A DNA stretch of 64,000 bases from positions 64,356,001-64,420,000 of the forward strand of contig OX638151.1 in assembly GCA_951804945.1 (NCBI GenBank). The letters run 5' to 3'. The translations under genes and the position numbers were made by a program. The notes under the pieces are model-generated. The model saw nothing but the letters and a program-made list of their open reading frames with translations. It did not search any database and was not told the origin of the DNA. Each line of letters starts with the position of its first letter. The stretch's first letter is position 1. The stretch comes from Podarcis cretensis (Eukaryota). Positions 1 through 64,000 of the stretch are shown here, one piece after another.

Positions 1-3000
1 ATAAAATGGTTCTGTTTAAAGAAAAATGTATTCCAAAGCAAATGCCTTTGTGTTGTTGTTTTAGTGAAGTTTCAAAGTTAATCGAAAAAAATAATAATTT
101 GGCATTGCATGATTTATTGGGCAAAACTTTCCTGGCTGGAGAGGGTTTCCTAAAAAGTCTCCATATAACTCAAGTTAATTACAAAAATTAATTCTGAAGC
201 AAAGAAGGATAAGCTATATGGGAACAACATCAGGAAGTTTAAAACATGAATTCTATTGAAACAGTGGAGCTCTGGAAAAACCTGCTACAAGCTTTTGTGC
301 ATTTAGGGGGTTTAGAGGCTGGGCATGATCTGTCGTTTTCTGTTTTCCTTTACTTTTATTAAGTTATAGCCCATCTTTTTTGGAAAATCAAAATAGCTTT
401 TAAAGTCTGTTTGCTCCTAGTTTAACATATATAAATAGTTTAGCAAAGGCACAGTGAACAGCATACTGACAAACCATTAAAAGGAAAAGAAGAAGATGAC
501 ACAAGTTTCCCTTGCCAGCTCCCACAACCATCATGTTGCATTTGGGTTTTGCCTTAAAGTCTTTTAAGAAACAGACATTACGAATCAGAGCAGTGTACTT
601 GTAGCATCACTTAATTCAAAAGGCAAAAGGGGATCACAATCAAACAAGGGCTAATGAGAACACAGAGGAACATGACAATTGAGAGTCTCCGTTGACTAGC
701 GAACTAAGTCTGCCGGCTGGACCCAATTGTCTACCAAAGAATTGAATGTCAGGATCATTTAGGGTTAACAATGGTCCAACACAAGAAAAAGCAGACAGCT
801 ATGAAAAATAGCCGGCATGGTAGCCATTCTGCAGAGACCAGGGATACAAACTTGATAATGAGGCAGTGCATTCACTGCATCCTTCTGCTCTAATTACTAA
901 GGTGAATAGGAAATACTTAATCGAAGACGGGAAGAGGATAAAGAAGGGGGACAAAACACTTGTTTTGTAAACACAAATAGGAGAATATTATTTAAAGAAA
1001 CCTTTTCTACTATATGTGAAATAGTAGCCACAACTCTGCAGTAACTGCAGCATACATTAGCAGGTGCCATTTATGAAACACTTGCAGTGCAGTAAGTAAC
1101 CAAATTCTTTTTGTAAAAGGGGAACTGTTCAGTAGGTGATGGTTTTTAAGTAAGCAGATATAATTCTGAAATCCTAATGTGTATTCTATGGAACTGTTTC
1201 TTTAAAAGAATAGCTTACCTCTAATAATAAATACACTTTCATCATTTAAAAAAATAAATGAAAGAATCAACATTGTACAGGCAAAAAAGTAGAATTTGTG
1301 TGTTAGAACAAAGATTGGCAAAACATGGATGGGTGCTGTGTCTTAAAGTATTTTGGTCAAAAAATATATCATTTGGTAGCTCTGACGGGAAACAATAGCT
1401 GGTGGTTAAAAAACCTTTCATTTCTAGTTCATTTTCATCTACAATGATTTGAAAATGATAATTATAAAAGTTCCACATCAATTCAAAGTTCCTTTGGGTT
1501 TCAGCTATTAAAGTATACATTTAGAAATGAACTATGTAACATGCAGAAAGTATGACTGAGAAACATCTATATAAGAAAGAGGGCTCACTCTGTTTTGAGG
1601 GATAAGCAGAAAAGTGACAAGAAACCAGAGCATGGTAGTTTGTGGGATAACTTTCTTTCACAAGGAAGGGAAATTTTAACCTTGTCCTCTGCTTGAGGTA
1701 ACCCATTTACTTTTCAACTCTTTCCCTTATTCTGAGGTAAATATGCTGCATTTCTTAACATACATATTGTGTATCTGGGTTCTTCTTTTGGCACTCTTTT
1801 GGCATTGTTATTACAAGATAATGTCAGACGCTAATAGGACTGGGCATTCCTCCGTTTGCTAAAGATTGATCAGGAATACTCAGTTTTGTGACTGCCATTC
1901 AGCTGCTACTGTTGTTATTTCAAGGACCTGCAGTTAAGTGGAGAAAACTTACTAAGAACACTTTTCCAGTGTATGAAGAAAACACACTAAGCAGGGACTT
2001 GATCAAATGGCCTACATCAAATGACACCTGAGCAAATAATGTCATCACCATTTGTTCAAATTTTTAATAACTCATTTTACTGCATTTGTGGTACATTTCA
2101 CAGGTCTGATCAGAACGGAGATGGAACACAACTTTAGGACACTACACTGCCTTGAGTCCAATGGAAGAAATTTGATATATGAATAAAATAAATTAATTAT
2201 CTACTAACAGCCAACATCCCTATTAACTGCTCTCTGGGGGTTGAATTTGAGGCAATACAGACCTCCATATTATTCTGAGATAACTGTCCTGTCCAAGACT
2301 ACAACTCATCCTGTACTAATTGGGGCTGATGGGAGTTTGAGTCCAGCAACATTTGGAGGGACACAGCAACGTCAGATTTAGAGTGGTGCAGGCAGCCCCC
2401 CCCAGGGTATTAAGCTGAGGGGAATGCAAAATTGAGAAGACCCATAACCTAAAAGATCCAGTGGGGTAGGGGATTTTGGCCTAACACAGGGCACCATATT
2501 ACAAGAGTTTACCAAAGTTCACTCCTAACACATGTTCTCTATCCCTTTTGTAGGCCAAGGTTGTGGTTAGGAGTTAAAAGCAGAGCCATTGCGGAGGTGA
2601 AGAGAGCAATATCTGCGGCTCCAGATACCTTTGGGAAATCTTGGTTGGATATACTGGCCTAGCTGAAAGGCCAGTCTTTTGGAGATTTTCAGCCTCAAAC
2701 TACAAAAAAAGAACAGATTATTTCTTAAGGTTCTTTTCTAATTTTATACCTGCTAACAACCTGTTTGTGCTATCAGTGCAGGTTTGCTACTTTTTATATT
2801 CTTTTTATTCTTTAAATAAAAATGTGTTGGTTTAGCATGTTGATAGTTGCTCTTTGCATAACACCAGTCAGCTGACCAGGGATGTAAGAGTTACCTGGTA
2901 ACAGATGATGCAGGTGGTCTTAAAATAAGGCGGGGGTAGAACTGCCTTCCCTAAATGACTGCTCCTGGCTAAAAGGCTCCAGCCTTAGGGTAAATGGGAA

Positions 3001-4734
3001 TGGAGGCGAACCCATTTAGCCTAGTGCCTGAGCAGGTTTTTAGTGTTCAGAGCCAACTGGCAAGGCTCACCGTTCACTAGAGCCTCCTCTAAAGCAAAAT
3101 CTGGCCTGGTACTCTGGCCTATCAATGCCAACTAGTCATGAGGCTTCATCCAGGACATGGGGCAGCATGTCACTAAATAGCAATTGCTGAGAAACGAGAG
3201 GAGGAAAGGCTATTGGCTTTGTGTCCTGCTTGTTCTGCTTTCCGGTGCGAATGTGCAAAACAAGATGCTAGTCTCAATAGGCCTTTGGTCTGACCCAGAA
3301 AGACTCTCATCTTTTTATGGGCGGAGCCTCATTGCGGGGCCTCGCTGTCATTTTAACTTCCCAAATGCACCCGAAAGAACCAGAGTGTAGGGTACTGTGG
3401 GGAATTTAATGGTGGCACCCAGCCACCCAGTACTCCTCAGGGCACTACTGCTTCCCAACATGACTGCTAGGCAAGCCACCTGTCCCACCAACAGAGGACA
3501 GTGAGCACCAGTGCTCACTTTGCCCAGGCCTTCATTGTGATAGCCTGTGGCTCTCAGTTGGTTGCAGCTTTGTACCTCAAAGGAGTCATTTTCCTTCTTC
3601 CCTAGTCTAGCTGTATTTATGTGCTGTGAATACCCCCCTTGAGTGAGGAAAGTTAAAATACCAACAACGGCAGTGTATTCAACTGAAGCAGCATTTTCAC
3701 TGTCATTGTCTCGGGGGCTGACCAATTCCCTTTTCATTTCCTTGAAGTATTCCTTTAAGTATTCCTTAAATACTTTTCTTTAGCTTGCAAATGCTTCTTT
3801 TAATGGAACAATGTATCTTAACAGTAAAGAAATACATGAATGCATGAAAAAAGCAGACCAATTTTTAGTTACACTTCTATAGTTACACAGGTTGGAAGCG
3901 CAGAAAGCTAGCTGCAGCAGCTGTAAATTTTCTGAGAATTTATCTAACCACAAATACAATGAAATGGGGAAATGGGGCTATATTAAACTGTGCAAGAGAA
4001 GCTGCTGGAACTCAGCCATTTCTGCAACATCCTGTAATTAATTTATTATGACAGGTCTGGCAAACTGAAACACCCAATTCACTTGCGACAGACTTGCGAC
4101 GATATAGATATTTCAAACTCTGTAATAATCACATAAAGGGCAGGTACGTCTGACCAAATGTGGCAGTCAGTGGCAAGGGCAAGACTGTAAAATTAACTGA
4201 ACAAGTTGCTTCTCCAAGATGGCTGCTACCAAGACACTTTTCTGCTGCCTGAAGCAGTGCCCAAATGGTACCTGCCCCCCAACTTGGGCCAACACTTTTC
4301 CTATCCCTGCCTTCATCTATCCCTCCCTCACGGTGTTGCCTAAAGGAAGTCCCTTGGCCCTGCAGAATCGACAGGGCCTCCTCTGTCCTTTTGACCCTAG
4401 AAAAAAAGAAAGCCTATCTGATGAAGAGTGCATTCTTCTATCAAGGTGCATTTCAGTATGGATTGCACAATGCCCCAGTGTTTGTCACCCTCAACTTCAA
4501 GTTATGTTATTATACCACATCATGTTATGTAAAGAAGATGAAGAGTTTCCATTATTTATCTGAACATCCAGAAATGCAGACAAATAATATTCCTTCAGCT
4601 CAGCAGGATGAGGAAAATGAAACTGCATTTTTTGAGGGTTTGAACACAAAACAAAAGAAGTAATTCGGCAACATTGTGAAAAACATTAAACAAAATGGCT
4701 GTGCTTATGTCACAGCTGACATAGGAAGCCTATT

Positions 4735-5038
4735 ACAGATAGGTAGCCGTGTTGGTCTGCCATAGTCAAAACAAAATAATTTTTTTTTCTTCCAGTAGCA
4801 CCTTAAAGACCAACTAGGTTAGTACTTGGTATGAGCTTTCGTGTGCATGCACACTTCTTCAGATACACTGAAACAGAAGTCACCAGACCCTTCTATATAG
4901 TGAGAAGGTGGGGAGGGGTATTACTCAGAAGGGTGGTGGGATTGGGTGATTGGCAGATAGCTGTGATGAGCCTGTTGACGACTCTTAATGACTGCAATAG
5001 GTCTTACAATAGGTCTTATAGGTCTTACAATAGGTCTT
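4735..5038 (-). mobile_element. Penelope-like element fragment (pLTR end) with 14-bp TSD
   Basis: ataggaagcctatt at 4721-4734 and 5039-5052; terminus ...cagaccaacacggctacc (minus); embedded hammerhead core typical of Penelope pLTRs. Confidence 0.8.
4829..4866 (-). ncRNA. Minimal type I hammerhead ribozyme motif
   Basis: Minus strand GTAT-CTGAAGA-A-GTGTG(CATG)CACAC-GAAA-GC-TC-ATAC: stem I GTAT/ATAC, CUGANGA and GAAA core boxes, stem II, palindromic AGCU mini-helix III, UC cleavage site. Confidence 0.75.
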
Positions 5039-8000
5039 ATAGGAAGCCTATTGTGTTCAAAATCCTCTGTCACTCAAAAATGAGCCACGTGGTGTATTCA
5101 GATACACACACAGAATTACTCTGCAATGTCAGCAGGGGGGTGGGTTATGTATACAATTTAAGAAATGTTTTCCCTATATTTGTTTGCAGTGTTTTGGATT
5201 CGCCAATGGGAAACTAGAGCTGAAATACATCATAGCTTACCTTGTAGTTCTTCACCTCTAGAGGCAGAATATACCATTCTAAAGCCATTCCTAAAAACAG
5301 AGCAGCCCATGAAGTAGCATAGTTCAGGCTTTGATGATCAAATCTCTTTAAAATATGCCATAAATATAGAACAGGAGGAGCAAAACAAGGCATGGAGGTA
5401 GGGCGAGTAAGTTTTGTAAATGTCCAAACATTTTGTTTTGATTTCTCAATGCTCCCCATTTGTATCTATCTGCTTAGGGATTTGCAGAGGTAGCATGAGT
5501 CACAACCAATGAAACGGTAGCAGAAAAGAAAGGTGCAATAATAATAACAATAAACACTTACTACCCATGTTTAAATATTTATCTTCATAGAGGTGGCAAG
5601 GTTCATTAGATCCCATAAGTACAAGGGCATTATATTGGTTGTCATGCATTTATTTAACCGGAAGACTTTTAGCCATTCATACAAACTGCTCTGCGTGCCG
5701 TCTAGAGAATTTTAATAGCAACAAAGAAAGAAACTTTAATTTTGTATTGGGTCTTGTTGTATGTGTGTAAGGAGTTACTCTAACCTGTCTTGTCACAACA
5801 CACAATTGTGCCTATGATGATTGTGAATGACATCAGCCTCTAAAAATGCTTTCTATAGCTGAGTTATAGCAATGTGCATAAGCCTTTAATAGGCTTATGA
5901 AAGACGGGGAAGGGAAACAGGGGGTTAATCCTCATTATGGTTTAGTAATATGACATAATGAGAAAGTGACATTTGAAAAGTACACACAATGAAGAACAAA
6001 TGGATCAAGAGTGTGCCATGGGCACTAGAAGAGTCACTCCCAATCCTCTCTCGTTAGCAAGTACATGCTGAAGGCATCCCTCGTCATCTGCAGGATTTAA
6101 CTGGTGGCGGCTCAGTTTCTGGGCCAGTCTATACACAAGCTGCTGCTTCCTCTCTGTTCAGTCCCTCCTGTGCACATGAGTGCATGACGAAACCTCAGCG
6201 TGCATCAGGGTTTAGGCTCCTATAGCCCAAAGGCATATCAATCATCACAGTGGTCTTCTGATTTCCTGCAGCTTGTACTTGTGTAGAATCTGACTCAGGG
6301 CTTATCCACACTTAACCTTTCCTCCGCTCTTTCCATGCACGGTATGCAATTTAAAGAGCCATGTTCAAGCAGCTTATTTATTTATTTATTAGTTTGCTCC
6401 AGAGCTTTCTCCATGAAAACCCAGACTTTAAAGCTCAATCGGAGCACACATCAATCTGTGGACAACCTGAGTTAGTGTTTGCACCAATTTAACTTTAAAG
6501 TGTGGGTTTCCACTGGGAAATCTTGGGGCAAAAAAACACCCTCCCCCCATACTCTTGACACTGAACATAAGAGCATGGCCCTCTTCCTGCAAAGAGCAGG
6601 CTTTAAAGCTAAGTATGGCTAGCTAAGCCCTTATTCTGAGGTTGCTCTGTGTAGTCCCAATTGTATTACACCTGAGCTGAAATGTGAGAATTGGCTTCTT
6701 CAGTCTGTTTCAAAATTGTTGGAGGGGAGGAGGGTGGATAATATCCAGCAGACTTTCCAACCTGCTATTTCACAAAAGGGTAGATAATTTTGCGTGCACA
6801 TATGGCTCCAATCCAATGTGATATTTTTGAAGAGGTCAAGGGGGTTGGCTCCTCCTCCTCCTTCTCCCTCTCTTTACCCATTGCTTGTTCCATTCACCAG
6901 TATGTTCAAACAATCTAGGTCCTTTCAGCTGAGATTTTTCAGAAGGTAATTGGGGATTTTTGTTTTCATGCTTCTGCTAACTGTTTGGAAAATATTCATC
7001 AGAAACCCCCGCCCCTTCCTTTTTGACACCCACAAAAAGAGTAGATCAAAAAGGCAGCAGGCAAGCCACTGTGGGCCGGGCATTCCATAAACAGGGTGCC
7101 GACACTGAAAAAGTGCTTCCTCTGGTTGCTATTTAAGCTATATTACTTTGTAAAGTGCCATGCTTTGATTCTACTACGTAGTACCATATAAAATTAATAA
7201 AATGATGATAAACCAAAACAAAAAACAAAAAAATCCTACCATGGCTATTCTGTGAAGCAATTCCTGCCATAACTGGAAAAAAAAATCCTAGTTTTACAAA
7301 GATGGACAAAGCTATCTCAGTCAGAGCAAACACTGCAGCTGCTGTTGAGCTAGTAGTAGCCACTGGTGTCAATGCTAGTAAATCTAGCCCTTTTTCTCTG
7401 ACACTCTCTCCAGAGCTATGGGCAGCAACATAAGTGCAGGGCTGTGAATAAGAGCAGAAGAGCATTCTATAATCATGACCTTATGCTGGAAACTTTGGAG
7501 GACATGCACTTTCAGGAAAGGAAGTGCTAAAGAAACTGAGGAAGTTCATAAAAGGATGGAATCTGGTCCCTATGTGTAGAAGAGATGCTTGTTTCATCAG
7601 CAGCCTAAAATTTAAAAAATAAATAAATACTAGGAAGCATGTTCTGCAGTGCTGGACTTTATCTTCCAACATCAGGCAACCAACCTCGGCTAAGCATCAA
7701 CTGCCTCTGCGCCAGCATTTCCACACTTCTTTACTTGGCTGTATGTTTTCAAAAGAACAGGCCATGAATTACTAAGCAATGGTATGCTCAGATGCGGCTT
7801 GACATGGCAGGCTGGGGACCTTTATCCTCAAGAGCATAAGAGGCCTGCCCACCTAGGCCAGTACTGTACACTGTTCTCACAACTAACCAGAAGTTCATGG
7901 GAAGCTCAGAAGCAGGACTTGGGCACAGCTCTCCACTTGTAATTCCCGGCAACTGCTGTTCAGATGGATCTACGCACATGTAAACATTCACAGATAACTT

Positions 8001-9056
8001 GTGGGAGACTCTGCCCCAGGTACCTAAGTGGGCACAGTGACTCTTGTTTGAAACAAATTCCAGAAAGGGAGAGAAATGTTGCAAGTCAGGATTTTGATGG
8101 TAACATTAGGTGACCCTGGAAACACCAGCCTCTAATTACGCTCAGGTTAGCTTAAGTCAAGAAACTTTTGCCTTTTAGGGGTTTTTTTGTTTTGGATCTG
8201 TTTCTCTCTCTTTCTCACGGCAACTATTGTCTTTCCCTTTAATAGCTGGGCCCTCTTTGCTCTAACGCTGAGGTGGAGCATGGCCAGAACAGCTGAAAGC
8301 CTTGGAGTCTTTGTTCTCTTGGAAAGGGGAAAGGCTCTCTTCCCCCCTAGGCTTTATAGTACTCTTAAATGAAGATATAATTATGATCCAGAGATAAGAG
8401 GTACATGTTGGAGGTACTGGAATGAAGAAAGAAAGGCAGCCCCACCTCCGCAGTCATCACGAAATGAGAGTGTTTGTCTATGGGATGGGATGGAGTTAAG
8501 TCAGGAAAAACACTTGCCTCACAAGTTGTATAACCCACTCCCTTGCATGAATCATTAAAGCAGTAATAAACATTTCCCCGGTTTTGTTTGTTCCTCCGTC
8601 CTCCGGTTTCTCTCTAGCAAGGAACTGGGGAAGGGGTCACCAACCTTGGGGACCTGCGGGCAGTGCTTTTTTCTTCTTCTCCTAGAAAAATAGATGCTGG
8701 TACTCACCATGAAGTTGTTATAGTAAGTGCAACAGTTTATAACAAAGCAGAGAAACTGTTGTGGACACACCCACACCCACCACAATCTGTTTTATTGGCT
8801 ATACTTCTCTCAAACTTAATTTCAGCTGGGGAAGTGGATCCTATGGGCATCAGGGAAGGCTTTGGCTGAGCCATGTGCACCTGTGGGCACCATGATGGCA
8901 ACTTATGAAACAGAGCAAGACATGCTGGTCCAAGACCTTACCAAACGTTGCAGCTCTGCAGTGTGAGTTGGTGTCAGCAAGTTGCAGTCTTTCAGGGTAT
9001 GGACAAGCACATTGACCAAATATGAGGCAGCTTCCTCAGACTGCAAACCCGTACAC

Positions 9057-9185
9057 CAGGAGTGGGGAACCTTTGACCCTCCAGATGTTGCTGGCCCATA
9101 ACTACCAGCATCCCCAGCAAGTAGCTGATGGCCAGGGATGCTGGGAGTTGCAAGTCAGCAAAATCTGGAGGGGCAGGGCTCCTGC
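9057..9185. mobile_element. Short palindromic non-autonomous DNA element (hAT/Charlie-like MITE), degraded
   Basis: ggggaacctttgaccctccagatgttgctg...cagcaaaatctggagggc inverted arms; related copies at ~2300-2360, ~11420-11515 and ~60800-61040. Confidence 0.6.
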
Positions 9186-10685
9186 TTCCTTAAGATCTGT
9201 ATGGAAGAGTTCATTGCAGCAAATGTAGTTTGTCATGCTTGTCCTTCCACCCCCAACTTTCAAAGGCACAGGAGCCTTGCTCACTTTTGCATCCAACCAC
9301 TCTAGTGTGTTCATATGTTGCGACACCACCAATCCTTGTGACATTTCACAGAACAAAAGGTGGTCGCTGCCTTGGGAGATTACTTCTGACAGTTTGCATC
9401 CTTAACATTTTTTGTTCATTTCTTAACAGTGAAAGTCATATTGAGCAAACAGGTGCTTAAGATCTAATCACAGGCAATAGTTTTGCCAATGCAGGGCAAA
9501 ACAGAGCTTTCCTGTTGCACAGGTCCTTATTTGTTAACTTCCCCATATATAAAACATTGACTGAATAATGAGACGTAATGCTCAACAGCAAGAGAGAACA
9601 CGGGAAGGAACGAGAGTTATGTGCAGCCCCAGTTTGTCATTTGTTAGGAACTACCTATGTTGGGCTGACAGCACCTATTGTTCTGATACAATTGAAGGGT
9701 GTCCAAGTTCTTTGCATCATTAGATTATCACCATGGTGCTAAAGCTTCAGTTCCTGCACAATCTAGGAGTTTCAAGGCATCATGAAGCTTTTATCTGTCT
9801 CTCTCATCTAATCTCTGTGAATGAAGGAGCAAAGCATTTTTTTAACCTGAATGTAAGCTTGGCCACACCTGTATATGCAAAATGACCCTGACTTATAATC
9901 ACAAGAGGGAATGGCATGTTAAGTTCCTGTTTTCCTGTATAGTCAATGTCATGTAAGTAATGAAAACAACTTGTTCAGATAGAAAAGATACTGAGAAATT
10001 ATGGTAATGTGAAATGTAAAACCAGATAGTTCAAATAAAAGGGTGCTTTGGATAGTAACAGCAAGACTGTTGTTGTTCTTTATCTGTGCAGTTGCTACTA
10101 AGATTTATACTCTGTCCTTCACATACATCATCAGGGTGAATATATTCTTTCCTGACTGTATGAGATTGTCATTATTTTCTGAAATGCCTGCTCAGTTTAT
10201 GGTTCCTAGAGGGAGTATTAAAAGGCTACAGATTAATTCATGTGCACTACAACTTTCATCACTCCCAGCCTCTTGTAGGCAATCGCCAAGGATGTTGGGA
10301 ATTGTAGTTGGAATACATGGAGGACTCCATGTTAGCCAACCCTGGTATACTAAACATTTATATTCTGGTCCTTTCCCTCGCCCCCACACACATATACAGG
10401 CTCCCACAAAAGGCTAAAAATATGTTAGCCTTCATATCACCACACGTCTGAGGACAGCTCCCACACAATGTATCTAATTTGGCAGTTCCACTGACCCACA
10501 CCAACACCAAATGCTCCAAAAGTGACAAGTCTGTCAGACTGTGCTTTTTAAAAGGCCTTGTCATGCATGTTCTGAGACCTCTGGAGTATAAGGTGACAAC
10601 TCATTACATCATGGATTGCTGTGCCATTCTCAGTCATAATGTTTTCTGTACATCTGTGGTGAGATATACTGTATCCTCAAAGTAT

Positions 10686-10735
10686 TTTAACACCTTGTTA
10701 AAAGACATGTTTTAACACCTTGTTAAAAGACATGT
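10686..10735. repeat. Perfect 25-bp tandem duplication
   Basis: tttaacaccttgttaaaagacatgt x2. Confidence 0.95.
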
Positions 10736-12760
10736 GATCTCCCTAGTATATATCACAATTCTGTGATGAGTGGGACTGTTTCAATACCAGATTACACTGC
10801 CTGCAATCCTATACATACTGAGCTGGGAGACTAAGCTCCACTGAAAACAGTAAGATATACCTCTGAGTAGACATGTATAGGATTGCACTATAAATTACTT
10901 ACATACTCTGTGCAGCAAAAATATCAGCATAGGTTACAGGCAAAAAAGTGTGAATCAATCCTGAACAAAACTATTTACTTGCCAATAAACCTTACTGATA
11001 TAATAGGGAAACACTGCTAATTAATTCTGTTGAGGACTCTAGTGTCAGAAATTAAAGGGATGTTTTTTAACCCCCTGCAACAGTAAACAAAACAGCCACA
11101 ACAATCCTGATGTTCATCCATAAATAAGTGGAAATTATGTATCTTTGGAATGAAGAATCTAGGAACTTCACATATGCACAGTCATAACTAGTTAACAGCA
11201 GTATGAAGTAACCAAGTAGGGTAGCTTTCTTTTAAGAGCTGCCTTTGAAGATGTCCTAAGGTCCAGTTTAAAGATGAAGACCCATAAGAAGGGAGAGCAG
11301 CAGAGGCCTTGAAGTTGCCCATGAAGAGTTGGCACTTGGGCAGGAGCCTGATAGAGTCGCAGACACACAGTGACAAAATATATATTTAGAACTACTACTG
11401 AAGTCATGGATAGCAAATGTGGTACCTTTCAGATGTTGGCCTACAACTCCCATCAGCCAAAGCCAGCATGGCCAGTGGTCAGAATTTATGAGAGTTGTAG
11501 TCTAACCATATTTGTTACCCTTACCTTAAATTGCAGAGGCCTGCCTTAAATAATTTCCCAGACACAAGCAGTGCAGCCATCTGAAAAGCAATGGCTTTTA
11601 GCAATCAGCTGTGAGTCATGGTAGACCTGTGCAGAGAGCCTGAGTGCCAGGGGAAGTCAACATACAACAGGAAGCAAGTTTGGCCTTTCAGCTCTGCACC
11701 TAGGTGCAACACATTAAAGCTGCATGCGTGGTCATCTGTACCTTAAAAATCTTGAGTATTCCAGATTCTTTGGAGGTGACTTACTATATACATTAGGAAT
11801 GGGCCAGACAGAGTGGTCAGTGGGGAGCTGCATTTGGTTCCCCATCCCAAATACGCAGCTTACACAAAGAAACACAGTTTCTATAGAATACACCATTCTG
11901 TGGATGTTAAGAACATAAAAAGAGCAAATGACCTATCTAGTCCAGCATCCAATTTTCACAGAGGCCAACCACACATACATAATTTTATTTGTAAGCCACC
12001 TTTCCACAGTTCAAACCGTGCTCATTGTGGCTTACTGCATGGGGGAAATCATAGTCATAAACAATAGAATGTTGAAAATATGTGAACAAACTGAGCAACT
12101 GCCATACAAATCACAAGATCTAAAATAAAGATGCAGAAAACCAACAGCAACGATAGCAACCTCCCTGCCGCAACAACAACAACAAAACCCTAACGACATC
12201 CCAGCCCTAGAGTCTGTTCAGCAGCCTCAGCTTTTGTAGCTGGAGTCAGTCAGGGTCCTGCCCTCCCAGGCCTGTGGAAAACTAGCAAGCACAATCCTAG
12301 CACAATAGGCTCAGAGCAGGGCCAGAAGGTGCAATAATGCCTCCACTGCCCCACCATCATACTGCTTATCTGAGGCATTAAGGCCATCAGCATAAAGCTG
12401 AATAGCAGCATAACCAGGGAGTGACTAATTGACTATTGCATATGTCTTACCCCACAAGTGTCCTGGAAAAACTGGGTCACCCCACTTTTCTCATCATGCT
12501 CACGCAATTTCACAGTGCAATCTTTCCTCCCCCTTTTTTCCCCTCCCTCCCCCAAAAGTACAGGTACTTTGTCCTGAATCCCTGACCTACCTAGTGTCGT
12601 CAGTATGTCAAGTCCCCAGTTGAGGATCAATCCACGTGTCCAAAGTCCAAACTGAAGGACAGTGCTGCAGAGATCCTGGAGCACCCAAGGTGAGGTCCAT
12701 CAACATGGGCAGCTGAGCAGACACAGCACCTCAGCTCTGCTGCCCTTTTATAATGTGAAC

Positions 12761-12903
12761 AATCACATGCAACACGCAGCTAATAATGTTCTAACAAAAT
12801 ATTTGTAACATGTATTATTTCACAAGAATTACTTAGAATTGTGAAATAATACAGGTTACAAATATTTTGTTAGAACATTGTTAGCCGTGTGTTGCCTGTG
12901 ATT
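12761..12903. repeat. Long inverted repeat (65-bp arms, 13-nt spacer, 5 mismatches)
   Basis: 12761-12825 is the reverse complement of 12839-12903. Confidence 0.92.
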
Positions 12904-14769
12904 GGTCAGAGTTGTCTGTTTTGCAACACAGCGGATTTCCTTTGTTGTAGCCCATTTATACTGTAGCATCTGGGCTTGACGAGGCATGTGACCCTCATCT
13001 GTCCTGAGCCTACTGCAGCTGAGGAATCACACACCTCCTCCCAGAGCTAATGAGCCCCACCTCGCCAGCTAGTGAGCTGGACTGTGGGCCCTTGCCTGCC
13101 TCAGCCTCCCAGACTAGCCATCCCACTGATCCCTACATCTCAGAGCCCACCATGTTTGTGGAGATGGGCTCCTCTGGCTCTGGAGATGGGTCCTGCTGCT
13201 CTGTTTCCTGTGCGCTGACCCCCACCCCTTGCGATCCTCCATCATCCCATGAGTACACCCTACACCAACCTCTCCTTCCCCATCCCCAGCTTGCCCTGGT
13301 GTGTCCCAGTTCTGGCTAGACCATTCACTGGGATCCTCTTCCTCTTCCCTCATGTCCAACCAGTTCACAACATGCTTTTTCCAGGGCCGTGATCTTGCAC
13401 GGTGCTCCAAAACGTGAGCCCGAAAAAGTGCATTGGGGGAGGGAAAATTGTGCCATGAAATCATGTGAGATCACAGCATCCAAAATGGCTGCCATTCTCT
13501 CATGAGAAAAAACAGGACAATGGCACTATGGAAGATTGTGTCTGGATTTTGCTGTTGAGGTGTTGGAGGGTATGATATGTGACCTGGGCCCAAGATCATC
13601 AAAGTTTGTGTACTACTATGACTTGCAATCATGTCACAGTTAGCCTGACACACCCTTATGTTTTAAAAACATCCCATAGTCACAATTTCATTCCACTCTT
13701 TAAGAAAAGAATTAAAATACCAGTGTGTCTCAGGATAAGCAGGAAGAAAACAACATATGGGGGTGGGTGGGATGTAGAGGACTGGAGCTGGAAATGTAAG
13801 GAGCAGAGGCACCATGTGCTGGTACACCCAGCCGATCTTTTGGACTACAACTCCCATCAGCCCCAGTCATGGCACAAGTTGTAGGCCAATACATATGTGG
13901 AGTGCAACAGTTTTGGGGGAAGGATGGCACTGTGCATGTCTCACTCCAACTCACAGGCAGAGAGAGTTTGTGCATCCCAGCAGGGATGTTTCCATTGCTG
14001 GCATCTACAGGGATTACCACTCAATTAATTCCTTTCAAATAATTCAGCATATAGAATATGGCTCACAGGAGGCAGATCAAGTCTTTTAAGGCTGGAGTCA
14101 GGCTCCTGCCTCCCACTGTAACAATGCTGTCCTTCCTTATTTCTGTCAAGCAGAAACACTATCAAGTTGGGCAACTAGCTTTCGGAAGAAGAAGCTGACC
14201 AGGCTGCTATGCCTGAATTAGTGATCTTGGAAAACTAGGCCAGGCCATGAGGTAATCATTTGGCAGCAACATACTGGCATGAGCCTTTTCCTGACTGCTG
14301 ACTTTTCATTTTATTGTATTAATTATCAATATATAGGAATACTTGCTTGCATATTTGAAGTCATAATTTAGTTCAGATAAAAGAGGCATTATATTTAAAT
14401 AGATTCTGCCCAACTAAGCTGGTAAATCTGATAGCAATTAAGAATAATTTGAAATAGGCCAGTAGAGTAACTCCAATTGTTCCTTAAAAGGCCAAGATTT
14501 GTTAATTCATTAATATAGTTTTAAGTGTTTACATCTCCAGATTTTCTCTATTCCTACTGCTCTTAAAAAGTAAAAAAAAAAAAACAACAGAAATTAAAAT
14601 GTGTTTATTTTTATTTCTAATGTATTTTAAATGGTGCAGTAGAATCTCTAATGTCTCCACATGTACAGTACTCTTATTCCAGGAATCACTAACACTTTCA
14701 ACGTCTTGATGGATGTTACCAGTTTTCAAAATGTTAATGTAATAGTGGAATGGACCTCTTTGGAATACA

Positions 14770-14910
14770 GTGGACTCTCCTTCATTTGAGGTTTTAAAAC
14801 AGATGTTGGATGGCCATTTGTCAGAGCTCCTCTAGCTGTCGTTTTTGCATTGCAGGGGGTTGCACGAGGTAACCTGTTGGTTTCCTTCCAACTCTACAAT
14901 TCTATGATTC
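14770..14910 (+). mobile_element. CR1 LINE 3' end fragment
   Basis: gaggttttaaaacagatgttggatggccat...ccttccaactctacaattctatgattc; CR1 ATTCTATG tail. Confidence 0.75.
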
Positions 14911-16163
14911 CTGAAAAAATCACAATTTGCACTTTATCCACTCCACAGCACCAACAATTGGCAGTATCTGATTGACATCTTTTGTTTAATTCTCAGTGTG
15001 TGTGCCAAACTACATCTATTAAATTGCTGACTGTCATTTTGACTGGTGTTTTATTTTTATAAAAGTGACGGGAAGACCAGTAATATGGATGTGTGTGTTG
15101 TGTGCGAACAAATCTACTGCCCTTTCCTAAGCCCTGTTGGCTTGCTGAGGCCAGGGGAAGAGGTGGCTTTTCCTTACCTCCCCCTCATGCTGTCATCCCT
15201 TCCCATAATTAAATATGCCAACTCAGGGGCTGGCATAGTTGAAGCTTCTTTTGAGAGAGTGCCAGGGAATGAGAGGGTTTGAAATCCTCAGCTGCCACTG
15301 ACATACCCTCACCATTGGTGGGACACTTCCATCAGCAGGATATTTGTGCCTGTGGAGCTTTCTGTGGGCATATCCAGTAGGTGTGTCACTTCAGCAGTGC
15401 GGCTTCTTTTCCACTGCACTTATACACCACTTCCTACGAATTCAGTTGATTCAGGTTGTGAGGCTGCACCCTAGTTGATGTTAACGATGGCCATATAATG
15501 AAATGGAGCACAGATGGAATATTACTGTTTCAAATGAGTAATAGCATTTGACACATTTGATGACATGCGAGATTTCTAGGAAGATAATCACTGTCTAGAA
15601 AAGATTCCAAGGAAAGCTATGAGGAACAAATAAAAAATTTAGGAAGCCTGCCAGGTGAAGACTGAAGGGAGGAGAAGGAAAGGTTTAGAGAAAGGACAAC
15701 ACTCTGAAAAAGTTAGAAAGAAGAGGCAGGTTTTTTGAGAGATTGTAAAAAGAATTGCCTTGCTGGATCACCCTGAGGTCCATCCAGTTCATCATCCTGT
15801 TTGCAGCTATGGTCAAGCCAAAGTCTCCAGAAGCTCACAAAAAGGCTATGAAGTGAAAGAATCATTGAGTTGGAGGTAGAAGTATGGCGTGAACAGCAAC
15901 AACCAGTACTATTATACCCTCTCCTCCTCTTCCTGTTCCTCCCACCCACTGTTGGACTGTTTATAGCTTCCTCCTCCTCCTCCAGTTCCTTTGTTGGTTC
16001 ACTTCCCATGAGGCATCCCAAAGCAATTTACAACATAATAAAGACATGTATAATAAAATTGTTGCATATATATAAAACTATTAAAACAATTGCACATACA
16101 AATTCATTTTAAAAAACAACAACAACTATAGATTTGTTAAAATATCAACAACATGTAAATAAC

Positions 16164-16310
16164 TAGGGTTTTTTCTGGGGATATTCAAAGGTACGTCGTA
16201 CTGGCACCTCCCCCCCCCCCATTAAAAGTGTGGCACTTACTGAGTTAAAAAAAAAAAGAAGTGTGACACTTACTGTAACAGGCAGCTTTTTTTCTTAAAA
16301 AAAAGCACTG
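16164..16310. mobile_element. Short non-autonomous DNA transposon (MITE), degraded
   Basis: Flanked by direct repeat tgtaaataac (16154-16163, 16311-16320); right end aaaaaaagcactg, left end an imperfect inverse. Confidence 0.5.
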
Positions 16311-17489
16311 TGTAAATAACTGACAAAAAAATCACTAAAAACCAACCAACCAACTGCGAAGTTTTGCTTAAACAAGCAGAGGGTCTTGAAAACGAATGTT
16401 GCTCCTATTAGCTGTACTTTAGCCAAGGAAGACTGGAGCATTATGTTTATTCTTTGTGTGACTATAGAAATGAAAACACATCCTTAGCAACCTCTTTTGG
16501 ATAAGGAAGGGTTAATGAGACTCAGTAAAACATTGACAACCAGGAGGGGCTCCCTCAAGTGAGATGATAAAAACAAGGCTGCACCTGGATGCCGGCAATT
16601 TGCAGACAGACACATTCTGGTCAGCCCTTTTGCTCAGCCGCTTTGTTCTGCCAGCTGCCTTGGTGCTTTGGATGCAGGTGGAAGCGTGGACTTTGCTATC
16701 TATAAAAATGTTTAATAGTGAAGACCAACTTCCGCTTCACCTCTCAAGGGATCAAGGTTAGGCGTGTGTTGCTATGCCAGACAGCACAGCAAAGCAGCAC
16801 AGGGCAGGTGGGCAAGAGCCACTGTGCCTAGCTCTAAGATGGAAGCCTCTCTGTGGCAGAAAGCACACAGTGAGAATTTTGCATCTTTGGGGGTGAAAGG
16901 AAGGCAAGGAGAGGGGAGGCAGCCAGCTTCTCTAGACAGTGCACAGAGGGGCCAGGCATCCAATTCAAATAAATTAATTTCCACCCAGGAGGAGTGTGGT
17001 GCACCCGTTCTACCAGGGAGCTATTGTTTTTGCTCATGTATGCTAATGTGAAGAGATGGATCGCTCCACAGGAACAGGGATGCCCAACATAGTGTGGTTG
17101 GCAGAGCAGCTCTCACAAAGAACCTGAGAATTTATGCCTTGCTCTTTGCTTGTTAATGTGGAAATAAAAGGGCCCACCTGCTACTTGAAGTCATGATCAC
17201 TGGCAGAGTGCAAGCGGGGGAAGGCTCTGGGTAAAGCTTTATAAAAGGGAAATAGAGCTGCAGTCAGTTTCTGTGGTCCTTGTCTTTTGAATTAGTGGAA
17301 TCACACCATGTTCCGTTGTGATGGAGAAGGGCTAAGGTTCAAAGAGCTGCTCTTGAATACTTTTTTTTTTTAAGTACAGTATTGTATTTTAAATACATTT
17401 GCTTTTATCCACCTTATAAGGAATGGCATGTGGACAGGAATACAAGCGTGAGGAAATGATCTCTCCTCCCTAGTGTGGTGTTGGAGTAA

Positions 17490-17650
17490 GACCTGGGACA
17501 CCACTTCAGTCACAAAGCTCAATGAGTGACCCTGGGCCAGTCATTGCCTCTCAGCCTAAACTACCTCACAAGGTTGTTGCGAGGTTTAAATGAGGAGGGA
17601 GAGACCCTGCACACCACCTTGAATTCCTTGGATAAAAAGGTGGGATTTAA
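17490..17650 (+). mobile_element. Older CORE/MIR-like SINE with L2-type tail; host of the adjacent Sauria SINE
   Basis: gtgaccctgggccagtcattgcctctcagcctaaactacctcacaaggttgttg core-like sequence. Confidence 0.6.
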
Positions 17651-17660
17651 GAGCAATTAA

Positions 17661-18000
17661 GGGACACGGGTGGTGCTGTGGGTTAAACCACAGAGCCTAG
17701 GACTTGCCAATCAGAAGGTCGGCGGTTCGAATCCCCATGACGGGGTGAGCTCCCGTTGCTCGGTTCCTGCTCCTGCCAACCTAGCAGTTCAAAAGCATGT
17801 CAAAGTGCAAGTAGATAAATAGGTACCGCTCCAGCGGGAAGGTAAACGGCGTTTCTGTGCGCTGCTCTGGTCCGTCATGCTGGCCACATGACCCGGAAGC
17901 TGTATGCCGGCTCCCTCGGCCAATAAAGTGAGATGAGCGCCACAACCCCAGAGTCGGCCACAACTAGACCTAATGGTCAGGGGTTCCTTTACCTTTACCT
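17661..18000 (+). mobile_element. Sauria SINE, full length
   Basis: tRNA-like head with B box ggttcgaatcc; (ACCTTT)n tail; TSD taag(a/t)gcaattaa at 17648-17660 and 18000-18012. Confidence 0.92.
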
Positions 18001-21000
18001 AAGTGCAATTAAGCAAGCAATAAAGGCACCCTTTTATGAATGTATTTTAGGGTCAGACTAGGCATAGCCTTAATTGTACAGCAATTTTAAAATATTCCTC
18101 CGTGTCCGGTAATGGTTTCTTGATTTTCTATATATATTTTTCAAAAAAATTCCTGTAACCTCTCTCCCCCCTCCCCGGTAAGTATGTCATATGAGTCACT
18201 GATACTTCCCTCCCCAATTTCAAGTACACCTACTATTGTATTGCACTTTGTCTTTCAACTTGGATTTGCAGGTGTGTCCCACAAAGGCGTCACATACATT
18301 GAATGGACAGTGTGTGTAGTGAATGTACAGTATGCACAAACATTGAAAACACAGCCTGGCTAAGTCCTTCCCTGCACTGCAGAGGAATTACCACACTGAA
18401 CTGGAAAAACACATTTCAAGAATCATTCCTGCTCCCTCCAAAAGCCTTTTTCAATTAGCCATACATTTTTGAATAATCAAAACAAACATTTTTTGAGCGG
18501 CTGCCAGCAGATGGCATCTCCCTGTCCATTCTCCAAAGAGAAGCAAAAACTTTTCCGTGTAGGGCAGCCAACTCAGCACTTTGCAAAAAATGACAGGAAA
18601 GACAGATTGGGTTGGAACCATCATTAGGAAGCAGGATAAACACAATGTTTCTTAAATAAATACTCTTGCATGATTTACCCACTACTGGTTGGAAACAGAA
18701 TATTAAAGCACTGGGATTCTTTCTCAGGTTCCACAGAATTTTGCACGTGTGCCTCATATGAGACTTTTGCTGTTTGATCTACTATTTTGGTTTCTTTTGG
18801 TGCATGTAATGCATTTTATAATTTTCACTGCATTGTTAGATTTCATATTTGAAACTGGAAGCTGCCACTAGAGCTGTATATTTTGGCTAGTTGGTTACAG
18901 GAAAAATAAATGATGCAACTGAGGATCAATACAATTAATACAACTTCACCCGAGTATAATCTCTAGCCCTACATTAAGATAATGGACTGAAGAGTGCACA
19001 CATCTGTGTTGGAGCAGGCCAGACACTGGTGGTCTTCCTCAGAGACCCTTCTCCATGTGTCCCACACAAGGTGAGATGCGTGGAGGGTGGTTGCATGAGT
19101 ACAGGCCTTTTCACTGGTGGCCCCCATCTGTGGAATGCTCTTTCCAGGGAGATATGGCTAGCACTTTGTTTTCCAGTCTACGTGCTACATCATAATACTT
19201 CTATGAGTACAGCTAGCGAAACTTCAAAATTACATCTGAATCTCAATGAGGCTTTGGTTTGTTGCAAGTTTATTCTTCAATAAAGTGCTACGCATGCTTT
19301 CAAAGCTGGTTTAAGAAATCAGTTGGTGTCTTAGCACTAAAGAGTAGTATATACTTTTGGCAAGAAACTGCATTCTACTGGACAAACGTCTGTTGATGAA
19401 ACAGATTGTAATATAACAGCTTGCACACCTACATGAACAATTTTGGGTAACTTTCTAACTTGCACATTTCAATAACTTGAACTGGTCTAACAAAAAAAAT
19501 TGCTATTTTACCTGGTTGCTTACATGTATTTCTTCAAAAGAAGAAATATAATTATAGGCTGCATTTCTTTATGCAAAATAGAAGTCATATTATTGCAACA
19601 AGGAATGTAACTAAGAGTCTCTGGTGCAGGGAGCTAAGCCTTAAACACTTTCTGGGACTAAGCAAAGATCTGAAAAATATTTTAATTTTTGTATGATATA
19701 TGTAAGATTGCTTCTGCTAGATTGTATTCGTTAGGGATTATTTGGTTTCTTTCTTCATAGCCACAAGTGTAAATTTTACCCAAGTTTTGATGGCTTTCCA
19801 TTTTCCTATAACTAAATATTTCTTCCTTTCAACTGCTACCTGCCAAATAACTTATAAGTTATCTCTTTCGAAGTGGAAAGAGGGGAAAGACAATTAAGAT
19901 GCGCATGACCTAACCTTCTCCCTTTAAGTATTTTTTAAAGTAGCAATTATGTCAGCAGGATATGTGATGTACAGAATATTTGTTTGGAATGTTCCTCTCA
20001 GTACCACTTCAGAGCCAAAAGTAAATGCACCTCAAGCAATATTAATATAGTTGATACTTAATTCATTGAAATATTTTAACAAGCAATTTTATGATTAGTG
20101 TGTGCGTTCCCACTCACACACGCTGTAGTTTTAAAAGTGATGGCAATTAGATAAGAGTAATCAAAGCAGGAAATAGGTGTTCCTGGAGAGCAAAGCTCCC
20201 TTGAGCTGTCATACTTTCTCCCGCCCTCTGATTTCCACATTTGGATTCTGAATGGCTGTGAAGATGCTTGCTCTGTGACAGCACAACTCAATTTCGTGTC
20301 GGATCAGCATGGACAGCTGTGGCTTTCAACAATGGAAGCCATTGTTGGGTCCTGAAAGTTAATGTGATTATGCAAATGTTGCTCTAACTACCCGGGCTCT
20401 CTTATACTCTTCACAAATGAGCACATTGTCACATTTCATTATGTGCATCCAGTCCTGCTGGTTTGGTGGTATCATTATATCTCTCAGAAATGGACCACAT
20501 CAAGACTGCTCGCTGCTGGTATTGGGCAGAGAAAACCAACTCTGACCCACAAACAAGGATTTGTGTGTGTGTTGCGGGGGGCGGGGGCGGGGGTTGTAGC
20601 TTGACTGATTCTCTATATTAGTTCTGACTGACTTTGGAGGGCCAAGAATTGTAGATAGAACTACAAGACAGAATCTGGTCCAGGAATAGACTTTGAACCA
20701 TTTCTGGCTCCCAAGAATGTACGTATATATGTGAACAGGTTTTCCTTCATTTGCACACCTCACCATTTGTACAATTCTGTTAACAGGAGCCGGATTCCTG
20801 AATAGCTCTGATTCAACAGATTGATTGCTGATGTGCAAGTTCTGTGGTTGTCCATCTCTGACAGTTTGCTGCCATGTGTTTGCAGCCCTAGGAATCACTC
20901 CCCACAATTATAACATAAAATGTGAAGCCCCGCCTTATAATGTGTTGTTTCTTTCTAAGAGCTGAACCTTCCATTGAAAGCATGGATTCAGTGCCACTTC

Positions 21001-21361
21001 TAGTAGTAAAGACTTGAAAATGGTTTCACGCTGAGTTGGGGGAGAGAAGCGGGGCTTTTGTTCTAGTTCTTGTTGGTGTTGTTCCATTTGTTTATACTGT
21101 ATATCAATGCACCCAGTGCTTTACAAAGAATAGGAGGGCAAGCCCCTGTCCAGAAGACCTTACAATATAAAATTCTAAAATGTGACACAGAGATAGAAAA
21201 CAAGAAGGGGAAAGAGATGGAAATGGAGATGGGACAAAGGGGGGGGGAGAATACACACTTGTTTCAGGTATACATCCTAAGGCTTAGGGCATAATCCAAA
21301 AGCTGTTGGAAACCAGGCTGAGGAGAGGTGGCTTAGGTGTTGCTCCACTGGCAATATGTTT

Positions 21362-21740
21362 GTTTATTACCCACACTTCACGCTAAGGTCCCAGGGCAGG
21401 TTAAAGCGTTAAAACACTATATAAACTACTTCCATGTTTCAAAAGCCAGGATAAAGACTGAGGTGCGTCTTAAGCATTCTTTGAAAGCTGTACAATGAAG
21501 GTGCCAGACACACCTCTATGGGCAGGGAGTTCTGCATTAGGGGCTGCCACAGATACTGCCCTCCTTCAGGCCAGTACCCCCTGAGCCTCTGAGGGACAAG
21601 AACTACCAACAGGCACCCCCTGCTGATCTCTGCACCTGAGAGGTTCTGTAGGGAAGGAGGCAGTCCTTCAGATATTTGGGGCACGAGTCATTTAGGGCTT
21701 TAAACACCAACATCAACACCTTGAAATGGGCCTGGATGAT
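21362..21740 (-). mobile_element. L2 LINE 3' fragment, degraded
   Basis: Minus-strand peptides FKVLMLVFKALNDSCPKYLKDCLLPY and NSLP...SLYSFQRMLKTHL resemble the L2 ORF2 C-terminus. Confidence 0.7.
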
Positions 21741-24700
21741 GGCAGTCATGCCAACACATACACACATAACCCCCCAAAGAGCCTTCAATTATGCTAGTTG
21801 GGACTGATGTGGTTAATTTTCTCTCATTCATGAAAGTGGAAAGGAAAACACGGTTTCAAAAAAACGCAGGGTGGGGGAAAGCTACCTCACACACACTGAC
21901 TTCAAAGAAGCTGGAAGCATTTTGAAAGCGGTGGTAGCTCCCCCACTATAGGATTGCTGTGCCTGCTACAACGGGACACGGAACTTCATGTGTTATGCCT
22001 AGTGATGCTCCTGAAAGTCCAGTTTGGAGGGCTGAAAAGGCCAAGGTGTGTGCCAAGCCATGTTCTCTTCCTAACAAACTTAAATATTCTTGTAATTCCA
22101 ATGGAAATTGATTACAGGTTAATTTGATGTTTCTGTGCATTTTGCACAACTAAGCATCAATTACTACCATCTTTGTACATGTTAAAATGTTGTAACTGGG
22201 GATAGAAGAGAAATTTGATGCATCTTACATTCAAAGGTGAGCTTACTTACCTAATTCACTGTCCAAAACAATACATGAACAAAAACACAGCCACTGTTCA
22301 AAATTCACACTTCTCCGAATTTTGCAATGCAGTTCTCCAGCCACCTAATGTATACAAAAAGGCATATGCCACATACATATATTATATTAGTGGAAATGTT
22401 TCACAAAAATGTGTACATTGGGAGAAAGTCACACTAAAATGCTAGTGAATTTTCATGAGGACATTAAAAATATTTTCCTCAAACTGATGTGGATGTAGAG
22501 AATGGACCTGAAGATTGGGAAAAAATGAGAAACCAGAACCAACCGATTTGCCCATCTGTACCTGCTACTCAGGTTTGCCATTTCAGATGTGGTTCTCAAA
22601 CAGAACAGATCCCTTTCCTCTTTATGAACTGCAAATCTCAAAAGTGGCACTTTAGTAGTAGGAGTCCCAGCATACTGTTGTAAGTATGTATATTTTTAAA
22701 AAGTTGAAGTGCCTGAGTCAAAAATGTAGGGCACAGGTGTTTTGGGGTCATTCATTTCTCAGCGCTGTTTATGAGAAGATCCCAAACACATTCAGAGAAT
22801 GCTGTTTTGGTGCAGTGCCAGCCATCAAAACCTGACAGGAAAAAACAGGTGTATCTGGTGATGACATGCACAGCGTACAATAAGAATCAGACTGTAGAAA
22901 CATTCACATTCATTAAAGGAGCTGCCATTACATTTTTTCTTCAAAAGCCATGATGAAGAATACACTGCACAATTAGGCAATTTTCACAAATGGGACATTT
23001 TCAGCACCCAGCTTCAAGACAACTGGTAAGTTGAGGGAAGGCAAGAGGTCAAAAGAGACTGTGGCTGTTTGTGTATGCTGAAACACCAAAATCCTGGATG
23101 ACAGTGGGGCCCACAATACAAAATTGCAGCCTTGTTAATAAAATAAAAGTCCACACAAGTTTATAGCCGGCAGCAAAGAAAAATCCTAGACTGCTGGAAG
23201 CTAGCAGAAGAGAGAAGGTGTGTGTGAGAGAGAAACCTTTGCCTTCCTTCAGCGGATTCATGCATTTCAATGTTGGGAGAGATGCAGCACTCCACTTTTC
23301 CTCACCTAAATACTATTCCGTATTTCTGTATTAGCTCATAGGCTAACACAAAGCTTCAATACAGAGATAGAAGCTAGGAGAGCTGGATAAATCCTGGCTC
23401 TGTAGAGCAGGGTGAGTTGCAACAAACACATATCAAGTGTTTTTGTACCCAGAGATATCAAGAAGCGCCTGTAACTATAAAGCAATAATAAAGGCAACAT
23501 CTTTGTTCCTTGAAACTTGTAAATATTGATGTCAAATTGAACACATGCACCACAATCTAGAGTTTGATGCGTGTGTATCTAAGTGTGCACCTCTTACTGC
23601 TCTATAACATCCCCGTTGGTTTGTGTCTGCTGATGTTCCTAGACTGAAATGAATGGGGACGCATGCAGAGTGGTCTCTCGAAAGAACAGCACTATGGCTG
23701 GGGAGCTCTGTGCATGCATCAGAGTGCTTTCCTCCCAGATTGCTAATATATACACACATATATACTGCAGGCTCATTTGGGGTGTTTTTGTGAATGTCAG
23801 ATGCATAGGCACATTATAAATGTGAATATGCAGCTACTTGATTTCCATGCCACATACTTGTTATATATGTATGTATGCATGCATGCATGCATGCATGCAA
23901 TAACAGTATGTATATGGCAATTAACAAATTCTGTACATGATTGGGCTAGCATTGTAACGGCTTAATTTTGTGAGTTCTCCAGGGCAACTGAAACAATCAG
24001 GATTAAAAATTACTGATGTAATGTTGAGGGCATTGCTTCACTGGGAGCTCTGTAAAAGCATGCCTGATGAAGATTAATCACCATACACATATATGGAAAG
24101 TAATGACATCACACTTCGCACACACCATCATTCTCCGTAGGCATAGATCCAGAAAAGCTAACATGAAACCACCTGGGTGATTTATCATGAATTAAGACAC
24201 CAAGTACCTCCTTTACTATTTATGTTAACTTAACTTAACTTTATTACTTTGTGTAATTTTGCGGTTGTGAATTTGACAGGAACTGTTGTACAATGGACCT
24301 GTATATAATCTGCAGAAGTCCTGCAATGTAACCTGCACACCTATTGGGTTGCTGTTGTAGTTTAAAGTTGTCTTCAACCTTTGCAGACCCAGGACCACCT
24401 TTAACCCAAATGTGCATTGGGACACCCACTTCTCTTTTTTACCATGTCTTTAGGGCTGTTGTGACCCACTTTAAGTCATGTTGCAACTCAGTAGTGAGTC
24501 CTGGCTCACCTGTTGAAGACCATTAATCTAGTAGATTGACGACTGCCAGGGCCACTGCTGGACCAGCCCAGTCATATAATCAAGGACATTCCTATGTATT
24601 TAAAAGAGGGCACATGATTATGAAACAAATCTGCATAACAAATGCATCGGCTCTGCAAGTGTGTAGGTCTGTAGATTATTTATATATATGATGGGACATG

Positions 24701-25079
24701 AGATATGGGGCCCAGTCCAAAAGACCAGGAGCATGGGCACCTCTCTAACAATGCCCTTACATAGAATTATTGTCAGGGAGAATCTGGAGGAGCAAGTGAC
24801 AGAAGAGGCGGAGCAGGGGCTCGGGGATGCTGTGGAGCTCTTCAACCACCCAGAGGCTCTGGAAGGGAGGTTGCTTTCACATCAGCACAGACAAGGAGGG
24901 AAATGAAACGGATCAAAGACATCTCGTGCGATTCCGATGCCTACTTTATTGGCACGGGAATTGAAGGAAGCCACTCCCTGAATCTGACTCAACGGGTTCG
25001 GATGCATAATTCTGAACTGTAGCTGTTTCTTGTACATATGTAATAAATACTGTAAATACCAAGCTGACTGTGCCAGAGT

Positions 25080-25237
25080 CAGTGGCGTAGCGTGGGGGGT
25101 GCAGGGGGGGCCGGCCGCACCGGGCGCAACATCTGGGGGTTAGGGTTAGGGATAGGGTTAGGGGGCGCAAATCCAGGGTTAGGGGGCGCCAATTACTTGC
25201 CTTGCCCCGGGTGCTGACAACCCACGCTACGCCACTG
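25080..25237. mobile_element. hAT-type MITE (158 bp) with internal TTAGGG repeats
   Basis: Perfect 17-bp TIRs cagtggcgtagcgtggg; perfect 8-bp TSD gccagagt (25072-25079, 25238-25245). Confidence 0.93.
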
Positions 25238-26399
25238 GCCAGAGTTACTGTGAAGGGGAGACACCACCTTTACAATTATAGAGTTGAAAAGGACCTCAAC
25301 GGTCCTGAGCCCATCCCTCTCCCAATGCAGGAAGCCCATTACTACACGGCGCCCATTCAGGTTTGCCATCCAGGAGCTAAATTTTATCCAGAGTAGACTT
25401 ATAAAAATTAATTGACCTAGCTTGGTCATGTTCATTAATTTCTGTGGATCTACTCTGAGTAAAACAGCTGAATGCAACCTTCCCGCCAGCCTCTGCTTCA
25501 GTGAAAAAGTGTCCATTTCCTTCTGTTCTATCAACTGATGGCTCAAACTTCATCAAGTTCTTCCTAATATTTTGTCTACATTCTTTTACTTTTATTTATG
25601 GAACTGTTTCCCTAATTATAGCTTCTATATATTTGATATGTACAATATATTGCTTGTACTAATTAAATAATACAGGTTTGTTTCTTCGACAATTTGTTTG
25701 GCATCGAACCATATTATGACTGGAGTAATTTCTGGAATAGCTTCCTCATAGACTTGACTGGTACTTATGTTATGAATTTTTAGGTGCCAGTGAAGGCATC
25801 TTTTACTTCTCCAAACATTTCAACTTATGACAGGTATGCATTCTTGCTGTTCTGAAAAGACTTGCACCAAATATCTTTTCCATTTGCAAATTCTTATGAT
25901 AGCTTTATATTGATTTTATGTTGCTGGCTTTGGGGTAGGTGAGATGTGTGCTGATTTGTATTGTATATTCATTTCTCATTTAAAAGTGAACCACCCTAAC
26001 AAAACAAAAACATGGTCATCTATGAAAATGTGCAGTTCTCTGGATTTTGCAATGCAGCTCTCAAGCTGAAATGTCTAAAAAAAATGCATATTCTGAGGTA
26101 AAGTGTGCATTAAAATATATATGTTAGTGGAAGCATAATAAAAAAATGAATTGCATTGGGGAAATTGCTCTTAAAAATGTGTCTTAGGAGAAATTTGTAC
26201 TCAAATGCTGATAAATTTCCATGAAGACTCCCCTCCCCCTTCTGAAAAACAACAACAATGAACTGGTGTGAAAATGTGGAAAACTTAGGATTAGAAAAAT
26301 GAGAAACTTCCATCTCTACCTGCAAGTCAATCAGCGAGCAATGCATGGCCTCCATGTTCTTTTCAAACAAAAGGTCTCCGTGAGGGCTACTTTCTCTCT

Positions 26400-26743
26400 T
26401 TAAAGCCTCAGCGCCTAGGACTTGCCGATCGAAAGGTCGGCGGTTCGAATCCCTGCGGCGGGGTGCGCTCCCGCTGCTCGGTCCCAGCGCCTGCCAACCT
26501 AGCAGTTCGAAAGCACCTCCGGGTGCAAGTAGATAAATAGGGACCGCTTACCAGCGGGAAGGTAAACGGCGTTTCCGTGTGCGGCTCTGGCTCTGGCCAG
26601 AGCAGCGATGTCACGCTGGCCACGTGACCCGGAAGTGTCTCCGGACAGCGCTGGCCCCTGGCCTCTTGAGTGAGATGGGCGCACAACCCCAGAGTCTGTC
26701 AAGACTGGCCCGTACGGGCAGGGGTACCTTTACCTTTACCTTT
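26400..26743 (+). mobile_element. Sauria SINE, young subfamily, slightly 5'-truncated
   Basis: B box ggttcgaatcc, CpG-rich body, (ACCTTT)3 tail; near-identical to the 59415-59783 copy. Confidence 0.92.
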
Positions 26744-26884
26744 AGGAGCCGCCTCAAAGCACCCTGTCAGGCCCAAAGCATATTGGAAGACAAAAACAGC
26801 AGCTAGGACTTTTGTTAGTGGCAGCAGGCCTTCTGTTGGGGAGGGCAGAACCTGTTAGCTATGTATTTTTATTGATTTAGGAGT

Positions 26885-27091
26885 TTGGATTTAGATTTGA
26901 TATCCCGCTTTATCACTCCCTTTAAGGAGTCTCAAAGCGGCTAACATTCTCCTTTCCCTTCCTCCCCCACAACAAACACTCTGTGAGGTGAGTGGGGCTG
27001 AGAGACTTCAAAGAAGTGTGACTGGCCCAAGGTCACCCAGCAGCTGCATGTGGAGGAGCGGGGAAGCGAACCCAGTTCACCAGATTACGAG
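26885..27091 (-). mobile_element. tRNA/CORE-type squamate SINE with L2-like tail
   Basis: gatatcccgctttatcact...ctcaaagcggctaac...gactggcccaaggtcacccagc...cgaacccagttc. Confidence 0.75.
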
Positions 27092-28354
27092 GGTGGGCAG
27101 CTGTGCCCATGTTTCTGTGGCATTTTGGAACAGGGACTTTTGAGAAGCTGTTAAAAGCACCCTGTTGCAGTGCCTCAAAGTGGGAAAGGTGAAGCATTAC
27201 CCCCCCCTGGCGTGCCCCTCAGGCCAAAGGAGGAAGTTGGGCAAAGCTGTGAAAGTGAGGACAGGTTGATGCTGGGTGTGAAATAGAAAAGAAAATCAAC
27301 AAACTGAAATAGTGAGGAAGCATGGTAAACGTCTAGTCAAGAAAATGAGAGAGACTTTGTATCTGTGACAACCCATGGCACCCCCCTACCCACGACTCGC
27401 TTACAAACAAAAAACTGACTGACCAAACAAACAAACAAACCTCTTTTAGCATAGCTTATTTTATAACCCCGATTATTGCCATGTTGGGGCATGATGAGGT
27501 GATTTTGGAGGCAAGGCACCCATAGAAGGGTTGGAAAGGTCCATTGAGGGTGAGAAAGGTCCACTTCTCACCTTTAAATTGTGTCCTCCCCCCTCACCAT
27601 TTTTGGGTGGGGGTAGAGCCGGTCCACCTCCAATGCCTTGCTTGTGAAATGATTTACCTCCCAGGGTTGTTGTGAGGATACATTATATATTAAAGTGTTT
27701 TGTGCCATGAAAGGGCTTTTTTAAAAAAATAGTGAGGACAGCAGCAGTGTCATATGACATGTGATAACTTTCTTTCAAAGTACGGGATATATCCTTAGCT
27801 GTTCAGAAGATTATGGCATGCCAATATGGTGGTCATGAGGCACCTCAAACTTGGCTTCAATTAAAAGTTGAGCCATATGAGAAAAGAAGCATTTTTGTGG
27901 TTCAAATTGCAGCTTGTATCGCCATTTGGCTTTTATTTTTTATTTATTGTATTCTTTGGCTTGGGGCAAACAGAACCTACTCAATAGTTGGGGGGGGTAT
28001 ACAGGCCCAACTACAAAATACGCCATGAAGCGCACTGTAGTCAATTTTTCCTTCTTACACTCTTGAGATGCTGATTGGATTTTGTCTTGTTTAAAATGTT
28101 GTGAAAATACACACATGGGCCTTCTGCACCTGAGTGTATACTGGTATCCATTTTTGAACTAGGATAAGTACATTCCATTCAACATGCATATTTAATTATT
28201 CAGGAAAATGAATCACTAGCATGCAGGCAGAGGTTTTCCCCAGCAGAACCTGGAAAGATACAAGGACTCAGGCACCAAGCCATATTTTGTTGTTCTGCAC
28301 TATATGAGCCCCATCCTGTTCTACACACAGACATACCCACACTGAATGGAAATA

Positions 28355-28790
28355 CCGTATATACTCGTGTATAAGCCAACATTTCCAGCATTTTTTATGC
28401 TGAAAAAGCCCCCCTTGACTTATACTTGAGGGTCTCACCCAAACACATTTCCAGCGGCAGAGGCTGTTGTTGGCAGAGGAGGAGGAACGAGCAGCCCGAA
28501 AGCAGCCCTTTTGGGCTGCTTGTTCTTCCTCCGCCACTGGCGCCACCAGCCTCTGCCTCTTGGCAGCACCCTAGGTAGGCAGGGGGGGCGGAAGGGGCGA
28601 GGGGGGAGAGAAGCCCCCTCTGCCGTGTGCGCATGCATGCACCCGCACCCGCACACTAGCCCACTAGGACGTTTGTGGTGTGGTGAACCGGCTTATACTC
28701 GAGTCAGTAAGTTTTCCTAGCTTTTTTTTGGTAAAATTAGGTGCCTCGGCTTATATTATTATATTATATATTATACTCGAGTATATACGA
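28355..28790. mobile_element. Tc1/mariner (pogo/Tc2-like) MITE
   Basis: TIRs ccgtatatactcgtgtataa / ttatactcgagtatatacga; TA duplication at 28353-28354 and 28791-28792. Confidence 0.85.
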
Positions 28791-29043
28791 TAATGTTCTG
28801 AATGGTATAGAATAATTTATTTAAACAACAAGATCTAACTCAAATATCCATTGTAGAACTGGACTGTCCCAACTTGATGGGCAATTTCAAGCCTTGATAC
28901 GGTTCTACGGGTTCCCAATGTTTTGAGTTCTGGGTAGAAGGGCATCTTGTTACTTTGCAAGATCTGCTCAAATTACTTTCCTCCCAAATATGCTAAAACT
29001 CAAGTGCATTAAACAAACAGTAGGTTTTTACAAAATGGCACGC

Positions 29044-29049
29044 TTTATT
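29044..29049 (-). terminator. MYB polyadenylation signal AATAAA
   Basis: tttatt on + strand; U/GU-rich TGTTTGTTT ~25 nt downstream on the minus strand. Confidence 0.85.
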
Positions 29050-29308
29050 TATCTACAAGGCAGTAAGTACAGTGTCTTATAAAAAGTTAAGTGCAGGAAA
29101 AGCTGCACCTAATTCTATTAAGGCAGCAAATTCAGAATCCATTATAAGAAAAAGAAGCAACCTTCTCTTAGTACTGGGAAAAGTTTGATATGGCAGTCCA
29201 AAAGACATACATTTTTTTAAAAAAAAATGTTTTTGTGTATGGAATCCATATTAGGGACTATTTAGACTACACGTGAAACAAGAGTAGAAGCAGCAAGCAA
29301 GACTAGGA

Positions 29309-29316
29309 TCTCCCAA
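29309..29316 (-). promoter_or_regulatory. miR-150-5p 8mer site (UUGGGAGA)
   Basis: tctcccaa on +; MYB is an established miR-150 target. Confidence 0.8.
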
Positions 29317-29378
29317 ATAGCTGGCGTTTGCATTCTATGTTGTTGCAAACCCATGAGCACACATATAGGCACATAAAA

Positions 29379-29386
29379 TCTCCCAA
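29379..29386 (-). promoter_or_regulatory. miR-150-5p 8mer site (UUGGGAGA)
   Basis: tctcccaa on +. Confidence 0.8.
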
Positions 29387-30034
29387 GAACAGTGTTTTAA
29401 AGTATTGCTTGCAAAAAAAAAAGGGAGGGCCAGGTAGGGGGTTAAAAAGCAGTAATGTTTCCAAAGTCAGAAATGCTAGTGCATAGTTAAGTTCGCTACC
29501 CCCCCACCCCAGGTTTCTCTTTCGTTTATAAAGCTCTATGGCCTTGCCCATCTACATGGTGTAAATCTGCACCAGAAAAAAATCAACCCCCCCTGCAAAA
29601 CAAAAACCAACCAAACCAAAAATAGAACAAAACCCATTTGACATTTACAAAATTAAATTACTGGATAAAAAATATAATTTGTTCTCATAAAACTATGTTT
29701 CATACCGTAATAATTTTTTTAAAGCAAGCTAATTAAAAAACAACAACATACACACGTAAACAGTCTACAGTTCTAATGAGTGGAACAGTTCTTCAAACAG
29801 TATAGCTGTGTGACCATTGCCAGTCTGGATTGGCCCCCAGCCTACACCTTTAGATCAGCATTTGCAGTAATGCTTTTCTTGCAGTATTTCATACCGAGAC
29901 ATTTGTTCAGTGACTGATGATGCTACTGATGGAGTGCCAGCTCTTCAAAGAAAGAAGGAAACCTCAGCAAGCATCCTCACTGGTATGGGAACTCATGTGG
30001 CAACTCCTCACTGAATTAATACTGGTCCATTTGA

Positions 30035-30042
30035 TCTCCCAA
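30035..30042 (-). promoter_or_regulatory. miR-150-5p 8mer site (UUGGGAGA)
   Basis: tctcccaa on +. Confidence 0.75.
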
Positions 30043-30277
30043 AAAGTTTTTTAATATATATATAAAAAATCATTTAAAAATCACTTTTTAAAAAAGAAAG
30101 AAATCGGCATTCACATTATTAATAATTAATTGCATAAAATTCAATACCTAAGAGTTTAGGTAAGCATCATCAACAAACAGAATTATTTTCTTCCTTTTCT
30201 TTTTTTAAGTTGGGTGAGATCCAACATGAACAATATATACACATATATGCTTTTGTGACTGAATGCACTTTGTGCTG

Positions 30278-30295
30278 CTCCCAAATGTTGTACCA
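30278..30295 (-). promoter_or_regulatory. miR-150-5p 7mer-m8 site with 8-nt 3' supplementary pairing
   Basis: + strand CTCCCAA-atg-TTGTACCA equals miR-150 nt 2-8 and 12-19. Confidence 0.75.
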
Positions 30296-30406
30296 CAACA
30301 ACAACAACAACGAAAAAGGTTTTTCTCCCATGTAGAGGAACGGTAAGTCCAAATCAAATGGAAGTGTTTTGAAAAGAAAACATAATGCTTATTGGAAGAC
30401 TCTTTT

Positions 30407-30523
30407 TCACATGACCAGAGTTCGAGTCGAGAATGCGTTCATATGCTTGCGTGCAGGATCCGAGAAGCTCAGCTGATCCTCTGTCTTCCCACAAAATGCT
30501 GAATCCCATGTGTTGCTAAAATG
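30407..30523 (-). CDS. MYB: c-Myb exon 15 coding part (117 nt): HFSNTWDSAFCGKTEDQLSFSDPARKHMNAFSTRTLVM*
   Basis: Acceptor tttctag|; TGA at 30407-30409; characteristic c-Myb C-terminus. Confidence 0.96.
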   Translation of the reverse strand, partial: HFSNTWDSAFCGKTEDQLSFSDPARKHMNAFSTRTLVM

Positions 30524-32665
30524 CTAGAAACAAAAATAAAAAGGAATAATTTTTTTTAGAAACTGTGGCACAATCCAGTCCTTCCTGTAAATCTGCACCT
30601 TCCCAGGGTTGGTGTTGCAGAATTGTCCTCTGTGCTTGAGTCATCTGCAAGCGTGGCATTACAGAGGACTTAAGTCATGGGGTCTGCATACACACAATAC
30701 CTTTAAAGCACATTCAGAGTGCATATCCCCCCACAAGAAACCCAGGAACTGCAGTTTATCCTCTTACAGAGCTACAATTCTCAGGACCCTCGGGAAAGCA
30801 CCATTGCCATGATTCTTTTTTGGAGGGGTGCTTTGAAAATTTTGGTGGCTACAGTGTTAGTCTACAAATGGGTTTGACAGACTTGCCACTGGAAGCAACG
30901 TCTAGGAATGTTGTGTTGAAGCCAATCCTAGTGTTTCTGAGAGCCCCTGAGATGTAAATAGGCTTAAGAAGGGAATGAAGGAATGATGCTAAAAATATTT
31001 TCAAGCAACCCAACAGCGATAGGCCTCCGGAAGCATGTTAAAAGGGGTTTAGCTGGCAGCAAGTACCATGTCAGGAGCAGCCCACCCCAGTGGAGCAGAG
31101 CCACAGCAATAGCCTCCTGGCAGTGGCATGGCTGCTTACCAGGAGGAGAAGAGGGCGACAGTGAGGCTGGGGCTGTTTGGGTACACTAGCAGGACTGCCA
31201 GATTGGCTCCACCTGCAACCTCACTGGCCTCTCACCCAGTAAGCAGCATGGATATTGCTGTCAAGGGGTTGTTGCCTGGCTCTGCCCTACGAGGCAAGTT
31301 GCTCTTGCACGATGTAGAACCGGAGCCGACTTCCATTTGTTGCTTGCCTACAGCTTTCATAGCAATGCTGGCTATGCTGCTTAGGGCTGGTGGGAGATGA
31401 ATTCCTAGAACATCTGGAGGGCCACAAGTTCCCTAGTAGACAGTTGCTGAACTTGTGGGCTGAAAGCACGGTGACTGTGCCCAACTTGCATAGCCTAGTC
31501 CAAAGTGAGGGTTCACACAGACAGCTCTGGACTCAAGTTAATAACTAGCTTAGTTTTTTTCAGGTAACTTCAAAAATATGTCAGCACATAGCCGGAGGTA
31601 AATGTCCCACTGTGAAAGGTACTGGGGGGTGGTGATGGGAACCAGTCTGCTGAGAGAAACAAGTTTTTTAGCCATAATTTAATATCGTTTGTTTTTGTGG
31701 TATTTACAAAGATTGGAACCCCTCCTCAGTGCTGTGTTGCCCAGAGATAAACATATCTGTAACCAGGGTGGCATCTCAGTCATTTGCTTGTTCTTGAGAC
31801 AGGCAAAATGTCTTGGTGCCCCAAGCCAATAGGGCAAAAATTTCAGCACTCTATGGAATGTGTAAATACAGATATATTTTTCTTCTTCTCCACCTTGCCC
31901 CCCCCCTTTATGTACTATATTACTACCAGAACTTGCAGTTTTGATGCAGCAATGTATAAAATACCACACAACACTCAATCTCTTTCAAAATTCTAAGCAC
32001 ACTTATGTCAGATCACAATTCTCAGGTTGGTAATTTACACGATAGCAGGGAGGAAACATAGGACAAGATCTTTGTGGAAGAGGAATCGGGTGGGAAGAAC
32101 TGTTCGAAATACCGTCTCTTTGAAGAGCTTCTGTGAGCCTAAGAACATCATAAGATCCTTGCTAGACTAGGTCATCCATTTATTAATCCACCTTTTGCAT
32201 TTCCACGTGATACACACTTTGGTATTCAAGCAGTTCATTGAAGTCAGACACAGGGCACCCTGTTTATTTTGCTTTCTCTGCAACATGGGCCTCTGTCTCT
32301 TCAAACCGCAGCCAAGGGCAGGTGTGACATACTTTTCACATTGCAGATATGCCACCACACTGCTGCTGTTTCCTCTGCTATGATTTCAGTGAACAATCTC
32401 CACCCCTTTGGGGAACTTGGCATGCCTTGGCTAATTTCAGTCTTTGTTGTAAGCTCAACAACTCAGATCCACTCAGGGGAGAAAGCAACCACTGCTGGAA
32501 TGATGGAGGTATTTTTGTAAAACAGTACATAGGCAAAAATGGATCTTACTGCTGAAGGGTGTCTAGGTTAGGCATGGGGATATCTGAATCGCTTAAGCTC
32601 TGTGGAAGGGAATGACAACATTTGCCTTACACTATGGGTTCTTTGCAACTCTTTAATTTTTCTCT

Positions 32666-32990
32666 TTGTTGTTGTTTAGTCTTTTAGTCGTGTCCAATTC
32701 TTCGTGACCCCATGGATCAGAGCACGCCACATACTCCTGTCTTCCACTGCCTCCCGCAGTTTGGTCAAACTCATGTTAGTAGCTTTGAGAACACTGTCCA
32801 ACCATCTCGTCCTCTGTCGTCCCCTTCTCCTTGAGCCCTCCATCTTTCCCAACATCAGGGTCTTTTCCAGGGTGTCTTCTCTTCTCATGAAGTGGCCAAA
32901 GTATTGGAGCCTCAGCTTCACGATCTGTCCTTCCAGTGAGCACTCAGGGCTGATTTCCTTAAGAATGGATTGGTTTGATCTTCTTGCAGT
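32666..32990 (-). mobile_element. RTE-BovB LINE 3' fragment in MYB intron 14
   Basis: Peptide TARRSNQSILKEISPECSLEG...LQYFGH..RREDTLEKTLMLGK.EG.RRRGRQR.RWLD is the BovB ORF C-terminus; (CAA)n tail. Confidence 0.93.
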
Positions 32991-35900
32991 TAATGAGTGT
33001 GTTAGGAATACATTATTCTCTGGAATGGTTTGACTGTTTTTCATGTAGTGTATGTGCTTTGCAGCCTGCATTGGGTCCATTCTTCTGGTGGAAGGTGGAA
33101 ATTGTTCATATAAAATAAATAAATTATATTCTGAAGTAAAACAGAAAGTGATAGGCAGATGCTCTTGTGTGGCTGCTTCTTCTTCTCATGATAAGGGACC
33201 ATATGAACAGTAACTCACTTCCATTATCTTAAGCATGCAGAAGTGGGCAGGGATCAGAATTCATTGAAAGCATACAGTGACCTGATAGTAACCAGAGACA
33301 GTCACACCCTATGGCTTACCACAATTCTCTCTCTGTGTGTAAACAAAGGCTGGGCAGTCACCTCTGAAAATACTCTGGATGGTGCTCTCCCTTACATGGT
33401 CCCTGTGCGTAGCAGTGGAGGGAGATAATCCCTTTCCAATCTGCCTGAGAGCACCTCTCCTACTTCCAACACCCTTGGTGCATCAGCTAGTATTCGAACA
33501 GGGTTACATGCATCAAATCCAACACACATAGGCCCAAATGGCACCTCTAGTGCCATAAAAGAACATTGCTATGGGGGGGGGGGGCAATTGCCCAGACCTC
33601 TGGTCTGCCAGTTTTAGAAGGTGGTTTCACAGACATACACGAAAGTTTTCAAAAATGGAAAAGCTCCACTTCCATACTTGGTACATACATACATACATAC
33701 AAACACAAAACACAAACAGACACACATTTCTGGATAGGGGTGTGCTGCTCAGCAGCAGCAGCAGCATCTTCCAATGCATCTCATCCCCTTGCAAGCACTT
33801 TTGTGGGATGTGAGTGTTAATAACCGAGTTGCACCTCTGCTTCCCCCCCTCAAGATGCTCCACTCATCAGCAATGGCCACTTCCCACATGCTGTACCTCT
33901 CACAAGCTGCCACAGGACAAACTTCTCATTACCATCCGTGAGAGAGTGCTGCATGAAACACCAATGTACAACCAACAATGCTTGCCATGTGACTCCTGTT
34001 CCATTGGTTTTATGTATGGCTACTTTTTGCTAGCTTGTGCCAGCGAGCTCTGAGTGTATTATTAAAGGCAATTTAGCCCCAAACCAGGAAAAAATCATTA
34101 GCTGGCTACATGTTTCGGATCAGGTCTCTGGATTATATGAGTCTGTTATGTTTGGTACTAATCCACTGCAAATATTGCTAAAGCAATCAATTTGTTCTTT
34201 CACATCAAATTTTAAAAGTTAACAGTTTCCAAAGCTACTTCAAAAGTTAAAACTGTGGGTAAGAAAGGCAACTTTCATACAGTATGTTTATGCCACGTTG
34301 ATATATCAAGCCATGTTGTATTTTCAGCTGTGTCACCCTTGGTTCATTTTGCCACATCAGTAATCCTACAAGAACATCCTTCTTCTAGCAAGGCAATTAT
34401 CTCACTTATCCTGTAACCTGCCTTCTGTTGCCCCAGGGAAGAGTGAACAGTAAACAGATTGTCAAAGCTTTAACTGGGCTATCCAGTTAAAGCACTTTAA
34501 AGGAAAGTGACCTCTCTAGGGAAAAGAGAGAAACAAGGCAAGGCTGTGCCAAGGTGCTTTCCTTCACTCACACACTGTAAAGACTGATTCACACATTATG
34601 CTTTCTTGTAAGTAGGAAGCACTCAAGGGAAGAAAAGTGGGAATAAGTAATACAGTGAACTCTCAAGCACACGCTATATTCTGGGGGTCATGCCTCAAGC
34701 CAAAATCACATATAGTCAAAACATATTTGGTAGGTGGGATTGCCATTTTTTTTTTAAAGGACACCTTCCCCCTTTATAATAGGCAAAGTGCGTAAAGGTG
34801 AAGGTTTGGTTTCTGAATCCCAAACGAAAAGCTCACATATTATACAATTTATACCAATGGTTGTGAATTCCCCATTCAAGATGGTGGTTTCCACTTGGAT
34901 TGAAATTTAGGAATCACTTTTTAATTGGAGTTGGATTTTACCTCAGGCCAACATAAACATTTGGTTCACTGAAGTCTGCTGTGATTAGTGCATTGTCTTC
35001 AGCCACTCTGAACTTGAACAGATGCAAATTAGCAGAACACTGACCTGATTGTCTTACAATGAAGCACTCTTCTGAAAACAAAATGGTTGCCGACTAGGCT
35101 TCCTGAAGTCAACAGCAAGGCTACTAACAAACGTTCAGGGTTGTATTCATAGTGAGACTGATAGCTATCCTTTCTCCTCAGTAATTTTAAGGGGCCACAG
35201 CCTGCAATCCATTTATTAACTCAGGGCTTGTTCTGCAGCAATATTTCCAAGTTTTAGGTGGGAAAAAATGATCTGTAGTTTCATGGAAGCTTTACCCAGG
35301 GAAGAATCCCAAGACGTACCACAATATGATTAGTTTGATGTCAAAATGACCCCTGCACAAAGAGCGTCCTAAAGGAAACAGACACAACCAGGAACTCAAA
35401 GCTAGCATCCATTATCGTTCAGCATAGCGATGTTGTAGCAGACCACACAGTCATATGGTCAGAATACCCCCCCCTCCCAGTTTGCTGTTACGAGGTTAAA
35501 TTGAATGGGCCTACTGGAGCAAATGGGAGGATAAACCTACAGAATGAGAATGAGAAAGTGTTCTTATGCTCTTCCTCTGCTCTTGCCTCTTGAATGACAA
35601 TCTCCGATTGCCTCTTTGAGTAGGAGGGAAGGTGACTTCTCCCAGTGTACACACAATCTTTTACTGAGTTTGCACATCTAAGGATCAGAACAACTTTTGA
35701 AAAATGACAACCCCAAGGTTCATGACTGGAACAGGGAGAAAGCTCATTCACCAGCCATTTATCAATTCTGTGGTAATAAAAGTCGAATGCAAAATTCTAG
35801 TTAAGGTAATAAGCCAATTCTACTTCATTTACTCAGAGCAAATGCTATTTGCTTAAGGAGTAATAAAAGATTTTAAATATTTTGTTGGCTCAGCTCTATA

Positions 35901-36963
35901 GAAGTAGATGCTCTAATGCTCTTGTCCAGAAGGGGATTATTACCATATGAGCAACTGCTGTACTATTTATCTTTGCAGCTTCACAAGACAGTGGAAAGAT
36001 ACCATGCTGTATGTCTGCAAGTCACATATTCACTACTGTGGTGTGTTTTTTCCTGGTGTGTGGAGCTGTCCTCCATTATTTCATAAATAATGTCGTAAAC
36101 CCAAGAAACTGATCTCCCTCAAGTGCACTTTTACTGGGAAACAATAACTGGAGAGGCCTAGTGCACTTTTGCTCTCTGCTTGAGGGCTTCCCAAGGGTTT
36201 TGGGTTCGCCACGACTGGGAACAGAATGCAGGCCAAGGAGAATCTTCAGCATGATCCAGCAGGGCTCTATTTAGGTTCTCTTTAGGTTCTTAGTAACTAA
36301 CCTTACCTTCTTCATAGCTAAACACAGGAAACAACCTTATACTGGGCCAGACCATTGAACCTTCTAGCTGTTTTGTCTATTCTGCAATGGCTCTCCAAGG
36401 TTTCAGAGAGATGCCTTTCCCAGCCTTATCCCACCTTTGTCATGGGAGATAAAAGGGTCTGAACTTGGAATCTTCTGCATGCAAAGCACATCAATGTCCT
36501 ACCACTGAAATCAAGGCCCTTCTCTAGGCTTGGCAACTTTTCCTTCCTGCCCTTCTGTCAAAATCTTGACTTTCCATTGAACTGCCTTGTGGAACTTTGC
36601 TGAAATTCATACTTACGATAGCCAATTATAATGATCAGTCCAAGGAAACCAATATGTAAAAGAGCATGCTTCACCGCTACAAAAATGAAGTCTGTAATGG
36701 CAATAGGAGGGAATAACATCTGTGTCTTCCATTCTGTTTACATTTTGACAAACCATTTTTTTCCAGGTTGCAGAAAAAAGAATGCCACCTTTGAACCAGC
36801 GTACCAAAATGTCAGGTCAGCTCTTCTGCTTTCCTTACAGCTTTTTTCATTGAGTTTTATAGTCAGCAAACAATACCGCATCCAATAGTAATCTAAACAT
36901 ATGTACTATTATTGTGCAAGGCATCATCGTATACTGCAAATAATTTTTAAAGGCAAATTTTAC

Positions 36964-37071
36964 CTGAAGTGGGCTAATTGATGACCTATTTCTATGTAAT
37001 GCAAATAATTTATGAGTACTGTCCTCTTCTTCTGATGCAGGCATCTTTAAACCAGAACTGGTAAGTAGATT
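36964..37071 (-). CDS. MYB: c-Myb exon 14 (108 nt): NLLTSSGLKMPASEEEDSTHKLFALHRNRSSISPLQ
   Basis: Acceptor ttcatcag| and donor |gtaaaa; overlaps ORF 36847..37044. Confidence 0.93.
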
Positions 37072-39145
37072 CTGATGAAACAGTAAAAAAATAGAGGTAA
37101 TTGAAAAGGAAGAATGAATGAATATGCTGAATACATTATTTTAATGATTTAATTTCAGTCATTTAAAACAGTAACTTGGGTACAAGATGTTGCTATGCAT
37201 TGTCACAGCCTGATCCTAGAACAATCACTTGGAAGGAAGTTCCAATGTGATTTTGTTCTGTGTGCATTTCTGAATTGGCAATTGTGGTGAGGTCATATAA
37301 CCAAGTCTGATTGGTTATACTGAGTCATGACATTACATACACAACATGAAAAAGAGACAGTTAAAAGGGAAATGTTGTTTTGGAGCAGCTGCTAAGAGAG
37401 GCAACAAGTACTGTATCAGTGAACAGGCAGAAATGATAAATAATGGCCTGGGAGTTTTCAGAGAACATCTCAACCTCCAAAAACACCAAACTGCATGCCC
37501 TTGTTAAGCATTAAGCCCCTTTCAACTCAGCAGAATGTGGGAAATTGTAACCAAATATAACTGGCAAGCTTAGGGCTAGTTAATGCATGAAGGGATTGAG
37601 ACCACAGAACTCTATTCGTAAACTCAGGTCATGCTCCCTCACCTCCAGTGAAGAAGGAAGTGACCCTTCCTTTGTTTGGTCTCTTCCACCATGTGATGCT
37701 GACCAGGCACATTGGTCCGGACTTGACCAATTCGAGCCCAGACAGTGTGCTCAGAAATATTTTTCTGTATTTTGTAACCCAATAATTTTCTACCTGTGTT
37801 CTTCTTGCTGCTGCATGGAATAACTCATGAATCTGACCTTTGGAGTTTGTAAGTAAAGCATTTAAACTTACTACCAGTGTGGTCGGTTCATTGTGAGGGG
37901 GTTAGAGAAGGGAAGCACTGTAAGAGGACTAAGCAGGATATTGAAAGGGTCTAACAGCTTATATTCCTCACACTTCACTGAGCTGCAAGATTCTGTGATT
38001 TTAAGGCTCTCTCTTGCTGGAGAGTGTGTTTAGTTCTGTGCTTTGGATCTAGGGATCCAGCTAATTCTTTATTAACTCATCCCACAAAGGTGATTTATCT
38101 ATATTCTCCAGAATATAACTTATTTAGTTCTGATTAAAGAAGCATAGGATAGGGCTGTCAGATTATTAAAAGAGAAATCATAGTGACGTAAGGTTTATTT
38201 TCAGCAAACTACTTAAGTTAAGCTTAACGTGAACAGCTAAGCAGCACACTGCATTGAAAGGATCAGAATGACATGCATACTGCAGTGGGAATTTCCTTGT
38301 GCTTTAGTTGACAGTATTAACATGCAATCTGACTCACACAGCCCAGTAAAACTGAAAACACGCAAGGCTAAATCTGGTACCAGTCACTTTAATGGAACAG
38401 TGAGAAATAAAATTTAAATAGCAGTAAATCGGCTTAAGTACAAGCATGTAGCAATTGGACTATATTGTGTTCTAATCCCATTTATATTAAAAATGAAATT
38501 ATGCCATTTACAAAGGGTGTTGGGCAAAGAAAGTAAACATTTCACTGATTCCACTGAGTTCAGCAAACACTTCAGTGATCCAATTATGAGAACTTTGGCT
38601 CAGCTTTTTACATAACCTAAATTGCACTCTGTACCAGCACAGTGCTTTTATATATACAATATAAAGAAAAACTGGTGAACTTAAGGTGAAAAATGTTTTG
38701 GCACAATCCAGCCCAAATTAAGTGCATATATATAATGATTTTCAAACCAAAGTTAAGTGTTTTAGTGTCCTGTTCATTATAACGGGAGTATTAAATATGC
38801 CTTTAGTTAAAAACAAGAAGATTTCCACGTGCGTATCATAGGCTGTACATTTTTTTACTACTTGAATTTCAGAAGGGGGTGGGGGGGAATAAGGTATTAG
38901 CAACAAGTGGCTCTACCTAAGGCATTTTCTCTGGGGAAAGGTTTTCCAACCCTTTCCTGCAGAATTACCCATTTTGCAGACAAATCAGCCCACAACAGCA
39001 GCCTGGTGACATGGTCAGAGGAAACATCTTGGTGAGACAGATGTGGCTCCTGAGCTGTATCTGCTTGTTTACCACAGCTTCCAAATATGCCATGTCACAA
39101 AAAACAAAATAACAAATAACGCAAGATTCATAGCTTAATACATAC

Positions 39146-39256
39146 CGGCACATCTTCCACAGTGGACACATGTGTGAACAGCTGTGTGTTCAGCCCTTCC
39201 CCTTCCCAATGGTTTGAGGAAAAGAAGTTTCCTGATTTGCCTGTTGGAGACTCTAC
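39146..39256 (-). CDS. MYB: c-Myb exon 13 (111 nt): VESPTGKSGNFFSSNHWEGEGLNTQLFTHVSTVEDVP
   Basis: Acceptor cttatag| and donor |gtatgt; completes the E|VES motif. Confidence 0.95.
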
Positions 39257-40185
39257 CTATAAGCAGAAAGCAGAGCTATGTTTCAAATCTCAACAACTGA
39301 CTTACTTTATCCCTATTTAGCAGTACCTGTAATTGTTATTTCCAAATAAAGTTGGCCTACATCACAATTTAGTTTTGTCAGTGTATATTAGTTCTTGAAA
39401 AGTCACTCTCTGTATGACATAACATTAAGTTCTGACATTCAGGATTAATTCAAATAAAAAAACAATTTAAACAATAATTTAAGCTCCTGGAAATCTAGAC
39501 TGCAACTAAGTTCTTATTGGGGCCATCAATGAAAAATTGTAGTCTTTTTTACATTATGTAAAAGATTTGCAAGGCTTCACTGATTAACTTTCTTGTTCCT
39601 GAGAATTCCTCTAAAGCCAGAGAGTATGAAATTGTTCAAATTAGTGGTTTACAAGGCTCGACAGAGTTTGTTGTATGTAAGGACCAGGATAATCTATTCT
39701 CAACATATAAAAATCAGGCACCAATTGTATAATTTTTGCTGTGGAAGCAATAGCCTTCTCTGAAAGACAGAAATGACAGGACAGTAGGACCACAATTTAC
39801 GCAGGTGTTACATTCCAGGGATCGCACCCAAAACCAAAATGGAGTATAGTCAAAACCCATTAAGTTCAATGGCGGATAGACGGTCAAAGTCACCCCCTTT
39901 TTATTATTTGCCATGCGCATGAAGCTGAATGCACACAAGTTAAATGCATGCAAGTGGCAGGCTTACTGTACTGTTTCTGTGACATTATGGTTCACCTAAT
40001 CTGTTTGCTTACAAAAATTTAAGATTGAGGAAATATTTGAACAATCTGATCCAGCTCCTGATGATCTTTAAAATTAAAACATGGCAAAACTGGCTTCTCG
40101 CCAGAGTAAGTGAATCAATTTAAGACACTTCTGGGCAATGTGAGCCCAGTTTTAAGTGGTCTTAGATAAATATTGTTTAACTTGC

Positions 40186-40311
40186 CTCCTGTTTGATTTT
40201 CTTCAACAAGGGGGATCCATTTTCACATATGCCAGAAGCAATGTCAGTTTCATCGGACTCTTGTTTGATAACATCTTGCAGATCGTCTACAAGGTGAGCT
40301 GGTGTCTGAGG
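40186..40311 (-). CDS. MYB: c-Myb exon 12 (126 nt): PQTPAHLVDDLQDVIKQESDETDIASGICENGSPLLKKIKQE
   Basis: Acceptor tttttag| and non-canonical donor |GCAAGT; two IKQE SUMO consensus motifs; 98-nt upstream intron. Confidence 0.94.
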
Positions 40312-40409
40312 CTAAAAACGAAAAATAAGTATGCAATGAAACAACACAAAACTCTTTGTATCATCCTCATATAAATCCAATTTTTATCACGGTTTCCCCC
40401 CTTTCTTAC

Positions 40410-40524
40410 CAGCATTTTCAAGGGTCCATATTTGAATTCTTGAGCTGCGAGTGCATTTTTAAATGGAGTTGGTGTTCTTGGAGAGCTCTCCAATATTGAT
40501 CTTTTGATAGCTGGAGTTCTGAAG
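40410..40524 (-). CDS. MYB: c-Myb exon 11 (115 nt): FRTPAIKRSILESSPRTPTPFKNALAAQEFKYGPLKML
   Basis: Acceptor gactcag| and donor |gtaaga; TPTPFK motif (ORF 40287..40493). Confidence 0.97.
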
Positions 40525-40764
40525 CTGAGTCCACAAAAGGGGGGTGGGGGGAAAGAGAAATTAGGAAGTAGTTTGAATCTTTTTGCTGAAATCCTAGTTT
40601 AGAGTAGTGTCACATTAAAAGGTTGACTTGTGTACTGCAAAGTTCTATGTTCTAAACAGCCATGCGCACTATGGGGATAATAATGAGGGCATGTATTTCA
40701 GGGGCACTGTGGGCACTGCTGAAATAATGTCCACAAACCGCTTCAAGCACTTAGGAATAATGAT

Positions 40765-40990
40765 GGCGGATGCAGAGTGCAATTTGGTTGGCTTTAAAAG
40801 AGGACTGGACAAATTCATGGATGATATGGCTAACAGTGGCTACAGCTGGAGGCAGAATTCTTATGAACACGTTGCTGAAAACTACAGGAGAGGACTTCTG
40901 CTCAGGTCCCACTTGTAGGTTTCCCACTGTGGGAGCAAGATACTGGGCCACTGGCCTAACCTAGCAGGATTTGCTTTTGTTCTAATTATA
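40765..40990 (+). mobile_element. CR1 LINE 3' fragment, degraded
   Basis: ggctttaaaagaggactggacaaattcatgga (GFKRGLDKFM), the CR1 ORF2 end. Confidence 0.7.
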
Positions 40991-41311
40991 TGTGTCCAGA
41001 AGGAGTTCCACTATAAGATGGTAGGAACAACTGACCTAGTGGCCACCATACTAGTTCAAAAGCTACTCTACACATCTGGCCTCATTCATGTCAATGGAAG
41101 GAGCAGCTCCAAATGGACAATGCTGAGCTGCCCTCCATTGAAATGAATGGGATGCTTACTTACAGAGAAGCACTGTCTGCCCAACCAAAACCCAACAAAC
41201 TCTGGATCAGGGTGAAAGAAATCAAGATGCATGTTCATAGCTGATTTTAACTGTTATAGTAATATGGCAAAAGGGCATTTTTTTTAAAAAAAATAAAGCA
41301 AGAGAAATTAC

Positions 41312-41454
41312 ATATTATTCTCCTTCTGTATCTTAAATGCTTGGTCTCTGTGAAGAGGTGCTGTAACAGTGAGTTTATGAGCACAGAGGGGAGTGGAAGT
41401 TAAAGTTGGATTATCCAGGTCCAGGCTTTCTTGGCTTGATGAGGTGTTCAAGAA
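41312..41454 (-). CDS. MYB: c-Myb exon 10 (143 nt): FLNTSSSQESLDLDNPTLTSTPLCAHKLTVTAPLHRDQAFKIQKENN(I)
   Basis: Acceptor tttgcag| and donor |gtaatt; LTSTP and QKEN motifs. Confidence 0.95.
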
Positions 41455-41951
41455 CTGCAAATATTAAAAAAGAGAGGTAATCTCAGTTAACAGGAGTGCT
41501 TCTTCCATGAAGTTACAGTGAAACTGTATCAACAGTAGCGTCATGTTGTGTGGCATTGAGTATTTTGGTTGCGATACTCCCAAAGTTTCACATTTCTAGT
41601 GTTTGGCCTACACAAATATATTCCTTTGGTTTTGTTACAAGATTATTTATAGAAACAAGTATTTGTTTTACCTCACTGAGTTTATTTGCCTTTGCAAAGA
41701 ATGTCTAATAATATGAAAGAACCTTGGAGCTTGGTTCACGAGAAGTACTGGGTGACGTCTGCCTAGGTCATGAGCAGAGTACAGCCAATGAAATCTATGG
41801 ACTTGACTTCAATTATTTCAATGGGTCCACTCCAAATAAGTAAAGATATCACCCATTGAACCTTGTAGCATGAAATATGGCAACTAGATTTTTTTTAAAA
41901 AATTAAACTTTCCTACTTTATCCATTAAAACTGATTGTTTTATAGAAAGTA

Positions 41952-42280
41952 CAGTGGTGCCCCGCAAGACGAATGCCTCGCAAGACGAAAAACCCGCTAG
42001 ACGAAAGGGTTTTCCGTTTTGGAGGCACTTCGCAAAACGAATTTCCCTATGGGCTTGCTTCGCAAGACAAAATGTCTTGCGAGTTTTTCCGACTCCCCCC
42101 CCCCTTTTTCTAAGCCGCTAAGCCGCTTATCCACTAAGCTGATAAGCCGCTAAAAGCTGCTAAAAGCCTCTAATAGCGCTAATCCGCTAAGCCGTCAATG
42201 GGCTTGCTTCGCAAGACAAAAAAACCGCTTGACGAAGAGAATCGCGGAACGGATTCTTTTCGTCTTGCGAGGCACTACTG
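41952..42280. mobile_element. Tc1/mariner (Tigger-like) MITE
   Basis: 22-bp TIRs cagtggtgccccgcaagacgaa / ttcgtcttgcgaggcactactg; TA on both sides; internal gcaagacg and taagccgc repeats. Confidence 0.9.
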
Positions 42281-43000
42281 TAAAAGTTGCACAGAGCTTT
42301 TCAAAATTACTATTTTGATGTAAATATTTAATTTGCTGAAAAAGGGCTGTTACTGACTGCAGAATTTAGGAAATAAACTTAATTAGCAGTAATGACTGTC
42401 ATTAACTCAACATGTTGTTGTTTCAAACTCTACATGTTTAAGCAGAAGTCCACAAGCCACTTAAACCAATTCACATACTCTTAATCTGTTTAGCCCATTC
42501 AATGAGATGCATATACCTTAAATATATCAAGTAGTTTGTAGCTCACACCTTACTGTTCAAAAATGTTTTCAAATCATTTATTTTAAATCACTTGTTAGTT
42601 TGCAACATAATTTGGACACCATTGTCTGTTTAGTGTAAATTTAGGGAGTCAGTGAACTCAAATGTGCAAAGTATGGGGTAAGAAAAAATGGTTACAGGAA
42701 ACAGAAATGTTAAATTCTGATAGCTGAAGGAATGACAAGCAAGAGCAAAGCAAACAAACCGCTAACCCCTTGAAAACCACCAAGAATAAGACACACAAGA
42801 GAAAAGCAAATTTATCAGTTAGATTGTTGGCAGTCTAAACTCCATGGTGAAGAGTAAGCTATGAGTAAATTCAAAATTGGAGAGCAATCAGTGAGTGCAA
42901 CAGGAATTAGTCATTCTTTCCAATGATTAGTTCTCCTATGTTGTTAACACCTTGCTGACTTTTGAGGATTAGTAAAATCTGTGCAGAAATCTTGCTCTAC

Positions 43001-43360
43001 CTGCGAGGGAGAGAATGGCAGGCTTTTGACAGGGGAGCGCTTAGGAGTTGAGCTCCTGACATCAGCAAGTATGAAGGACTTATGGCCACTGGCTAAGTGG
43101 CTGGGATGCCCTCTCTTTGTGCGCAGAAACACCAACGGAGCTGTGCCACATTTTGAGCCAGCCAAGGACTTGGGCAAGGCAAGGGAATCCTGACTCAACA
43201 TGGCTTTGCTCAGGTTTGAGAGAGGGTGTCCTTCAGGCCTACATGCACTGGCCTCTGTTTGCTGAAGCTGTGGGGCTTTGGCAGAGGGAGCTCGGCTAGG
43301 CGAGGTGTCTGCTTCTTCAGAGAATTCAAAACTGCTGAGATCACCCCATGATGAAGGATC
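43001..43360 (-). CDS. MYB: c-Myb alternative in-frame exon 9B (360 nt, p89-type isoform): DPSSWGDLSSFEFSEEADTSPS...SSTPKRSPVKSLPFSPSQ
   Basis: Acceptor gtttttag| and donor |gtagag; 120 open codons, phase 0/0; the termini match the known c-Myb long-isoform insert. Confidence 0.93.
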
Positions 43361-44423
43361 CTAAAAACAATGGGGGAAGTCACGAATCTATGAGACAGTG
43401 TACGATGCCCTCTCATTGGAAAAAAAAGTATAGCACTAACATAACAACTTTAGTAAACGAGAAACAAAGTAAAGGAGCCACTGTTCCTCATTTTTAAGTC
43501 ATTTTGCCCCAGTTTCAGTCTTTCCCAAATGAAAACTATCCTAATGGTGGATTCCTAAAAGAAGCAACTCTCCCCCTCCCTTACCAGTCTGTGACCCATC
43601 TGCTTTATTAAGGAGGCCGGATTCTTAAGTGAAAAGGATACAGTCGAGCAGGTGATGCTGTCATAATGAATTTGTTTTGCCAAATGTTTGGTTTCAGCCC
43701 ATACTTTTTAAAGAGCCCTATGTCAGTCTTAGAATTTCTACACGAAAGACTTAGAATCTTCAAAAATGACGTGTGATTTCTTGAAGTTTTTGTAGAAGAA
43801 AATCATTAATGCAATGTGTGTTTCACAAAAAAGGAGGGATCCAGGAAGGTACACAGAAGTGTACAGTCACTTGAAATGGAACTAAAAATACACATAGAGT
43901 TGTGTGTGTTTTGTAATGTACAGTATGAATTCACTGTTAAAAGGCACAACATATTTAGGAATAATTTTAAATATGCCAGCTCACTTAGAATAAATTTATC
44001 CTTTGCAGGTTAATATACAAGCAACCTGAAAACACTAACAATAATGATTCTATACATGCATGTTACGTGCAAATGTTTACCTGCGCTTGATAAATTTTGG
44101 GAGCCCACAAACAACAAGCTAGGGCTAAATGCTCGGATCCTACCACATTTATTCAGAAATAAGAGCCCGTCTATTTAAATGAGACTTACTTCCAAGTAAG
44201 CTTGCATAGGACTGGGTTGTAAGTTGTAAATGTGCAGCAAAAAACAAAACAAAAACCAACTGTACTGAAGGTGGCCATGGTGAAAGTTTACCCTGGATAT
44301 GGGATTATTCAGCAACAAAGCAAACAAGACAGACAGAATGTAGGAAAACAAACTGATATAGAAATAGCATATGACTCCAGTCCTTATACCAGCCACACCT
44401 TAGAAGATGACCATTCTACTTAC

Positions 44424-44681
44424 GGAATCTATCAGCTGAAGCGTTTCCGCAAATTCTAAGAGATTCTTAACATTATCCAGGAAGTTACTCTGGTGAACAA
44501 TCATGCATCTTGCAGGGGATGCACTTTCTTCCGGCAAGCAGCCATGATCCACTGGTGGAGATGGAATACAATGATGATGCTCCCCCAAAGAGGAAATGGG
44601 CGCACTGTTACCACTAGTTCTGGTACTGTCTGCAATTGCGGTGCTGTGCCATCCTGGGTAATCTGACGTGTGGTTCTGTGT
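44424..44681 (-). CDS. MYB: c-Myb exon 9 (258 nt): TQNHTSDYPGWHST...LDNVKNLLEFAETLQLIDS
   Basis: Acceptor cctttag| and donor |gtaagt; FAETL motif; overlaps ORF 44400..44588. Confidence 0.96.
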
Positions 44682-46446
44682 CTAAAGGAAGGGGGGGCGG
44701 TAAAGAGGGTGCGAGAAAAAAGAGGCAGAAGGAACTTAGCAAAGAAATTGCACAAGGTATCGGATGGCTGTTGAAGGGAAAGATAAAAGTAGTTGCATCA
44801 TCTAAGCATTTAATGCCCATGAAACAGTTGTCAAGATGTTTCCTTTCATCCGTGCAGCAAGAGCTTGTTTGAAAGAGTAATAAATTTATAGCTTTCATTT
44901 TGGCATTACCTCATCTTGTGCAACAACTCTGCATCCTGGGCCAGTATCTACAGTATAACAAGCAATACAGCTACATGCATACACTCTTCTTCCAAAGTCT
45001 GTGAGTGCACAAATCTGTTTTTCCTTCCCTGTGCAAAGTAAGGAAATTGCAAGATTCCCCTAGTGCAAAACTCAGTCTTATCTGACCTTATGGATTTAGA
45101 TTTTGAATTCCACATCACGTTTGAAGTCACTGGCAACTTTTCCATTGGTCTTTGCGGATTTAGATTAATACCAGTTACTTATTTTTAATATACCTCCCCT
45201 CATCTTTGCCCTATCTCTGACTAGCGCTACAGCTTACACCAATGCAATGAAAAGGCTGTAAAATCAACGCGGTTAGGAAAGCAGAAGAGCAAATTAACAG
45301 AAGTCTCTTTGCAGCATAACCATGCAAGAGAAGGCATTGCAAAACTTCAACTAAAAATTAGAAGTGGCCAAACTAACATTTCATGCACACGGTTGTGTCC
45401 CCCCCCCATTAACTAGAAAATGAATTAATTATTAATATGAATTAATTAGACATGGATGTTTCCTGCTGGCTATCACCCAGGTTTTTATTTTTTCTGCAGT
45501 TACCGTATTAATTTTATTACATATACAAATTCAGTAATAGCCAGCTCTGGGTTTCATACATGCAGTTATAGAATCTAACTTTCCTCGAAGAAACATTACC
45601 AAACATGCATAAAAACAAATAAAATGGACCTTATTTGGGCTGTGATTCCCAAACCATTTGGTCTGGAGCAATAGTCCTGTCTCCCCAACGCCAATTCAAG
45701 ACTATGTATTCCCAACTTGCAGGGCATGTGGCACAAGTGGCCCCGGGAGGAGGATTCTGTGGCATTCTGGAACGGAGGAGACAGGCCCAGTGGTGTGGCC
45801 AGTGCAGAGAGACACACCCTGCTTGCCCCCTTCCATGCAGCGTTGCTCACTGACTTTGCAAGCTGGAGGGGAAGCCACTTCAAGCTTTGGGGCAGGGGTG
45901 AGGTTCTGAATACATACAAGTAGCACTCTTTAGAGCAGAGGTATGTGACGTACTCTGGACTTGACTTGTGCCACATTTGCCGAAAAGAGTGAGCAAGACC
46001 GCCTGCAATGGCTTGAGGATCACAGGCCAGGAGTGCAACATATAACTGAAGGTGAGGATACAGCGCAGAGAGAAAGAGAAGAAAACCAAGAACCAGGCAC
46101 TACATTTTCATTAGGCACAGTGTTCAGAAGTTCTCAGAAACAAAGATGTCCCCTCAGGATAAAACCTGACGGGAACTGATTGTTGCTGTTCTTTTTTAAA
46201 TAGCAGTCCATTTACACATAAAAGCAAACATGGTGGAATTAGTGCACCACGGTAATTTGGAGATGGGGGGGGGGAAGAGAAGCAAATGCTTATGGGGGGT
46301 GGAGAGCAATGTCTCGTCCTCTTCAAATGGAAACATAGAGCCTTGATTAGTGTCAGAAGAAGAGGGGGAGGGAAAAGGGGGGGGGGAAGAGAAGCACTGG
46401 GGTAAAGCTGCTATCCCTCCGTCCAAGCACACAGTGACATTCTTAC

Positions 46447-46551
46447 TGGTAATGCCTGTTGCCCTTTCAGTTCATTCTCAGTCGACATTAGTAGCAACTC
46501 TAATTCCTTTATTCGTTTTTCTTTCTCAGGGTCTTCATCATTATAGTGTCT
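46447..46551 (-). CDS. MYB: c-Myb exon 8 (105 nt), transactivation domain: RHYNDEDPEKEKRIKELELLLMSTENELKGQQALP
   Basis: Acceptor ttgcag| and donor |gtaaga; LxxLL CBP/p300 KIX-binding helix. Confidence 0.97.
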
Positions 46552-47394
46552 CTGCAATTAAGAGTTAAGGGAAAAGAGAAGGTAAAGGCCGGGTTGGATG
46601 CTGCAGTTTACGACGATGACAATGGCTTGCGGCCTTGCAGAATTGCAGGCAAATTAGCCTGAGAGGCTCCTCCACTGGACAAAAAAACCCGGAATCTCTG
46701 CTTAATTTTATTTTTTTGCACAGGTATTAAAATGCAGAACACAATACCTATTTTCTGGATGCCTCCTGCGTACCAAACTAGGAAACCTAAAAAACCATTC
46801 CAGATCACTTTCCCTGGCCACCTTTTTAAAGAAATGAGTAGACCTCCTCACCCTGATACAACTTCTTTCTGCCAGTGTGCAAACAAAAGCACTGGGTAGC
46901 CGCTGTGGTAAGCAAACTGGAAGCCTTTCTTAGGAACGTGTGCCCTTACTTCCTTTCCTGGAGCAATTGATACCCTCTCCTCCTAAACTGCAAGTTCACC
47001 TTCAGCAAAGTTGACTCTGGTGAAAGCTAACCAGGGGTTACTCTAAAACCAGGATTTGAAATCCACGCCAATCTGTGGCCTTCAGATTTTTAGAAAGGGA
47101 AACCCATGTTTAGCCCTAAGCTGAAAACCATGATGACAATCTGCTCAGTCACCAAGGTGGGGGAGAATTTGCTCCAGGAAGCGAAGGAGCTGTGAGGAGA
47201 GTGTGTGTCTTCTCAAGGCTGGCACCCAAATTGCTGGAAACATGGCTGCCCAGGCCCTTCTCTATCATTTACTTTGTTAAAAGAGCTGTGCCTTTGTCTG
47301 ATTTTATTTTTTGGCAGGTTAAGGTATTTGCATGTAACTTGCATATGAAATGTATGGCAAATGGACCCCTGAAATGGTTTTTAAATTTATCTAC

Positions 47395-47475
47395 CTGAAT
47401 AGCTGCAGCAGCTGGCTGGGGAACATTAACAATATTTACATGAAGTGCTACTGGATATGGGATGTGAGAAGAGAC
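47395..47475 (-). CDS. MYB: c-Myb exon 7 (81 nt): VSSHIPYPVALHVNIVNVPQPAAAAIQ
   Basis: Acceptor ggtctag| and donor |gtagat; c-Myb-specific peptide. Confidence 0.96.
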
Positions 47476-47547
47476 CTAGACCGAAAGACAAAGAGAGCCC
47501 GAATTAATCATGCTGTTCACACACTTCTCAATAATGTGATGGGCTTA

Positions 47548-47551
<4 letters not shown>

Positions 47552-47595
<44 letters not shown>
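47552..47595. repeat. (AC)22 microsatellite; (UG)22 in the MYB pre-mRNA
   Basis: Directly visible perfect dinucleotide run. Confidence 0.98.
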
Positions 47596-47597
<2 letters not shown>

Positions 47598-48668
47598 TAC
47601 TTCTTATGCCAGTCTTTCTACCTCCTTGAAATAAAAGAGGTATCTCATTTTAAATGCAACAAGTTCAGTAACCCTTTTAGGAATTCTCAAACTATAGTGA
47701 TCCATTGATCAACCAATAACACCCTCCCAACCATCTATTGCTGTTTTATTAATTACTAATTTTTAATTTGTTTTTGGCTACTGGATTATTTTGCAGGCCT
47801 GGATTGTATTGATTTTTATGGGGTTGTGAGATTTTCTGTACTGCATTAATGAATGATTGTGTCTTTTGTATTCCTGGCTCCTCCTTGAGAAATGTGCCTA
47901 ATTAATTTAATAAACAACAACAAAATGGACAGATGGCATCAAGGTCGCTTGTGTTGGGTTGAAGGCTAAGCATCTCAAAGTAAAAGGGGATAACAGGCCC
48001 ACAGCATGATTTTTAATTCCCCAGAGAAGGAAAAGGAAAAGAAGCCTTGTTTATGGGCTTCCCAGGAGCATCTGAATGGCCACTGTTGAAAACAGGATGC
48101 TGGACTAGATGGGACCTTTGGTTCAATCCAGCAGGCATCTAACAAGACATGTTTCCCCATCCTTTACAACTACATGGTGGATTGTAATACAGGCAGACCA
48201 TCAGATCCACTGCATGTATGGCTTCCGCATGCATCTAAACATGAGGAAGAATATAGAGAAAGCAGTCTTGTGCTATAATCCACCAGTCAGTAACAAAGCA
48301 TGACAAAAATTGGATACCAAGTTATCCTACATGTGCTTTCACTTAATTAATTAATTATCTGCCCTTTATCTGTAGACCTCAGGGCAGTCCACAACGTAAA
48401 ATTACAATATGTCTCATGAAAGAATGTCCCTGTGAGTTCCTGCTATCAAGAAAAGATAAATACTGTGAAGCAGACACCTCAGATGCTGTGACAAATAAAA
48501 AAATTAAAAAGATAAGGAAGACGTGTTTAAATTGCAACCAAATGGTCCAATGTTTGACATTTTGTATTTACTGGCAAAATTCTGAGTGGGTTCTCTCTGT
48601 ATTATCGATTTTTGCCATATATCATAATGGCTGTTATATTCTGTAATAAAATAATAACATTACAAACA

Positions 48669-48724
48669 TCATAGAATCATAGAATGGCAGAGTTGGAAGG
48701 GATCCTGAGGGCTATCTAGTTCAA
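48669..48724 (-). mobile_element. CR1 3' terminal fragment, followed by a 16-bp tandem duplication (48727-48758)
   Basis: catagaatcatagaat...gagttggaagggatcctgagggctatctagttcaa. Confidence 0.7.
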
Positions 48725-49581
48725 ACTAGATTCATATAATCTTAGATTCATATAATCTACTTAATAATGACTATGAGTTTATAATTACTTATAACTATAT
48801 AACTTATCAGCTATAACTACTTACTTCACCTGCAGCCAAATTGTAAACGGGTGGAAGTCTAGAACAGGAGAATGCTACAGGTTTAGACCCCACAGAAGAA
48901 GTACAACTACTCAGTTATTACTTTCTACTTGTCAAAATTAAGACATTAAAAATGCTTTCACACAAAAATATGAGAATAGGCGTGTCCACCTATCTTACAT
49001 ATGCCTATCACTGTTGTCTGAATTCCATCCTCTTCATGGAGTGCATAGTTGTAAAATTAAAAACATTGAATGATATCTAATGTAACTATACTGAAGAGTA
49101 GAGCCACTGAAATAAATGGATTTACATTACTCAAGTCCACTGACTTCAGTGGGTTTAATTCCAAGCAGTCACACCTCATCCACTGTTTTAAAAGAGTGAG
49201 GCCAACCCTATGGCTGCAATTCTAACCATGCCTACTCAGAGGTAAGTACCAATGAATTCAATGGAGCTTACCGCCAGGTAAGTGGGGTTAGCACCGCAGC
49301 CATTATGCCTCTTACAGACAATTGCTAACTTGCATCCTTCCCAGCCCTAGCAGGTGGTCTGGGAACTGCTGATGCTGCAATGTGACTAAAGGTACCTAAA
49401 TGTGGACTTGATTAGATCCTCAGGTGAGAGACCACAATGAACCTCATGCAAAAGCAAGATATAGCAATATATCAATCATATTAGCCTCCCTTTCTCCATT
49501 CCTGCCATGGTCATGCATGGCAGTTACAATATCTCAATGATGGGGAGACCTAGCTGTCAACCGATTGAATTGTTTCCATCA

Positions 49582-49920
<339 letters not shown>

Positions 49921-51161
49921 TTACCATGGTCACCTAGGAATCTCCTTTGCACTTTAATAGTGCTTATATTGGAATATGTCATTCGGCTCACATGGGCTGA
50001 ACTTCTGCTACAAGCTCGCAACAGACGGGTTTTTACTGTTGTCAAAATATGCAACCATCCACACTGCATTTCATTAGTGCCCTGCTTCTGTAACTAGCAG
50101 CAAAAATTAAATAGGTAAAGCAGTGACATAAAAAACAAACAAGTCTCCCTGAATTCCTGATTTCAGTTCTGAAGTCAACTCCTCCTGCCCCTTCTCTTAC
50201 ATTAGGTTCCACCTGGATAAATTAATCACTCCAGTTGCACCTCATCCCCTGACATGTGACAACGCAACAGGCACAACCTCCTGATTCCTTGACGCACTAG
50301 GCCCTTCAAGCTTGTCAAATACAGCCATTCCCAAAGGAACTCTGTAGCATTCCACTGCTGCATGGAGGCAATGCAAAGCGGTCATCCTCCAAGCAAACAT
50401 ACTAGAAAATTGAAACCCATTCTACAGTCAACGAAGCAAACATTTTTGCTCTTCTTGGGTTTGGGTTTATTTGTGGTTACCCCAAGATGACTGGAATTCA
50501 TCCAAGGGAAGTATGCAAAAGTCCTTGATGCTGGGAAGTTCTGTGGGCCTAAAAAGCATGAGAGTGTAATGTTCTATCCTGACCCACCCTGGTTGATCTA
50601 TTAAGTTTAGGGAGTGAAGGAGTATAGATCTGGGAAAGGGCAAGATGAAGCAAGAGTTAATCACTCTCTCCTAGAGCACCATTTCCCTTATCTTCAAAGG
50701 ATTTCCAAGGCCTGAAGTGGGAGATCCTGATCACAGATCTCCTGTGTCATATTTAGTTTTCACCTCAGTTAACTTCCAGTCTTGGGACACAGCTTGTTAG
50801 GGCTTATGTGACCATGGTGTTCATACTCAGTGAAAGGAAGAAGATGGTGTTACTCAAAGAAAAAAAAACAGATTTGTGTCTGTGTGTGAAATTCTCCAAA
50901 AGCTGTTTAGGTGCTTGAGTAATAATTACAAATATTATCTTACTACATTATTAATTTAGAATTGTTTCATAATTATGCTTTAATATTATCTAAAATAAAG
51001 TTTCTGTTCATTGCAGTACTGTAAAAAGAAGAAGTGCCAGGTCAGTTATGCTTCCTCTTTCCTCACTTCTACAGGAGTAGTAGGACATAGAACTCCCATA
51101 GAGGGATTGTAGAACTCTCCATATGGGAGATCAGCAAGTCCCACACCCCACACAATTCATA

Positions 51162-51517
51162 AAAGGTAAAGGTACCCCTGCCCGTTCCGGCCAGTCTTGC
51201 CAGACTCTAGGGTTGTGCGCTCATCTCACTCTAGAGGCCGGGAGCCAGCGCTGTCCGCAGACACTTCCGGGTCACGTGGCCAGCGTGACAAGCTTCATCT
51301 GGCGAGCCAGCGCAGCACACAGAACGCCGTTTACCTTCCCGCTGGTAAGCGGTCCCTATTTATCTACTTGCACCCGGAGGTGCTTTCGAACTGCTAGGTT
51401 GGCAGGCGCTGGGACCGAACGACGGGAGCGCACCCCGCCGCGGGGATTCGAACCGCCGACCATGCGATCGGCAAGTCCTAGGCGCTGAGGTTTTACCCAC
51501 AGCGCCACCCATGTCCC
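51162..51517 (-). mobile_element. Sauria SINE, full length, MYB intron 5
   Basis: Tail aaaggtaaaggt; head ...cagcgccacccatgtccc; TSD acaattcata (51152-51161, 51521-51530). Confidence 0.93.
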
Positions 51518-51962
51518 TATACAATTCATACTATGGTAGAAATGAGTCGAACACATATTTCCTTCCGTCTTTGTAACATATGAAGACGTCGTAACATTAT
51601 CAGGCAAGGTCTTCTGTGTCACTGGAGATCCACACAGCCTTAAAACATCTGAGATGTTATTTTACAGATGACCCCCAATAGCTTCCTGCGACTGCCTGTT
51701 CTATTGACCAGATACAATTTAGAAAACTTCCCCTACAATTAAAGCAAATAGTTGGTTGCTGTAGCTTTGTATTAACTTATAAAATAATGTACAACACTTT
51801 GATCTCATCAGCTTGGCCATGCACTCACCTACATTCATTAGGAGCAAAATTCATTAGGAGCATTGCATTTGTTCTGCTAAGACGACAAAATACAGAGTTT
51901 CATCCACTCATCTCCCATCTCCACCCCAGTCTTTCCTTTAAAGTGCTACTCTCTGTCATTAC

Positions 51963-52183
51963 CGTCCAGGAAGCAACTTTGCAATTTCTGCCCATCTGTT
52001 TCCCAGTCTCTTGTGTGCTTGGTAAATAATTCTATCTTCTTCCTCTGTCCAGGAGGTTTTTTTAACTTCTGGATTCAAATGGTTGTGCCATCGCTCTCTG
52101 CATTGTTTCCCGATCCTTCCTTTCAAGTGCTTAGCGATGACAGACCAGCGCTTGGGACCGTATTTCTGCACCAGCTCTATCAC
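51963..52183 (-). CDS. MYB: c-Myb exon 5 (221 nt): VIELVQKYGPKRWSVIAKHLKGRIGKQCRERWHNHLNPEVKKTSWTEEEDRIIYQAHKRLGNRWAEIAKLLPG(R)
   Basis: ORF 51959..52189; acceptor tttgcag| and donor |gtaatg; canonical R2R3 repeats. Confidence 0.99.
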
Positions 52184-53018
52184 CTGCAAACAAGCACAAA
52201 AACAAGTAAAGTGCCACCTCTAACTTTCAGGTGTTATGCTATGGGACCAAAACGCAACCATTCTCTTATGTTTCATGGAAGATCAGGGCTGTGATGTGCA
52301 TCAGGAATTTAGATAGGCCAGCATTATTATACAGGAAGAAAAATGGGAATAAAAACAGGTGCAAAACTTATCAGGGACTAAAGAAGGCAGCTGAGTAGGA
52401 AAAGGCGGCATCCTATTAATTGTCTTGCCATTATAGCTGCCTCATGACATTTCCAGACTATCACAAATTTTGGGTGAGATTCTTGCACAACAAATCCACT
52501 CCCCCACAAAAATCCTCCCAGACTTTTGTGATAAGGAAAGTAAAGGGGGAAAACACAGTGGACACAACATACAATGTTCCCACAGATTAGAATTAGTTAT
52601 CAATCAATATTCCACATAATCGAACCTCCCCACAAACTTTGTGCAAACAAAACAGGATGCCTGGAATCACCTCTTGTATAATTATTCCCAAAGTATTCCC
52701 CAAAGATGGGAGGGAGGATTTGGGCTCAAAAACATGAGGCTTGCCTAAGGCCATCTAATGAGATAATAACTGAGACTCGAGTCAAGGACTTCCTGGTTCG
52801 CAGCTCAGTCTCTCAGCCATTCTGTATTACACCACCTCTCAAGTGGACAGTTAAGCAATTATTTAAAGTGCTGCTGGAAGAAATGTTAGGGGCTGTAAAG
52901 ATCAATTATTAAATAACTTAAATTACAGGTATTATTTCATCAAAGTGGATGTAGGTTGGCTGCACCCAACGTTTAATGCTGATGGAACGATTAGATTAAA
53001 ATAATATTGTTAACTTAC

Positions 53019-53111
53019 TCGCTGATCTTCTTCTTTAGTCCACGGGCCCTTAATAAGTTCTGGATTTAGTACCTTCTGCCACCGATGCTGGCACTGTACA
53101 TCTGTCCGATT
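53019..53111 (-). CDS. MYB: c-Myb exon 4 (93 nt): NRTDVQCQHRWQKVLNPELIKGPWTKEEDQR
   Basis: Acceptor cttattag| and donor |gtaagt; R1/R2 junction. Confidence 0.97.
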
Positions 53112-53882
53112 CTAATAAGCCAAAAAAACCCCAACAAATTACATAATTGCTACAGCTACGTGAAAAAATGCAACTTTGTTAACAAATGCCCCACAGATGC
53201 AATTCTGAGTCACGATATTGCAGTATTTACACTATTATTCAGCACGCATGCTGCCTCTGCAAGTAAAATCTTTACATTTTATTGCTTACATCACCATCAA
53301 AACAAGTAAGGATCAGGCCACTGATAGAGGTAAAATTGAGATGGGGATCTTCCAAAGGAAGAGTTGGACACTATGACAGCTTCAGCTACAAAAACCTTGC
53401 AGCGCCTTCTCATATTAATTTTTGATTGTAGACAGCAGACAGATACCATAGTTGCATACTAACCTACCAGCTATTCGTTAAAAATGAATATATAATAAAC
53501 TTTACCTGCTGCTTCTCAACAAGTGTGTCAGAAATTACCAGCAGAACCACACACTTAATAAGCAATAGCAACTACGGATCAAAGCCAGTTTCTATTCTGC
53601 ATTGATGCTTTGTTGTTCCATTGAGAGACGGATAGATAGATGATGTACCAACCATCTGTTTGTATATAAAATCCCCCCCAAGGCTTTTAACATTTCTCCT
53701 TCCTCCATTTCATGAGAAGTGAAAGAAAGACATTTAAATGTTGGGTATACATGGTGAAGTTCTGCAAGCCTCCCAAATTGCTATAATTGTATTAAGTCCC
53801 CATCTGTAATTATGAAACAACCTCCCCTGCTTTCACCCACTGATAAATGTGTGGTTATAAACAGAAAACGAGGCCTACTTAC

Positions 53883-53954
53883 AGGAAGGAAATTGGCAAT
53901 AACTTTCCAATCTTCTGTGCCATTCTGCTCCACAAGTTTCTTTAGCTTCTCATC
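53883..53954 (-). CDS. MYB: c-Myb exon 3 (72 nt): DEKLKKLVEQNGTEDWKVIANFLP
   Basis: Acceptor atattag| and donor |gtaagt; R1 sequence. Too short to appear in the ORF track. Confidence 0.97.
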
Positions 53955-54244
53955 CTAATATGTTTCAAGAAAAGGTGATTTAAGTTCATCTGACTTGTGT
54001 ATGTGCATGTGCGTGTTTTAAAAGTCAATACTATGCATTGCTGATTGTCATAACATCTGTTAACAAGGAAAAGGAAATCTCTAGTTTGGTTGTTCTAGGC
54101 ATCTTGCACACTTTTTACGAGCTATTAGCAAGATTTTGCAACTTCACTGAAATAGTGTGTCATTTGCTATTTTGGAATTGTGAGCCCGCACCAGAAGACT
54201 AAAAAGTCAGTATACTGTATGGAAGAAAAGGCAAAGTTGAATTA

Positions 54245-54458
54245 CAGCGGAACTTTGGTTCTCAAACGGCTTAGTTGGCGAACAAATCGGCTCCTGAACG
54301 CCAAAAACCCAGAAGTAAGTGTTCCGGTTTACAAATGTTTTTCGGTAGCCGAATGTCCGATGCGGCTTCCGCTTGAGTGCAGGAAGCTCCTGCAGCCAAT
54401 CAGAAGCTGCCCCTTGCTTTTCGAATGGTTTCAGGAGTCAAAAACCAAGATTCCACTG
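54245..54458. mobile_element. Tc1/mariner (Tigger-like) MITE, degraded
   Basis: TA-cagcggaactttggtt ... aaccaagattccactg-TA. Confidence 0.75.
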
Positions 54459-57458
54459 TAATTGATCAGCCTTCTTCAAAAGTCCCTTCCTAGTAGCTTA
54501 ATAAAATGAGGCCACAATCCTACGTACATTTATTCAGCATCACAGGCTAATACAGCCAATTCCACCAGATTTTTGAATCTAATGTATGACCTACTATACT
54601 CTTCACTTAGAACTACGTAGTGCACCACCCAACCACTGACGTGCCATTAGTGGCCATGCCGTGAATGAACATAAAGCATTATCTTGGATGACATGATCAT
54701 TATAAGAACCTTACACAACGAATAGGAAAATTCTGCACAGCAACATTCTGTTCCATCCTTCCTTCAACTAGCACATATTGATGTACATTTTGTATTCACA
54801 ACAACACAACAAACTAAGCTAGGCTGAGAACGACACATTGCAACGACACTGAAAAGAGCAGCCCTGTGTTGTGCTTGTCCTTTTCTTTGCATGTAATAAA
54901 ATGTACCTCGTTTTCCGATGTTACTATTCCCTACCCGGTATGATGGGCTAAAGGTGGCAGGGAAACACACAGTGAGATAATGCAACTTTCACTAAATGTC
55001 CTGTAAGGGGGGGAATTCAATGTATGGGTGGTCTTGGCAGCAGCCCCATCATTATCGTAACATGCAGTTTCACCCACAGCGACTTGCCAAAAGCCACTCA
55101 ATGAACTCCATGGCCGAACAGGAATTCAAATGCAGCTTTCACCATTGAAGTTCAACACTCTTTGTAATTGGGCCAATGGGGTTTCCAACATTATGCCAAC
55201 CAACCGCATGGAGCACTACCATGAAGGAACACTTTGCACTTGCAGTTGGGGTGTAATGTTTTAATTGACACCCACCCGCCACTGCCATTATATTCAAGTA
55301 CTGGCTTAATTAATTTGTTGATTGGGCAGCAAGACAGTAATCTCCATACTATTTCTGAGTATTCTCACTGACAACAAATGCATTAATCTAGCAAAATTAT
55401 TTGGGAACTGCTGTCTTGTCTCAATAACCTTTACTGAAAGTTTAGGAAGCATAACACTAGGCCCCAAAGGCTATTTAGGAGGAATGAGAGTTCTGCAACA
55501 AACAGCCTAAGCTTTTACAAAAGCATTTGGGAAATGACCTGCTAGTGTTTACATAGCAACATCAGTGCATGATGTTAATCAAGCCAAAACAGCTTTATGA
55601 AAATTGAACTGCACAGAAATAATGGAAGCTTAAATAATGATTCTCGATACTGCCAAGTGATGATTCTTTTCCACAGTACAGAAGCTTATGCTGAAAATAA
55701 ATATATGAGTGACAGTGTGTGAAAAAATAACTGAGGCTTATATCCACTTACCTGGGAGAAAGCCCACCCAGTGGGAGTTAGTTCTGAGTATTCAATTCTC
55801 ACATTTAGACTGCCATCCTAGTCACATTTACCTATTAGCAATCTCTATTGAAAGTAATGAGACCAGGTTGCAGTGTGCTTGATTGCTTTCCAAAAAGGAG
55901 ATAACATATTGAAAACTAGACTGCATAGTAGATAGTCACAGTTCTTCAGTATCTTAAGAGCTGCTGTTCTAAAAATGCAGTTCGGTTGTTCAGAAACTCC
56001 AGTGGGTCCTACTGGTTTGGGGTATATTAAACAAATGGTTCTGAGGTCTTTCGTAAGGGATCAGCCTTTCAACACCATTTGCTTTTGTTTAGCAGCTCCT
56101 GACTAAATTAGTAGTTCCCAACCCTTTAACAGTCTCATTATATATTCCTTTCTCATTAGTGACTACAGAAAGATAATGGAAGCAACCCCACTATCACTTC
56201 TCTTGCAAAGCCTGGAGGTTGGTGGCCCATCTAGAAAGGATCCATAGTTTCTGCTCATCTATCTGCTGTAAGGCATTGCTATCTTGGTTCCTCATGCAGC
56301 AACCATTAAAAACATGAAGCAATGACACTGATATCAACCAAAGAGAGCCAAAGGGCAACCTTAGTATGTCCACGCTTCATTGCTTTATGACCTGACCTTA
56401 TGAAACAGTGCAACCCACCCATGTGTAAATTTATAGAGCAAATGTTCAGTGATGTTTTCAATGGCCCTGGATAACATCAGCTCAGGTACATGCCTGTTTG
56501 CAAACTTGTATGGCATAGTTGACCAGTTGGCCACATATAGGTCTTGTGCTATGGCTACAAATACGGCCTTAAAACACAAAAGGAGATTGTGGGTGTGCCC
56601 CATTCCAGTACCTTCCCCTTTCCACATAAGTCAATGGAGTGATTGCTGCTCTGCTGCCTTCAATGAAGATGAGTTGGCGGTGTGTGTGTATGTGCGCGCA
56701 CATTGTGCTCCCAAGTGGGAGAGAAAATACGGCTCTATTAATGCTTCTCATACTTCCTTTTCCTACTTCCATTGCTCCTGGGTGTCCCTCATCTGTTCCA
56801 ATTCCGTGCCATAATAGCTACATCAAAAATATCCGATGACCATATAAGAGCAACTACTGAGTAGCAATGAATGAAGTGGACCAAAGTGGCTTTCTCAGGA
56901 GTGGGGGTGGAAAGGCTCAGTGCTAGCTTCTCAACAGGTGCACCACTGCTGCTTACCAGGAGGCGGAGGGATGAGGCACCTAGTGTGGATGCTCCAGCAG
57001 GAGTGCCCAATTGGCACCATTGGTGCACCTGCATTGCAATGAAACACCTGCCGGGAAGCTAGCATTGAGACTCCGCCCCACCAGGCAAGCTGCTTCGGAA
57101 GTAAACTAATTATACATGTCATAAGGATTTCCCTTCAAAATATGTTGTTTGTTTGTGCAAGCTTCCTTGGATATAACCCAAACAATCTTTCCACCCCTCC
57201 CCCCAAGAAGTCACCTATAAAGCCCCCTCCCCCAAAAGAAATCTTCAGATGATTTAATTGGCTATTTTCCTTTGCTTTCAAAATTACTTTTTCAGAACAA
57301 AAAAACAAAGCTACCTTTCTAGGTACAGGCCTACTCAAGGCAGTTGACAAGGAATTTTAACAGGCCTAGGCTCACATTTCTTAAGAGGAAGCAGCTTCTA
57401 TTCTTGTACTTAGGAGAAGCCGAAGACAACTGACACTAGGAATTTTATCCACACCTTT

Positions 57459-57810
57459 CATAAGAAACATAAGAGGAGTCTTCCTGGATCAGACTGAAGG
57501 CCCTTCTAGTCCAGCATTCTGTTCTCAGTGGCCAACCAGATGCCCATGGGAAACCCCTACGTAGAACCTGAGCACAATGGCACCCTCCCACTCATGTTCT
57601 CCAACAACTGCTATTCAGAAGTATAGCGCCTTCTGGAGATAATATAGCCATCCCAACTAGCAGCCATTGATAACACTATCCTCACTTAAGTTTGCTGTAA
57701 TTCACCTTTTAAAGAGTCATCCAGCTCAAGTGGTCATTGCTACATCCTGAAGTACTGAATTATATCATTCTATCTATGCATTGTGTGAAAGACTACTTCT
57801 ATTTGTCTGC
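57459..57810 (-). mobile_element. CR1 LINE 3' fragment in MYB intron 2
   Basis: cataagaaacataaga tail plus ctggatcagactgaaggccc..ctagtccagcattctg; related pieces at ~11910, ~36190 and ~48055. Confidence 0.7.
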
Positions 57811-57832
57811 CCTGAACTTTTCAGATGTTTAC

Positions 57833-57950
57833 CTCTTCCCGGGTCCACCGTGTTTTCCCTAAATGGCGTTTTCCACCCTTGGGCAGCAGACCATCATAGT
57901 CATGATCATATACCTCCAGGTCTTCATCCTCATCATCGCTGCTGTATATG
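57833..57950 (-). CDS. MYB: c-Myb exon 2 (118 nt): (S)IYSSDDEDEDLEVYDHDYDGLLPKGGKRHLGKTRWTREE
   Basis: Acceptor ttctccag| and donor |gtaaac; c-Myb acidic N-terminus and start of repeat R1. Confidence 0.97.
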
Positions 57951-59173
57951 CTGGAGAAACAGAGCACAAAGACAAAACAGGGTAAAATGCAAAGCTGTTT
58001 AGAATGACAGGATTTGCAAAAAACTAAAAGGTTATGAGGGTAACTGTTTGGAAACTTGCACTGCAAGATTTTGTTCTACATTCTGTTCCTAGTATTCTGA
58101 ACTGGTTCTGCTGTTTTTGGTATCCACAGATACAAGCAAAAGGTTGGCAACTTTCTTATTACTGTGCATGTTTAGACCTGCTCATACTGTTAGATCAGTG
58201 GCAAATTACACACTTGGCAGATGTTCAACCAATGATGGTTCCAAATTAAAACGCAATGTTTAGGACAATAAAGAGAACGGAGGCTGTGTCCTTTGCCCAA
58301 GTACATACTCAAAATCCTTAACTTATGCCAGATCACTTGAAGAATGCTCTATGCTTTCACACAGTTGATAAAGAAGCTTGCATATTCAACTCCCAGGTGA
58401 TAAATGCTGAAGGGCTGGGTATTTTTAAAAGGAAATACATTCAATACTATACTTTGTCAAATAATGAAAAGACTAATAGCCTGATCCTATGTACACTGAT
58501 TCAGAAGCCGTGCTGAGTTCAACTTGACTGATGCCAAGGAAAGCTGCATTTCCCCTGCACAGTTACTTAGGTGTAAGGCTGCAACTCCAAACACCCTTAC
58601 AAGGAAGTAAGTACCAATGAATTCAGTGGCACTTGCTTCCAAATAAACATGCACAGGCTCAGGCTGCACAAATGCACAGAACAGCAATCCAATGAACATC
58701 AGAGGGCAAAGGCTTCTGAAAACAAATGAAATGTACAGACATCAAGTGATCAGGCTGTTTTGTAAATGAAGAGCAGTACCAACAAGCCCACAATTCATGG
58801 CCAACTACAACTATAACTTGAGGACAAATGCACAATCTGAAAACTTCACAGCACTGAGGTGAACAGTCACATTACTTAATTATAAATAGTTGTCTTGTTT
58901 CTAGTCCACCTGAGGTCTTTTCAGCTGCTGATTGAACCCAGATTTCTCCCAAGGCAGCAGTGAGTGGAAACAATCACAAACATCCAGTTTAACCCATCGA
59001 GTTCAGTAAAGTTAAAACAAAGTGTGTTGCAACACAAATGGCCTTACTTCATTTATATTGTGCAATGTTTTATTTCTAACTTTATAACATAAACATAACT
59101 TTTGAAACCTCCGCATACTAACTGTAAATGCAGTAGAAAAGAACACACGGATGATTTATGGCTAATTATGCTG

Positions 59174-59216
59174 TCAAGACTGGCCCGTACGGGCAGGGGT
59201 ACCTTTACCTTTACCT
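59174..59216 (+). mobile_element. Extremely 5'-truncated Sauria SINE (~43 bp) with TSD
   Basis: tcaagactggcccgtacgggcaggggtacctttacctttacct flanked by ttatgctg (59166-59173, 59217-59224). Confidence 0.88.
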
Positions 59217-59414
59217 TTATGCTGATATGTGAACGGGATAAACCTCAGATGCAGTTTAAGCATGTGTTTTGAGGGGAGGGGAAGCTTATTAAAGCAATCC
59301 TGACAAACATCGGAACAGGAACTAATGGCTAGGAGCCTCAGCTAGTTACACAGGTGGAGAGTAAATAGGATTACTCACAAGCAGTGCCTTGAGGGCTGCA
59401 TGTTAGTTGCTGTA

Positions 59415-59783
59415 AAGGTAAAGGTAAAGGTACCCCTGCCCGTACGGGCCAGTCTTGACAGACTCTGGGGTTGTGCGCCCATCTCACTTAAGAGGCCAGG
59501 GGCCAGCGCTGTCCGGAGACACTTCCGGGTCACGTGGCCAGCGTGACATCGCTGCTCTGGCCAGAGCCAGAGCCAGAGCCAGAGCCGCACACGGAAACAC
59601 CGTTTACCTTCCCGCTGGTAAGCGGTCCCTATTTATCTACTTGCACCCGGAGGTGCTTTCGAACTGCTAGGTTGGCAGGCGCTGGGACCGAGCAGCGGGA
59701 GCGCACCCCGCCGCAGGGATCCGACCTTTCGATCGGCAAGTCCTAGGCGCTGAGGCTTTAACCCACAGCGCCACCTGCGTCCC
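59415..59783 (-). mobile_element. Sauria SINE, young subfamily, MYB intron 1, B box partly deleted
   Basis: Perfect 13-bp TSD gttagttgctgta (59402-59414, 59789-59801); internal (ccagag)n expansion; lacks tcgaaccg near 59720. Confidence 0.93.
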
Positions 59784-60802
59784 AAGTCGTTAGTTGCTGT
59801 AGTATCAAGCTATTCTTTTCTGCTACCACACAGTTTCGAAATAAAGGTGAAAGGAATTTTCACCTTTAAGGATGTACTGTACGCCAGATGTTCTACAGAT
59901 AAAAAATGTATCATTGTTTTTATCAGTACGTAGAACACATGGCATGTGGTAAATGCAAAAGACATTACACTACTATATGAAAAATCAGAAATCGGTTTTG
60001 AAAACTACAGAGATACATCTGCTTAAATTGAGAGTTGCTCATGAAAAGCTAAATCACCTATTCAAATCATATTTCAGGACAAGGGTCACCAACCTTTTTA
60101 GACCAGTGAGCACATTTCAAATGTTGAGAGCATCCTGAGGATGCCTAGCACAAAATAACTGCTATGGGTATGTGTGGCACAACACAAAATTGGAGCGATG
60201 GACATCCCCAATACCCTTATGCTTAAGCAGAGGAAGTCAGCTATGTCCTGCAGGTCCTGATTGTGGAAGTCACACAATACTGATTTTACATACAGGCAAA
60301 CAAACATACACCGATGTCGTTGCTGTATGTTGTTGCAGTGTTGCTGCAACAGGGAATATGACTCAGTACCAGGAAAAAGATACAAGGTGGCCACACCACA
60401 CTCACTTTCATTTCACAGAAATTGCTCAGAAAGCACCTGCGCATTTTGCCCCACAACTTTCATTCTAGGGCGGCTAGAGACTTTAAATAAATAAATAAAT
60501 GTTCAGAGTTTGGCGCACCTTCCCAGGGGCACCATTAAAAGCATTTATGGACACCATGGTTCCCACAGGTGCTAGGCTGGTGACCCCTGTCTTAGGATCT
60601 CCCATCACTAAACTATTGCATGCCATTCATCAAGTAAGCCTTGCTAAGACTATGTTGTTTATGGAGAATTCAACTTAGGTGACCTTAAATTTGGATTCAA
60701 ACTCGGGCACATTATTGGAGATAAAAAACACCATCAGCAGACTACCTGCTACCAGACTGCTCAATTTCAAAATGTAGGTACATCGAACATCATGTTTTCA
60801 TG

Positions 60803-60933
60803 GGAGGGGAATCTGTGGCCCTCCAGATGTTGTTGGATTCCAATTCCTATCAATCCCAGGAAGGATGGCCAATGGTCAAGGAGGATGGGAGCTGCACTCC
60901 AGCAACATCTGAAGGGTCGCAGGTTCCCCATAT
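60803..60933. mobile_element. Palindromic hAT/Charlie-like MITE (partial second copy at ~60980-61040)
   Basis: ggggaatctgtggccctccagatgttgttgga ... tccagcaacatctgaagggtcgcaggttcccc. Confidence 0.7.
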
Positions 60934-62354
60934 CTAGCCCTGGTGAGTGTGTTTTATTAATCACTACCATACCCTAGAACAGTTGTGGGGAATCTTTGGC
61001 TCTCCAGATGCTGATGAACTACAACTCTCATCACCCTGACCACCTGCAACGCTCCCCATGCTTACCCTAGAAGAACCTTTCACCATGGCACATTAGCTTT
61101 GTACATGCAGGGAGAAAGTTATCTGGGTGAGCCCTGGTATTAAATCTCTAACCATAAATCTAAAGTGGCACATTTCTGCAACAGATACAACATGTAGGAC
61201 TGCTGGTCATGCAGCTTGGCCATCACTCATAGCCGTGGGTAAGATGCCTGGTTCTCAGCCTCAATTTCCCATGCATAAAAATGAAATGATGGCGAGTCAC
61301 TTTACGGGTCTTTGAAAAAATCTTAAAGTGCCAAGCAAGTAACTAAAAACTGAGGGTAGAGTCCTACAGCTTTAAAGGTATCTCCATTATACAAGCCCCA
61401 GCGATTGCATCACCAATTACCAGAGGCCAGAACAGTCTGTCCTCCACAACACCAACACATCTCTACATTATGTGCCTGTTATGGGCTTAATTGTAAGCTG
61501 CCTTGGGAGGCGATCCTGGCTGAGAAGCAGAGTTCAGATGCAATAAATAAGTAGTGCACAGTAGTGGGCCAGGCCATGAGGTGCAGCTGCCCTCTTGAGA
61601 CCAGTGAGATGGAACTTACTTGGACAGGGTTGTGCAGGGTGACAGTGAGATTGGAGCTGTGCAGGCAAACTAGCAGGAATGCCAGATTGGTTCCACTAGT
61701 TGTGCCTGCACAGCCTTCATCTTGCTGCCACCCAGGGAAGCTGCAGAGATGTCAGGACAGGTCCATGGCTATGCCTCACGACACAGGCTGCTACTGATAA
61801 CAGATATTCTGCTGTGTTCCTTTTCTCAAAAAGTAGCTTGAGAACTCCCATCACCAGTCATATGCTATAGCCCTCCTCTGACTGTGATCAGGAAACATGC
61901 AAAGGGATGAGCATGTTCAATCCCTGCACCTTTTAGAACCCTGTTTTCTAGGGCTACAAAATACTCAAGGAACATATCTGAGTATAGAAGGCTCCATGTT
62001 GCAGTCAGCCACCCTCCACAAGTTGGTCAACAAGAAGAGTGCTGGGGAAGGGGCAGAGCTAGCATGATTACAGGACACATAATACAAAGCCATGGCTAAT
62101 GGTAGGGCTGCCATTTCAAAGGCGGAATTGACGTCTGGGGGGCATTTCTGAAAGGCAGCGGTTTGTCTTGGATGTTAGGCAAGTAAAAAAAAACTAAAAA
62201 AACTCAACAAGATTTGTCTTTAAAAAAAAAAAAGCTGAGGTAGCTGGTAGACAGTTGCTGAAACATATACACTCTTCTGCCATTAAAGAAAACACAAGCC
62301 AGGAAGAGCAGCTCTTCACTTTAGATTTTAGGCAGTGGCAGCTCCTTAACTGTA

Positions 62355-62582
62355 GAGTGTACCTCGGGTTACATACGCTTCACGTTACACACTCCGCTAA
62401 CCCAGAAATAGTGCTTCAGGTTAAGAACTTTGCTTCAGGATAGGAACAGAAATCAGGCTCCGGCGGCGCGGCAGCAGCAGGAGGCCCCATTAGCTAAAGT
62501 GGTGCTTCAGGTTATTAAGAACAGTTTCAGGTTAAGAACAGACCTCCGGAACGAATTAAGTACTTAACCTGAGATACCACTG
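62355..62582. mobile_element. Tc1/mariner (Tigger-like) MITE in MYB intron 1
   Basis: TA-gagtgtacctcgggtta ... taacctgagataccactg-TA; internal repeated ttcaggtta motifs. Confidence 0.85.
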
Positions 62583-63649
62583 TAGTTAATGTGGAGGTCT
62601 GAGTTCACACATAATGCTATGGTTAACGTTAACTACAGTTTATAAATCAGCTACAAACCTTGGTCAGCAAGCAACCTTGAATCGTAGTTTAATAAACCCC
62701 AGTTAAGCAGCTGGACTGGATTCCAATGGAATACTAAGACATGAAGCTGGAATCTTATGAACATAGAGGGCATTGCTTCTGGATATGCAAACATAGGCTG
62801 GTGCTGTTTGTCCCATTGAAACTCAGAGTACAGTTTAATTCAGCTTTGAGTACAGTTTTGCTGATTTCAATATAACTGTCATAACTACCTTTATCTGGAT
62901 CTGGGCCTTTATGATTAGGTCACTATTTGAGTGACTAATAGCCCCATCCCATGTATATTAACTAGCAGTAACTCCCACTGCTTTCAGTTGGGAGTAAGCA
63001 ATGAAACTTAATGTGCTTAATGAATAAACGGGGGCTTATTAATATTGTAAGCAAACTTGAGCATGGTTTTAACCATGGAAAGGCAGCATACTACATTATG
63101 TATGTATGTATGAATGAGTCATAGAACTGTAGAGCTGTAGACCACAAGGGTCATCTAGTCCAACCCTGGGGAATTGCAGGATTGGTTCTCCACATGCATG
63201 CAAGTTTTTTTTAGTTTTTTTGCAATGTTGTCAATGCAAGTCTATAACCCCCATTCACCCTTTTGAAAGGAGACTCGAGTTATTCATTTATTTATGCCGC
63301 GTAATACTTGACAGTCCCTAAAAAACTTACAAAATAAAAAATACAATATGTGTTTACAATAAAACTTAGAAACTGCACTGTATTTCAATGCAGTATTAGA
63401 AAAACCTATTGCTAACGACCCATTTGCAATATCTCAATGGCCAGTTTACTGCAGCCTCGAATTTCAGACCAACTCTGCATCCTGTTTAGCAGCACTGCAG
63501 CTCCTCTTTTACATTTCAGACAGTGTGGATCCAGCACCAGATCTGCCTCTCTCGTTTCCTTCCAGCGCAATAAACTGCTCAGTGTACCTTCGCTTGAGAT
63601 GACGTGTCAGGCCGAAGGAACCTAAAAAGTTAAGAGCACCCCACCTGCT

Positions 63650-64000
63650 AAGTTTTGCTGAAAGGCTCCACGCGCGAGCGCTACTCTTTTGCCAAGGAAA
63701 CCAAATTGTGCAACCAATTCAAACGAGAGGAAGGGAGGAGAGAGGGGTGGAGGGGCGGGGAGGAAGTGATTTGTTGCTGGCGCTTTACTACTACTACTAT
63801 TACTACTATCGCTGACACTGTGATTGAAAGAAGAAAAAAAAGCGAGCACCGCGCTAGCCAACCGAAGGGCAGCCCCTGCCGTTGCTCTGACGCGATTTCA
63901 CCACGCTAAGCCCTTCGGCCAGGTGCTGCAAGGGGAAGCAAGCCCCGGGCTTTTTTTTCTTTCTCTTTCGCCCTCCTTCGCCAACAGGGGATCCATCATC
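63650..64000. promoter_or_regulatory. Edge of CpG-rich region (5' part of MYB intron 1, near exon 1/promoter)
   Basis: CpG density rises (cgcgcgagcg, gcgagcaccgcgc, gacgcg) and GC box ggggcgggg appears in non-repeat sequence. Confidence 0.6.

Follow-up and report, generated by a model that had tools for sequence, protein, structure and literature searches.

Among the miR-150 sites in the MYB 3' untranslated region (UTR) in Podarcis cretensis, one joins a seed match to a long stretch of pairing with the 3' half of the microRNA. This raises the question of whether such a site serves to silence MYB, to eliminate miR-150, or to accommodate some other factor that recognises the same bases. The site lies in the window analysed here, by which we mean the whole stretch of 64,000 nucleotides. 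An initial annotation, made from the letters alone, had likened its layout to that of the triggers of ZSWIM8-dependent target-directed miRNA degradation (TDMD) and had proposed a mutual-antagonism switch between MYB mRNA and miR-150. In this study, we established the host gene, the microRNA, the pairing and its conservation, and weighed them against published functional data. Following the nomenclature of the chicken gene (PMC2940766), the site is called s2.

The host gene and its transcript

The placement of the site in a MYB 3'UTR was borne out by the protein matches of two exons, which identify the gene as c-MYB on the minus strand. The R2R3 DNA-binding exon (51962..52219, minus strand) agrees with c-Myb at 72 of 73 residues (PDB 1h88), a match to B-Myb scoring below that to c-Myb, and the transactivation-domain exon (46414..46557, minus strand) is identical to a c-Myb peptide at 32 of 32 residues (PDB 6dmx). 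The coding part of the last exon (30407..30523, minus strand) ends in ...TRTLVM, with an acceptor AG at 30524-30525 and the stop codon at 30407-30409. Three Cmyb_C loci are present in the genome, and the C-termini of the two others, on C6 and C7, are presumably those of B-Myb and A-Myb. Between the core MYB exons, a 138-codon open stretch at 42947-43360 (minus strand) was also observed; it looks like the alternative exon that is included in the long isoform of c-Myb.

The 3'UTR covers about 1.37 kb (29037..30406, minus strand), with an AAUAAA at 29049-29044 and RNA contigs ending at 29037-29038. Contigs of close relatives exit at 30525, and the sequence with which they continue belongs to the upstream exon, where it maps at 36966. 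No listed data set is registered as RNA, and these contigs were counted as RNA because they are spliced. MYB is transcribed through s2: in three of the four RNA-type contig runs (X1, X5 and X6, from close relatives) contigs span the coding exon through the site, and in run X10 the contig breaks at the CAA repeat adjoining it. The stranded X21 reads in the UTR are few and have their first mates on the plus strand, as expected for minus-strand RNA, and among the raw RNA reads of X19 and X21, at shallow depth, there were none over s2 and no poly(A) pile-up. Just beyond the MYB 3' end, a multi-copy repeat at 28300-28810 draws foreign reads in all four runs. An Rfam scan of the 64-kb window returned 0 matches.

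Pairing of miR-150 with s2

The miR-150 gene is the single Rfam RF00767 match above cut-off in the genome (66.3 bits, the cut-off being 55), at G000:C13:19644358-19644441 on the minus strand. The locus folds as a hairpin whose 5p arm bears both the seed and the block of nucleotides (nt) 12-19. The initial annotation had worked from a mammalian miR-150 and had called for the sequence of this species; the 5p 22-mer of the genome is the same as human miR-150 (PMC2940766 suppl. 3), its exact 5' end being assigned by homology to the human microRNA.

Re-reading of the plus strand at 30277-30298 gave the same letters as first reported, and a pair map of the genome's miR-150-5p against the minus-strand mRNA reproduced the claimed Watson-Crick pairing of nt 2-8 and 12-19. 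On the minus strand, and with the microRNA taken from the genome, s2 consists of a 7mer-m8 seed match to miR-150-5p (30278..30284), three unpaired bases opposite nt 9-11 at offset 0 (30285..30287), and an 8-bp match to nt 12-19 (30288..30295), a 3'-supplementary pairing of -10.5 kcal/mol. Nucleotides 1, 9-11, 20 and 21 of miR-150 are unpaired and nt 22 forms an isolated G:U; pairing thus stops at nt 19, as had been noted, and the last three bases of the microRNA form no helix on s2. Target position 1 (30277) is a C, which makes the seed match a 7mer-m8 and not an 8mer. The full duplex has an energy of -21.5 kcal/mol. Located 109-130 nt past the MYB stop codon, in a transcribed 3'UTR, with nt 2-8 matched and nt 13-16 paired, s2 has the pairing and placement of a canonical 3'-supplementary site. 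The predicted cost of opening it is 8.3 kcal/mol, because a (GUU)5 run upstream (30296..30310, minus strand) is predicted to fold back onto s2 in a weak hairpin; a 6-bp stem (a GUUGU/ACAAC stem-loop) at s2 is predicted to fold at -4.5 kcal/mol.

The 3' pairing of s2 is not a chance occurrence in this UTR. When 200,000 random flanks from the window were set before a seed match and any offset from -3 to +8 was allowed, 214 (0.1%) gave at least 8 contiguous pairs to nt 10-22, and over the five seed sites of the UTR the chance of such pairing is about 0.5%. In the 1.51-Gb genome as a whole, the exact s2 pattern has three matches, as against three for the reversed control, and these are the MYB site, the miR-150 gene and one chance match at a LINE-like edge. 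Over the whole genome, the pattern is thus no more frequent than by chance, and it is the location in the MYB UTR that is significant.

The chance match (G000:C3:99999990-100000007, minus strand) has a miR-150 8mer, a position-9 pair and an 8-bp 3' helix at -26.8 kcal/mol; it pairs better than s2 of MYB, and 19 nt of it are identical to the chicken s2 core. Since a chance match can outpair s2, s2-like geometry alone is weak evidence. A piece derived from MYB was considered here and rejected, as the similarity to the MYB UTR does not extend beyond the motif. The match sits at the end of a repeat fragment that is riddled with stop codons, presumably a LINE by its translated motif, and that resembles 41 other places in the genome. 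Among the 19 repeat copies examined, the 3' 8-mer occurs in two and the seed in none, and one aligns across the motif; a second miR-150 target at this place was also rejected, the match being a chance one at a degraded repeat edge whose other copies have no seed. Long ORFs were observed nearby at G000:C3:99979093-99983239 and C3:100009247-100013094, presumably gag-pol of Gypsy-type and Copia-type retrotransposons, which they resemble.

Other elements of the MYB 3'UTR

Of the five miR-150 seed sites in the MYB 3'UTR, s2 alone has more than three contiguous 3' pairs. Site s1, a 7mer-A1 without long 3' pairing (30324..30330, minus strand), matches s1 of PMC2940766; the 8mer s3 (29379..29386, minus strand) has flanks that match chicken s3, and the 8mer at 29309..29316 (minus strand) corresponds to s4 of PMC2940766. 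The additional, fifth site is an 8mer predicted to be poorly accessible (30035..30042, minus strand), which has no counterpart among the four chicken MYB sites of PMC2940766. Relatives carry indels beside it, at 30046-30063. Directly next to the same 8mer is an AUUAAA (30055-30050) that could be a proximal poly(A) signal; transcripts ending there would retain s1 and s2 but not s3 and s4. Sites of the 7mer-m8 or 8mer type number four in the 1.37-kb UTR as against 19 in the window's 128,000 strand-bases, and the 3 kb past the stops of the two MYB paralogues contain 0 and 1.

The Pumilio-element motif that had been reported near s2 is present (30234..30241, minus strand), at a distance of 35 nt 3' of the site. 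Motifs of this kind number 19 over both strands of the window (128,000 strand-bases), with about 0.2 expected in a UTR of this length. Three near-relative runs list no substitution in it, which is uninformative at 95-99% identity, the chicken primer sequence stops short of it, and a literature search gave no MYB-Pumilio paper among the matches listed. Cooperation of Pumilio with s2 was set aside as unsupported.

The 3' half of s2 also overlaps a 7mer-A1 that matches the miR-140 3p arm (30291..30297, minus strand), the sole such match in the UTR. The 5' end of mature miR-140-3p used here is the one that we take to be correct. In the nine species compared below, the match (target positions 15-21) is present in eight, mammals included, and is absent in zebrafish.

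Conservation of s2

Four miR-150 sites, s1-s4, have been named in the chicken MYB UTR, with s2 at 123-142 nt past the stop codon (PMC2940766). By its sequence and its similar distance from the stop codon (109-130 nt), and with s1 just upstream, the site in the window is the orthologue of this vertebrate s2. Both s2 and its 3' pairing were already published in 2010, and the present species is a further example.

Conservation was counted by eye over nine species, namely the eight of PMC2940766 suppl. 3 and the window. Target positions 13-19 are invariant in all nine and position 12 in eight, and the seed is intact in five of five non-mammals and broken at position 5 in four of four mammals. The comparison of vertebrate MYB UTRs that the initial annotation had called for thus upholds the conservation of the 3' 8-mer and its spacing, but not that of the seed, which was lost in mammals. 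Nor is the 3-nt loop a conserved feature, as it measures 2 nt in frog and medaka, 3 nt in chicken and the window, and 4 nt in zebrafish. Position 1 is a C here and in mammals and an A in the other four species; position 9 is paired in chicken, frog and medaka and unpaired here; and position 20 is a non-pairing G in nine of nine species, pairing never reaching nt 20. Within target positions 1-22, s2 of the window equals that of chicken except at two positions.

Degradation triggers and mouse ZSWIM8 data

Twelve of the 13 validated TDMD triggers have at least six contiguous 3' pairs, often starting from nt 12 or 13, and the set has loops of 3-11 nt and 3' energies from -9.6 to -17.1 kcal/mol with a median of -13.5 (PMC10899785). 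With 8 bp, a 3-nt loop and -10.5 kcal/mol (calculated with ViennaRNA, the published range being from RNAstructure), s2 falls within these limits, at the weak end. It has the seed, the UTR location, the loop and the 6 bp of the first four filters of PMC12863257, and the conservation of the fifth holds outside mammals only. According to a recent preprint, a trigger of low abundance exists (Lpar4), a trigger score rewards pairing of the penultimate bases, and mutation of the Plagl1 and Lrrc58 trigger sites leaves the levels of their host mRNAs unchanged (bioRxiv 10.1101/2025.11.06.686990); such non-repression of the host mRNA is a reported tendency, not a strict rule.

In Zswim8-null mice, the log2 fold change of miR-150-5p is negative in eight of eight tissues (from -0.22 in liver to -1.00 in stomach), the FDR being below 0.05 for lung and for kidney, whereas that of miR-7a-5p lies between +1.9 and +4.3 in all eight (PMC10499020). 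In the same data, the tailed fraction of miR-150-5p is 0.2-1.2% and is not raised in the knockout in any of the six tissues listed. In a second set (PMC10620050), the knockout column of which was inferred from the miR-7a and miR-322 rows, miR-150-5p is reduced in 11 of the 12 tissues, intestine being the one in which it stays level, and it appears only in the sheet of all miRNAs, not among the sensitive ones. miR-150 is therefore no general ZSWIM8 substrate in mouse. These data are silent on an intact s2, because the mouse seed has its mismatch at position 5 and whole embryonic organs dilute progenitors, so that an effect confined to MYB-high ones may be masked. The consistent fall of miR-150-5p is an observation of its own, which perhaps reflects fewer or less mature lymphoid cells, or normalisation.

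MYB is named in nine places of the TDMDfinder tables, of which the only pair row concerns miR-424-5p and none miR-150; the lack of a miR-150 row is expected because the mammalian s2 seed is broken. The main text of CLASHub mentions neither zebrafish nor chicken, neither miR-150 nor MYB. Among the matches listed in a search of open-access papers, there was no paper linking miR-150 to ZSWIM8 or TDMD, and the matches listed likewise contained no zebrafish zswim8 small-RNA study and no ZSWIM8 data from non-mammalian vertebrates.

Discussion

Taken together, the evidence makes it likely that the conserved s2 is an ordinary but unusually tight silencing site, which lowers MYB output rather than destroying miR-150. 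In such a mechanism, Argonaute loaded with miR-150 would first engage s2, at 109-130 nt past the stop codon, through its 7mer-m8 seed match; slicing would be prevented by the three unpaired central bases, and dissociation would be slowed by the 8-bp 3' helix, in zero-offset register from nt 12. The longer dwell would render s2 dominant among the five sites, and through it MYB mRNA would be deadenylated and translationally repressed while miR-150 levels increase during blood-cell maturation. A high-affinity binding mode with pairing from nt 12 at offset 0 has been described (McGeary et al. 2022, PMC8940178).

Functional evidence comes from the chicken UTR, in which mutation of s2 alone abolished the repression of a reporter by miR-150 in chicken DF-1 and human 293FT cells, whereas mutation of s1, s3 or s4 did not (PMC2940766). 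The authors credited the dominance of s2 to its 7-nt 3' pairing, in an assay in which the miRNA was over-expressed and the mutations lay on the seed side only (PMC2940766). By analogy with this orthologue, s2 likely has the same function in the present species; the 3' helix as such probably contributes to it, and TDMD is probably absent. On the other hand, s2 may be weaker here than in chicken, with the three 8mers taking over, because it has no A at position 1, no pair at position 9 and an opening cost of 8.3 kcal/mol.

The zebrafish result on MYB s2 reportedly goes back to Lin et al. in 2008, as cited in PMC2940766. There, the same site is stated at second hand to be functional in zebrafish, and the mammalian s2 is described as carrying two mutations, with s3 and s4 used instead and with its 3' end conserved from frogs to humans (PMC2940766). 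In mouse, s2 is reported to be non-functional and s3 and s4 to act together (PMC2940766).

As mammals retain the 3' half of a site that is reportedly non-functional in mouse, repression by miR-150 alone does not explain its conservation. It is conceivable, although rather unlikely, that the seed is a working miR-150 site while the 3' half is kept mainly for an overlapping miR-140-3p match, a stem-loop or a U/G-rich protein element. Mammals do retain this block beside a broken seed, and positions that do not pair with miR-150 are, by eye, equally conserved (t10 and t20 in nine of nine species, t11 and t21 in eight of nine). Positions 15-21 match the genome's own miR-140 3p arm in eight of the nine species, and for the human MYB 3'UTR repression by miR-140-3p has been reported, the position of its site not being given here (PMC6224204). 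The 6-bp stem predicted at -4.5 kcal/mol and the binding of RBM38 to U/G-rich sequence at other, mammalian miR-150 sites of MYB (PMC3221330) point the same way. However, a given 7-mer has a chance of about 8% of occurring in a UTR of this length, a single other miRNA having been checked, and in chicken the 3'-paired s2 works whereas the perfect 8mer s4 does not (PMC2940766). Moreover, zebrafish lacks both the miR-140 match and the stem and nevertheless keeps the miR-150-pairing positions 13-19 at offset 0; as it keeps only the bases that pair with miR-150, its sequence argues for pairing with miR-150 as the older constraint on the 3' half. The overlapping miR-140-3p match could explain why mammals retain the 3' half in a site that is reportedly non-functional in mouse. 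Residual 3'-compensatory binding of miR-150 in mammals is possible too, and no paper on such binding at s2 was found among the matches listed.

Alternatively, MYB mRNA of non-mammalian vertebrates could be a TDMD trigger, in which s2 frees the 3' end of miR-150 from Argonaute and recruits ZSWIM8, a proposal that we regard as very unlikely. The same low credence attaches to its physiological extension, by which the clearance of miR-150 in MYB-high progenitors would give a double-negative switch, lost in mammals when the seed mutated. Equally improbable is an ancestral TDMD-based switch in blood-cell differentiation of fish, amphibians, reptiles and birds, in which s2 would make MYB mRNA both a target of miR-150 and the agent of its destruction, mammals having disabled it by one seed mutation while repression moved to s3 and s4. 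If this held, the mRNA of a transcription factor would do away with its own chief repressor during blood development, and mammals would have lost the loop. In geometry, s2 does resemble a trigger: its seed, UTR location, loop size and 6 bp satisfy the published filters, its 3' energy lies within the validated range, pairing starts from nt 12, which many triggers also do, and conservation of the 3' half extends from fish to amniotes. MYB and miR-150 are also oppositely expressed, although plain repression predicts this equally well, and the mouse knockouts cannot probe an intact site. Nevertheless, the chicken orthologue represses its host, unlike the Plagl1 and Lrrc58 sites; the last three bases of miR-150 form no helix and position 20 is a non-pairing G in nine of nine species; the 3' energy is at the weak end and the seed match is a 7mer-m8 instead of the usual 8mer; the MYB mRNA has a short lifetime and is not present in differentiated cells; and miR-150-5p shows no sensitivity to ZSWIM8 in mouse. 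The trigger-like layout proposed by the initial annotation is thus sound as geometry, but neither degradation nor sequestration of miR-150 is supported by the repression seen in chicken and the mouse ZSWIM8 data. Its mutual-antagonism switch is likewise not supported, given an orthologue that represses and a miR-150-5p that is insensitive to ZSWIM8 in two mouse knockout sets. That MYB mRNA acts as a sponge, which sequesters miR-150 without degrading it, is hardly credible: five seed sites, one of them of high affinity, would suit such a role, but the mRNA has a short lifetime and disappears while miR-150 increases. A single transcription-factor mRNA also makes up a small share of the target pool of a miRNA.

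In the zero-offset 3'-supplementary sites of PMC8940178, as in s2, a canonical seed is combined with pairing from nt 12 that covers nt 13-16; miR-150 is not among the miRNAs named in the abstract and the first part of the Discussion of that paper. The 3' helix of s2 is long for this class, with 8 bp as compared with the usual 3-5 bp of supplementary pairing (PMC10899785). The triggers used for comparison (Cyrano for miR-7, Nrep for miR-29, Plagl1 for miR-322, Lrrc58 for miR-503, and Atp6v1g1 and Lpar4 for miR-335-3p) share with s2 the seed, a short central loop, at least six contiguous 3' pairs and a non-coding location. However, loss of ZSWIM8 raises their miRNAs but not, in mouse, miR-150; and chicken s2 represses MYB, in contrast to the Plagl1 and Lrrc58 sites, which leave their hosts unrepressed.

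Mammalian s2 (human, mouse, cow and pig) has the same 3' half and downstream context as the site described here, but its seed match is broken at position 5. Because the intact seed of the present species sits in a mammal-like downstream context, the comparison suggests that mammals broke the s2 seed through a single change at position 5. This intact seed in a mammal-like context is one addition made by the present species, the others being a UTR in which the four known sites are intact and joined by a fifth, and the overlap with miR-140-3p.

Among the closest known systems is s2 of the chicken and zebrafish MYB UTRs, which is alike in gene, position near the stop codon, sequence, combination of seed and 3' pairing, and neighbours s1, s3 and s4 (Guillon-Munos et al. 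2010, PMC2940766). The seed match is a 7mer-m8 here, with C1 as in mammals and position 9 unpaired, as compared with a 9-mer-A1 in chicken, and the 3' pairing extends over 8 bp as compared with 7, because miR-150 of this species has U12, like that of human. Relative to the chicken UTR, that of the present species has a fifth 8mer, an s3 that is a full 8mer as in mammals, and a (GUU)5 run upstream of s2.
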